64,000 bases of DNA from NCBI GenBank assembly GCA_964035545.1, contig OZ037771.1:15657289-15721288 (forward strand), in the 5' to 3' direction. Position numbers and translations under genes: made by a program. The stretch comes from Bugula neritina. Taxonomy: Eukaryota > Animalia > Bryozoa. Below, one piece after another: positions 1-64,000 of the stretch (positions within the stretch are counted from its first letter, which is position 1; each line of letters begins with the position of its first letter). The notes under the pieces were generated by a model. The model searched no databases. It worked only from the letters and a program-made list of their open reading frames with translations, and was not told the DNA's origin.

Positions 1-3000
1 ACCCATATGGACCTGCTGGAACTGGCAAAACAGAGTCTGTGAAGGCGCTGGGAGGTCTGTTTGGCAGGCAGGTGCTGGTGTTCAACTGTGACGAGGGGAT
101 AGACGTGAAATCTATGGGCAGGATATTCATCGGTTTGGTTAAGTGTGGCGCCTGGGGCTGCTTTGACGAGTTCAACAGACTGGAGGAAGCCGTGCTGTCG
201 GCTGTCTCCATGCAAATTCAAGTCATACAGGACGCCATTAAGAGGAAGGCACCAACTGCAGAGCTTCTCAGCAGAACGGTAGGTGTTATCTGTAGAGCTT
301 CTCAACAGAACAGTAGGTGTTATCTGTAGAATATCACAGTACTATGCTAGGTGTTATCTGTAGAATATCACAGTACTATGCTAGGTGTTATCTGTAGAAT
401 ATCACAGTACTATGCTAGGTGTTATCTGTAGAATATCACAGTACTATGCTAGGTGTTATCTGTAGAGTATCACAGTACTATGCTAGGTGTTATCTGTAGA
501 GTATCACAGTACTATGCTAGGTGTTATCTGTAGAGTATCACAGTACTATGCTAGGTGTTATCTGTAGAGTATCACAGTACTATGCTAGGTGTTATCTGTA
601 GAGCACCACAGTACTACGCCAGGTGTTATCTGTAGAGTATATTATATTTACAGGTGGATATTGATCCCAACTCTGGTATTTTCATAACCATGAATCCAGC
701 TGGTAAGGGATACGGTGGGCGTCAGAAACTGCCCGACAACTTGAAGCAGTTGTTTAGACCGGTGGCCATGTCTAAACCAGACAATGAGTTGATCGCTGAA
801 GTCATTCTCTTCTCTGAAGGTTTCAAATCAGCTAAAGAGCTCGGCAGGAAGCTGGTAGCCATATTTAATCTAAGCAAGTACGTCTCTATTCATACTCCAA
901 ACCCCCCCCCCGTCCCCTCATCATACTCCCCCGTCTCCTCATCATACTCTCCTGTCTCCTCATCATACTCTCCTGTCTCCTCATCATACTCTCCTGTCTC
1001 CTCATCATACTCCCCTGTCTCCTCATCATACTCCCCTGTCTCCTCATCATACTCTCCTGTCTCCTCATCATACTCTCCTGTCTCCTCATCATACTCTCCT
1101 GTCTCCTCATCATACTCCCCTGTCTCCTCATCATACTCCCCTGTCTCCTCATCATACTCCCCTGTCTCCTCATCATACTCTCCTCATCATACTCTCCTCA
1201 TCATACTCTCCTGTCTCCTCATCATACTCTCCTGTCTCCTCATCATACTCTCCTGTCTCCTCATCATACTCCCCTGTCTCCTCATCATACTCCCCTGTCT
1301 CCTCATCATACTCTCCTGTCTCCTCATCATACTCTCCTGTCTCCTCATCATACTCTCCTGTCTCCTCATCATACTCTCCTGTCTCCTCATCATACTCTCC
1401 TGTCTCCTCATCATACTCCCCTGTCTCCTCATCATACTCCCCTGTCTCCTCATCATACTCCCCTGTCTCCTCATCATACTCTCCTCATCATACTCTCCTC
1501 ATCATACTCTCCTGTCTCCTCATCATACTCTCCTGTCTCCTCATCATACTCCCCTGTCTCCTCATCATACTCCCCTGTCTCCTCATCATACTCTCCTGTC
1601 TCCTCATCATACTCCCCTCATCATACTCTCCTGTCTCCTCATCATACTCTCCTGTCTCCTCATCATACTCCCCTGTCTCCTCATCATACTCCCCTGTCTC
1701 CTCATCATACTCTCCTGTCTCCTCATCATACTCCCCTCATCATACTCTCCTGTCTCCTCATCATACTCTCCTGTCTCCTCATCATACTCCCCTGTCTCCT
1801 CATCATACTCTCCTGTCTCCTCATCATACTCTCCTGTCTCCTCATCATACTCTCCTGTCTCCTCATCATACTTCCCTGTCCCCTCATCATACTCTCCTGT
1901 CTCCTCATCATACTCCCCTGTCTCCTCATCATACTCTCCTGTCTCCTCATCATACTCTCCTCATCATACTCTCCTGTCTCCTCATCATACTCTCCTGTCT
2001 CCTCATCATACTCTCCTGTCTCCTCATCATACTCTCCTGTCTCCTCATCATACTCTCCTCATCATACTCTCCTGTCTCCTCATCATACTCTCCTGTCTCC
2101 TCATCATACTCTCCTGTCTCCTCATCATACTCTCCTGTCTCCTCATCATACTCTCCTGTCTCCTCATCATACTCTCCTCATCATACTCTCCTCATCATAC
2201 TCCCCCGTCCCCTCATCATACTCTCCTGTCTCCTCATCATACTCTCCTGTCTCCTCATCATACTCTCCTGTCTCCTCATCATACTCTCCTGTCTCCTCAT
2301 CATACTCCCCTGTCTCCTCATCATACTCCCCTGTCTCCTCATCATACTCTCCTGTCTCCTCATCATACTCTCCTGTCTCCTCATCATACTCTCCTGTCTC
2401 CTCATCATACTCCCCTGTCTCCTCATCATACTCCCCTGTCTCCTCATCATACTCCCCTGTCTCCTCATCATACTCTCCTGTCTCCTCATCATACTTCCCT
2501 GTCCCCTCATCATACTCTCCTGTCTCCTCATCATACTCCCCTGTCTCCTCATCATACTCTCCTGTCTCCTCATCATACTCTCCTCATCATACTCTCCTGT
2601 CTCCTCATCATACTCTCCTGTCTCCTCATCATACTCTCCTGTCTCCTCATCATACTCTCCTGTCTCCTCATCATACTCTCCTCATCATACTCTCCTCATC
2701 ATACTCTCCTGTCTCCTCATCATACTCCCCTCATCATACTCTCCTGTCTCCTCATCATACTCTCCTGTCTCCTCATCATACTTCCCTGTCCCCTCATCAT
2801 ACTCTCCTGTCTCCTCATCATACTCTCCTGTCTCCTCATCATACTCCCCTGTCTCCTCATCATACTCGCCTGTCTCCTCATCATACTCTCCTGTCTCCTC
2901 ATCATACTCTCCTGTCTCCTCATCATACTTCCCTGTCCCCTCATCATACTCTCCTGTCTCCTCATCATACTCCCCTGTCTCCTCATCATACTCTCCTGTC

Positions 3001-6000
3001 TCCTCATCATACTCTCCTGTCTCCTCATCATACTCTCCTGTCTCCTCATCATACTCTCCTCATCATACTCTCCTGTCTCCTCATCATACTCTCCTGTCTC
3101 CTCATCATACTCTCCTGTCTCCTCATCATACTCCCCTGTCCCCCCCCCCCTGTCTTTATTCTACCAGTTAGCTCGTAGAGTCTATTCAATGCTGCTACTA
3201 TAGCTGTAGTGTTACTATTCAATACTGTTACTATAGCTGTAGTGTTACTATTCAATACTGTTACTATAGCTGTAGTGTTACCATTCAATACTGTTATTAT
3301 AGCTGTGGTGTTACCATTCAATACTATTACTATAGTTGAAGTGTTACCATTCAATGCTACTTCTAGAGAGCTGCTAACCCCTCAGCAACACTATGACTGG
3401 GGTCTCAGAGCGCTGAAAACTATCCTACGAGGTTGTGGCAACTTGTTGCAGACTGCCAGACGCAATCTTCCTGAAGGAGGTTGGTTAACATTCTTTCTCT
3501 CTTTACGTCTTTTTGTTTCTTTTTTGTTTTGTTATTTTATTCCTACAGGTAAAGTGTATTATATTATATTATATAATCATGCAAGTGAAGTGTAGTATAT
3601 TATATTATATAATCACACAGGTAAAGTATATTATATAATCATACAGGTAAAGTAGACAGTGTCCTGGAAGCAAAGCTCGTAGTACAAGCTCTCAGGATCA
3701 ATACCCTCTCCAAGCTGACCTTCACAGACGGGTCACGGTTTGATGCTCTCGTTAGGGATGTTTGCCCCGGGATAGACTTCAAGGACATCGAGTACGAGCA
3801 GCTTGCTGCTGCTTACAGAGATGTCTGCAAAGAGAAACATCTGTTGGTTAATGAGAACCAGGTGAGATTAGCCTGCTTTCTGATTGGTTAATGAGAACCA
3901 GGTGAGATTAGCCTGCTTTCTGATTGGTTAATGAGAACCAGGTGAGATTAGCCTGCTTTCTGATTGGTTAATGACAATCAAGCTCGCTGAACACGTAGCC
4001 AATCCGAAGTCTTTCTTATGATTCAGGTGAAGAAAGCCTTGGAGCTATATGAGCAGCTACGCCAGCGTATGGGGGTGGTAGTGGTGGGCCCGTCAGGTTC
4101 TGGTAAGTCTACTTTGTGGAACACCCTGAGGGTGGCTATGGAGCGCTCCGGACACACAGTGAAGTACTACACTATGAACCCTAAGGCTATGCCAAGAACT
4201 CAGCTACTTGGACAGATTGATATTGACACGAGGGAGTGGACAGACGGGGTGCTCACTAACAGTGCTAGGATGGTGGTGAAGGAGCCTCAGGGTAACTTAT
4301 CTACCTGTATATTCTATTCTGTACGCTGTGTAACTGTGTATAGTACTGTGTATAGTACTGTGTAACTGTGTATAGTACTGTGTATAGTACTGTGTAACTG
4401 TGTATATTTTATTCTGTACGCTGTGTAACTGTGTATAGTACTGTGTATAGTACTGTGTAACTGTGTATAGTACTGTGTATAGTACTGTGTATAGTACTGT
4501 ATATAGTACTGTGTAACTGTGTATAGTACTGTGTATAGTACTGTGTAACTGTGTATATTCTATTCTGTACGCTGTGTAACTGTGTATAGTACTGTATATA
4601 GTACTGTGTAACTGTATATAGTACTGTGTATAGTACTGTGTATAGTACTGTGTATAGTACTGTGTATAGTACTGTGTATAGTACTGTGTATAATACTGTA
4701 TTACTATGAATAATACGGTATTATTGTTATACTACCCTTTGACAGAGATCCAGTCATGGATTGTGTGTGATGGCGATATCGATCCTGAATGGATTGAGTC
4801 TCTAAACTCGGTGTTGGATGACAATCGTCTTCTGACGATGCCCTCTGGTGAGAGAATTCAGTTCGGTCCAAATGTTAACTTCCTGTTTGAGACGCATGAC
4901 TTGAGCTGCGCATCTCCCGCCACCATTTCCCGTATGGGGATGATATTTCTAAGGTATACAGTATACATGTATTACAGTATGTATTACAGTATGCATTACA
5001 GTATGTATTACAGTATATATTACAGTATATATTACAGTATATATTACAGTATATATTACAGTATGTATTACAGTATATATTACAGTATGTATTACAGTAT
5101 ATATTACAGTATATATTACAGTATATATTACAGTTTGTATTACAGTATATATTACAGTATATATTACAGTATATATTACAGTATATATTACAGTTTGTAT
5201 TACAGTATATATTACAGTATATATTACAGTATATATTACAGTATATATTACAGTATATATTACAGTATGTATTACAGTATATATTACAGTATATATTACA
5301 GTATGTATTACAGTATATATTACAGTATATATTACAGTATATATTACAGTATATATTACAGTATATATTACAGTTTGTATTACAGTATATATTACAGTAT
5401 ATATTACAGTATATATTACAGTATATATTACAGTATATATTACAGTTTGTATTACAGTATATATTACAGTATATATTACAGTATATATTACAGTATGTAT
5501 TACAGTATATATTACAGTATATATTACAGTATATATTACAGTATATATTACAGTATATATTACAGTATATATTACAGTATATATTACAGTATATATTACA
5601 GTATATATTACAGTATATATTACAGTTTGTATTACAGTATATATTACAGTTTGTATTACAGTATATATTACAGTATATATTACAGTATATATTACAGTTT
5701 GTATTACAGTATATATTACAGTATATATTACAGTATATATTACAGTATGTATTACAGTATATATTACAGTATGTATTACAGTATATATTACAGTATATAT
5801 TACAGTATATATTACAGTATATATTACAGTATGTATTACAGTATATATTACAGTATATATTACAGTATATATTACAGTATATATTACAGTATATATTACA
5901 GTATATATTACAGTATATATTACAGTATATATTACAGTATATATTACAGTTTGTATTACAGTATATATTACAGTTTGTATTACAGTATATATTACAGTAT

Positions 6001-9000
6001 ATATTACAGTATATATTACAGTTTGTATTACAGTATATATTACAGTATATATTACAGTATATATTACAGTATGTATTACAGTATATATTACAGTATGTAT
6101 TACAGTATATATTACAGTATATATTACAGTATATATTACAGTATATATTACAGTATACGTGTATTATAGTGATGAAGACACAGATGTCAAGGCTATAATA
6201 CAAGCCTGGCTAGACAAACTGTCTGAAGGCGAGAGAGACCGCGTGTCTGGCTGGATTGAAGATTATTTCTATAGAGGACTGGACTTTGTACTCAAACAGG
6301 TGAGACAGTGCATCACCTTCAGTATTTCTATTCTATTAGATTATTTCTATTCTATTAGAGTATTTTTATTCTATTAGAGTATTTTTATTCTATTAGAGTA
6401 TTTTTATTCTATTAGAGTATTTCTATTATATTAGAGTATTTCTATTCCATTAGAGTATTTCTATTCTATTAGAGTATTTCTATTCTATTAGAGTATTTCT
6501 ATTCTATTAGAGTATTTCTATTATATTGGAGTATTTCTATTCTATTAGAGTATTTGTATCACACAGAACGACCTCGTAGTGGACACGAGTCTAGTTGGAG
6601 TCGTGCTGAATGGCTTATCCCATCTGAGTAGTGTGACAGATAAGACTGAGTTCTGTATCAACTTGATACGGGGACTCGGAGGTAATCTCTCTCAGAAAAC
6701 CCGAGAGAACTTTGCTAAAGAGGTATGCATCTCACCTACAATCTGTAATAATGTGTTTTGATGTAATGTGTGTTCGTGTAGATCTACTCTGTCTGTCTGT
6801 CTGCCTGTCTGTCTGCCTGTCTGTGTGTGTGTGTCTACAGGTGCTCTCTGTCTGATTGCAGGTGTTTTCCTGGTTCCACGAGATGCCACCCGATGCACAG
6901 AGACCTCTCAACACCTACTACGACCCCAGATCAGGCTCTCTCTCCTCTTACGTCATGGAGGTCAATGATGATCTCTCTCTGGACAGTTTCTCTTCAGACT
7001 CTCTCCCTGTCGTCCAGACCAGCTCCATACAGATGGGTCTGGACTACTTCACCCCCTGGCTACACCCCCAGAACAAGCAGCCCTTCATACTAGTTGGACC
7101 TGATGGCTGTGGCAAGGGGTGAGTTAAATCCACTCCCTCCCTTTCTCTCTCCCAGTGTGTTACTTATATATGTATACGTATATATTATATTATATATATA
7201 TGTATACGTATATATAATATAATATATATGTATATATAATATAATATATATATTTGTAGACTGCTTCTGCGTCACTGCTTTGCACAGCTGAGGTCTGTTC
7301 AAGTTGCCACAGTTCATTGCAGTGCCCAAACCACTCCCCTTCACGTTCTGCAGAAACTAGGTCAAAGCTGCATGGTAGGTCACATGACTCCCTCACTCTA
7401 CTAGACATACTCTGAGTATCACAGCTTCGCCTTCTCACAGTCACGTCACTCACTTCCCTCTTTGTAGGTCATCAGTACGAACAAGGGCAGAGCCTACCGA
7501 CCTAAAGACGCTGAGAGACTAGTTCTCTATCTCAAAGACATCAACTTACCAAAACCTGACAAGTGGGGGACCAGCATGCTTATCGCCTTTCTCCAGCAGG
7601 TGCCTCCTCCCTCTTTACCTTGCTACCTGTGTGTGCTACCTGTGTGTGCTACCTGTGTGTGCTACCTGTGTGTGCTGCCTGTGTGTGCTACCTGTGTGTA
7701 CTACCTGTGTGTGCTACCTGTGTGTGCTACCTGCGTGTGCTACCTGTGTGTGCTACCTGTGTGTGCTACCTGTGTGTACCACCTGTGTGTGCTATCTGTG
7801 TGTGCTACCTGTGTGTGCTACCTGTGTGTGCTACCTGTGTGTGCTGCCTGTGTGTGCTACCTGTGTGTGCTACCTGTGTGTGCTACCTGTGTGTGCTGCC
7901 TGTGTGTGCTGCTTGTGTGTGCTACCTGTGTGTGCTACCTGTGTGTGCTACCTGTGTGTGTTTCCTGTGTGTGCTACCTGTGTGTGCTACCTGTGTGTGC
8001 TGCCTGTGTGTGCTGCCTGTGTGTGCTACCTGTGTGTGCTACCTGTGTGTGCTACCTGTGTGTGTTTCCTGTGTGTGCTGCCTGTGTGTGCTACCTGTGT
8101 GTGCTGCCTGTGTGTGCTACCTATGTGTGCTACCTGTGTGTGCTACCTGTGTGTGCTACCTGTGTATACTGTCAGCTGTTAGTGTATGTCATGCTGTCTT
8201 GCAGGTGCTGACCTACAACGGATTTTATGACCCAAATAACGAGTGGGTGGGTTTAGAAGGCGTGCAGATTGTAGCCTCAATGAATGCCGGTGGTTCGGTT
8301 GGTAAACATGACCTCACCTCTAGATTCACGTCTATTGTTAGAATCTGCTGCATAGAGTAAGTCTTTCACTTTGTTATGCTCTACACTCTATACTCTGTAT
8401 TATATACTCTATATCCTGTATTCTATATTCTATACTCTATATCCTGTATTCTATATCCTATATTCTATACTCTATATCCTGTATTCTATACTCTATATCC
8501 TGTATTATATACTCTATATCCTGTATTCTATACTCTATATCCTGTATTATATACTCTATATCCTGTATTCTATACTCTATATCCTGTATTCTATACTCTA
8601 TATCCTGTATTCTATACTCTATATCCTGTATTCTATACTCTATATCCTGTATTCTATACTCTATATCCTGTATTCTATACTCTATATTCTATGCTCTATA
8701 TTATATTCTGTAAGACTCTGCTGTAACATCTGTTCCAGTTATGCAGACCGTGAACAGCTGCAAGCTATATACGGGGCGTACCTGAAGCCCATCCTCCAGA
8801 AGCAGTTGAGTGGACATCCTGTGTGGGAGAGCGGGGCCAAAGTTCATGCCCTTTCCTGTTCCATGGTGCAGACGTACGAGCAGCTGAAGGAGGCTTTCTC
8901 TGTAGACGATCACAGCCACTACCTCTTCACCCCTCGTGACCTTACGCAGTGGGTGTCCAGCCTTCTCAGGTGTGTATATGATACTATACTCAGGTATATG

Positions 9001-12000
9001 ATACTATACTCAGGTATATGATACTATACTCAGGTATATGATACTATACTCAGGTATATGATACTATACTCAGGTATATAATACTATACTCAGGTATATA
9101 ATACTATACTCAGGTATATGAGACTATACTCAGGTATATGATACTATACTCAGGTATATGATACTATACTCAGGTATATGCTACTATACTCAGGTATATG
9201 ATACTATAATCAGGTATATGCTACTATACTCAGGTATATGATACTATACTCAGGTATATGATACTATACTCAGGTATATAATACTATACTCAGGTATATA
9301 ATACTATACTCAGGTAGATGATACTATACTCAGGTATATGATACTATACTCAGGTATATGATACTATACTCAGGTATATAATACTATACTCAGGTAGATG
9401 ATACTATACTCAGGTATATAATACTATACTCAGGTATATGATACTATACTCAGGTATATGATACTGTACTCAGGTATATGATACTATACTCAGGTATATG
9501 ATACTATACTCAGGTGTGTATATGATACTATACTCAGGTATATAATACTATACTCAGGTATATGATAATATACTCAGGTAGATGATACTATACTCAGGTA
9601 TATGATACCATTAGTATATAAGAAGTTACTCTCTCTCTTTAGGTATGACTTGAGTGGAGACAACTCCAGTGAACACGTTGTGTCCATCTGCTGCTATGAG
9701 GCTAAGCGACTGTTCAGAGATAGAATTGTTGGAACAGAGTCTAGAGAGAGATTCGACAGCATTCTTCAGAGTGTGTTCAGAGCTGACTGGAATTCTGCTC
9801 TCTCTGACAGCAAAGAAGGTGTGTCCTACCCCAGTGCCCTCGTGTATAGTATCCTCTTGTGTAGTATCCTCTTGTATGGTATCCTCGTGTATAGTATCCT
9901 CATGTATAGTATCCTCGTGTATAATATCCTCATGTATAGTACCCTCTTGTATAGTATCCTCTTGTATAGTGCCCTCGTGTATAGTATCCTCTTGTATAGT
10001 ATCCTCTTGTATCGTATCCTCATGTATCGTATCCTCATGTATAGTATCCTCTTGTATAGTATCCTCTTGTATAATATCCTCTTGTATAGTATCCTCATGT
10101 ATAGTATCCTCATGTATAGTATCCTCGTGTATAATATCCTCGTGTATAATATCCTCATGTATAATATCCTCATGTATAGTATCCTCCTGTATAGTATCCT
10201 CATGTATAATATCCTCATGTATAGTACCCTCTTGTATAGTATCCTCTTGTATAGTGCCCTCGTGTATAGTATCCTCATGTATAGTACCCTCTTGTATAGT
10301 ATCCTCATGTATATTATCCTCTTGTATAGTACCCTCATGTATAGTAGCCTCATGTATAATATCCTCATGTATAGTATCCTCTTGTATAGTGCCCTCGTGT
10401 ATAGTATCCTCGTGTATAGTATCCTCGTGTATAGTATCCTCATGTATAGTATCCTCGTGTATAGTATCCTCCTGTATAGTATCCTCATGTATAGTACCCT
10501 CGTGTATAGTATCCTCGTGTATATTATCCTCATGTATAGTATCCTCATGTATAGTATCCTCGTGTATAGTATCCTCCTGTATAGTATCCTCATGTATAGT
10601 GCCCTCGTGTATAGTATCCTCGTGTATATTATCCTCATGTATAGTATCCTCATGTATAGTATCCTCGTGTATAGTATCCTCCTGTATAGTATCCTCTTGT
10701 ATAGTGCCCTCGTGTATAGTATCCTCGTGTATATTATCCTCATGTATAGTATCCTCATGTATAGTATCCTCGTGTATAGTATCCTCCTGTATAGTATCCT
10801 CATGTATAATATCCTCATGTATAGTACCCTCTTGTATAGTATCCTCTTGTATAGTGCCCTCGTGTATAGTATCCTCTTGTATAGTATCCTCTTGTATCGT
10901 ATCCTCATGTATATTATCCTCTTGTATAGTATCCTCATGTATAGTATCCTCATGTATAGTATCCTCGTGTATAATATCCTCGTGTATAGTATCCTCATGT
11001 ATAGTATCCTCTTGTATAGTATCCTCTTGTATAGTATCCTCTTGTATAATATCCTCATGTATAGTATCCTCCTGTATAGTATCCTCATGTATAGTACCCT
11101 CATGTATAGTAGCCTCATGTATAATATCCTCATGTATAGTATCCTCATGTATGGTATCCTCATGTATATTATCCTCTTGTATAGTATCCTCATGTATAGT
11201 ATCCTCATGTATAGTATCCTCGTGTATAATATCCTCGTGTATAGTATCCTCATGTATAGTATCCTCTTGTATAGTATCCTCTTGTATAGTATCCTCTTGT
11301 ATAATATCCTCATGTATAGTATCCTCCTGTATAGTATCCTCATGTATAGTACCCTCATGTATAGTAGCCTCATGTATAGTATCCTCATGTATGATCTTCA
11401 GAAACCTACTTTGTGACCTGGGGAGGGCACGCCACGGACGCAGCTCCTGGTGCCCCTATGCCAGCCCATGGCAAGTGTCTCGGAAAGATAGCATCTGAAG
11501 ACTTCAAGAATATCGTGGAGAAGGGATTAGTTCAGTATGGTGAGTCTCACGTCTGTTTGTCTTGACATCACTTCCTGTGTAATGCCTGTGTAAACTGTCC
11601 ATCATTTCCTGTGTAATGCCTGTGTGAACTGTCCATCACTTCCTGTCCTATTCATCACACAGGTCGAGAGAACATGGATTTAGACATCATAGTGTTCGAG
11701 GAGGTGTTGGATCACATTGCCAGGGTAGACCGAGTTCTCACCATGCCAGGAGGGTCGTTGCTGATGGCCGGAACATCTGGCGTAGGGAGACGATCAGCCG
11801 TGACTCTCGTGTCTTACCTCCACCAGATGTCTCTCTTCACACCCAAAGTTGGCAGAGGTTACTCTGTCAAACAGTTCAAGAATGACTTGAAGAACGTACG
11901 GCTTGTTCTACTAATACTATAGCATACTTACTCTATGTACTATGATATACTTACTATATGTACTTACTATGACATACATACAGGTGATGCAGCAGTGTGG

Positions 12001-15000
12001 TATCGAGGATGAGCACGTAGTCTTAGTTCTAGAAGACCACCAGGTCGTAGACATCACTTTCCTTGAGATTATCAACTCCCTGTTGTCAGCCGGAGAGGTT
12101 CCCGGACTATACACACCGGAGGAGTTGGAGCCGCTACTCACCCCTCTCCGTGATCAGGCCTCTGAGGCTGGGTTCAGGGGGCCACTGGTCCAGTACTTTG
12201 CTAGCAGTACGTAGTCAGCAGTGTATAGTGTCAGCAGTACGTAGTGTCAGCAGTATATAGTGTCAGCAGTATATAGTGTCAGCAGTATATAGCGTCAGCA
12301 GTATATAGTGTCAGCAGTATATAGTGTCAGCAGTATATAGTGTCAGCAGTATGTAGTGTCAGCAGTATATAGTGTCAGCAGTGTGTAGTGTCAGCAGTAT
12401 ATAGTGTCAGCAGTATGTAGTGTCAGCAGTATGTAGTGTCAGCAGTATATAGCGTCAGCAGTATGTAGTGTCAGCAGTATATAGTGTCAGCAGTATATAG
12501 TGTCAGCAGTATATAGTGTCAGCAGTATATAGTGTCAGCAGTATGCAGTGTCAGCAGTATATAGCGTCAGCAGTATATAGTGTCAGCAGTATATAGTGTC
12601 AGCAGTATGCTGTGTCAGCAGTATATAGCGTCAGCAGTATATGGCGTCAGCAGTATATAGTGTCAGCAGTGTGTAGTGTCAGCAGTATATAGTGTCAGCA
12701 GTATGTAGTGTCAGCAGTATATAGTGTCAGCAGTATGTAGTGTCAGCAGTATGTAGTGTCAGCAGTATGTAGTGTCAGCAGTATATAGCGTCAGCAGTGT
12801 GTAGTGTCAGCAGTATATAGTGTCAGCAGTATGTAGTGTCAGCAGTATATAGTGTCAGCAGTATATAGTGTCAGCAGTATGTAGTGCCAGCAGTATGTAG
12901 TGTCAGCAGTATATAGCGTCAGCAGTATGTAGTGTCAGCAGTATATAGTGTCAGCAGTGTATAGTGTCAGCAGTATGTAGTGTCAGCAGTATATAGTGTC
13001 AGCAGTATATAGTGTCAGCAGTATATAGTGTCAGCAGTATGCAGTGTCAGCAGTATATAGCGTCAGCAGTATATGGTGTCAGCAGTATATAGTGTCAGCA
13101 GTATGTAGTGTCAGCAGTATGTAGTGTCAGCAGTATATAGTGTCAGCAGTGTATAGTGTCAGCAGTGTATAGTGTCAGCAGTATGTAGTGTCAGCAGTAT
13201 GTAGTGTCAGCAGTATATAGCGTCAGCAGTATATAGTGTCAGCAGTATATAGTGTTAGCAGTGTGTAGTGTCAGCAGTGTATAGTGTCAGCAGTATGCAG
13301 TGTCAGCAGTATATAGCGTCAGCAGTGTGTAGTGTCAGCAGTATGTAGTGTCAGCAGTATGTAGTGTCAGCAGTATATAGTGTCAGCAGTATGTAGTGTC
13401 AGCAGTATGTAGTGTCAGCAGTATGTAGTGTCAGCAGTATATAGTGTCAGCAGTATGTAGTGTCAGCAGTATATAGCGTCAGCAGTATATGGTGTCAGCA
13501 GTATATAGTGTCAGCAGTATGTAGTGTCAGCAGTATGTAGTGTCAGCAGTATATAGCGTCAGCAGTATATGGTGTCAGCAGTATGTAGTGTCAGCAGTAT
13601 ATAGTGTCAGCAGTATATAGTGTCAGCAGTATATAGTGTCAGCAGTATATAGTGTCAGCAGTATATAGTGTCAGCAGTATGCAGTGTCAGCAGTATATAG
13701 CGTCAGCAGTATATGGTGTCAGCAGTATATGGTGTCAGCAGTATGTAGTGTCAGCAGTATGTAGTGTCAGCAGTATATAGTGTCAGCAGTGTATAGTGTC
13801 AGCAGTGTATAGTGTCAGCAGTATGTAGTGTCAGCAGTATGTAGTGTCAGCAGTATATAGCGTCAGCAGTATATAGTGTCAGCAGTATATAGTGTCAGCA
13901 GTATATAGTGTCAGCAGTATGCAGTGTCAGCAGTATGTAGTGTCAGTAGCTCAGTTCTAGTCTCTGTTCCAGGAATAAAGAGAAACCTGCATATAGTGTT
14001 AATCATGGACTGTAATAACTCCAACTTCACCCTCAACTGTGAGAGTAACCCAGCCTTCTTTAAGAGGTGTGCTGTGCAGTGGATGGAGAGCTGGTCGAGA
14101 GTCAGTATGTACAAGGTAAGGTAACTCCTTCACACAGTATATACAAGGTAAGGTAACTCCTTCACACAGTGTATACAAGGCAAGGTAACTCCTCCACACA
14201 GTATATACAAGGTAAGGTAACTCCTTCACACAGTGTATACAAGGCAAGGTAACTCCTCCACACAGTATATACAAGGTAAGGTAACTCCTTCACACAGTAT
14301 ATACAAGGTAAGGTAACTCCTTCACACAGTATGTACAAGGTAAGGTAACTCCTTCACACAGTATATACAAGGTAAGGTAACTCCTCCACACAGTATGTAC
14401 AAGGTAAGGTAACTCCTTCACACAGTATGTACAAGGTAAGGTAACTCCTTCACATAGTATGTACAAGGTAAGGTAACTCCTTCACACAATATGTACAAGG
14501 TAAGGTAACTCCTTCACACAGTATATACAAGGTAAGGTAACTCCTTCACACAGTATGTACAAGGTAAGGTAACTCCTTCACATAGTATGTACAAGGTAAG
14601 GTAACTCCTTCACACAGTATATACAAGGTAAGGTAACTCCTTCACACAGTATGTACAAGGTAAGGTAACTCCTTCACACAGTATGTACAAGGTAAGGTAA
14701 CTCCTTCACATAGTATGTACAAGGTAAGGTAACTCCTTCACACAGTATATACAAGGTAAGGTAACTCCTTCACACAGTATATACAAGGTAAGGTAACTCC
14801 TTCACACAGTATGTACAAGGTAAGGTAACTCCTTCACACAGTATATACAAGGTAAGGTAACTCCTTCACACAGTATATACAAGGTAAGGTAACTCCTTCA
14901 CACAGTATGTACAAGGTAAGGTAACTCCTTCACACAGTATGTACAAGGTAAGGTAACTCCTTCACACAGTATGTACAAGGTAAGGTAACTCCTTCACATA

Positions 15001-18000
15001 GTATGTACAAGGTAAGGCAACTCCTTCACACAGTATGTACAAGGTAAGGTAACTCCTTCACACAGTATATATTATACTGCAGCTGCCAGAGCTGCTGCTG
15101 ACACGAGGTCCCCGCACGGAGGGAGCATCTCTGGGGAAGGAGAGGAAGCGGCGCCCTCTATCGGGTGGTAAAGACCTGCAGAAGGCGTTTCTGTCTGTTC
15201 ACGAGTCCATCAGTGGGTCGACTCCTCGCAGATACATGTCCTTCCTCCGCACCTACGAGAACGTCTACCGGGAGAAGAAGGCGGGGATAGCGTCTAAACA
15301 GGGCCATCTTGAGGTACACAGTCTATGTGTTGTGTGTATGTAAGCTGTGCTCTCATTGGTTGCATCTGTATGGAGTGTGCTTCTAAACTGCCTTCTCATT
15401 GGCTATATCATGATTATGCATTTTTTTTTCAAGGCCGGCGTCTCTAAGCTGACTGAAGCTAAAGATCTGGTGGATAACTTGAAGCGCAAAGCTGGTGAGC
15501 AATCCTTGCTGCTGGCCGAGAAGCAGACAGAGGCTGACGCTGCCTTGAAGGAAATCACTGTTGCTATGCAGGTGAAAGACTAAGGCTATAGATTGTTATA
15601 CTGTTGCTATGCAGGTGAAAGACTAATGCTATAGATTGTTATACTGTTGCTATGCAGGTGAAGGACTAAGGCTATAGATTGTTATACTGTTGCTATGCAG
15701 GTGAAGGACTAAGGCTATAGATTGTTATACTGTTGCTATGCAGGTGAAGGACTAATGCTATAGATTGTTATACTGTTGCTATGCAGGTGAAGGACTAATG
15801 CTATAGATTGTTATGCTGTTGCTATGCAGGTGAAGGACTAAGGCTATAGATTGTTATACTGTTGCTATGCAGGTGAAGGACTAAGGCTATAGATTGTTAT
15901 ACTGTTGCTCTGACTACCATTTTGTAGAATGCTGGGGAACAAAAGACTGAAATGGAAGAGCTGAAAAAGCAGGTGGCTAAGGAAAATGAGCAACTTGAGA
16001 AGAGGAAGAGAGCCATAGACGTGGAACTCTCGGAGATTGAGCCACTCGTTCAGGTAAACCAAAAGTATAGAGTATATATAGAGTATAGAGTATATATAGA
16101 GTATAAGGTATATATAGAGTATATATAGAGTGTATATAGAGTATAGAGTATATATAGAGTATAGAGTATATATAGAGTATAAGGTATATATAGAGTATAT
16201 ATAGAGTGTATATAGAGTATAGAGTATATATAGAGTATAGAGTATATATAGAGTATAAGGTATATATAGAGTATATATAGAGTGTATATAGAGTATGTAT
16301 AGAGTATATATAGAGTATAGAGTATATATAGAGTATATATAGTATATATAGTATATATAGAATATAGAGTATAGAGTAAAGAGTATATATAGAGTGTATA
16401 TAGAGTGTAGAGTATATATAGAGTGTATATAGAGTGTATATAGAGTATATACAGAGTATATATAGAGTATATATAGAGTATAGAATATATATAGAATATA
16501 TATAGAATATAGAGTATATATAGAGTATATATAGAGTGTATATAGAGTGAATATAGAGTATATGCTGCACACACAGGAAGCCAGAGCTGCCGTAGGAAAC
16601 ATCAAGAACGAGTCTCTCTCGGAGATCAGGTCTCTTAGAGCTCCGCCAGACATCATCAGAGATATTCTCAAAGGAGTTCTCATGTTGGTTGGAATCTATG
16701 ACACATCTTGGGTCAGCATGAAGAGGTACGTTACACCCCCTTCTGTCACACCCCCTCTGTCACACCCCCTCTGTCACACCCCTTCTGTTACCCTCGCCTC
16801 TGTCACACCCCTTCTGTCACACCCCCTCTGTCACACCCCCACCCTTTGTCACACATTATATAACCTGTCTATATTATATAACTTTTATATATTATATTAC
16901 TGTATATATTATATAGCCTGTTTATATTATATAACTTGTATATATTATATTACTGTATATTTTATATTACCTGTCTATATTATATAACTTGTATATATTA
17001 TATTACTGTATATATTATATTACTGTATATATTATATTACTGTATATGTTATATAACTTGTCTATATTATATAACTTGTATTATGCCGGAGTATGTCGTA
17101 TAGTTTCTTAGCAAAAAGAGGTATGAAAGAGGAAATTCAGACGTTTGACGCCCGTAAGGTAACCAGTGACATGCGAGCTCAGGTTGAGACACTCCTCACC
17201 GAGAACTCTGACTCATTCGACCCTCAGAAAGCAAAGAGAGGCTCAGCCGCAGCCGCCCCACTCGCTGCTTGGGTCAGGGCCAACGTGAAATTTAGCTATG
17301 TGCTGGAGAAGATCGGGCCTTTGGAGCAAGAGCAGAACCAGTTGAAGAAGTGAGTTAAACTCGTAGAACTTTACTAATAGTTAGTGTGAGTTAGAACTCG
17401 TAGAGTTACTAATAGTGTGAGTTAGAACTCGTAGAGTTACTGATAGTTAGTGTGAGTTAGAACTCGTAGAGTTACTAATAGTTAGTGTGAGTTAGAACTC
17501 GTAGAGTTACTGATAGTTAGTGTGAGTTAGAACTCGTAGAGTTACTAATAGTTAGTGTGAGTTAGAACTCGTAGAGTTACTAATAGTTAGTGTGAGTTAG
17601 AACTGTAATGTGAATAATATATTGCAGAAACTTACAAAAAGCAGAAAGTAAACTGGAGAAACTGGTGCAAGCTTTGTCTGAGGTTGATAGAAAAGTCGCT
17701 GGACTGAGAGACAAGTTTGAGAAGGTAGGACAACTTCCAGTATGTTTTTAGCTGAATAGAAGTGAGAGGTAGATCAAGTGTAAGTTATATGAGTATCTAG
17801 CACTGAATAGAAGTGAGAGGTAGATCAAGTGTAAGTTATATGAGTATATAGCACTGAATAGAAGTGAGAGGTAGATCAAGTGTAAGTTACATGAGTATCT
17901 AGCACTTACTGTACTTCTACATTTCAGACTACAACAGAAGCCACGAGACTGAAGATAGATCTGGATAAAGCTACGGAGACTATCAGTGCAGCTGAGAGTC

Positions 18001-21000
18001 TTGTAGGCAAGTTGGATGGAGAGTATAACAGGTGGAGTACTCAGGTATGTATCATCATATAGTATATCATTATATAGTATAGTATATCACCATATAGTAT
18101 AATATATCATCATATAGTATAGTATATCATCATATAGTATAGTATATCATCATATAGTATAGTATATCATCATATAGTATAGTATATCATTATATAGTAT
18201 AGTATATCATCATATAGTATAGTATATCATCATATAGTATAGTATATCATCATATAGTATAGTATATCATTATATAATCTAATATAATATATGATATATA
18301 ATATGATATATACTCATCTGATACTGTATATCTATTTTGTAGGTCGGGGAGTTGTCTTCCCTACTAAAAGAGCTGCCAATGAAGTCTCTACTAGCGTCTG
18401 CTTTCATCACATACATGCCGGCAGCTCCAGAGGATGTGAGGCAGGAGAGACTCAAGTCCTGGATGGAGCTGACCGGGGTTCAAACCTTCAATCTGCGCCG
18501 ATTTATGAGTACTGAGAGCGAGCAGTTAATCTGGAAAGGTCAAGGACTACCATCGGATGACCTCAGCATGGAGAATGCTCTGATAATTCTGCAGGTACAC
18601 AGGCTAAACTTGTGTTAGCTCAGTAACCCTGCCTTACCGTGTGCTAATAATTCATGTCATGTACAGCCTACTAACAGCTACACCTCATGTCTACATGCTG
18701 CTTGTTCTGTTTAATCTAGATTAACCAATGCTCAGTTGGGGTAAGACAGCTACTTTATATACACTATTGATATACTCAAACTATACACACAGTATACTGT
18801 ATATACACTGCTGATATACTTAGAGTATATACACAGTATACTGTATATACACTGTTGATATACTCAAAGTATATACACAGTATACTGTATATACACTATT
18901 GATATACTCAAAGTATATACACAGTATACTGTATATACACTGTTGATATACTCAAAGTATATACACAGTATACTGTATATACACTATTGATATACTCAAA
19001 GTATATACACAGTATACTGTATATACACTGTTGATATACTCAAAGTATATACACAGTATACTGTATATACACTATTGATATACTCAAAGTATATACACAG
19101 TATACTGTATATACACTGTTGATATACTCAAAGTATATACACAGTATACTGTATATACACTATTGATATACTCAAAGTATATACACAGTATACTGTATAT
19201 ACACTATTGATATACTCAAAGTATATACACAGTATACTGTATATACACTGTAGTCTCATTAGTCAATTAGTGTGATTGGCTGCTTTATTTCTTTATTTTC
19301 ACATTTTCACAACTCCATGTGAAAACTCAGGTTTTGCCACACTTTCTGTAGACGGAGATGTTGTGTATATACGTTATGTAATGCGTGATATCTATGTTCT
19401 GCTGTTACATGATACGTGTGTTTTATGTGTTTCACAGTGTTTGTAGTTATATATACAATACAAGGCGTATATTACCCATCATATATATGTGTTACACAGT
19501 GTTTGTAGTTATATATACAATACAAGGCGTATATTACCCATCATATATATGTGTTACACAGTGTTAGTAGTTATTTATACAATACAAGGCGTATATTACC
19601 CATCATATATATGTGTTACACAGTGTTTGTAGTTATATATACAATACAAGGCGTATATTACCCACCATATATGTGTTATGCAGTATTAGTTATCATATAT
19701 ATTATTTAGTTTAGTGGTATGCTTACGCTACACATGCTTTACTTCTTAGTGTGAGTGATTTGTAGAGTTAGTTCATCTCCATCATAAACAGTGATTTTAT
19801 TATGATTGCGGACTGTTTATAGACCGCCCTCAGACCTTATCTTGTGGACCCAAGTTCTCGGGCTACAGAGTGGCTGAAGGTTCATTTGAAAGAGCAGAAG
19901 TTGGAAGTTGTAAACCAGCAGGTTAGACATGATGATAATATACTGTATTATATGATAATATACTGTATTATATGATAATATACTGTATTATATGATAACA
20001 TACTGTATTATACGATAATATACTGTATTATATGATATTATACTGTATTATACGATAACATACTGTATTATACGATAGTATACTGTATTATACGATAGTA
20101 TACCGTATTATACTGTATGTTGACAGGATGCTAATTTCACTACTAGTGTGGAACTGGCTGTAAGATTTGGCAAGACTCTCATCATACAGGAAATGGATAC
20201 AATTGAACCAATTCTCTATCCTCTGCTCCGAGGTGACCTCATCAGGTGGGATTATCTCCTCTTCTATCAAAGTTATATTTACTCTGTGGCTCAGTATACT
20301 GTTCTAGTATATAATATACTGTTCTAGTATGATGTGCTGTATATAGTATTGTGGTATGTACTGTATATAGTATTGTGGTATGTACTGTATATAGTATTGT
20401 GGTATGTACTGTATGTAATATTATGGTATGTACTGTATGTAATATTATGGTATGTACTGTATATAATATTATGGTATGTACTGTATATAATATTATGGTA
20501 TGTACTGTATATAATATTATGGTATGTACTGTATATAATATTATGGTATGTACTGTATATAATATTATGGTATATACTGTATATAATATTATGGTATGTA
20601 CTGTATATAATATTATGGTATGTACTGTATATAATATTGTGGTATGTACTGTATATAATATTATGGTATGTACTGTATATAATATTATGGTATGTACTGT
20701 ATATAATATTATGGTATGTACTGTATATAATATTATGGTATGTACTGTATATAGTATTATGGTATGTACTGTATGTAATATTATGGTATATACTGTATAT
20801 AATATTATAGTATGTATTGTATATAATATTGTGGTATATACTGTATATAATATTGTGGTATGTACTGTATATAATATTGTGGTATGTACTGTATATAATA
20901 TTATGGTATGTACTGTATATAATATTATGGTATGTACTGTATATAATATTATGGTATGTACTGTATATAATATTATGGTATGTACTGTATATAGTATTAT

Positions 21001-24000
21001 GGTATGTACTGTATATAATATTATGGTATGTACTGTATATAATATTATGGTATGTACTGTATATAATATTGTGGTATGTACTGTATATAATATTATGGTA
21101 TGTACTGTATATAATATTATGGTATGTACTGTATGTAATATTATGGTATGTACTGTATATAATATTGTGGTATGTACTGTATATTATATTATGGTATGTA
21201 CTGTATATAATGTTATGGTATATACTGTATATAATATTGTGGTATGTACTGTATATAATATTATGGTATGTACTGTATATAATATTATGGTATGTACTGT
21301 GTATTCCAGTCAAGGGCCGAGGTACGTGGTGCAGGTTGGAGAAAAGATGATAGACTACAACGAAGACTTCAAACTCTTCATGACTACCAGAAACCCGGCA
21401 CCTGAGATCCCTCCAGATGGTCTGGCTGTCATTACAGAAGTTAACTTTACAACTACCAGAGCTGGTTTAACTGGCCAAGTTAGTGTATAGTATAATATCG
21501 TGCCAGTATGTAGTACATTGATAGTACATAGTATACTGTTAGTATATAGTATACTGTTAGTATATAGTATACTGTTAGTACATAGTATACTGTTAGTATA
21601 TAGTATACTGTTAGTACATAGTATACTGTTAGTATATAGTATACTGTTAGTACATAGTATACTGTTAGTATATAGTATACTGTTAGTACATAGTATACTG
21701 TTAGTACATAGTATACTGTTAGTACATAGTATACTGTTAGTACATAGTACACTGTTAGTACATAGTATGCTGTTAGTACATAGTATACTGTTAGTACATA
21801 GTATACTGTTAGTACATAGTATACTGTTAGTACATAGTATACTGTTAGTACATATTATACTGTTAGTACATAGTATACTGTTAGTACATAGTATACTGTT
21901 AGTACATAGTATACTGTTGGTACATAGTATACTGTTGGTACATAGTATACTGTTAGTACATAGTATACTGTTAGTACATAGTATACTGTTAGTACATAGT
22001 ATACTGTTAGTACATAGTATACTGTTAGTACATAGTATATAGTACACTGTTAGTGTATATCATGACTGTAGCTGTTGGCACAAACTATTCAACACGAGAA
22101 GCCAGAGTTAGAAGTGAGAAAAACTGAACTGTTGAAAACGGAAGAGGATTTAAAGATACAATTGGCTAAACTGGAAGAATCTTTACTAGAAGAGCTTGCT
22201 AATGCTAAAGGTGGGTGCTTACAGTTATAGTTACACTCTCTCTCAGTTATACTCTCTCACAGTTATACTCTCTCCCAGTTATACTCTCTCTCAGTTATAC
22301 TCTCTCCCAGTTATACTCTTTCTCAGTTATACTCTCTCACAGTTATACTCTCTCACAGTTATACTCTCTCTCAGTTATACTCTCTCTCAGTTATACTCTC
22401 TCAGTTATACTCTCTCTCAGTTATACTCTCTCTCTCAGTTATACTCTCTCACAGTTATACTCTCTCACAGTCATACTCTCTCACAGTTATACTCTCTCTC
22501 AGTTATACTCTCTCACAGTTATACTCTCTCTCAGTTATACTCTCACAGTTATACTCTCTCACAGTTATACTCTCTCTCAGTTATACTCTCTCTCAGTTAT
22601 ACTCTCTCACAGTTATACTCTCTCTCAGTTATACTCTCTCACAGTTATACTCTCACAGTTATACTCTTTCTCAGTTATACTCTCTCAGTTATACTCTCTC
22701 ACAGTTATACTCTCTCTCAGTTATACTCTCTCTCAGTTATACTCTCTCTCAGTTATACTCTCACAGTTATACTCTCTCACAGTTATACTCTCTCACAGTT
22801 ATACTCTCTGACAGTCATACTCTCTCACAGTTATACTCTCTCTCAGTTATACTCTCTCTCAGTTATACTCTCTCACAGTTATACTCTCTCAGTTATACTC
22901 TCTCTCAGTTATACTCTCTGACAGTCATACTCTCTCACAGTTATACTCTCTCTCAGTTATACTCTCTCACAGTTATACTCTCTCACAGTTATACTCTCTC
23001 TCAGTTATACTCTCTCTCAGTTATACTCTCTCTCAGTTATACTCTCACAGTTATACTCTCTCACAGTTATACTCTCTCTCAGTTATACTCTCTCTCAGTT
23101 ATACTCTCTCACAGTTATACTCTCTCTCTCAGTTATACTCTCTCACAGTTATACTCTCACAGTTATACTCTCTCTCAGTTATACTCTCTCTCAGTTATAC
23201 TCTCTCAGTTATACTCTCTCACAGTTATACTCTCTCACAGTTATACTCTCTCTCAGGTAACATACTGGAGAACAAGGAGCTGCTGGACTCCCTCAATCAG
23301 ACCAAAGCTAGTAGCACTACAATCACAGACTCACTCCAGGAGAGCATCAGACTCCAGGCTGATTTGGACAAGGTGAGTGTCACATGACTCGGTCATATCA
23401 CTTGGTCACATGACTCGGTCACATGACCATATTGGAGGCCAACTTGGCATTCAGAACATTAAACCGATATTTTGTCACACAGGAACGAGATGCCTTCTTG
23501 CCACTGGCAGCCAATGGGAGTCGACTGTTCTTTGTCATCATGGACCTGGCCAAGATAAACAACATGTACAGATTCTCTCTCGCCTCCTTCCTCCGCCTCT
23601 TCCAGAGATCTCTTGACTCTGGCAGCTCCACGGCCTCCATGGATATGAGAATCAAATCCCTCAACAGTCAGCTCCAGCACCTGGTATACGAATATGTGTG
23701 TAGGTAAGTGTAAGTAACTAGTATGTATGTGTGTAGGTAAGTGTAAGTAACTAGTATGTATGTGTGTAGGTAAGTGTAAGTAACTAGTATGTATGTGTGT
23801 AGGTAAGTGTAAGTAACTAGTATGTATGTGTGTAGGTAAGTGTAAGTAACTAGTATGTATGTGTGTAGGTAAGTGTAAGTAACTAGTATGTATGTGTGTA
23901 GGTAAGTGTAAGTAGCTAGTATGTATGTGTAGAGGTAAGTAACTAGTGTATGTGTAGAGGTAAGTAACTAGTGTATGTGTAGAGGTAAGTAACTAGTGTA

Positions 24001-27000
24001 TGTGTAGAGGTAAGTAACTAGTGTCCGTCTACACACAGGTCGCTGTTCAAGGCAGACAGGCTGATGTTTGCCCTCCACATGGCACACGGAATGTTCCCGG
24101 AGCAGTTCAAGGACAAGGAGTGGGATTTGTTCTCCGGGCTCATAGTCTCAGATATTAAGACAGACTCTAGTAAACACGACAGAGAGTTTCCTCAGTGGCT
24201 TGATCAGGATAGGGTGGGGGCAGTTGCCCTTCTTAAGTCTACCCTCCCTCAGCTCTACCAACTTCTGTGTTTACAGGTACTTAACAGATGTATGCATGTA
24301 TGTATGTACACAAGTATATACATACACATGTATGTACGTACACATGTATATACGTACACATGTATATACGTACACATGTATATACGTACACATGTATGTA
24401 TGTACACATGTATGTACACATGTATATACGTACACATGTATGTATGTACACATGTATGTACACATGTATATACGTACACATGTATGTATGTACACATGTA
24501 TGTACGTACACATGTATGTATGTACACATGCATGTACATACACATGTATGTATGTACACATGCATGTACATACACATGTATGTATGTACACATGTATATA
24601 CGTACACATGTATATACGTACACATGTATGTATGTACACATGTATATACGTACACATGTATATACATACACATGTATGTACGTACACATGTATATACGTA
24701 CACATGTATATACGTACACATGTATATACGTACACATGTATGTATGTACACATGTATGTACACATGTATATACGTACACATGTATGTATGTACACATGTA
24801 TGTACACATGTATATACGTACACATGTATGTATGTACACATGTATGTACGTACACATGTATGTATGTACACATGCATGTACATACACATGTATGTATGTA
24901 CACATGCATGTACATACACATGTATGTATGTACACATGTATATACGTACACATGTATATACGTACACATGTATGTATGTACACATGCATGTACATACACA
25001 TGTATGTATGTACACATGTATATACGTACACATGTATATACGTACACATGTATGTATGTACACATGTATGTACACATGTATATACGTACACATGTATGTA
25101 TGTACACATGTATGTACACATGTATATACGTACACATGTATGTACGTACACATGTATATACGTACACATGTATATACGTACACATGTATATACGTACACA
25201 TGTATGTATGTACACATGTATGTACACATGTATATACGTACACATGTATGTATGTACACATGTATGTACACATGTATATACGTACACATGTATGTATGTA
25301 CACATGTATGTACGTACACATGTATGTATGTACACATGCATGTACATACACATGTATGTATGTACACATGCATGTACATACACATGTATGTATGTACACA
25401 TGTATATACGTACACATGTATATACGTACACATGTATGTATGTACACATGTATATACGTACACATGTATATACATACACATGTATGTACGTACACATGTA
25501 TATACGTACACATGTATATACGTACACATGTATATACGTACACATGTATGTATGTACACATGTATGTACACATGTATATACGTACACATGTATGTATGTA
25601 CACATGTATGTACACATGTATATACGTACACATGTATGTATGTACACATGTATGTACGTACACATGTATGTATGTACACATGCATGTACATACACATGTA
25701 TGTATGTACACATGCATGTACATACACATGTATGTATGTACACATGTATATACGTACACATGTATGTACGTACACATGTATGTATGTACACATGTATGTA
25801 CACATGTATATACGTACACATGTATGTATGTACACATGTATGTACACATGTATGTATGTACACATGTATGTACACATGTATGTACGTACACATGTATGTA
25901 CGTACACATGTATGTACACATGTATATACGTACACATGTATGTACGTACACATGTATGTACACATGTATGTACGTACACATGTATGTATGCACACATATT
26001 GTATGTCTCCAGGACACCGACTTGTGGACTCACTTTGCCCGAAGCAATCAATGTGATCAGGACTTTCCCTCCAGCATCCAGAAGAAAATCTCTCCTTTCC
26101 AGGAGTTACTTCTGGTGCAGGCGGCAAGGCCAGACCGTCTGCAGAGTGCCATGAGCTCCTTCGCCTGCAAGTCTCTCGGTCTCAAGGAGTTGTCTCCTCC
26201 GACTGTCAACTTGAAGAAACTCTACTCCACTGAGACGCTGGCCACTGAGCCTATATTAGTTATTATCTCCCCTGGAGCAGATCCATCTCAGGAACTAGAA
26301 GAGTTGGCGAGAGAGTTCGTTGGGGAAGATAAATATCATCAGGTGTTGTTAATATACTGTACTTACTGTACAGTACTTACCATGCTGTACTTACTGTACT
26401 GTACTTACTATACTGTACTGTACTTATCATATTATACTTACTATATTGCACTTACTATATACTGTACTTACTAAACTGTACTTACTGTACATAATATACT
26501 GTACTTGTTATATTGTACTTACCATGCTGTACTTACTGTACAGTACTTACCATACTGTACTTACTATACTGTACTTACTGTACAGTACTTACTATACTGT
26601 ACTGTACTTACCATATTATACTTACCATACTGTTGTGTGAATGCAGGTGGCAATGGGCCAAGGTCAGGCTGACATTGCCATGCAGCTGCTTCAGGAATGT
26701 TCCAGAAGTGGCGAGTGGTTGTGTCTGAAAAACCTTCACCTTGTCACCTCCTGGCTGCCAACCTTGGAGAAGGAGCTGAACTCTCTGCAGCCTCACCAGA
26801 TGTTCAGACTCTGGCTGACGGCTGAGGTGCACCTCCGGTTCCCCACCATCCTCCTCCAGTCCAGTCTCAAGATCACCTACGAGGCTCCACCTGGCATCAA
26901 AAAGAACCTGCAGCGGACGTTTGACTCATGGACACCGCAGTTCTTCACTGAAGGGGCGAATGTGGCTCGGTCTCAGGCGCTCTTTGCTCTCGCCTGGTTC

Positions 27001-30000
27001 CACGCCGTCTGTCAGGAGAGGAGAAACTTCATTCCTCAGGTATACACACGTGTCTACACACGTGTAGACACATGTGTAGACACACGTGTATCTGCATATG
27101 TATATATACATGTAGACACACAGCAGTAAAATATCTTGCTGTATCTGCTCTGTGTCGTAGGGGTGGACCAAGTTCTATGAGTTTTCCATGTCGGATTTGC
27201 GGGCCGGTGCGGATATTATAGACAGGCTGTGTAGAAGAGCTGGCAAAAATGATGTAGCCTGGAACTTTGTCCACGGACTGTATGAGCAGGCTATTTATGG
27301 GGGGAGAGTAGACAACCCTTTCGATATTCAGGTACATCACTAGATTCACAGTCTTTATCATGCAGTTTAATGTAATATAAGAGAGTGTAATATAAGAGAG
27401 TATAATATAAGAGAGTATAATATAAGAGAGTATAATATAAGAGAGTATAATATAAGAGAGTATAATATAAGAGAGTATAATATAAGAGAGTATAATATAA
27501 GAGAGTATAATATAAGAGAGTATAATATAAGAGAGTATAATATAAGAGAGTATAATATAAGAGAGTATAATATAAGATAGTATAATATAAGAGAGTATAA
27601 TATAAGAGAGTATAATATAAGAGAGTATAATATAAGACAGTATAATATAAGAGAGTATAATATGAGAGAGTATAATATAAGAGAGTGTAATATAAGAGAG
27701 TATAATATAAGACAGTATAATATAAGAGAGTATAATATAAGAGAGTATAATATAAGACAGTATAATATAAGAGAGTATAATATAAGACAGTATAATATAA
27801 GAGAGTATAATATAAGAGAGTGTAATATAAGAGAGTATAATATAAGACAGTATAACATAAGAGAGTATAATATAAGAGAGTATAATATAAGAGAGTATAA
27901 TATAAGAGAGTGTAATATAAGAGAGTATAATATAACAGAGTATAATATAAGAGAGTATAATATAAGAGAGTGTAATATAAGAGAGTATAATATAAGAGAG
28001 TATAATATAAGACAGTATAATATAAGAGAGTATAATATAAGAGAGTGTAATATAAGAGAGTATAATATAAGACAGTATAATATAAGACAGTATAATATAA
28101 GAGAGTGTAATATAAGAGAGTATAATATAAGACAGTATAATATAAGACAGTATAATATAAGAGAGTATAATATAAGAGAGTGTAATATAAGAGAGTATAA
28201 TATAAGACAGTATAATATAAGAGAGTATAATATAAGAGAGTGTAATATAAGAGAGTATAATATAAGAGAGTATAATATAAGAGAGTATAATATAAGAGAG
28301 TATAATATAAGAGAGTGTAATATAAGAGAGTATAATATAAGAGAGTGTAATATAAGAGAGTGTAATATAAGAGAGTATAATATAAGAGAGTATAATATAA
28401 GAGAGTATAATATAAGAGAGTATAATATAAGAGAGTATAATATAAGAGAGTATAATATAAGAGAGTGTAATATAAGAGAGTGTAATATAAGAGAGTATAA
28501 TATAAGACAGTATAATATAAGAGAGTATAATATAAGAGAGTATAAACTATATAATATAAGAGAGTATAATATAAGAGAGTATAATATAAGAGAGTATAAT
28601 ATAAGAGAGTATAATATAAGACAGTATAATATAAGAGAGTATAATATAAGACAGTATAACATAAGAGAGTATAATATAAGAGAGTATAATATAAGAGAGT
28701 ATAATATAAGAGAGTATAATATAAGAGAGTATGATATAAGACAGTATAATATAAGAGAGTATAATATAAGAGAGTATAATATAAGAGAGTATAATATAAG
28801 ACAGTATAATATAAGAGAGTATAATATAAGACAGTATAATATAAGAGAGTATAATATAAGACAGTATAATATAAGAGAGTATAATATAAGAGAGTATAAT
28901 ATAAGAGAGTATAATATAAGACAGTATAATATAAGAGAGTATAATATAAGACAGTATAATATAAGAGAGTATAATATAAGAGAGTATAATATAAGACAGT
29001 ATAATATAAGACAGTATAATATAAGAGAGTATAATATAAGAGAGTATAATATAAGAGAGTATAATATAAGAGAGTATAATATAAGAGAGTATAATATAAG
29101 AGAGTATAATATAAGACAGTATAATATAAGAGAGTATAATATAAGAGAGTATGATATAAGAGAGTATAATATAAGAGAGTATGATATAAGACAGTATAAT
29201 ATAAGACAGTATAATATAAGAGAGTATAATATAAGAGAGTATAATATAAGACAGTATAATATAAGAGAGTATAATATAAGACAGTATAATATAAGAGAGT
29301 ATAATATAAGAGAGTATAATATAAGAGAGTATAATATAAGAGAGTATAATATAAGACAGTATAATATAAGAGAGTATAATATAAGACAGTATAATATAAG
29401 AGAGTATAATATAAGAGAGTATAATATAAGAGAGTATAATATAAGAGAGTATAATATAAGAGAGTATAATATAAGACAGTATAATATAAGACAGTATAAT
29501 ATAAGACAGTATAATATAAGAGAGTATAATATAAGAGAGTGTAATATAAGAGAGTATAATATAAGAGAGTATAATATAAGACAGTATAATATAAGAGAGT
29601 ATAATATAAGAGAGTATAATATAAGAGAGTATAATATAAGACAGTATAATATAAGACAGTATAATATAAGACAGTATAATATAAGACAGTATAATATAAG
29701 AGAGTATAATATAAGAGAGTGTAATATAAGAGAGTATAATATAAGAGAGTATAATATAAGACAGTATAATATAAGAGAGTATAATATAAGAGAGTATAAT
29801 ATAAGAGAGTATAATATAAGACAGTATAATATAAGACAGTATAATATAAGAGAGTATAATATAAGAGAGTATAATATAAGACAGTATAATATAAGAGAGT
29901 ATAATATAAGAGAGTATAATATAAGAGAGTATAATATAAGAGAGTATAATATAAGACAGTATAATATAAGAGAGTATAATATAAGAGAGTATAATATAAG

Positions 30001-33000
30001 ACAGTATAATATAAGAGAGTATAATATAAGAGAGTATAATATAAGACAGTATAATATAAGAGAGTATAATATAAGAGAGTGTAATATAAGACAGTATAAT
30101 ATAAGACAGTATAATATAAGAGAGTATAATATAAGAGAGTATAATATAAGACAGTGTAATATAAGAGAGTGTAATATAAGACAGTATAATATAAGACAGT
30201 ATAATATAAGAGAGTATAATATAAGAGAGTATAATATAAGAGAGTATAATATAAGACAGTATAATATAAGAGAGTATAATATAAGACAGTATAATATAAG
30301 AGAGTATAATATAAGACAGTATAATATAAGAGAGTATAATATAAGAGAGTATAATATAAGAGAGTATAATATAAGACAGTATAATATAAGACAGTATAAT
30401 ATAAGAGAGTATAATATAAGAGAGTATAATATAAGACAGTATAATATAAGACAGTATAATATAAGAGAGTATAATATAAGAGAGTATAATATAAGAGAGT
30501 ATAATATAAGAGAGTATAATATAAGAGAGTATAATATAAGACAGTATAATATAAGACAGTATAATATAAGAGAGTATAATATAAGAGAGTATAATATAAG
30601 AGAGTATAATATAAGACAGTATAATATAAGAGAGTATAATATAAGAGAGTATAATATAAGACAGTATAATATAAGAGAGTATAATATAAGAGAGTATAAT
30701 ATAAGACAGTATAATATAAGAGAGTATAATATAAGAGAGTGTAATATAAGACAGTATAATATAAGACAGTATAATATAAGAGAGTATAATATAAGAGAGT
30801 ATAATATAAGACAGTATAATATAAGACAGTATAATATAAGAGAGTATAATATAAGAGAGTATAATATAAGAGAGTATAATATAAGACAGTATAATATAAG
30901 AGAGTATAATATAAGAGAGTATAATATAAGAGAGTATAATATAAGAGAGTATAATATAAGAGAGTATAATATAAGAGAGTGTAATATAAGAGAGTATAAT
31001 ATAAGAGAGTATAATATAAGACAGTATAATATAAGAGAGTATAATATAAGAGAGTATAATATAAGAGAGTATAATATAAGAGAGTATAATATAAGAGAGT
31101 ATAATATAAGAGAGTATAATATAAGAGAGTATAATATAAGAGAGTATAATATAAGAGAGTATAATATAAGAGAGTATAATATAAGAGAGTATAATATAAG
31201 AGAGTATAATATAAGAGAGTATAATATAAGAGAGTATAATATAAGACAGTATAATATAAGAGAGTATAATATAAGAGAGTATAATATAAGAGAGTATAAT
31301 ATAAGAGAGTATAATATAAGAGAGTATAATATAAGAGAGTGTAATATAAGAGAGTATAATATAAGAGAGTATAATATAAGACAGTATAATATAAGAGAGT
31401 ATAATATAAGAGAGTATAATATAAGACAGTATAATATAAGACAGTATAATATAAGAGAGTATAATATAAGAGAGTATAATATAAGAGAGTATAATATAAG
31501 ACAGTATAATATAAGAGAGTATAATATAAGAGAGTATAATATAAGAGAGTATAATATAAGAGAGTATAATATAAGACAGTATAATATAAGAGAGTATAAT
31601 ATAAGAGAGTATAATATAAGACAGTATAATATAAGACAGTATAATATAAGACAGTATAATATAAGAGAGTATAATATAAGAGAGTATAATATAAGAGAGT
31701 ATAATATAAGAGAGTATAATATAAGACAGTATAATATAAGACAGTATAATATAAGAGAGTATAATATAAGAGAGTATAATATGATATAAGATGATGTAAC
31801 AACTGCTCTCTCTTCACAGGTAATGAGGTCATACTTGACCCAGATATTTGATCCAATGAATTTATCAAGTAGCGGAAAGTCAGCAAAGAGACTCGGACCT
31901 CTGAAGATGCCGGCATCAGTGACACACGCAGTGAGTGTTTTCTATTTTGTATTACCTCGTGTCATATACTTACGACTATATATTGTACTGTAGTACTGTA
32001 CTGTAATACTGTACTGTAGTATTGTACTGTAGTACTGTACTGTAGTACTGTACTGTAGTACTGTACTGTAGTATTGTACTGTAGTATTGTACTGTAGTAC
32101 TGTACTGTAATACTGTACTGTAGTATTGTACTGTAGTACTGTACTGTAGTACTGTACTGTAGTACTGTACTGTAGTATTGTACTGTAGTATTGTACTGTA
32201 GTATTGTACTGTAATATTGTACTGTAGTACTGTACTGTAGTACTGTACTGTAGTACTGTACTGTAGTATTGTACTGTAGTATTGTACTGTAGTATTGTAC
32301 TGTAATATTGTACTGTAGTACTGTACTGTAGTACTGTACTGTAGTACTGTACTGTAGTACTGTACTGTAGTACTGTACTGTAGTATTGTACTGTAGTATT
32401 GTACTGTAGTACTGTACTGTAGTACTGTACTGTAGTATTGTACTGTAGTATTGTACTGTAGTATTGTACTGTAGTATTGTACTGTAGTACTGTACTGTAG
32501 TATTGTACTGTAGTACTGTACTGTAGTATTGTACTGTAATCTGACAGGATTTCGTGGAGGCTATAAATGCACTTCCTGAATTTGACAAGCCGTCTTACTT
32601 CAACTTGCCAGAGAACATTGAGAGAGCGAGTCAGCGTATAGTCAGCGGTCAGGTGATCTCCCAACTTCGTGTGTTGATGCGCGCTGATGCTAAGGCTAAC
32701 AAGTTTGATAAGGAACTCTGGCAAACTGAACTCAGCCCAATACTTAATCTCTGGAAGCGACTCAATCAGGTATATTCAATGCTGCAGTTACTTGTCAGTA
32801 TGTGTCATACAGGTGTCACACAGTTGGTACAATGTGTCACACAGGTGTCACACAATTGATACAAGGTGTCACACAGGTGTCACACAATTGATACAAGGTG
32901 TCACACAGGTGTCACACAGTTGGTACAAGGTGTCACACATGTGTCACACAATTGATACAAGGTGTCACACAGGTGTCTGCTATCACCTTGCAGGGTGCTC

Positions 33001-34372
33001 AACTCATTCAGATGAAGGTGACACTCCCCGGAGAGACATCAGCTGACTCTCCCATCAAGTCGTTCATCATGCTGGAGAGATTCAATGCTATCAAGTTGGT
33101 TCAGTCGATTCACCAGTCTCTCGCCTCCCTCAGCAAAGTCATACGTGGCACTCAACTTCTCACGAATGATGTGCAGAATCTGGCAGCTGCTCTCTTGACT
33201 CAAGAGGTAATATTCTTACTTATAGGTTTGAGCTGAAGTGTATTGCTAAGTATTGTGTTGTGAGTATAACTGGTGGTTGTATATTACTAAGTATTGTGTT
33301 GTGAGTATAACTGGTGGTTGTATATTACTAAGTATTGTGTTGTGAGTATAACTGGTGGTTGTATATTACTAAGTATTGTGTTGTGAGTATAACTGGTGGT
33401 TGTATATTACTAAGTATTGTGTTGTGAGTATAACTGGTGGTTGTGTATTACTAAGTATTGTGTTGTGAGTATAACTGGTGGTTGTATATTCTCTTTAGAC
33501 TCCTCAGAGTTGGTTGAGTAAGTGGGACGGGCCAGAGGACCCGATGCAGTACCTCCGCTCTCTGGTATCTCGGGCTGTGGCCCTTCAGGGTTGGGTGGAC
33601 AAAGTAGAGAGGAACTCTCTGCTCAATGAGCCGATATTCCTCAACGAGCTCTTTCACCCGGACACATTCCTCAACGCTCTGCGACAGCAGACAGCGCGGT
33701 ACGGTCTAGCTTCTAGTCGTGTGACTCACCACTGTCTCTACTTCTGCTGGTCTTCATTTCTTCTCTCTTTGCTTGCAGTGAGGTGAAGAGCTCAATGGAT
33801 AACCTCAAGTTTGCGTGTAGCTGGAAGGGGGGCATCACAGGCGCCCGCTATTTCTGTAAGCTCAGCGGACTACAGCTGGAGGGCTGCCTGTTTGACGGAG
33901 TAAGACTGAGTGAGAGTCAGCGGGACAGCCCAATCGTCACCACCATCCCGGACTGCACCGTAGCCTGGGTCCCCAAGGTCAGTATAGCCTGAGGTAGTGA
34001 AGTCAGTGTAGCCTGAGGTACTGAGGTCAGTATAGGCTGAGGTAGTGAGGTCAGTGTAGCCTGAGGTAGTGAGGTCAGTGTAGCCTGAGGTAGTGAGGTC
34101 AGTATAGCCTGAGGTAGTGAGGTCAGTATAGCCTGAGGTACTGAGATCAGTGTAGCCTGTGGTACTGAGGTCAGTATAGCCTGTGGTACTTTACCTTTTA
34201 GTGCTGTTTGTAGGAGCAGGCCGACATATACCCGCCCTCGGAGTCCATTTCTCTCCCCGTCTATTTCAGTGCTGACCGAGATCGCATTGTCACTCGAGTG
34301 ACGGTGCCCTGCGCTGGTTCCAGGGATACTTGGCTTCAGTGTGGAGCTGCTCTCTTTTTAAAGAGTGAATAA
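1..34372 (+). CDS. DYNC2H1: Cytoplasmic dynein 2 heavy chain 1, 5'-truncated by the window. Exons: 1-278, 654-877, 3367-3479, 3647-3861, 4027-4291, 4746-4953, 6170-6299, 6567-6722, 6862-7118, 7260-7374, 7468-7599, 8205-8356, 8739-8969, 9643-9818, 11402-11539, 11663-11895, 11984-12206, 13973-14115, 15083-15313, 15434-15571, 15928-16053, 16577-16725, 17104-17349, 17628-17724, 17928-18044, 18343-18594, 19823-19921, 20127-20245, 21310-21478, 22072-22210, 23257-23372, 23483-23703, 24039-24276, 26013-26342, 26647-27039, 27161-27331, 31820-31930, 32548-32769, 32994-33206, 33499-33698, 33779-33977, 34214-34372
   Basis: Exons join in frame through GT-AG introns. AAA1 GPAGTGKTE and [13 protein letters not shown]2 [11 protein letters not shown]3 [11 protein letters not shown]4 GTSGVGRR, stalk coiled coil and MTBD, and a C-terminus [13 protein letters not shown]...[13 protein letters not shown]. 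The degenerate AAA3/AAA4 loops and the C-terminus match dynein-2 rather than dynein-1 or axonemal dyneins. Confidence 0.96.
257..637. repeat. 34-bp intronic minisatellite seeded from the exon end and donor
   Basis: Unit TGTAGAATATCACAGTACTATGCTAGGTGTTATC; the first copy still matches the exon end. Confidence 0.9.
915..3141. repeat. 21-bp pyrimidine-rich minisatellite, followed by a 33-bp array at 3183-3358
   Basis: Unit CCTCATCATACTCTCCTGTCT. Confidence 0.95.
3844..3973. repeat. 40-bp tandem triplication of the exon end plus donor
   Basis: TTGGTTAATGAGAACCAG|GTGAGATTAGCCTGCTTTCTGA x3. Confidence 0.95.
4326..4700. repeat. 12-bp intronic repeat
   Basis: TAGTACTGTGTA with variants. Confidence 0.9.
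4969..6156. repeat. 12-bp intronic repeat
   Basis: ATTACAGTATAT. Confidence 0.95.
6321..6556. repeat. 19-bp intronic repeat
   Basis: CTATTAGAGTATTTCTATT. Confidence 0.9.
7621..8165. repeat. 13-bp intronic repeat
   Basis: TGCTACCTGTGTG. Confidence 0.95.
8380..8700. repeat. 21-bp intronic repeat
   Basis: TATACTCTATATCCTGTATTC. Confidence 0.9.
8965..9608. repeat. 20-bp intronic repeat containing CTCAG|GTAT
   Basis: ATACTATACTCAGGTATATG, about 30 copies. Confidence 0.95.
9832..11392. repeat. 15-bp intronic repeat with block duplications
   Basis: ATCCTC(A/T/G/C)TGTATAGT. Confidence 0.95.
12203..13946. repeat. 16-bp intronic repeat
   Basis: GTGTCAGCAGTATATA, starting at the AGCA|GTA junction. 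Confidence 0.95.
14103..15070. repeat. 32-bp donor-containing array
   Basis: CAGTATGTACAAG|GTAAGGTAACTCCTTCACA, about 30 copies. Confidence 0.95.
15557..15909. repeat. 43-bp junction-containing array
   Basis: CTGTTGCTATGCAG|GTGAAGGACTAAGGCTATAGATTGTTATA, about 8 copies. Confidence 0.95.
16064..16562. repeat. AGAGTAT(AT)n-type intronic repeat
   Basis: Variable 7-17 bp units. Confidence 0.85.
17350..17604. repeat. 35-bp array starting with the donor GTGAGT
   Basis: GTGAGTTAGAACTCGTAGAGTTACTAATAGTTAGT. Confidence 0.9.
17752..18277. repeat. 51-bp array (17752-17905) and 20-bp array (18049-18277) in consecutive introns
   Basis: CTGAATAGAAGTGAGAGGTAGATCAAGTGTAAG... x3; CATATAGTATAGTATATCAT. Confidence 0.9.
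18720..18740 (+). CDS. DYNC2H1: Candidate alternative 21-nt DYNC2H1 microexon (INQCSVG), phase 0/0
   Basis: TACTAAC branch point at 18669-18675, a UGC-containing pyrimidine tract, TAG acceptor at 18717-18719 and GTAAGA donor at 18741. It preserves frame and has no stop. Confidence 0.65.
18755..19680. repeat. 44-bp array (18755-19252) and 62-bp array (19433-19680) separated by unique sequence
   Basis: GATATACTCAAAGTATATACACAGTATACTGTATATACACTGTT; CACAGTGTTTGTAGTTATATATACAATACAAGGCG... Confidence 0.9.
19930..22054. repeat. Three intron-specific arrays: 20 bp (19930-20117), 24 bp (20335-21303), 18 bp (21522-22054)
   Basis: TACTGTATTATATGATAATA; GGTATGTACTGTATATAATATTAT; TAGTATACTGTTAGTACA. Confidence 0.93.
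22221..23256. repeat. About 16-bp acceptor-like array (14-18 bp variants)
   Basis: TTATACTCTCTCTCAG / TTATACTCTCTCACAG; the last copy is the real 3' splice site. Confidence 0.95.
23693..24023. repeat. 33-bp (then shorter) donor-containing array
   Basis: TATGTGTGTAG|GTAAGTGTAAGTAACTAGTATG. Confidence 0.93.
24314..25999. repeat. 16/12-bp strictly purine-pyrimidine alternating satellite
   Basis: GTACACATGTATATAC / GTACACATGTATGTAT / GTACACATGTAT. Confidence 0.95.
27370..31782. repeat. 15-bp satellite, 4.4 kb, the longest in the window
   Basis: TATAATATAAGA(G/C)AG. Confidence 0.97.
31982..34190. repeat. Intron-specific arrays: 13 bp (31982-32539), GTGTCACACA-based (32801-32976), 41 bp (33246-33490), 24 bp donor-containing (33976-34190)
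   Basis: TACTGTAGTACTG; CTAAGTATTGTGTTGTGAGTATAACTGGTGGTTGTATATTA; GAG|GTCAGTATAGCCTGAGGTAGT. Confidence 0.9.
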
Positions 34373-34384
34373 ATGTGTTCTACT

Positions 34385-34390
34385 AATAAA
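34385..34390 (+). promoter_or_regulatory. Polyadenylation signal AATAAA of DYNC2H1 (another overlaps the stop at 34368-34373)
   Basis: AATAAA just after the TAA stop, with T-rich sequence downstream. Confidence 0.55.
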
Positions 34391-34650
34391 TGCGGAGAAC
34401 TTGTAATGCATCCACTTTTTCATTTTATTGTTTTATGATTAGTTTTCAACATGTGTCTGCAGCATAAACTATTTGCCTTCTTATTGAATCTATTAGAGTG
34501 TTTCCGTCCTCTTATCAGCTGTGATACAACTTGAGTCCCACTTTACTGTGTGCTCTGTATTCTATTTCATTCTGATATGCTTTCTATTTTGTAGACATCA
34601 TCTCTTTATCCATAAATAAAAAATATAGTTGTTCTCTATGTTCATGTATT

Positions 34651-34868
34651 CTGTCACATAGCATCTTGTCACATAACCACCTGTCACACAACAATATGTC
34701 ACATAACCACCTGTCATACAACAATATGTCACATAACAATATGTCACAACAATATGTCACATTGCTACCTGTCACATAACAATATGTCACATAACCACCT
34801 GTCACACAACAATATGTCACACAACAATATGTCACATAACTACCTGTCACATAACCACCTGTCACATG
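34651..34868. repeat. 15-bp repeat downstream of DYNC2H1
   Basis: TGTCACATAAC(AATA/CACC). Confidence 0.85.
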
Positions 34869-35127
34869 TATCTGAAATATACATGTTGGTCTCACACGTC
34901 TCTCTAACATATAGTTGTGCACCATATACACTCTAATTGTCAAATTATGTTGGCACTTTTACAAAAAATATTTACGTGCTGTTACATAATATATATATAA
35001 TTTATTGCAGATTTCAATAGTGAAAAATACAAACCACTGAAAACCGGTTAGCAAATAGCAACTATTGTGTCATATTTCAGTAAGCAATTCATGTATCCTT
35101 CAAGGTAGATGGTTTCTAAATACTAAG

Positions 35128-35865
35128 TTAGGCGTTCATTGAACAGAATGTAGAAGAACATGGGTTATGGTGGTCATTTGGAGTTGAGGAATAGATATCT
35201 TTATACACCAAGTCATAGTTTGTGCTCCATGAACATCTCATTACCATAACTGGACGGGGAAAGCTTCTACAGTTATTCTTTCGTACTTTATAGACTTGGA
35301 TTTGTGTGGGCACACCAATCTCTGTGGGCATGTAGTCATCTGTCCAGTAAGGCTGGTAGGATCCACAGCTATACAGCAGAGGGCAAGTGCTTAGCATACT
35401 ATTGCCTGCATCTCCACTGAATCGGAACCATTGCATGCCGGGGTGAAGGTCACAAGCGTATCCGTAACTGGACCGTGAACCCCCTGGTTTGTAGTTGCTG
35501 CCATTGGCATCAGCTCTCCAAGACTGAGTCAAGTTTGTAGCTGTAGTGCATCCATCGACCTGTGGAGGGAGACCAGTTGTTTGCTGTCTCCCAGAAGCAG
35601 CAGTTGTTGTATTGAGCTTCATGCAGTCTATCAACTTACTGAAGAGCTGCTTGTAGGATTCCCTTGGCAACTCGTTACCGGGTGGCAACAGTCCCTCCAG
35701 TACTCCGGCATCGTATTCTGAGCATCTCAGTGGAAGGATTCTATTCAGTAACTCAATACCTTCCTTTAGCTTTTCTAGCCTTTTCTCTTCTGAGTCTACC
35801 ACAACAGCCGCTTTGGTTAGCAAAAGCAAGTTTGAGAAAAGGAGTAGAAGTGTAGATAGGTTCAT
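35128..35865 (-). CDS. Intronless secreted protein (245 aa) with a C-terminal UMOD/GP2/OIT3-like (D8C-type) cysteine-rich domain
   Basis: Non-repetitive ORF with a hydrophobic signal peptide MNLSTLLLLFSNLLLLTKA, a Thr-rich linker and the motif CD..GMQWFRFSGDAGNSMLSTCP..SCGSYQPYW. TATAAAA lies upstream and AATAAA downstream (35001-35006, minus strand). Confidence 0.8.
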   Translation of the reverse strand: MNLSTLLLLFSNLLLLTKAAVVVDSEEKRLEKLKEGIELLNRILPLRCSEYDAGVLEGLLPPGNELPRESYKQLFSKLIDCMKLNTTTAASGRQQTTGLPPQVDGCTTATNLTQSWRADANGSNYKPGGSRSSYGYACDLHPGMQWFRFSGDAGNSMLSTCPLLYSCGSYQPYWTDDYMPTEIGVPTQIQVYKVRKNNCRSFPRPVMVMRCSWSTNYDLVYKDIYSSTPNDHHNPCSSTFCSMNA

Positions 35866-35899
35866 GGTGTGAAGACTACACTTGTATGCACACGTATGA

Positions 35900-35906
35900 T
35901 TTTATA
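35900..35906 (-). promoter_or_regulatory. TATA box candidate for the secreted cysteine-rich gene
   Basis: TATAAAA on the minus strand, about 35-40 bp upstream of the ATG at 35865. Confidence 0.45.
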
Positions 35907-37966
35907 GTCAATAATAATATTAGCAGCTAATCTCTACTGAAGGCAGATAAGGAAGGCCCACTCTAGTTGAATGTTGCTGCTTATCAAATAGACCTGTGGG
36001 AGGGCCGCTTTACAAAAAGCTCTGATATTGTAGCCTGATTTCAACTCATCATGGAGTCGCAAAGCAAAGTATTATACTTATTTACTTAAAAAGTTTACAT
36101 AGTTGTCATTTTATCACTCGCAGTATTTGAATGAAAGTTAGTAGGCTATATGCAAGCAGATAATCGTATTCTTATCATCTGGTGACATTTATGTTGCAGA
36201 TATGATTGCATACATTTACTATCACTCTACTCCAAGTTTTGTAATATTAGAAATAAAATAATCTTCCTAAGTTGTAATAATTATCATATAATAGGCAATG
36301 CAGGTAAAATCTTGCTCACTTTTGTGACTGAGCATGAACACCTACATACAATTCCAAAAGCTATGGCAAGAGCTGCAAATACTGAACTATAATGTTAGGT
36401 GCCTCTGGTGCTTGTATTAGTAAACTACATTACATAGACTGAGTCCCTAAAGAGCTGTAACTTCCTGCAACTCCTGAGAATGAGCCGCAAGCTATAATGC
36501 ATAATGAAAGAAAAATAATTCAGCTACACCTCTGCTAATGCTTTTAATTTTTTATTTGAAACAAAAATAGATTGCAAGCTAACACAGTCTAGATTCAACA
36601 ATAGATATTTTCACTGACTGCAAACATTGACAGGCAACTCTTCATGAAACCAGTTTTATAGTGAAATCTTAAAATAAAGGTGTACAAATGCTGCAGCAGC
36701 TAATGGGATACAGTTACCCCATAATCCACCCAATATTACTTGAAAACATGGAGTTATTTACTCTATTATTTGAATTTCCGAGTCGCGGCCTAACTTATAA
36801 AACGCGGTATTAATTCAATTCTAATGGCTCGAAAGCTTAAAAGCAATTTAACCATCGATCCTGCTATCAAAATACAAACTCTTGCGTGGCAAATACTATG
36901 CTTTTCGTACCCACTATTATCTTACTTTTGAAATATCGTTCAACCGCTAAATTAAGTTATAGCGGTTGTTATAAATCCGTTTACTTCAACTTTTTTTAGA
37001 TTTTGTAAAGCCAGCTTTTTCACGAAGTCACTTCAGGAATACCGAATATGTAACTATGATTGACTAACTTTACATTTAAGTTATCATTGTAATTATCATT
37101 GTTTTACTTTTTCTAATTATTGACATACCTATTGTAATAAATTTCTCGTTTTATATTTTAACTCGGCGTAAAGAGTACCAACTCTAAGAGTTGGAATTGC
37201 AGTCGAGTTTCTATGTATTGTTTTACTTTTTGTAATTCAAATTGTTCTTGTATTTGACGTTGTAGTACTACACCTAGTACTAGCAGCACTTATCATTGAG
37301 TGATAGTCACATTTATTATTATTTAGTGGTGATTGAAAATATTGTTAGTATTATAATAACTATGCTAACAGTAATGAGTAATAGTATTACTATACTATTA
37401 CTATTACTATTAGTAGTACTAATTAATAGTATAACTATAAGTCATTATATCATTAATTATTTTTAATTATCCCTGTCTTAATATTGCAGCTGATTGCTTT
37501 TATTATCATGACATGGCTAGCACGAGCACTTTTACTTAGTTTTACAGCTATACTTGTTAGTTGTAAAATTAGTTATTAACCTCGAAACTAACTATAAATT
37601 TAATATCATTATTATTGTTAAATATTATTTTGTAACTATTGAGCTTTATTATTGAATTATAACAATTCCTGAAGATTTAAGTTGCATTTGTAAGCAACCC
37701 CAATGTTATTTGACATCAATCTTATTGATGTTTTTTTAAAGCAAAAATAAAACTAACATTGCTTGTAATTATCCCTGTAGACTGTACGTGCAAGGATCGG
37801 GCTCTTGGAGCTCTACCCGAATAGTTTCACAAATGGCCGATGACAACTAATAATATAATATATTTTAATGTCCATGTTGACGATTAGTCTGCATTGTCAT
37901 TATGATTTGCTCTATTTACAATCACTATTTATATCTTGTAGCTGCTGATCAGTTTAACAACTCGTG

Positions 37967-40900
37967 ATGTCCATTGTCTACCAGAAGAACAAGATGTGTG
38001 TGATGGACACATTGCGTTACTTCAACCATTCTCTTGGTACATAAGTACTACATGTTTGTATATAACTGCAAGCATCTGTATAAGTTCACAAGCATAGGTT
38101 TTACAGTTTAAAATGGCATTGTGTTTATTTTCAGAACTCATCAGTAATAGAAGTGGTTTGTCTTACCGACTTAAAGAGTGTTTGTTTGATGTAAAGTCAC
38201 AATACAGAATGAATTCTGCTCATGAAGCATTACTGAGTTCTGGTAGTATTTGCGATTCTGGAAACGTGAGAAAACGACGGAGAAAAAGGAAGTTGTCAGT
38301 AAGCCAAGTTAGTAGCTTTTAGTAGAAAAATCTGCATATAAGTTTTATACTTGAATAAGTGAGTATATAGCTTGTACTATATACTAGTAATATAGTATAC
38401 TTGTACTATATACTAGTAATATAGTATACTTGTACTATATACTAGTAATATAGTATACTTGTACTATATACTAGTAATATAGTATACTTGTACTATATAC
38501 TAGTAATATAGTATACTTGTACTATATACTAGTAATATAATATACTTGTACTATATACTAGTAATATAGTATACTTGTACTATATACTAGTAATATAATA
38601 TACTTGTACTATATACTAGTAATATACTTGTACTATATACTAGTAATATAATATACTTGTACTATATACTAGTAATATAATATACTTGTACTATATACTA
38701 GTAATATAGTATACTTGTACTATATACTAGTAATATAATATACTTGTACTATATACTAGTAATATACTTGTACTATATACTAGTAATATAGTCTACTTGT
38801 ACTATATACTAGTAATATAGTATACTTGTACTATATACTAGTAATATAGTATACTTGTACTATATACTAGTAATATACTTGTACTATATACTAGTAATAT
38901 ACTTGTACTATATACTAGTAATATAATATACTTGTACTATATACTAGTAATATAATATACTTGTGCTATATACTAGTAATGTAATATACTTGTACTATAT
39001 ACTAGTAATATAATATACTTGTACTATATACTAGTAATATAATATACTTGTGCTATATACTAGTAATGTAATATACTTGTACTATATACTAGTAATATAG
39101 TATACTTGTACTATATACTAGTGATATAGTATACTTGCATTACAGAGTAGTGATGTAGTGGAAAGAGAGGAAGAGATTACCAAAGCAATAACGTCTGCAA
39201 AGTTCTCTGGAATGTTCTCTGAGCCGCCTGTTGAAGAAGACAACAACAAATCAGCCTTGCAGCTTCTAGAGAGCCTTGGCTGTGATGGACTTCTGATCAG
39301 CTATAGCCTATTACCTCATGACTACACAGACGGGTTGCCCACAGTCGTGTTCAACTCTCAACAAGACATCAACTCCCAGGAAAACAGGCTATTCCACTGC
39401 CTGGTATCTGTCACTTCACCTCACACTTTGACTGTTGAATTAAATGGGAGGAAGTTTATACTTCTCCCTCAGTCCAGGTTTTTGATGTCGGACATTATGG
39501 GGCTGAATATTTACTCCGACAGTCTCACTGCAGCAGAGAGATTCCACTTTATAGTCATGGATCCCCCATGGCAGAATAAGTCCATTAAGAGAAAACGCGT
39601 GTGAGTAGAATATTGTGATTCACAGGGTATACTGTAATACGGTATACTGTAATACGGTATACTGTAATACGGTATACTGTAATAGTGTATACTACACACT
39701 GTAATAGTGTATACTATACACTGTAATAGCGTATACTACACACTATAATAGCGTATACTATACACTGTAATAGCGTATACTATACACTGTAATAGCGTAT
39801 ACTATACACTGTAATAGCGTATACTATACACTGTAATAGCGTATACTACACACTGTAATAGCGTATACTACACACTGTAATAGCGTATACTATACACTGT
39901 AATAGTGTATACTATACACTGTAATAGTGTATACTATTTACTGTAACAGATACAAGACGCTGTCCAATACCGACATACTGAATCTACCTATAAAACAACT
40001 GTCCACAGACCAGGCTATTCTAGCTCTTTGGTGTACAAACAAATCATCTCTCCGAGACTTCATTCTGCACACAATGCTACCCCGCTGGGGGTATAAACTA
40101 GCCTCGGTTTGGTATTGGTGCAAGGTGACCAGGAGTGGCGACCCTGTGGTGCCGAGAGACAAAGATAAGAAAACTTATGAGTCGCTGATAGTTGCCGTCA
40201 GATGCGAGAGAGAAATTCCTGATGAAGTAAAAGAGTCGACTATTTTCATCTCAATACCGTCCCTCGTGCACTCGGCTAAACCTCCAGTTATTGGTGAGTG
40301 GATATGGAGTATGTGTATATTACTAGTATATAGTATAATGGAGGTGTATATTACTAGTATATAGTATAATGGAGGTGTATATTACTAGTATATAGTATAA
40401 TGGAGGTGTATATTACTAGTATATAGTATAATGGAGGTGTATATTACTAGTATATAGTATAATGGAGGTGTATATTACTAGTATATAGTATAATGGAGGT
40501 GTATATTACTAGTATATAGTATAATGGAGGTGTATATTACTAGTATATAGTATAATGGAGGTGTATATTATTAATATATAGTATAATGGAGGTGTATATT
40601 ACTAGTATATAGTATAATGGAGCTGTTTATTACTAATATATAGTATAATGGAGGTGTATATTACTAGTATATGGTATAATGGAGGTATATATTACTAGTA
40701 TATAGTATAATGGAGGTGTATATTACTAGTATATAGTATAATGGAGGTGTATATTACTAGTATATAGTATAATGGAGGTGTATATTACTAGTATATAGTA
40801 TAATGGAGGTGTATATTACTAATATATAGTATAATGGAGGTGTATATTACTAGTATATAGTATAATGGAGGTGTATATTACTAGTATATAGTATAATGGA

Positions 40901-41679
40901 GGTGTATATTACTAGTATATAGTATAATGGAGGTGTATATTACTAATATATTGTGATATCCACAGATATGTTCAGGAAGTACCTGCCACAGGATGCCAGA
41001 TGTCTAGAGTTGTTTGCAAGGAACTTGCTGCCTCACTTTACTAGTTGGGGGAACGAAGTGAGTAGTAGTACTGAGTAGTAGTACTGTGAGTAGTAGTACT
41101 GTGAGTAGTATGTACTGTGAGTAGTAGTACTGTGAGTAGTAGTACTGTGAGTAGTTTGTACTGTGAGTAGTAGTACTGTGAGTAGTAGTACTGTGAGTAG
41201 TAGTACTGTGAGTAGTAGTACTGTGAGTAGTAGTACTGTGAGTAGTATGTACTGTAAGTAATAGTACTGTGAGGAGTAGTACTGAGTAGTAGTACTGTGA
41301 GTAGTATGTACTGAGTAGTAGTACTGTGAGTAGTAGTACTGTAAGTAGTAGTACTGTGAGTAATAGTACTGAGTAGTAGTACTGAGTAGTAGTACTGTGA
41401 GTAGTAGTACTGTGAGTAGTAGTACTGTAGGTAGTAGTACTGTGAGTAATAGTACTGAGTAGTAGTACTGAGTAGTAGTACTGTGAGTAGTAGTACTGAG
41501 TAGTAGTAGTACTGTGAGTAGTATGTGCTGTGAGTAGTAGTACTGTGAGTAGTAGTGCTGTGAGTATTTACCATGATTTATTGAAGGTACTGAAGTTACA
41601 AGATACAGATTATTACCTCTCTCTCTCTACTGAGTCCACCTCAACACCTTACATAACAAACACAGAAGAATCAATATAA
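37967..41679 (+). CDS. METTL4: METTL4-like N6-adenine methyltransferase (MT-A70 family). Exons: 37967-38036, 38135-38307, 39146-39600, 39950-40293, 40966-41057, 41587-41679
   Basis: N-terminus MSIVYQ..., basic NLS-like RKRRRKRK, catalytic IVMDPPWQNKSIKRK (GAT at 39560), WYWCKVT..G, SIPSLVHSAKPP and CLELFARNLLP.FTSWGNEVLK. All junctions are GT-AG and in frame. Confidence 0.92.
38365..41566. repeat. METTL4 intron arrays: 29 bp (38365-39137), 22 bp (39627-39936), 31 bp (40313-40950), 15 bp donor-containing (41058-41566)
   Basis: CTTGTACTATATACTAGTAATATAGTATA; CACTGTAATAGCGTATACTATA; GTGTATATTACTAGTATATAGTATAATGGAG; GTGAGTAGTAGTACT. Confidence 0.93.
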
Positions 41680-41719
41680 AAATAATCTCTTTAAGGATGC
41701 ACTTTGCGCAGTTGATAGC

Positions 41720-42646
41720 TTAGATTCTAAGGCTCTCACAATGTTCAAGGGGGCCAGACCCTGGCACCCTTACTACATTCATAGGGGGCATCACCAGACT
41801 CCTAAACTCATTATTTAGTTTTGCCAACTCTGAGTCGTGCTTTTCTAAATCCTTCACAGTTCTTGTAAATCTCACCAAATCTACAATAGTAATGATATAA
41901 TACACAATATGTAATATACTGTCTACAATATGTAATATACTATGTACAATATGTAATATACTATATACAGTATGTAATATACTACGTACAGTATGTAATA
42001 TACTATGTACAATATGTAATATACTATGTACAATATTTAATATACTATGTACAGTATGTAATATACTATGTACAATATGTAATATACTATGTACAATATG
42101 TAATATACTAAGTACGGTTTGTAATATATTATGTACAATATGTAATAAAATATTTTCACACTCCTCGAACATGCTAATCCTCACGAGCTAATCACTGACC
42201 TTCACCTTGGCCTGTATAGCCATGGTTAGCTAAAACCATCATCTGTGCTCTAGTGGCCAGTGGAAACACCACCCTCATGTATTTGAGCATATCGTTGGAT
42301 GCCTCATCTATAGCAGCTTGAAATTGCTCATTCTTAGAGAAGAGGCTGTCGATAGTTTCTCTCAGAATAACTGAAACAGAGACTTCCAGTTTGCATAAAA
42401 CACATAAATTTCTTTTCCTGTTATTAGTAACAAATGATTATTGTATTATTAGTAATAAATGATTAATGCATTATTAGTAATAAATGATTATTGTATTATT
42501 GGTAATAAATGATTAATGTATTATTAGTAATAAATGGTTATTGTATTATTAGTAATAAATGATTAGTGTATTATTAGTAACAAATGATGCAAATTACACA
42601 AACATAAACAACTCTCACCTTTAGCTTCTGCTATACCTAAATTCAT
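41720..42646 (-). CDS. C12orf57: Protein C10 (C12orf57/GRCC10) homolog. Exons (minus strand): 42646-42619, 42370-42200, 41880-41720
   Basis: The spliced product MNLGIAEAKVILRETIDSLFSKNEQFQAAIDEASNDMLKYMRVVFPLATRAQMMVLANHGYTGQGEDLVRFTRTVKDLEKHDSELAKLNNEFRSLVMPPMN... aligns by eye along its length with C10 family motifs (AKV.L, NDM.K....V.P.AT..Q, GEG..F...VK..E..D.E.A.L, .PPM). Confidence 0.85.
41903..42586. repeat. C12orf57 intron arrays: 21 bp (41903-42146) and about 25 bp (42421-42586)
   Basis: AATATACTATGTACAATATGT; TTATTAGTAATAAATGATTATTGTA. Confidence 0.85.
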
Positions 42647-44060
42647 ACTTCTATCTCAATGGAAAGTCTTATACTCCAGTCATCACCAAATGGCTTCAGC
42701 TTCAATAGCTAGAATCACACAGTTTTTTGGTAACAATTTGCAAAATTTGATTAAATTAGACACCCTGTACAGAAAACTTAATATACACATGAAATAGTGA
42801 AAGAATTTAATACTGGCTTTCAACGATTTTATGAAGTCAAGAAAATTCCATATATAACTTCAAAAATATAGTTGCCACTGAAAATCTCTATTTCAAAACA
42901 TGTTAAATATGTTTATATGACAGTCATAGCTATTGAAACTGTATTTGTATACTAACAGTTATATCTATTGTAATTGTTACTATAAATTGTGCGGAATGAA
43001 TTCTTCACTCAACATAATTCACTCAATACAAATACAATAACTGTCACTATTCACTAAAAAGGTGAATAATAATACATACAGCCATAGAAAATTAATTGAT
43101 ATTTGCGTATTTACCACTACTTTACAATAATCATTTTCACAATAGTCAAACTCAATATGTCATATTCACATTGATATTTAAGCTTTCTTTTACTGTTAGC
43201 ATCACCGCAGAGTATTAGCATTATTATTATACTGACTACCGAGATTCAGACTCAGTTATGAGTATCATTGTATGACCCTGTCTCTAGTTTTATCAACTAT
43301 CAGTATCACTATCAGTCTTACTTTCTCACTATCATAATCATAATGATTATGATACTCAAACTGATACACTTACAGTCAGACCGATATCGTACCGGTACTG
43401 CCACTGTTACTGTTAGTGTTAGTGCGATCAGATTCAGTTATTAGGATGTCTATCACTGTGAGACTCAGACTGGGTATGACTATCAGTGTCACTCAATCAG
43501 TGTCACTATGACATTACATTTACTATAATATTAAGTATGACTATAGTAATAGTCTATCAGTATGAGTATAAGTATGAGTATCAGTTTGAATATCAATATC
43601 AATATGAGCATCACTGATCACTACCAGTATGAGTATGAGTATCAGTATGGGTACCAGTATGAGTATGGCATTATAATTTACATTTAGGCTTTAGCCTTAC
43701 TATGAGTATGACTATCACTATGACTATCAGTATCACTATCAGTATGACATTGACTATGAGTTTGACTACGACTACGAGTATCAGTAGCCGTAGGCGTGAG
43801 TATGAGTATGAGTATCAGTATGGCCGTCGTCCATCACCACCAGAGTATCACCACTATTAGTATTGTTATGAGTATTACTATCACAGCAAAATGAGACAAT
43901 CAAAATGACTGAAACGCAATGAGTACCAACCAAAGTCCAATGACTGTTATTATTAGTATTACATTAGTATACATTTTGATTTGGCATTCGTGATTGAAGA
44001 TCAGCATCTAAAATATCGTTAGAAACAGCACCAAACCGGGGGTAACTGAGTACAGTGTTT

Positions 44061-44742
44061 CCCTCATTCACACTTACCGTATCGTACGCCGTAACAGCAA
44101 AAATAAAATGGCGACGCTGTTGCATTTTGTCAACGGGTGTTCACACATTGCCGTAAAAGTACAATGCATGACGGTGAGCTGTGATCAATCATAATAAAGC
44201 CAACTCGTGTCTGCGGTGATTTGAACGCCTTTGAATATTATTTACAAATTATTCGCAACATTCTTATCAAAAGATGTTATACAAATGCTATTTACTAAAT
44301 AAAAGCAATTACGTAAAAAGAATCTTTCTTTTAAATATATTCGCTTTTAAAATAATTGTGCAAACTAATTTAAATAATGAATATTTAAGCCGTCCAAATC
44401 ATTTTTAAGTTTTTGATTTGCTTGATTTTGTGATTAGGGAAAGCTAGATTTTTAAGCTGAGTTTAATTCAAACAAGCCGGATAAACATTTTTTAATCTTT
44501 TAAAACTTTTGAATTGATTAAATTAAATCAAAAATAAGCGATTAAAATAAACTAGCGAAAATGTTCTTTAAATTTTAGTACCAGATCAACTCTACCCAAT
44601 AGGAGCCCGCCGTGATTTTTTGAATCAAGCACTGCTTGATTAACGCCGCAACGTATACCGGAGTACGATTTAGCCCGGATGTTAACAAAACTCGCTAAAA
44701 TCTGCTGTTACGGCGTACGGTACGGTAAGTGTGAATAGGGGG
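44061..44742. mobile_element. MITE with long inverted termini, PIF/Harbinger-like
   Basis: ATTCACACTTACCGTATCGTACGCCGTAACAGCA (44066-44099) is inverted at 44703-44736 with one mismatch. The CCC..TTCACACT terminus resembles Harbinger TIRs. TSD not clearly resolved. Confidence 0.7.
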
Positions 44743-44746
44743 TTAG

Positions 44747-44993
44747 TCGTGTTGTACGCCGTAACGTACAATATCAGCCGTTAATGTGTCCGGGCTGAAG
44801 TTTTCAAAGTCCACTATTAGATACGACATACGACACGAGTTGACGCAAAAGTTTTTCTGTCCAATAGGAACTCGCCGCAACTTGGTTGAACCAAGTGCTT
44901 GATCCGCAACGCCGTACGGGAAGCTCAGACATTTGTAAAAACGGCTAGTATTTCACGTTACGGTGTACAATACGGCAAAATGTAAACGAGAGG
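44747..44993. mobile_element. Second, shorter and more diverged MITE related to the adjacent one
   Basis: Imperfect inverted pair (44748-44773 vs 44950-44975, core TTGTACRCCGTAACGT). The internal CCAATAGGA..CGCCG..TGAA.CAAG..TGCTTGAT block is shared with 44597-44650. Confidence 0.55.
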
Positions 44994-46767
44994 ATAACCC
45001 CCAACTTCAAATAAGAGACCCAACTTAGTGACTACTACTTTGGTGCTGCTCCAAGCGATTATCCATTTTCAACGAATGAGTCATGGCCAAAGTTGCTCCG
45101 CTGTTTTATATTAAAACGACAAAATAAGCTTTGATGACATTGCCCGTAAAACTTCCACCTGTTGTCTAGACTTCAGCTAATTTGAGGTGATTGCTAGATA
45201 CACCATCAAGTTTGGAGTTACCAAGTGCAGCGTGTGCATACACTATTCTCAAAACCACCAAACTTTTAAATTTGAAAGCCCCGAACTCAATGATTCCAAT
45301 TTTCGTTTTGCATCAAGCGACATTACGATCGATGATAATGAACTGGAAAATATTATTATTAGGAAAAACAGATCCTATTTCAGCGATAGCGATCACAATT
45401 GTTTCCGTTATGATGCGAGTATTGTTGATATAGTTGTAAAAATGTCTAATGACTAATTTACTATTAATTTGATAATGTCTACGAGTATGAGTGATGATAA
45501 TAATAATAATGATGATGATTTATTAAATAATTAGAAGTTATGACACTAAAAGTCAATTATCCATCAATGTAATAGTTAGACTTGGTGCGTTATACTTATA
45601 GTTACGCTTATAGTTATACTTAATCTTATACTATAACTTAAAGTTAAACTATAACTATAACTATAAGTACAAGCATAACTATAGTTTAAGTTAATGTTAT
45701 TGTTATACTTATACTTATAGTTATGAGAATAATAATAATCATAATAATTGATTATCATAATCATAATGATTATAATAATGTTTAACTCAATACCTGGTAG
45801 CAATTGAAATGGCTGTAACTGTAAGTATGAGATTGGGTTTGACTATACGTTCAAGACTGATAGTCATAGTGATAAAGTTAAATGATCGGACTACACTAAC
45901 TCTAAGACTAAGAGTAGCTGTAAGTGTTAGATTTAGTATTAGTATTAGATTTAGTAATACTGTATTACTATTACTATTAGTATTAGTAACCAATTTAAAT
46001 TTCTAATAGCAATACTATTACTATTAGTATTAGTATAACTATTAGTATTAGTATTAGAAATTGGTTATTATTAATATTATTACCAATACTTATACGTATT
46101 ACTATTAGTATTACATTGGTGATGTACTTTTAGAGTTTTACAATTAGACTTAGTATTACTCACCTGTACTGTATTACTATAAGACTTGGTATTGCTTTTA
46201 GTATTAGATAAAGTATCAAATTTATTATAACTATTAGTATTACTATTACTTATTCACAATACTTATAGTTTTGTATGATTATTACTAATACTGTATTACT
46301 ATTAGCCAGGAGCAAAATGTGAGTTAATAGTAGATGCGCCAATATCTATCAGTTAAAGTTGATGATTAGAATTATTACTATTATCATTATGATTATGTTA
46401 GGTGTGAATTTAAGTATTATATTTTAATGTTAGTTACTATTAAGAGTTGGACTTAGTCTAGTTTTTAGAGTAGCTGTGTGTATCTAATAACTGAGTAATC
46501 ATCATTATTATTAATCTATACTTCACTTATAATGATTATCAGCATGATCACGATGATATCAACTTCTAATTGAGTTCTATCAATTTACCAGCTTAGTATT
46601 TATTTTATTAGTAGCTTTGTCTAAGCTGGGGGTGATAGAGGGGGGGGGGTGATGGAGGGGGGTGTCTTTGTGTATTTCTGATTGGCTGCAAAATAAGCTC
46701 TATTTCCTGTCCCAGTGCTGGTCTACAAACCCGTATCACTAGTTAAAATTATTCACACGGTATGATA

Positions 46768-47005
46768 GATAGAACCAGTATCACATGGTATAATATATAG
46801 AACCAGTATCAGATGGTATAATATATAGAACCAGTATCACATGGTATAATATATAGAACCAGTATCACATGGTATAATATATAGAACCAGTATCACATGG
46901 TATAATATATAGAACCCGTATCACATGGTATAATATATAGAACCAGTATCACATGGTATAATAGATAGAACCAGTATCACATGGTATAATATATAGAACC
47001 AGTAT
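46768..47005. repeat. 28-bp array upstream of ATP13A3
   Basis: AGAACCAGTATCACATGGTATAATATAT. Confidence 0.9.
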
Positions 47006-47549
47006 TCATACGGTGTATGCAGTATATGAGACTATAACTTAGTCAGCATGTTTAGATTGGGAGTTGTCTTCTTTTAGCAAGTATTATCTTTATTTATAAT
47101 CCATTAAACTATGTATCTCTAAATTTTGTTGTACTAAGCAACCTTTTGATGAAATGACAATTTTACAACACAATGTTTAATTCTTGATGTACAATACATA
47201 TAGATAGAGTACAAACCCCAACATTATGTATCACCTCCATAATTCCTTTCTTCATGGTTTAACCGCAGTTGGTGATGTCATGTTTTAATGTTATTTAAAA
47301 TATAATCTAAATATAGATGAATAGTCAGCTTTCCAGGCAGCTGAGTAAAGATAACTCAAGGATTTTATAACTCCAGAGTTTTGCCCTTACTGCATACTCC
47401 GTACTTGAAGTATTGCCAATAATATAATAATGTGAATATTCCCTTACCAGCTTCTTACTTCATCAGGAAAATATAAACAAGAAACATTTAATTTTTGTTT
47501 CGTTTATAATAAAACATTGCAAACTAATATCAGCCCATTCATTTTTGGA

Positions 47550-49498
47550 GTTGTATATATAATATGTACACTCATATACGTTGTATATATAATATGTACA
47601 CTCATATATGTTGTATATATAATATGTACACTCATATATGTTGTATATATAATATGTCCACTCATATATGTTGTATATATAATATGTACACTCATATATG
47701 TTGTATATATAATATGTATACTCATATATGTTGTATATATAATATGTACACTCATATATGTTGTGTATATAATATGTACACTCATATATGTTGTAGGGGT
47801 AACGGGGGCACAACGGTCATAGGGGTACAAAAAGCCGGCCAAATTGTGAGAGAACGTATTGACTTAGAGTTGTGATTTTTTTTCATAAAAAGGTATTGAC
47901 ATAATTATTCAGCCAATGTAGTTTCAACACTTGTGGAACACACGTGTTGAAAAGGCGAGTGAAAAACTGTTTTTACCTACTTTTTGTAAAATTTTCAAGA
48001 TGTCGTTGAAGCTTTATAACTTTTTACACTTAAAGGCAACAAGTCTAGATTTTACTGATATTGTTGCCATTGCTTGTCTCTACATTGCCTAACTAGTATA
48101 ACAGCAAATTCTGAAATAAATTTTCCTTGAGGCACATTTATGTTCAATTTGGCCATCCGGGGCACAATGGGCCACGCTGACCGGGGCACAATGGGCCACC
48201 TGATTATTGCACCCTGATCACTGTTATTAGTTTGTTTGCCCAAAAAGTTGGTTGAAATGTTACTAAAATCTATAGATATAGCCATTTCTGACCTTTTTGT
48301 AAAATATCAAAGATATCATGGTAAGACTACAAAACTACAAGGTGAAGCTCCCCTAATATATACATCTGGTGAGGTTAAAGCTTTGCTATTTTATACATAA
48401 TACAAAACACTCTGCTGTTGCTACTAGTAGATAGTCATAATATTCATTATACATTATATCATTGAGGGAATATACATGTATTTGACTAAAATAAATTGTG
48501 ATTTGCTCATTTGCTCCCCCCTCTCCCTTCCATACTCCAGCCACAAACCGAAGCCAGGCACCTTAGCTACAGTTCATAGAAAAAAGTCCACTCAGAATTT
48601 TGTAGTACATAATACTAAAGTTTTTTTTTGATATAAGTTTCCCTGAAGTGTAAATTAAAAAAATTTTAGTTCTAAACAGTAATGATAAAGGCACCGTAGA
48701 ACCGAGTGATGTGCGTTTGATTTTGCCTCCCTCTGCTATCCGTGGTGGCACAAACTGTGCAGCTAAAACATGAATTTTGCTGTAGATCTGAAAGAATATT
48801 TTTATTTATTTGTTATAATAAATAAATAAAGACCAGATGCAACAAAATCTGCAAAGTTTCAATATATTTGTTGAGTCCCACCCAGTGGCCCATTGTACCC
48901 CGGTACCGGGGCACAATGGGCCGATTTTTTTGTCATGAAAATTTTATTATTCTGAAAGTTGTGAGAGAGATAGAAACAACAAACTGATACCTGTAATAGA
49001 CAACAGATGCAGCATTAAGACTAGAGATTATTGAACTAGTAACTTGAAAAACAGACGAATGAGGGCAACAAATGCAAAATTCGGCCCGTTGTGCCCCCGT
49101 TACCCCTATATATAATATGTACACTCATATATGTTGTATATATAATGTGTACACTCATATATGTTGTATATATAATATGTACACTCATATATGTTGTATA
49201 TATAATATGTACACTCATATATGTTGTATATATAATATGTACACTCGTATATGTTGTATATATAATATGTACACTCATATATGTTGTATATATAATATGT
49301 ACACTCATATATGTTGTATATATAATATGTACACTCATATATGTTGTATATATAATATGTACACTCATATATGTTGTATATATAATATGTACACTCATAT
49401 ATGTTGTATATATAATATGTACACTCGTATATGTTGTATATATAATATGTACACTCATATATGTTGTATATATAATATGTACACTCATATATGTTGTA
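47550..49498. repeat. 30-bp array split into two parts (47550-47795, 49107-49498) by a transposon
   Basis: GTTGTATATATAATATGTACACTCATATAT on both sides, in register. Confidence 0.93.
47796..49106. mobile_element. Non-autonomous DNA transposon, 1311 bp, with 21-bp perfect TIRs and a TA TSD (Tc1/mariner-pogo-type signature)
   Basis: GGGGTAACGGGGGCACAACGG at 47796-47816 is the exact reverse complement of 49086-49106. TA lies at 47794-95 and 49107-08, and removing the element plus one TA restores the 30-bp satellite unit. Internal TIR-like GGGGCACAATGGGCC copies occur near 48159, 48183 and 48888-48922. No transposase ORF. Confidence 0.88.
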
Positions 49499-49680
49499 GA
49501 GAGCTGCTACTGTACACACAGTATATATATTATATATGTACACATAGTATATATATAGTATATAGTGTAGTGTAGTATGAAAGTAGGTCTATACCTCCTC
49601 AGACTGTTTGATCTAAAGAGTGGCAGCTGACGGCAGCTCTCTATCATATTCTACTGTTAGGAGGAAGTTGAACAGCGAGC

Positions 49681-52600
49681 ATGCTCAGTCACGCTAGTAA
49701 GTAATCAGTCACATTCAATATCTTTACACACACTTTATTGTCTGTATTAACCAACTTAATAATGTTGGAGTTATCTGCTCAGAGGTACTTGTATTTTAAG
49801 TTCTGATTGGTTAGTTTTATCAACTCATGTAATCTTATCTAGACAAGTGTTTTCATGATGTTATAGTGTGTGTGAGAGTGGTGAGTCCAGCAGGTGAGAT
49901 AACTAGGTGTGTGTATTGTGTGCACTGTTGTGTGTGTTGTGTGCTCTGTTGTGTGTATTGTATACTGTACACTGTTACATTTAGACATGGTGCAGGATAT
50001 GGTGTATACACTGTGAATATATTGGCACTGCATTTTCTGCAGTTGATTGAAATATGCAAATATTTTATCTGAGCTTACTAAAGCATAACTAAGTTTGTTT
50101 GTTGTCAGTTGAGTAGTTACTTGAGTAGTTAGTTAAGTAGTTAGTTAAGTTGGTAGTTATTTTGTCAGTTAAGTAGTTAGTTAAGTAGTTAGTTAAGTTG
50201 GTAGTTATTTTGTCAGTTAAGTAGTTAGTTAAGTTGGTAGTTAAGTTGTCAGTTAAGTAGTTAGTTGAGTAGTTAGTTAAGTTGTCAGTTAAGTTATTCA
50301 AGCTCTCTCTTTTTTCTCCCAGAAGTTACAGTTCCGGGGGAACAAGTTTTCTACTTCAGAGAGATGCAAGACCTGGTTAACAGAGGAGAGGATGATGAGA
50401 TGGTTGGTAGAACTATACTATATGTTATATTACACTATACTATATATTATATTACACTATACTATATGTTATATTACACTATACTATATATTATATTACA
50501 CTATACTATATGTTATATTACACTATACTATATATTATATTACACTATACTATATATTATATTACACTATACTATATATTATATTACACTATACTCTATA
50601 TTATATTACACTATACTATACATTATATTACACTATACTATACATTATATTACACTATACTATACATTATATTACACTATACTATACATTATATTACACT
50701 ATACTATATGTTATATTACACTATACTATATGTTATATTACACTATACTATACATTATATTACACTATACTATACATTATATTACACTACACTATACATT
50801 ATATTACACTATACTATATATTATATCACACTATACTATATATTATATTACACTATACTATACTATACATTATATTACACTATACTATACATTATATTAC
50901 ACTATACTATACATTATATTACACTATACTATATATTATATTACACTATACTATACATTATATTACACTATACTATATATTATATTACACTATACTATAT
51001 GTTATATTACACTATACTATATATTATATTACACTATACATTATATTACACTATACTATATATTATATCACACTATACTATATATTATATTACACTATAC
51101 TATACTATACATTATATTACACTATACTATACATTATATTACACTATACTATACATTATATTACACTATACTATACATTATATTACACTATACTATATAT
51201 TATATTACACTATACTATATATTATATTACACTATACTATATATTACACTATACTATTCAGTATATTACACTATACTATACATTATATTACACTACACTA
51301 TACATTATATTATACTATACTATATATTATATTACACTATACTATACATTATATTACACTATACTATATGTTATATCACACTATACTATTCAGTATAAAC
51401 ATATGCTTGCAGTTAACTGCAGCAATGCTTCAGGTTCAATATTTACAATTGTTGTATTATTGCCAAATTAAAAAGTCATTTAGCTAAGTTGACAGAAGCT
51501 GCTGTAAGTTGATACAGATCATAGCAGCTCAAGTAGGTTGACTATAAGAATCATTAGTAATGCTACTAGTAAGGTATTCTCCCTGTGATCTAGCTGCACC
51601 CATATTTCATGTGTTGACAGTAAACCTCTCTGAAATATATTATATCGTGTGAAAATGTTACATTCCCTTATCTGTAGTATACAATAATATATCTTGCAGT
51701 ACACATTACACTGTGTGACATGTGGTACACTGTGCGAGACTTGATACACTGTGTGAGACTTGATACACTGTGTGACACGTGATACACTGTGTGACACGTG
51801 ATACATTGTGTGACACGTGATACACTGTGTGAGACTTGATACACTGTGTGAGACTTGATACACTGTGTGACACATTGTACTCTGTGTAATACATAATACT
51901 CTGTGTAATACAAGCTACACTAAACATTATATTATATACCAGTATTATATATATAAAGGCATGTACACATATTTACATGTGCCTCATGGAAAGGAGTTGA
52001 AGAAATTCTCAAGCTATGTTCGATGTTATTGCTAATTAATACTCTGCATCGGAACTTGGGTGTTCAAAGGAGACAGTAATATTATATTACAAAATATTTA
52101 GCATGTCGCAGCCATAGCATGTGACTGGTCAGTGATATACAGTATAGAGATGCTACTCTAACTGTATAACTGTATGCCAGATCTGATGATAAAGCCTTGC
52201 AATCACTGCACAAGTATTTATCCCTATGCTGCATAGCTTACATTCTGTCTGCATACTGTACTGCATACTGTACTGCATACTGTACTGCATACTGTACTGC
52301 ATACTGTACTGCATACTGTACTGCATACTGTACTGCACACTGTACTGCACACTGTACTGTACACTGTACTGTACACTGTACTGCACACTGTACTGCACAC
52401 TGTACTGTACTGTACACTGTACTGTACACTGTACTGCACACTGTACTGTACAGTGTACTGCATACTGTACTGCACACTGTACTGCATACTGTACTGTATA
52501 CTGTACTGCATACTGTACTGCACACTGTACTGCACACTGTACTGTACACTGTACTGTACACTGTACTGTACTGTACACTGTACTGTACACTGTACTGTAC

Positions 52601-55600
52601 ACTGTACTGCACACTGTACTGCATACTGTACTGCATACTGTACTGCACACTGTACTGCACACTGTACTGTACACTGTACTGTACACTGTACTGTACTGTA
52701 CACTGTACTGTACACTGTACTGTACACTGTACTGTACACTGTACTGCACACTGTACACTGTACTGCACACAGTACTGCACACTCTACTGTACACTAAACT
52801 GCACAACGCACTCAACTGGGCTTAGCTGCTGGTATTTCATTGACTATTGACCCATTTCTTTTATATTGACCTGCAAGACATTAAACTATAAAACTATGCT
52901 TTACAGTTATATAATATCAGAGATTCATTTTGCTACTTATCTGTAGAAAGCGTGGCTCATATTACCATAATATGTTTACAGTGGTTAGTTGCGTGATGAA
53001 TTCACCCAGTTTTTGGACCTTTGTTACATGTTTTCACAAAAGATTTATGATGAAAATTATATATATATGAATTATTCAATTAAACAAATTATATTTAATT
53101 ATCAACAGAAACCTGATTTAATTGCAGTTTCAATTGGGGCATATTTTTATTCTGCGCATCTTATTGGCACTGAACACGAACAACGAGTATTGAAAAGGAC
53201 TCAATGAATCATTTAATAATTGATTTAAATATGACTAAAAAGGTGTGAACTTAGTCTTAGATAATTATTTTTAAATATAATTCAAATAATAACAGTTCTC
53301 TAAACTTCCAAAGAAGTTTATAATAATTGAATTGATTAACTTTGAGCTTTATGTTATTAACCTGTTGAGCTACACATGCATAATTATTAGTGATATTTAG
53401 ATGATTAAGTAATTTAATAAATTGTGCAGTTACCAAGTCTAATTATATAATAGTTTATCAATTCATTTTACAGTAATCACTTTACAAGTCTTTGTGATTA
53501 ATTTCTGAGTAATACATCTAACAGTTCAATTTGCCAAACAATATACTGGAGTTTAATGGAAGTTAAATTTAAAATAAAACTGAATGGTAATAGTAAATTA
53601 ATCCAAATCCTATAACAAGTTGATTCTAAAAATGAAAATGCAGATTGTTACATTATCTAATCTTGGAACACAAATTTCTTTTTGATTTCTTTGTTACTAC
53701 TATTTTCCCCTGAGTAAGCAGGCCACAATCACCCTGAGCATGCCAATTATTTACTAATAATTGTGAAATTAGCATAAATTAAGTAGTATTACTATGCCTA
53801 TTGGTATCCAATTGTCTAGTCTTACATTTATAGCAATTGTGATGTATTTTGTGTAAAATGGTTATTGCAAGCATTATTCTATTCATATTCACATTGTAAT
53901 CACAGTGAAACTTAAACTTTATAGCTTTGTATTTACGTGCATGAGTGAGTTTTAAAGCTGTTTTTAATTTTATATGCATAAAAAATGTGTTTAAAACTAT
54001 AGGAATAAACAAAACTAAAAGATACTGTAGTTATAAATTAAAAAGAATTAATAAAATAACAAAAATGGCAAAACTTTCCCTTTATAACCTACATATAAAC
54101 TCCTGGCATAATGATGTCCCCATGGTGAAGGCCAAAAGCGCCATTGAACTTTGAACTTTAACCCTTTGGTATAACATTTGCTATACTACAGTTACACGTT
54201 CACGGGCTTTCCATGGATCGATCTCCCCAAGATGGATCTGAGATCGATCCATGGAAAGCGGTGAATATACACTATACATATATAGATATATTGTATAGAG
54301 TACACAATATACACTATACAATATATCTATATATAGAGTATAGAGTACACAATATATACTATACAATATATCTATATATAGAGTATAGAGTACACAATAT
54401 ACACTATACAATATATCTATATATAGAGTATAGAGTATACAATATACACTATACAATATATCTATATATATAATATAGAGTATACAATATACACTATACA
54501 ATATATCTATATATAGAGTATAGAGTACACAATATATACTATACAATATATCTATATATAGAGTATAGAGTACACAATATATACTATACAATATATCTAT
54601 ATATAGAGTATAGAGTATACAATATACACTATACAATATATCTATATATAGAATATAGAGTACACAATATACACTATACAATATATCTATATATAGAGTA
54701 TAGAGTATACAATATACACTATACAATATATCTATATATAGAGTATAGTGTATACAATATACACTATACAATATACACTATACAATATATCTATATATAG
54801 AATATAGAGTACACAATATACACTATACAATATATCTATATATAGAGTATAGAGTACACAATATATACTATACAATATATCTATATATAGAGTATAGAGT
54901 ACACAATATACACTATACAATATATCTATATATAGAGTATAGAGTACACAATATACACTATACAATATATCTATATATAGAGTATAGAGTACACAATATA
55001 CACTATACAATATATCTATATATAGAGTATAGAGTATACAATATACACTATACAATATATCTATATATAGAGTATAGAGTATACAATATACACTATACAA
55101 TATATCTATATATAGAGTATAGAGTACACAATATTCACTATACAATATATCTATATATAGAGTATAGAGTACACAATATACACTATACAATATATCTATA
55201 TATAGAGTATAGAGCACACAATATACACTATACAATATATCTATATATAGAGTATAGAGTACACAATATACACTATACAATATATCTATATATAGAGTAT
55301 AGAGTACACAATATATACTATACAATATATCTATATATAGAGTATAGAGTACACAATATACACTATACAATATATCTATATATAGAGTATAGAGTACACA
55401 ATATACACTATACAATATATCTATATATAGAATATAGAGTACACAATATATACTATACAATATATCTATATATAGAGTATAGAGTACACAATATACACTA
55501 TACAATATATCTATATATAGAGTATAGAGTACTATGTGATCATATGATTCAGGAGATCTGTGGTTATTCAAGGAGCGGGTGGAGGACCCTCCTCACCTGG

Positions 55601-56619
55601 CTGGCCATTGTTTTAACACTTGGGTTTCTGAGGCTAGTCTTCTACTGGAAGCCCAACTGGTATTTGAAGTGGACTCACACTGAGACAGATTTGGTGGAGG
55701 CATCGCATGTTCTGCTCAAGGTATGTCAGTATACAGTCAGTATATAGTCAGTATACAGTCAGTATATAGTCAGTATACAGTCAGTATACAGTCAGTATAC
55801 AGTCAGTGTACAGTCAGTATACAGTCAGTATGCAGTCAGTATGCAGTCAGTATGCAGTCAGTATGCAGTCAGTATGCAGTCAGTATGCAGTCAGTATGCA
55901 GTCAGTATGCAGTCAGTATGCAGTCAGTATGCAGTCAGTATGCAGTCAGTATGCAGTCAGTATGCAGTCAGTATGCAGTCAGTATGCAGTCAGTATGCAG
56001 TCAGTATGCAGTCAGTATGCAGTCAGTATGCAGTCAGTATGCAGTCAGTATACAGTCAGTATATATAGTCAGAATACATTCAGTATATAGAATGACACAT
56101 AAAGTAGTAACTTCTGTATTCCAGGATAAGTACAACCAGGAGTTTGTTGAGAAGTTGAAGAGTTTTGGTTGTGAAAATAATAATGAGCAGTTGTTTTCCA
56201 AAGCAACTAAGACTAGGAGTTCGGACCCTATGCCCCTCTCCATGCAACAGAAGGGCGAGAAAAAAGGCTATGAATTGAATCCTTCACCGGCCATGCTTGA
56301 GATGGAGGTAAGTGGTGAGACAAACTACCTAACGTGATCATGTGACACTGGTTACCAGAGCAATACTGAGGTCTAATCAATCTTGACTCTACTTATTTAG
56401 AGCCAACAACTTGAAGGGATGAAATACTTTGTGAACAAGAAAGTGAAATATCTGTTCTGTAGAGAGATTGGTGGCTTCGTTAAACTCAGGTGTGTGTTGC
56501 TACAACTACTACTACTACTACTTCTACTACTATTACTACTACTACTACTACTAGTACTGCTACTACTACTACTACTACTACTACTAGTACCGCTACTGCT
56601 ACTAGTTCCGCTACTACTA

Positions 56620-56682
<63 letters not shown>

Positions 56683-56683
56683 G

Positions 56684-56716
<33 letters not shown>

Positions 56717-56860
56717 CACTACTACTACTACCACGACTAGTACTACCACTACTACTTCTACTACTGCTACTACTACTACTACTACTAGTACCGCTACTGC
56801 TACTAGTTCCGCTACTACTACTACTACCACTACTACTACTACTGCTGCTACTAGTACTAG

Positions 56861-56920
<60 letters not shown>

Positions 56921-59900
56921 CACTACTACTACTACCACGACTAGTACTACCACTACTACTACTACTACTACTACTAGTACTACTACTACTACTACTACTT
57001 CTACTACTGCTACTACTAGTACTGCTACTGCTACTACTGCTACTACTAGTACTGCTACTACTTCTACTACTGCTACTGGTATTACTACTACTATTACTGC
57101 TACTGCTATTGATACTACTACTACTACTACTACTGCTGCTACTGCTATTACTACTACTGCTACTACTGCTACTACTACTACTACTACTACTAGTACTACC
57201 ACTACTACTACTACTGCTACTACTACTACCACTACTACTACCACTACTACTAGTTCTACTACTACTACTACTACTAGTACTACTACTAGTACTATGACTA
57301 CTATATTGTAGAGGCATTGAAGCAGGGAAACTCAACTCCTATTTCTATGATGCTGAACCTCTCACAAATGCCGAGGCTGCACGCAGGTATTTAATTAATC
57401 TACACTCCGAGTTACACTGTAATACTGTATAGTGTATATTATAATACTGTATAGTGTATAGTGTATATTATAATACTGTAATACTGTATAGCGTGTATTG
57501 TAATACTGTAATACTGTATAGTGTATATGATAATACTGTAATACTGTATAGTGTATATTATAATACTGTAATACTGTATAGTGTATATTATAATACTGTA
57601 TAGTGTATATTATAACACTGTAATACTGTATAGTGTATATTATAATACTGTATAGTGTATATTATAATACTGTATAGTGTATATTATAATACTGTATAGT
57701 GTATATTATAATACTGTAATACTGTATAGCGTATATTATAATACTGTAATACCGTATAGTGTATATGATGATACTGTAATACTGTATAGAGTATATGATA
57801 ACACTGTAATACTGTATAGTGTATATGATAATACTATAATACTGTATAGTGTATATTATAATACTGTAATGCTGTATAGTGTATATGATAATACTGTAAT
57901 ACCCATACACCTGTAGAAGAGTGCTGTATGGAGCTAACATACTGGAAGTACATGTCACTCGTGTCATTGTCCTGGTGCTACGTCTGGTAAGTTACACCTG
58001 CCAACACCTGTCATGCTATAGTATAGTATACATCATATCATTGTATTAGTATAGTATACATCATGTCATTGTATTAGTATAGTATACATCATATCATTGT
58101 ATTAGTATAGTATACATCATATATTATTGTATTAGTATAGTATACATCATATCATTGTATTAGTATAGTATACATCATATCATTGTATTAGTATAGTATA
58201 CATCATATATTATTGTATTAGTATAGTATACATCATATCATTGTATTAGTATAGTATACATCATATATTATTGTATTAGTATAGTATACATCATATCATT
58301 GTATTAGTATAGTATACATCATATCATTGTATTAGTATAGTATACATCATATCATTGTATTAGTATAGTATACATCATGTCATTGTATTAGTATAGTATA
58401 CATCATATCATTGTATTAGTATAGTATACATCATATATTATTGTATTAGTATAGTATACATCATATCATTGTATTAGTATAGTATACATCATGTCATTGT
58501 ATTAGTATAGTATACATCATATCATTGTATTAGTATAGTATACATCATGTCATTGTATTAGTATAGTATACATCATATATTATTGTATTAGTATAGTATA
58601 CATCATATCATTGTATTAGTATAGTATACATCATATCATTGTATTAGTATAGTATACATCATATCATTGTATTAGTATAGTATACATCATATCATTGTAT
58701 TAGTATAGTATACATCATATATCATTGTATTAGTATAGTATACATCATATCATTGTATTAGTATAGTATACATCATATCATTGTATTAGTATAGTATACA
58801 TCATATCATTGTATTAGTATAGTATACATCATATCATTGTATTAGTATAGTATACATCATATCATTGTATTAGTATAGTATACATCATATCATTGTATTA
58901 GTATAGTATACATCATGTCATTGTATTAGTATAGTATATATCATATCATTGTATTAGTATAGTATACATCATGTCATTGTATTAGTATAGTATACATCAT
59001 GTCATTGTATTAGTATAGTATACATCATATCATTGTATTAGTATAGTATACATCATGTCATTGTATAAGTATAGTATACATCATGTCATTGTATAAGTAT
59101 AGTATACATCATGTCATTGTATTAGTATAGTATACATCATGTCATTGTATTAGTATAGTATACATCATGTCATTGTATTAGTATAGTATACATCATGTCA
59201 TTGTATTAGTATAGTATACATCATGTCATTGTATTAGTATAGTATACATCATGTCATTGTATTAGTATAGTATACATCATGTCATTGTATTAGTATAGTA
59301 TACATCATATCATTGTATTAGTATAGTATATATCATATCATTGTATTAGTATAGTATACATCATGTCATTGTATTAGTATAGTATATATCATATCATTGT
59401 ATTAGTATAGTATACATCATGTCATTGTATTAGTATAGTATATATCATATCATTGTATTAGTATAGTATACATCATGTCATTGTATAAGTATAGTATACA
59501 TCATATCATTGTATTAGTATAGTATACATCATGTCATTGTATTAGTATAGTATACATCATATCATTGTATTAGTATAGTATGCATCATATCATTGTATTA
59601 GTATAGTATACATCATATCATTGTATTAGTATAGTATACATCATGTCATTGTATTAGTATAGTATACATCATGTCATTGTATTAGTATAGTATACATCAT
59701 GTCATTGTATTAGTATAGTATGCATCATATCATTGTATTAGTATAGTATACATCATGTCATTGTATTAGTATAGTATACATCATGTCATTGTATTAGTAT
59801 AGTATACATCATGTCATTGTATTAGTATAGTATACATCATGTCATTGTATTAGTATAGTATACATCATGTCATTGTATTAGTATAGTATACATCATGTCA

Positions 59901-62900
59901 TTGTATTAGTATAGTATACATCATGTCATTGTATTAGTATAGTATACATCATGTCATTGTATTAGTATAGTATACATCATGTCATTGTATTGGTATAGTA
60001 TACATCATGTCATTGTATTGGTATAGTATACATCATGTCATTGTATTGGTATAGTATACATCATGTCATTGTATTAGTATAGTATACATCATATATTATT
60101 GTATTAGTATAGTATACATCATGTCATTGTATTAGTATAGTATACATCATGTCATTGTATTAGTATAGTATACATCATATATTATTGTATTAGTATAGTA
60201 TACATCATATCATTGTATTAGTATAGTATACATCATATCATTGTATTAGTATAGTATACATCATGTCATTGTATTAGTATAGTATACATCATGTCATTGT
60301 ATTAGTATAGTATACATCATGTCATTGTATTAGTATAGTATACATCATGTCATTGTATTAGTATAGTATACATCATATCATTGTATTAGTATAGTATACA
60401 TCATATATTATTGTATTAGTATAGTATACATCATATATTACTGTATTAGTATAGTATACATCATATCATTGTATTAGTATAGTATACATCATATCATTGT
60501 ATTAGTATAGTATACATCATATCATTGTATTAGTATAGTATAAATCATGTCATTGTATTAGTATAGTATACATCATATCATTGTATTAGTATAGTATACA
60601 TCATATATTATTGTATTAGTATAGTATACATCATATCATTGTATTAGTATAGTATACATCATGTCATTGTATTAGTATAGTATACATCATATATTATTGT
60701 ATTAGTATAGTATACATCATATATTACTGTATTAGTATAGTATACATCATATCATTGTATTAGTATAGTATACATCATGTCATTGTATTAGTATAGTATA
60801 CATCATATATTATTGTATTAGTATAGTATACATCATATCATTGTATTAGTATAGTATACATCATGTCATTGTATTAGTATAGTATACATCATATATTATT
60901 GTATTAGTATAGTATACATCATATCATTGTATTAGTATAGTATACATCATATCATTGTATTAGTATAGTATACATCATGTCATTGTATTAGTATAGTATA
61001 CATCATATCATTGTATTAGTATAGTATACATCATGTCATTGTATTAGTATAGTATACATCATGTCATTGTATTAGTATAGTATACATCATATCATTGTAT
61101 TAGTATAGTATACATCATGTCATTGTATTAGTATAGTATACATCATATCATTGTATTAGTATAGTATACATCATGTCATTGTATTAGTATAGTATACATC
61201 ATATCATTGTATTAGTATAGTATACATCATGCCATTGTATTAGTATAGTATACATCATATATTATTGTATTAGTATAGTATACATCATATCATTGTATTA
61301 GTATAGTATACATCATGTCATTGTATTAGTATAGTATACATCATATATTATTGTATTAGTATAGTATACATCATATCATTGTATTAGTATAGTATACATC
61401 ATATCATTGTATTAGTATAGTATACATCATATCATTGTATTAGTATAGTATACATCATGTCATTGTATTAGTATAGTATACATCATATCATTGTATTAGT
61501 ATAGTATACATCATGTCATTGTATTAGTATAGTATACATCATATATTATTGTATTAGTATAGTATACATCATATCATTGTATTAGTATAGTATACATCAT
61601 GTCATTGTATTAGTATAGTATACATCATATATTATTGTATTAGTATAGTATACATCATATCATTGTATTAGTATAGTATACATCATATCATTGTATTAGT
61701 ATAGTATACATCATATCATTGTATTAGTATAGTATACATCATGTCATTGTATTAGTATAGTATACATCATATCATTGTATTAGTATAGTATACATCATAT
61801 CATTGTATTAGTATAGTATACATCATGTCATTGTATTAGTATAGTATACATCATATCATTGTATTAGTATAGTATACATCATATCATTGTATTAGTATAG
61901 TATACATCATATCATTGTATTAGTATAGTATACATCATATCATTGTATTAGTATAGTATACATCATGTCATTGTATTAGTATAGTATACATCATGTCATT
62001 GTATTAGTATAGTATACATCATATCATTGTATTAGTATAGTATACATCATATCATTGTATTAGTATAGTATACATCATATCATTGTATTAGTATAGTATA
62101 CATCATATATTATTGTATTACAGGCGTCGAACCCGTTCTACGTCTTTCAGATATTCTCGTGTGCTTTGTGGTACGCAGACGAGTATTATTACTACGCTAC
62201 AGCAATTCTTGTCATATCTATTGGGTCTCTGACAGTTACTACGTATATTACTAGAAAGGTTGATATTACTACTATATATATTATATATCTACTTGTTACT
62301 ACATATATTACTATTATCATATATTACTAGATATTATATTGTAGATGGAGAGAGCCCTCAAGAGAACCGTCCATCAGTTTGGGTCAGCAAGCGTCAGAAG
62401 AGAAAGAGCTACCCACACGGTGCTGCCGACAGAGCTGGTTCCGGGAGATATCATAGAGCTGCCACGGTCAGGCTGTGTCATGGATGTTGACGCAGTTCTT
62501 CTGTGTGGAACCTGCATTGTCAATGAGAGCATGCTGACAGGTGAGTGACAGGTGACTGACAGGTGAGTGACAGGTGACTGACAGGTGAGAGTATATACTG
62601 ACAGGTGAGTGGCAGGTGAGTGACAGGTGAGTGGCACATGAGAGTATATACTGACACTATACATACTGTGTTGAAGGTGAAAGTATACCAGTAACCAAGA
62701 CGCCTCTGCCAAACCCTGCCAACTCGGACATGGTGTATGACGCCAAGCACCACTCTAAGCACACACTCTACTGCGGCACACAAGTCATCCAGACGAGATA
62801 CTACAGCGACCAGCCCGTCACAGCCATCGTTATCAAGACGGGATTCATGACTGCTAAGGGGGGTCTCTTGAGGTCCATTATGTTCCCCAAACCTGTTGAT

Positions 62901-62987
62901 TTTAGATTCTACAGAGATACTTACATGTTTATTTTAGTGCTGGCGTGCATGTCCTTCCTTGGTATGATCTACACTCTCGTGCTCATG
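49681..62987 (+). CDS. ATP13A3: P5B-type ATPase (ATP13A2/3-like putative polyamine transporter), 3'-truncated. Exons: 49681-49696 (tentative), 50323-50402, 55553-55720, 56125-56307, 56401-56489, 57312-57386, 57917-57986, 62124-62258, 62345-62540, 62677-62987
   Basis: VNRGEDDEM|[22 protein letters not shown] (P5-ATPase N-domain), [55 protein letters not shown] (TGES), [15 protein letters not shown] and [19 protein letters not shown]. Confidence 0.9.
50413..56068. repeat. ATP13A3 intron arrays: 22 bp (50413-51390), 19 bp (51710-51870), 11 bp (52249-52790), 45 bp (54265-55532), 11 bp (55725-56068)
   Basis: CTATACTATATATTATATTACA; GATACACTGTGTGAGACTT; ACTGTACTGCA-type; 45-mer TACAATATATCTATATATAGAGTATAGAG...; ATGCAGTCAGT. 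Confidence 0.92.
54206..54259. other. Perfect 20-bp inverted repeat with a 14-nt loop
   Basis: GCTTTCCATGGATCGATCTC (54206-54225) and GAGATCGATCCATGGAAAGC (54240-54259). Confidence 0.9.
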
Positions 62988-64000
62988 GTTTGTATACTTA
63001 CTGTATATACTGTATAGTTAGTACTTACTGTATATACTATATAGTTAGTACTTACTGTATATATACTATATAGTTAGTACTTACTGTATATACTATATAG
63101 TTAGTACTTACTGTATATACTATATAGTTAGTACTTACTGTATATACTATATAGTTAGTACTTACTGTATATATACTATATAGTTAGTACTTACTGTATA
63201 TACTATATAGTTAGTACTTACTGTATATATACTATATAGTTAGTACTTACTGTATATACTATATAGTTAGTACTTACTGTATATACTATATAGTTAGTAC
63301 TTACTGTATATACTATATAGTTAGTACTTACTGTATATACTATCTAGTTAGTACTTACTGTATATACTGTATAGTTAGTACTTACTGTATATACTGTATA
63401 GTTAGTACTTACTGTATATACTATATAGTTAGTACTTACTGTATATATACTATATAGTTAGTACTTACTGTATATACTATATAGTTAGTACTTACTGTAT
63501 ATACTGTATAGTTAGTACTTACTGTATATACTATATAGTTAGTACTTACTGTATATACTATATAGTTAGTACTTACTGTATATACTATATAGTTAGTACT
63601 TACTGTATATATACTATATAGTTAGTACTTACTGTATATACTATATAGTTAGTACTTACTGTATATACTATATAGTTAGTACTTACTGTATATACTATAT
63701 AGTTAGTACTTACTGTATATATACTGTATAGTTAGTACTTACTGTATATATACTGTATAGTTAGTACTTACTGTATATATACTATATAGTTAGTACTTAC
63801 TGTATATACTATATAGTTAGTGCTTACTGTATATACTGTATAGTTAGTACTTACTGTATATATACTATATAGTTAGTACTTACTGTATATACTATATAGT
63901 TAGTACTTACTGTATATATACTATATAGTTAGTACTTACTGTATATACTATATAGTTAGTACTTACTGTATATACTATATAGTTAGTACTTACTGTATAT
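56505..64000. repeat. ATP13A3 intron arrays: (CTA)n (56505-57303), about 30 bp (57415-57902), 28 bp over 4.1 kb (58017-62120), 11 bp donor copies (62535-62632), 27 bp (62995-64000)
   Basis: CTACTA...; TAATACTGTAATACTGTATAGTGTATATTA; ATTAGTATAGTATACATCATATCATTGT; TGACAG|GTGAG; GTTAGTACTTACTGTATATACTATATA. Confidence 0.93.

What the first reader, a model, noticed from the sequence alone, without database searches (positions are those of the whole stretch)
18595..18745. Hidden 21-nt DYNC2H1 microexon at the position of the vertebrate microexon
Seen: the only repeat-free stretch after exon ...ENALIILQ has TACTAAC, a TGCTGC-containing pyrimidine tract, TAG, then ATT AAC CAA TGC TCA GTT GGG (INQCSVG) and GTAAGA. 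Recalled and needing verification: human DYNC2H1 has an alternative 21-nt, retina-enriched microexon (IIGLKSW) right after the equivalent ILQ, and SRRM3/4-regulated microexons carry upstream UGC motifs. Inference: a microexon conserved in position and length in an invertebrate, whose regulatory intron has been protected from satellite expansion.
Basis: partly seen in the sequence, partly recalled or inferred. Interest (0 to 1): 0.8.

Follow-up and report, generated by a model that had tools for sequence, protein, structure and literature searches.

The report
Ancient dynein-2 microexon in a bryozoan
A 21-base optional exon sits in this bryozoan's ciliary dynein-2 motor gene at the spot of the human retina-specific, disease-linked microexon, and the same cassette is present in nine of ten distant invertebrate lineages examined, so it is probably as old as bilaterian animals, though no RNA could be examined here.

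Summary
Exon 18343-18594 ends in ...ENALIILQ in phase 0. A stop-free 21-nt cassette (18720-18740, INQCSVG) follows, with TACTAAC, a TGCTGC-bearing pyrimidine tract, TAG and GTAAGA. The next exon starts at 19823. It is not the only repeat-free stretch: the intron has three.

I began at about 70% for a chance pseudo-exon. Comparative data reversed that. One fixed rule (AG, 21 in-frame stop-free nt, GTAAG) gives exactly one hit in the orthologous intron of 9 of 10 independent non-vertebrate lineages, three of them tested prospectively. Background is 0.04 hits per kb. The peptides form a family (INDLKPG, INPLRPG, INPLQPG, SNDLPPG, TSDLPPG, IHDIPVG, LNDFEAG, INACDAQ). They share I-N-x-L with the 7-residue inserts in teleost proteins (INALKLR and variants), and I-x-x-L with the mammalian IIGLKSW, at the same junction.

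The human microexon maps to the same intron: Q3273 ends the upstream exon and Ser3279 lies inside the microexon.

Caveats:
- No RNA evidence.
- A cryptic sibling species lacks the whole cassette through a clean 76-nt gap.
- The bryozoan peptides depart from the consensus.
- UGC motifs are not enriched across species.

The parts
18343..18594 (+). DYNC2H1 exon A, 84 codons, ends ...ENALIILQ, phase 0; end of the stalk return and first ~20 residues of AAA5 (Pfam AAA_9)
   Evidence: the exon boundary ILQ|GT is kept in about 70 genomic fragments from other animals
18669..18675 (+). Branch-point consensus TACTAAC, about 45-50 nt upstream of the cassette's 3' splice site; a 40-nt AG-free zone follows it
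18696..18701 (+). Tandem UGC motifs (TGCTGC) at -24 and -21 from the cassette
   Evidence: motif role taken from PMC9303857 and PMC8797185
18697..18719 (+). Pyrimidine-rich tract and 3' splice site TAG
   Evidence: 15 of the 20 bases before the AG are pyrimidines
18720..18740 (+). 21-nt microexon, INQCSVG, phase 0 to 0
   Evidence: orthologous cassettes in 8 other non-vertebrate lineages
18741..18746 (+). 5' splice site GTAAGA (GGG|GTAAG is shared by 8 of the 9 lineages)
18667..18742 (+). 76-nt segment (branch point, tract, AG, microexon, GT) that is absent from the sibling-species contig L001
18751..19249 (.). 44-nt satellite, 11.3 copies, starting 10 nt after the cassette's 5' splice site
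19424..19676 (.). 62-nt tandem repeat, 4.1 copies
19823..19921 (+). DYNC2H1 exon B, 33 codons, [12 protein letters not shown]...NQQ; beta-1 strand and degenerate P-loop region of AAA5

Best explanation
18720-18740 is a genuine, frame-preserving 21-nt cassette exon of the dynein-2 heavy chain gene and is orthologous to the vertebrate DYNC2H1 microexon (human exon 64). When it is included, the splices 18594>18720 and 18740>19823 insert seven residues (INQCSVG). The insert lies between the first helix of AAA5 (...ENALIILQ) and its beta-1 strand, lengthening a surface loop at the entry to the AAA5 core. In a fold of a natural teleost segment that carries its own insert, the first residues extend the helix and the rest form a low-confidence loop. 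Shown: the sequence anatomy, the conservation of position, phase, length and splice sites, and an I-N-x-L...G peptide pattern across distant invertebrates and vertebrates. Inferred: that the exon is spliced in in this species, that inclusion is optional and cell-type restricted (most gene models of other invertebrates skip it), and that it tunes motor behaviour in specialised cilia. The CUAAC branch point, the 40-nt AG-free zone and the tandem UGC fit the cis code of eMIC (Srrm234)-dependent microexons. That regulator link is inference only.
For: Same intron and phase as the human microexon (PMC7708302). The rule AG+21 nt ORF+GTAAG gives exactly one hit in the orthologous intron of the window, L003/5/6, L009, L010, L012 and L013. 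It also does so, prospectively, in L015, L016 and L017. Background is 12 hits in 297 kb. The per-intron chance is 0.05-0.28; the joint chance for the eight non-window lineages is about 1e-7. The peptides are related: I at position 1 in 6 of 9, N at 2 in 7 of 9, L at 4 in 5 of 9, G at 7 in 8 of 9. Vertebrate inserts show I, N, L at positions 1, 2, 4 in 19, 15 and 15 of 19 types. The lineages are deeply diverged: exon A is 65-79% identical at protein level and 62-73% at nucleotide level, and introns are otherwise unalignable. Teleost models carry 7-residue inserts at this junction in 33 of 117 clusters, and mammal-type proteins carry IIGLKSW. The fold is (helix 140-154, pLDDT below 50 at 156-158, strand 162-166).
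Against: The sibling-species contig L001 lacks the whole cassette through a 76-nt gap, although its flanking exons encode identical protein and its exon A differs at 11 synonymous sites in 252 nt. The bryozoan peptides depart from the I-N-D/P-L-x-P-G consensus (C for L, V or A for P; Q for G in L003). L003 differs from L005 and L006 by one amino-acid change inside the cassette. Both points hint at relaxed constraint in this clade. No invertebrate protein model with the insert turned up among the 120 listed proteins of the 681-2168 residue search.
Confidence: 0.77

Rival explanations
1. Decaying relic: the cassette is orthologous to the ancient microexon but is no longer spliced in this bryozoan lineage, and it will be lost as it already was in the sibling species.
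For: The 76-nt deletion in L001. The bryozoan peptides are the most divergent of the set. There is an amino-acid difference between L003 and L005/L006. A satellite abuts the 5' splice site.
Against: Two bryozoan lineages have saturated silent sites (exons about 78-80% identical, introns unalignable). Both still keep the AG, the open 21-nt frame, GTAAG and the I-N start, with synonymous third-position changes in codons 1, 2 and 4. A neutral relic would not keep all of these.
Confidence: 0.16
2. Chance pseudo-exon: an AG...GT frame that happens to look like an exon.
For: The intron holds 40 such frames of 3-51 nt, and a second 21-nt frame. Read alone, the candidate is only about p 0.05.
Against: Exactly one equivalent cassette occurs in 8 further lineages, against 0.04 per kb background, with related peptides.
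Confidence: 0.03
3. A conserved intronic element that is not coding, for example a decoy or recursive splice site that helps removal of a long intron.
For: The strong 5' splice site GTAAG is the best-conserved part. The intron position of the cassette varies from 125 nt to 7.3 kb from exon A.
Against: The fixed 21-nt length, the absence of stops in the one relevant frame in all nine lineages, and amino-acid-level conservation with synonymous changes. The vertebrate orthologue is translated, and a stop codon in it causes retinal disease (PMC7708302).
Confidence: 0.04

Closest known systems
Human/vertebrate DYNC2H1 retina-predominant microexon (exon 64 of NM_001080463; VastDB HsaEX0021304)
   Same: Same gene. 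Same intron, after the Q of ...ILQ, phase 0. Same 21-nt length. Isoleucine first, and N second as in teleosts. Location about 20 residues into AAA5 (PMC7708302, PMC9303857).
   Different: Residues 3-7 differ (INQCSVG against IIGLKSW or INALKLR). Tissue pattern and regulator are unknown here. The literature treats it as a vertebrate retinal microexon, and PMC9303857 lists it as not conserved in zebrafish. An invertebrate counterpart is not mentioned in any of the 8 papers that hold both terms.
eMIC (SRRM3/4, invertebrate Srrm234)-dependent neural microexons
   Same: Length of 27 nt or less, frame-preserving, UGC close to the 3' splice site, strong CUAAY branch point and a long AG-free zone, as described for fly eMIC exons (PMC8797185).
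   Different: Dependence was not tested. UGC is not enriched across the ten orthologous cassettes. An eMIC-type match in this genome stays below the Pfam cut-off and is RS-rich low complexity.
The few microexons at equivalent positions in flies and mammals (four exons, PMC8797185)
   Same: It would be another case of a microexon position kept across protostomes and deuterostomes.
   Different: Here peptide residues are kept as well as the position, and the gene is a ciliary motor rather than a neuronal excitability gene.

Membership tests
Orthologue of the vertebrate DYNC2H1 AAA5 microexon | Lies in the intron that follows the exon ending ...ILQ (human Q3273), phase 0 | tested here: met
   Ser3279 inside the human microexon (PMC7708302); ILQ-IIGLKSW in P0405 and P0406
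Orthologue of the vertebrate DYNC2H1 AAA5 microexon | 21 nt, stop-free, frame-preserving, flanked by AG and GT | tested here: met
Orthologue of the vertebrate DYNC2H1 AAA5 microexon | Recognisable sequence relationship of the encoded peptide | tested here: met
   I-N start shared with teleosts and with 5 other invertebrate lineages, and G7 shared with 7 others. Position 4 is C instead of L. The link runs through intermediates such as INDLKPG (L015) against INALKLR.
Orthologue of the vertebrate DYNC2H1 AAA5 microexon | Included in mature mRNA | not testable with these tools
All listed runs are kept as contigs only.
Orthologue of the vertebrate DYNC2H1 AAA5 microexon | Photoreceptor or retina-type restricted inclusion | not tested
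   No stage- or tissue-resolved RNA was available.
eMIC/SRRM-dependent microexon | UGC motifs within about 40 nt upstream of the 3' splice site | tested here: met
   TGCTGC at -24 and -21. Across species only 4 of 10 cassettes have one, so this is not a conserved trait.
eMIC/SRRM-dependent microexon | Genome encodes an Srrm protein with an eMIC domain | tested here: inconclusive
   PF15230 match at G000:C9:3317918-3317998 scores 26 bits (genome search) and 20 bits (ORF scan) against a cut-off of 27, in an RS-rich ORF.
eMIC/SRRM-dependent microexon | Inclusion depends on the eMIC regulator | not testable with these tools
   Needs a knock-down or a minigene experiment.

The most novel reading that the evidence does not exclude
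The DYNC2H1 AAA5 microexon is an urbilaterian splice switch, older than about 550 My. It has been kept in position, length and an I-N-x-L core from lophotrochozoans to humans, and it specialises retrograde intraflagellar transport in sensory or photoreceptive cilia. In this bryozoan that would be the ciliary photoreceptors of the larval eyespots. The human retinal-disease microexon would then be one of the very few microexons shared by protostomes and deuterostomes. The sibling Bugula lineage with the 76-nt deletion would be a natural knock-out.
Probability: 0.35. Interest if true: 0.85.

Novelty: new member of a known kind. Interest (0 to 1): 0.66.

Why it matters
The human counterpart is a retina-predominant exon, and a stop codon in it causes non-syndromic retinal degeneration (PMC7708302). 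Its function in the motor is unknown. Comparative work has found almost no microexons at equivalent positions in protostomes and vertebrates: four between fly and mammal (PMC8797185). This particular exon was reported as not conserved even in zebrafish (PMC9303857). A cassette kept across annelid-like, bryozoan and other invertebrate genomes dates it to early bilaterians. That points to a conserved mechanical role of the AAA5 entry loop, and it offers tractable invertebrate systems, plus a possible natural deletion, to test what the insert does.

Tried and rejected
1. Read laying.

2. Metagenome pattern scans found nothing. They are uninformative: the second pattern is present in the JGI contigs L001 and L002 and was still not returned, so near-own records are left out of that collection.

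3. My first reading, a chance pseudo-exon at about 70%. It rested on the L001 deletion and the zebrafish remark, and the cross-species scan overturned it.

4. Invertebrate protein models carrying the insert. None was found among the 120 listed hits of 681-2168 residues.

5. eMIC domain in this genome: below cut-off and low complexity.

6. Naming the source species of L009-L017. Only L010 could be placed, nearest to an annelid. A paper search for its assembly accession found nothing.

8. P0405 and P0406 may be human or other mammal proteins. I read only their junction peptide and did not look up their contigs.

Full report
**What is there.** The window carries a dynein-2 heavy chain (DYNC2H1) gene on the + strand.
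- Exon A is 18343-18594, 84 codons ending ...ENALIILQ. Exon B is 19823-19921, 33 codons starting [12 protein letters not shown].
- They match human dynein-2 in PDB entries 4rh7, 6rla and 6sc2 at E 1e-25 and 3e-9. The two matches are contiguous in the short human isoform.
- One detail is wrong. The intron has three repeat-free stretches, not one. The arrays are a 44-nt satellite at 18751-19249 and a 62-nt repeat at 19424-19676.

**Recalled facts.**
- PMC7708302 describes a 21-bp, in-frame, retina-predominant human microexon (exon 64 of NM_001080463) in AAA5. A homozygous stop at Ser3279 within it causes non-syndromic retinal degeneration.
- In the tagged PDB chain the Q of ILQ is residue 3479 of 4513. 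With a 206-residue tag (my inference, from 4513 minus 4307) that is Q3273, so residues 3274-3280 are the microexon.
- Two mammal-type proteins returned by a search read ILQ-IIGLKSW-S.VCPF. They may be human, so I read only that peptide and looked up nothing more.
- PMC9303857 confirms UGC binding by the eMIC domain of SRRM3/4 and an RT-PCR response of the DYNC2H1 microexon. It also states that this microexon is not conserved in zebrafish.

**Chance.**
- The intron holds 40 AG..GT stop-free frames of 3-51 nt, and a second 21-nt one at 19352-19372.
- Candidates with an equally good pyrimidine tract and 5' splice site number 4 in 128 kb of window strands, or about 0.04 per intron of this size.
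- Alone the candidate is only suggestive.

**First comparative result, against.**
- A JGI metagenome contig (L001) carries both flanking exons and the whole orthologous intron. Its protein is identical, and exon A is 241/252 nt identical with all changes synonymous, which marks a cryptic sibling species rather than an allele.
- Its intron aligns at about 93% up to 18666 and resumes at 18743.
- The 76 nt in between are simply absent: branch point, tract, AG, microexon and GT.
- At this point I held a chance pseudo-exon as most likely.

**Second comparative result, for.**
- A more distant relative is represented by contigs L003-L006 from bryozoan-labelled metagenomes. Its exons are 91-97% identical at protein level and about 78-80% at nucleotide level, and its introns are unalignable.
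- It has its own 21-nt cassette in the same intron, with CAG and GTAAG: INACDAQ in L003, INACDPQ in L005 and L006.
- Codons 1, 2 and 4 encode the same residues as in the window through synonymous third-position differences.

**Vertebrates.** A region search with a sea-bass protein returned 117 readable fish-dominated clusters. Of these, 33 carry a 7-residue insert directly after ILQ: INALKLR, INELKLR, INTLKLQ and variants. Two carry 5-residue versions. The microexon therefore begins I-N in teleosts as well.

**Test of a fixed rule.**
- The rule is AG, 21 nt with no stop in the exon frame, then GTAAG.
- It was scored on the orthologous intron of every further animal contig I could fetch through exon-A fragments.
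- Exactly one hit came up in each of L009 (TSDLPPG), L010 (INPLRPG; exon A nearest to an annelid), L012 (SNDLPPG) and L013 (LNDFEAG). L014, a 708-nt intron, had none.
- Background in all other sequence of these loci, both strands, is 12 hits in 297 kb, and none of those peptides resembles the family.
- With the rule frozen I then fetched three new loci. Each gave exactly one hit: L015 INDLKPG, L016 INPLQPG, L017 IHDIPVG.
- The per-intron chance is 0.05-0.28. The joint chance over the eight non-window lineages is near 1e-7, before counting peptide similarity.
- Column counts: I at position 1 in 6 of 9, N at 2 in 7 of 9, D at 3 in 5 of 9, L at 4 in 5 of 9, P at 6 in 5 of 9, G at 7 in 8 of 9. Vertebrate inserts share I1, N2 and L4.
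- The lineages are far apart: exon A is 65-79% identical in protein.

**Conclusion on identity.**
- The cassette is an ancient, orthologous microexon.
- It is optional. Invertebrate models with names, from a crinoid and from the annelid Lamellibrachia, skip it, as do 97 of the 101 junctions I could read among the 120 listed proteins of 681-2168 residues; three carry vertebrate-type inserts. The annelid-like genome L010 nevertheless holds the cassette.

**How it probably works.**
- Pfam places the junction about 20 residues into AAA_9, the AAA5 region, just after the stalk.
- I folded a natural teleost segment that contains its insert (71-row alignment, mean pLDDT 87). The helix runs through ...ILQ and the first insert residues, to 154. 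A low-confidence loop follows at 155-161. Then comes beta-1 of the AAA5 core, at 162-166.
- The insert therefore lengthens the helix-to-strand loop at the entry of AAA5. What that does to the motor is not known.
- The window's cis features fit the code described for eMIC-dependent exons in flies: CUAAC at -49, a 40-nt AG-free zone, and two UGC at -24 and -21 (PMC8797185).
- UGC occurs in only 4 of 10 cassettes, about the chance rate.
- The only SRRM_C match in this genome is sub-threshold and RS-rich. The regulator remains an inference.

**What is missing.**
- There is no RNA evidence. The run search listed 15 holders, all kept as contigs.
I worked beside those places and sent none of their letters to any search tool afterwards.
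- The two metagenome pattern scans are uninformative.

**Weighing.**
- The sibling's deletion and the off-consensus bryozoan peptides leave room for a relic that is no longer used: about 0.16.
- Chance is about 0.03 and a non-coding conserved element about 0.04.
- A working optional microexon is about 0.77.
- That the cassette is orthologous to the vertebrate microexon I put above 0.9.

**Earlier notes.** Other agents' notes on this genome name it Bugula neritina and mention a second cryptic species. These are unchecked notes, but they agree with the sibling-type contig L001 seen here.

Noticed in passing
window 18667-18742 against L001 592-598: A clean 76-nt gap in a cryptic sibling species removes the whole microexon cassette right where the 44-nt satellite begins. 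It may be a natural knock-out, or a by-product of satellite turnover.
   Followed up: partly
window 18751-19249: Each unit of the 44-nt satellite carries a CAG|TATACT|GTATAT frame, a 6-nt frame-preserving pseudo-exon. That gives about 11 decoy AG..GT pairs inside the intron.
   Followed up: no
L003 2811-3083 (also L004-L006): In the more distant bryozoan-type relative, exon A is split by an extra intron at about codon 45. The window lacks that intron, so there has been intron gain or loss between related species.
   Followed up: no
P0268, P0303: Two fish models carry 5-residue inserts (INEFK, INTLK) instead of 7 at the same junction. These may be a 15-nt variant of the microexon or an alternative 5' splice site.
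   Followed up: no
P0083, P0335-P0400: Many unnamed contigs encode 1200-1340 residues of dynein-2 in one uninterrupted ORF across this junction. These lineages have no intron here and therefore no room for the microexon.
   Followed up: no
window 19352-19372: A second 21-nt AG..GT stop-free frame (TEMLCIY) with a good pyrimidine tract but a weak GTTATG donor. It has no counterpart elsewhere and I take it as chance.
   Followed up: partly
G000:C9:3317918-3317998 (L008 1480-1683): An RS-rich ORF with a sub-threshold SRRM_C match (20-26 bits, cut-off 27). It could be the C-terminal exon of an Srrm234-type gene, or plain low complexity.
   Followed up: partly
window 18172-18207: This part of the 20-nt AT-rich satellite in the upstream intron tripped the read tool's filter.
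   Followed up: no
window 18595-18600: The donor of exon A is GTACAC, which is weak next to the cassette's own GTAAGA.
   Followed up: no
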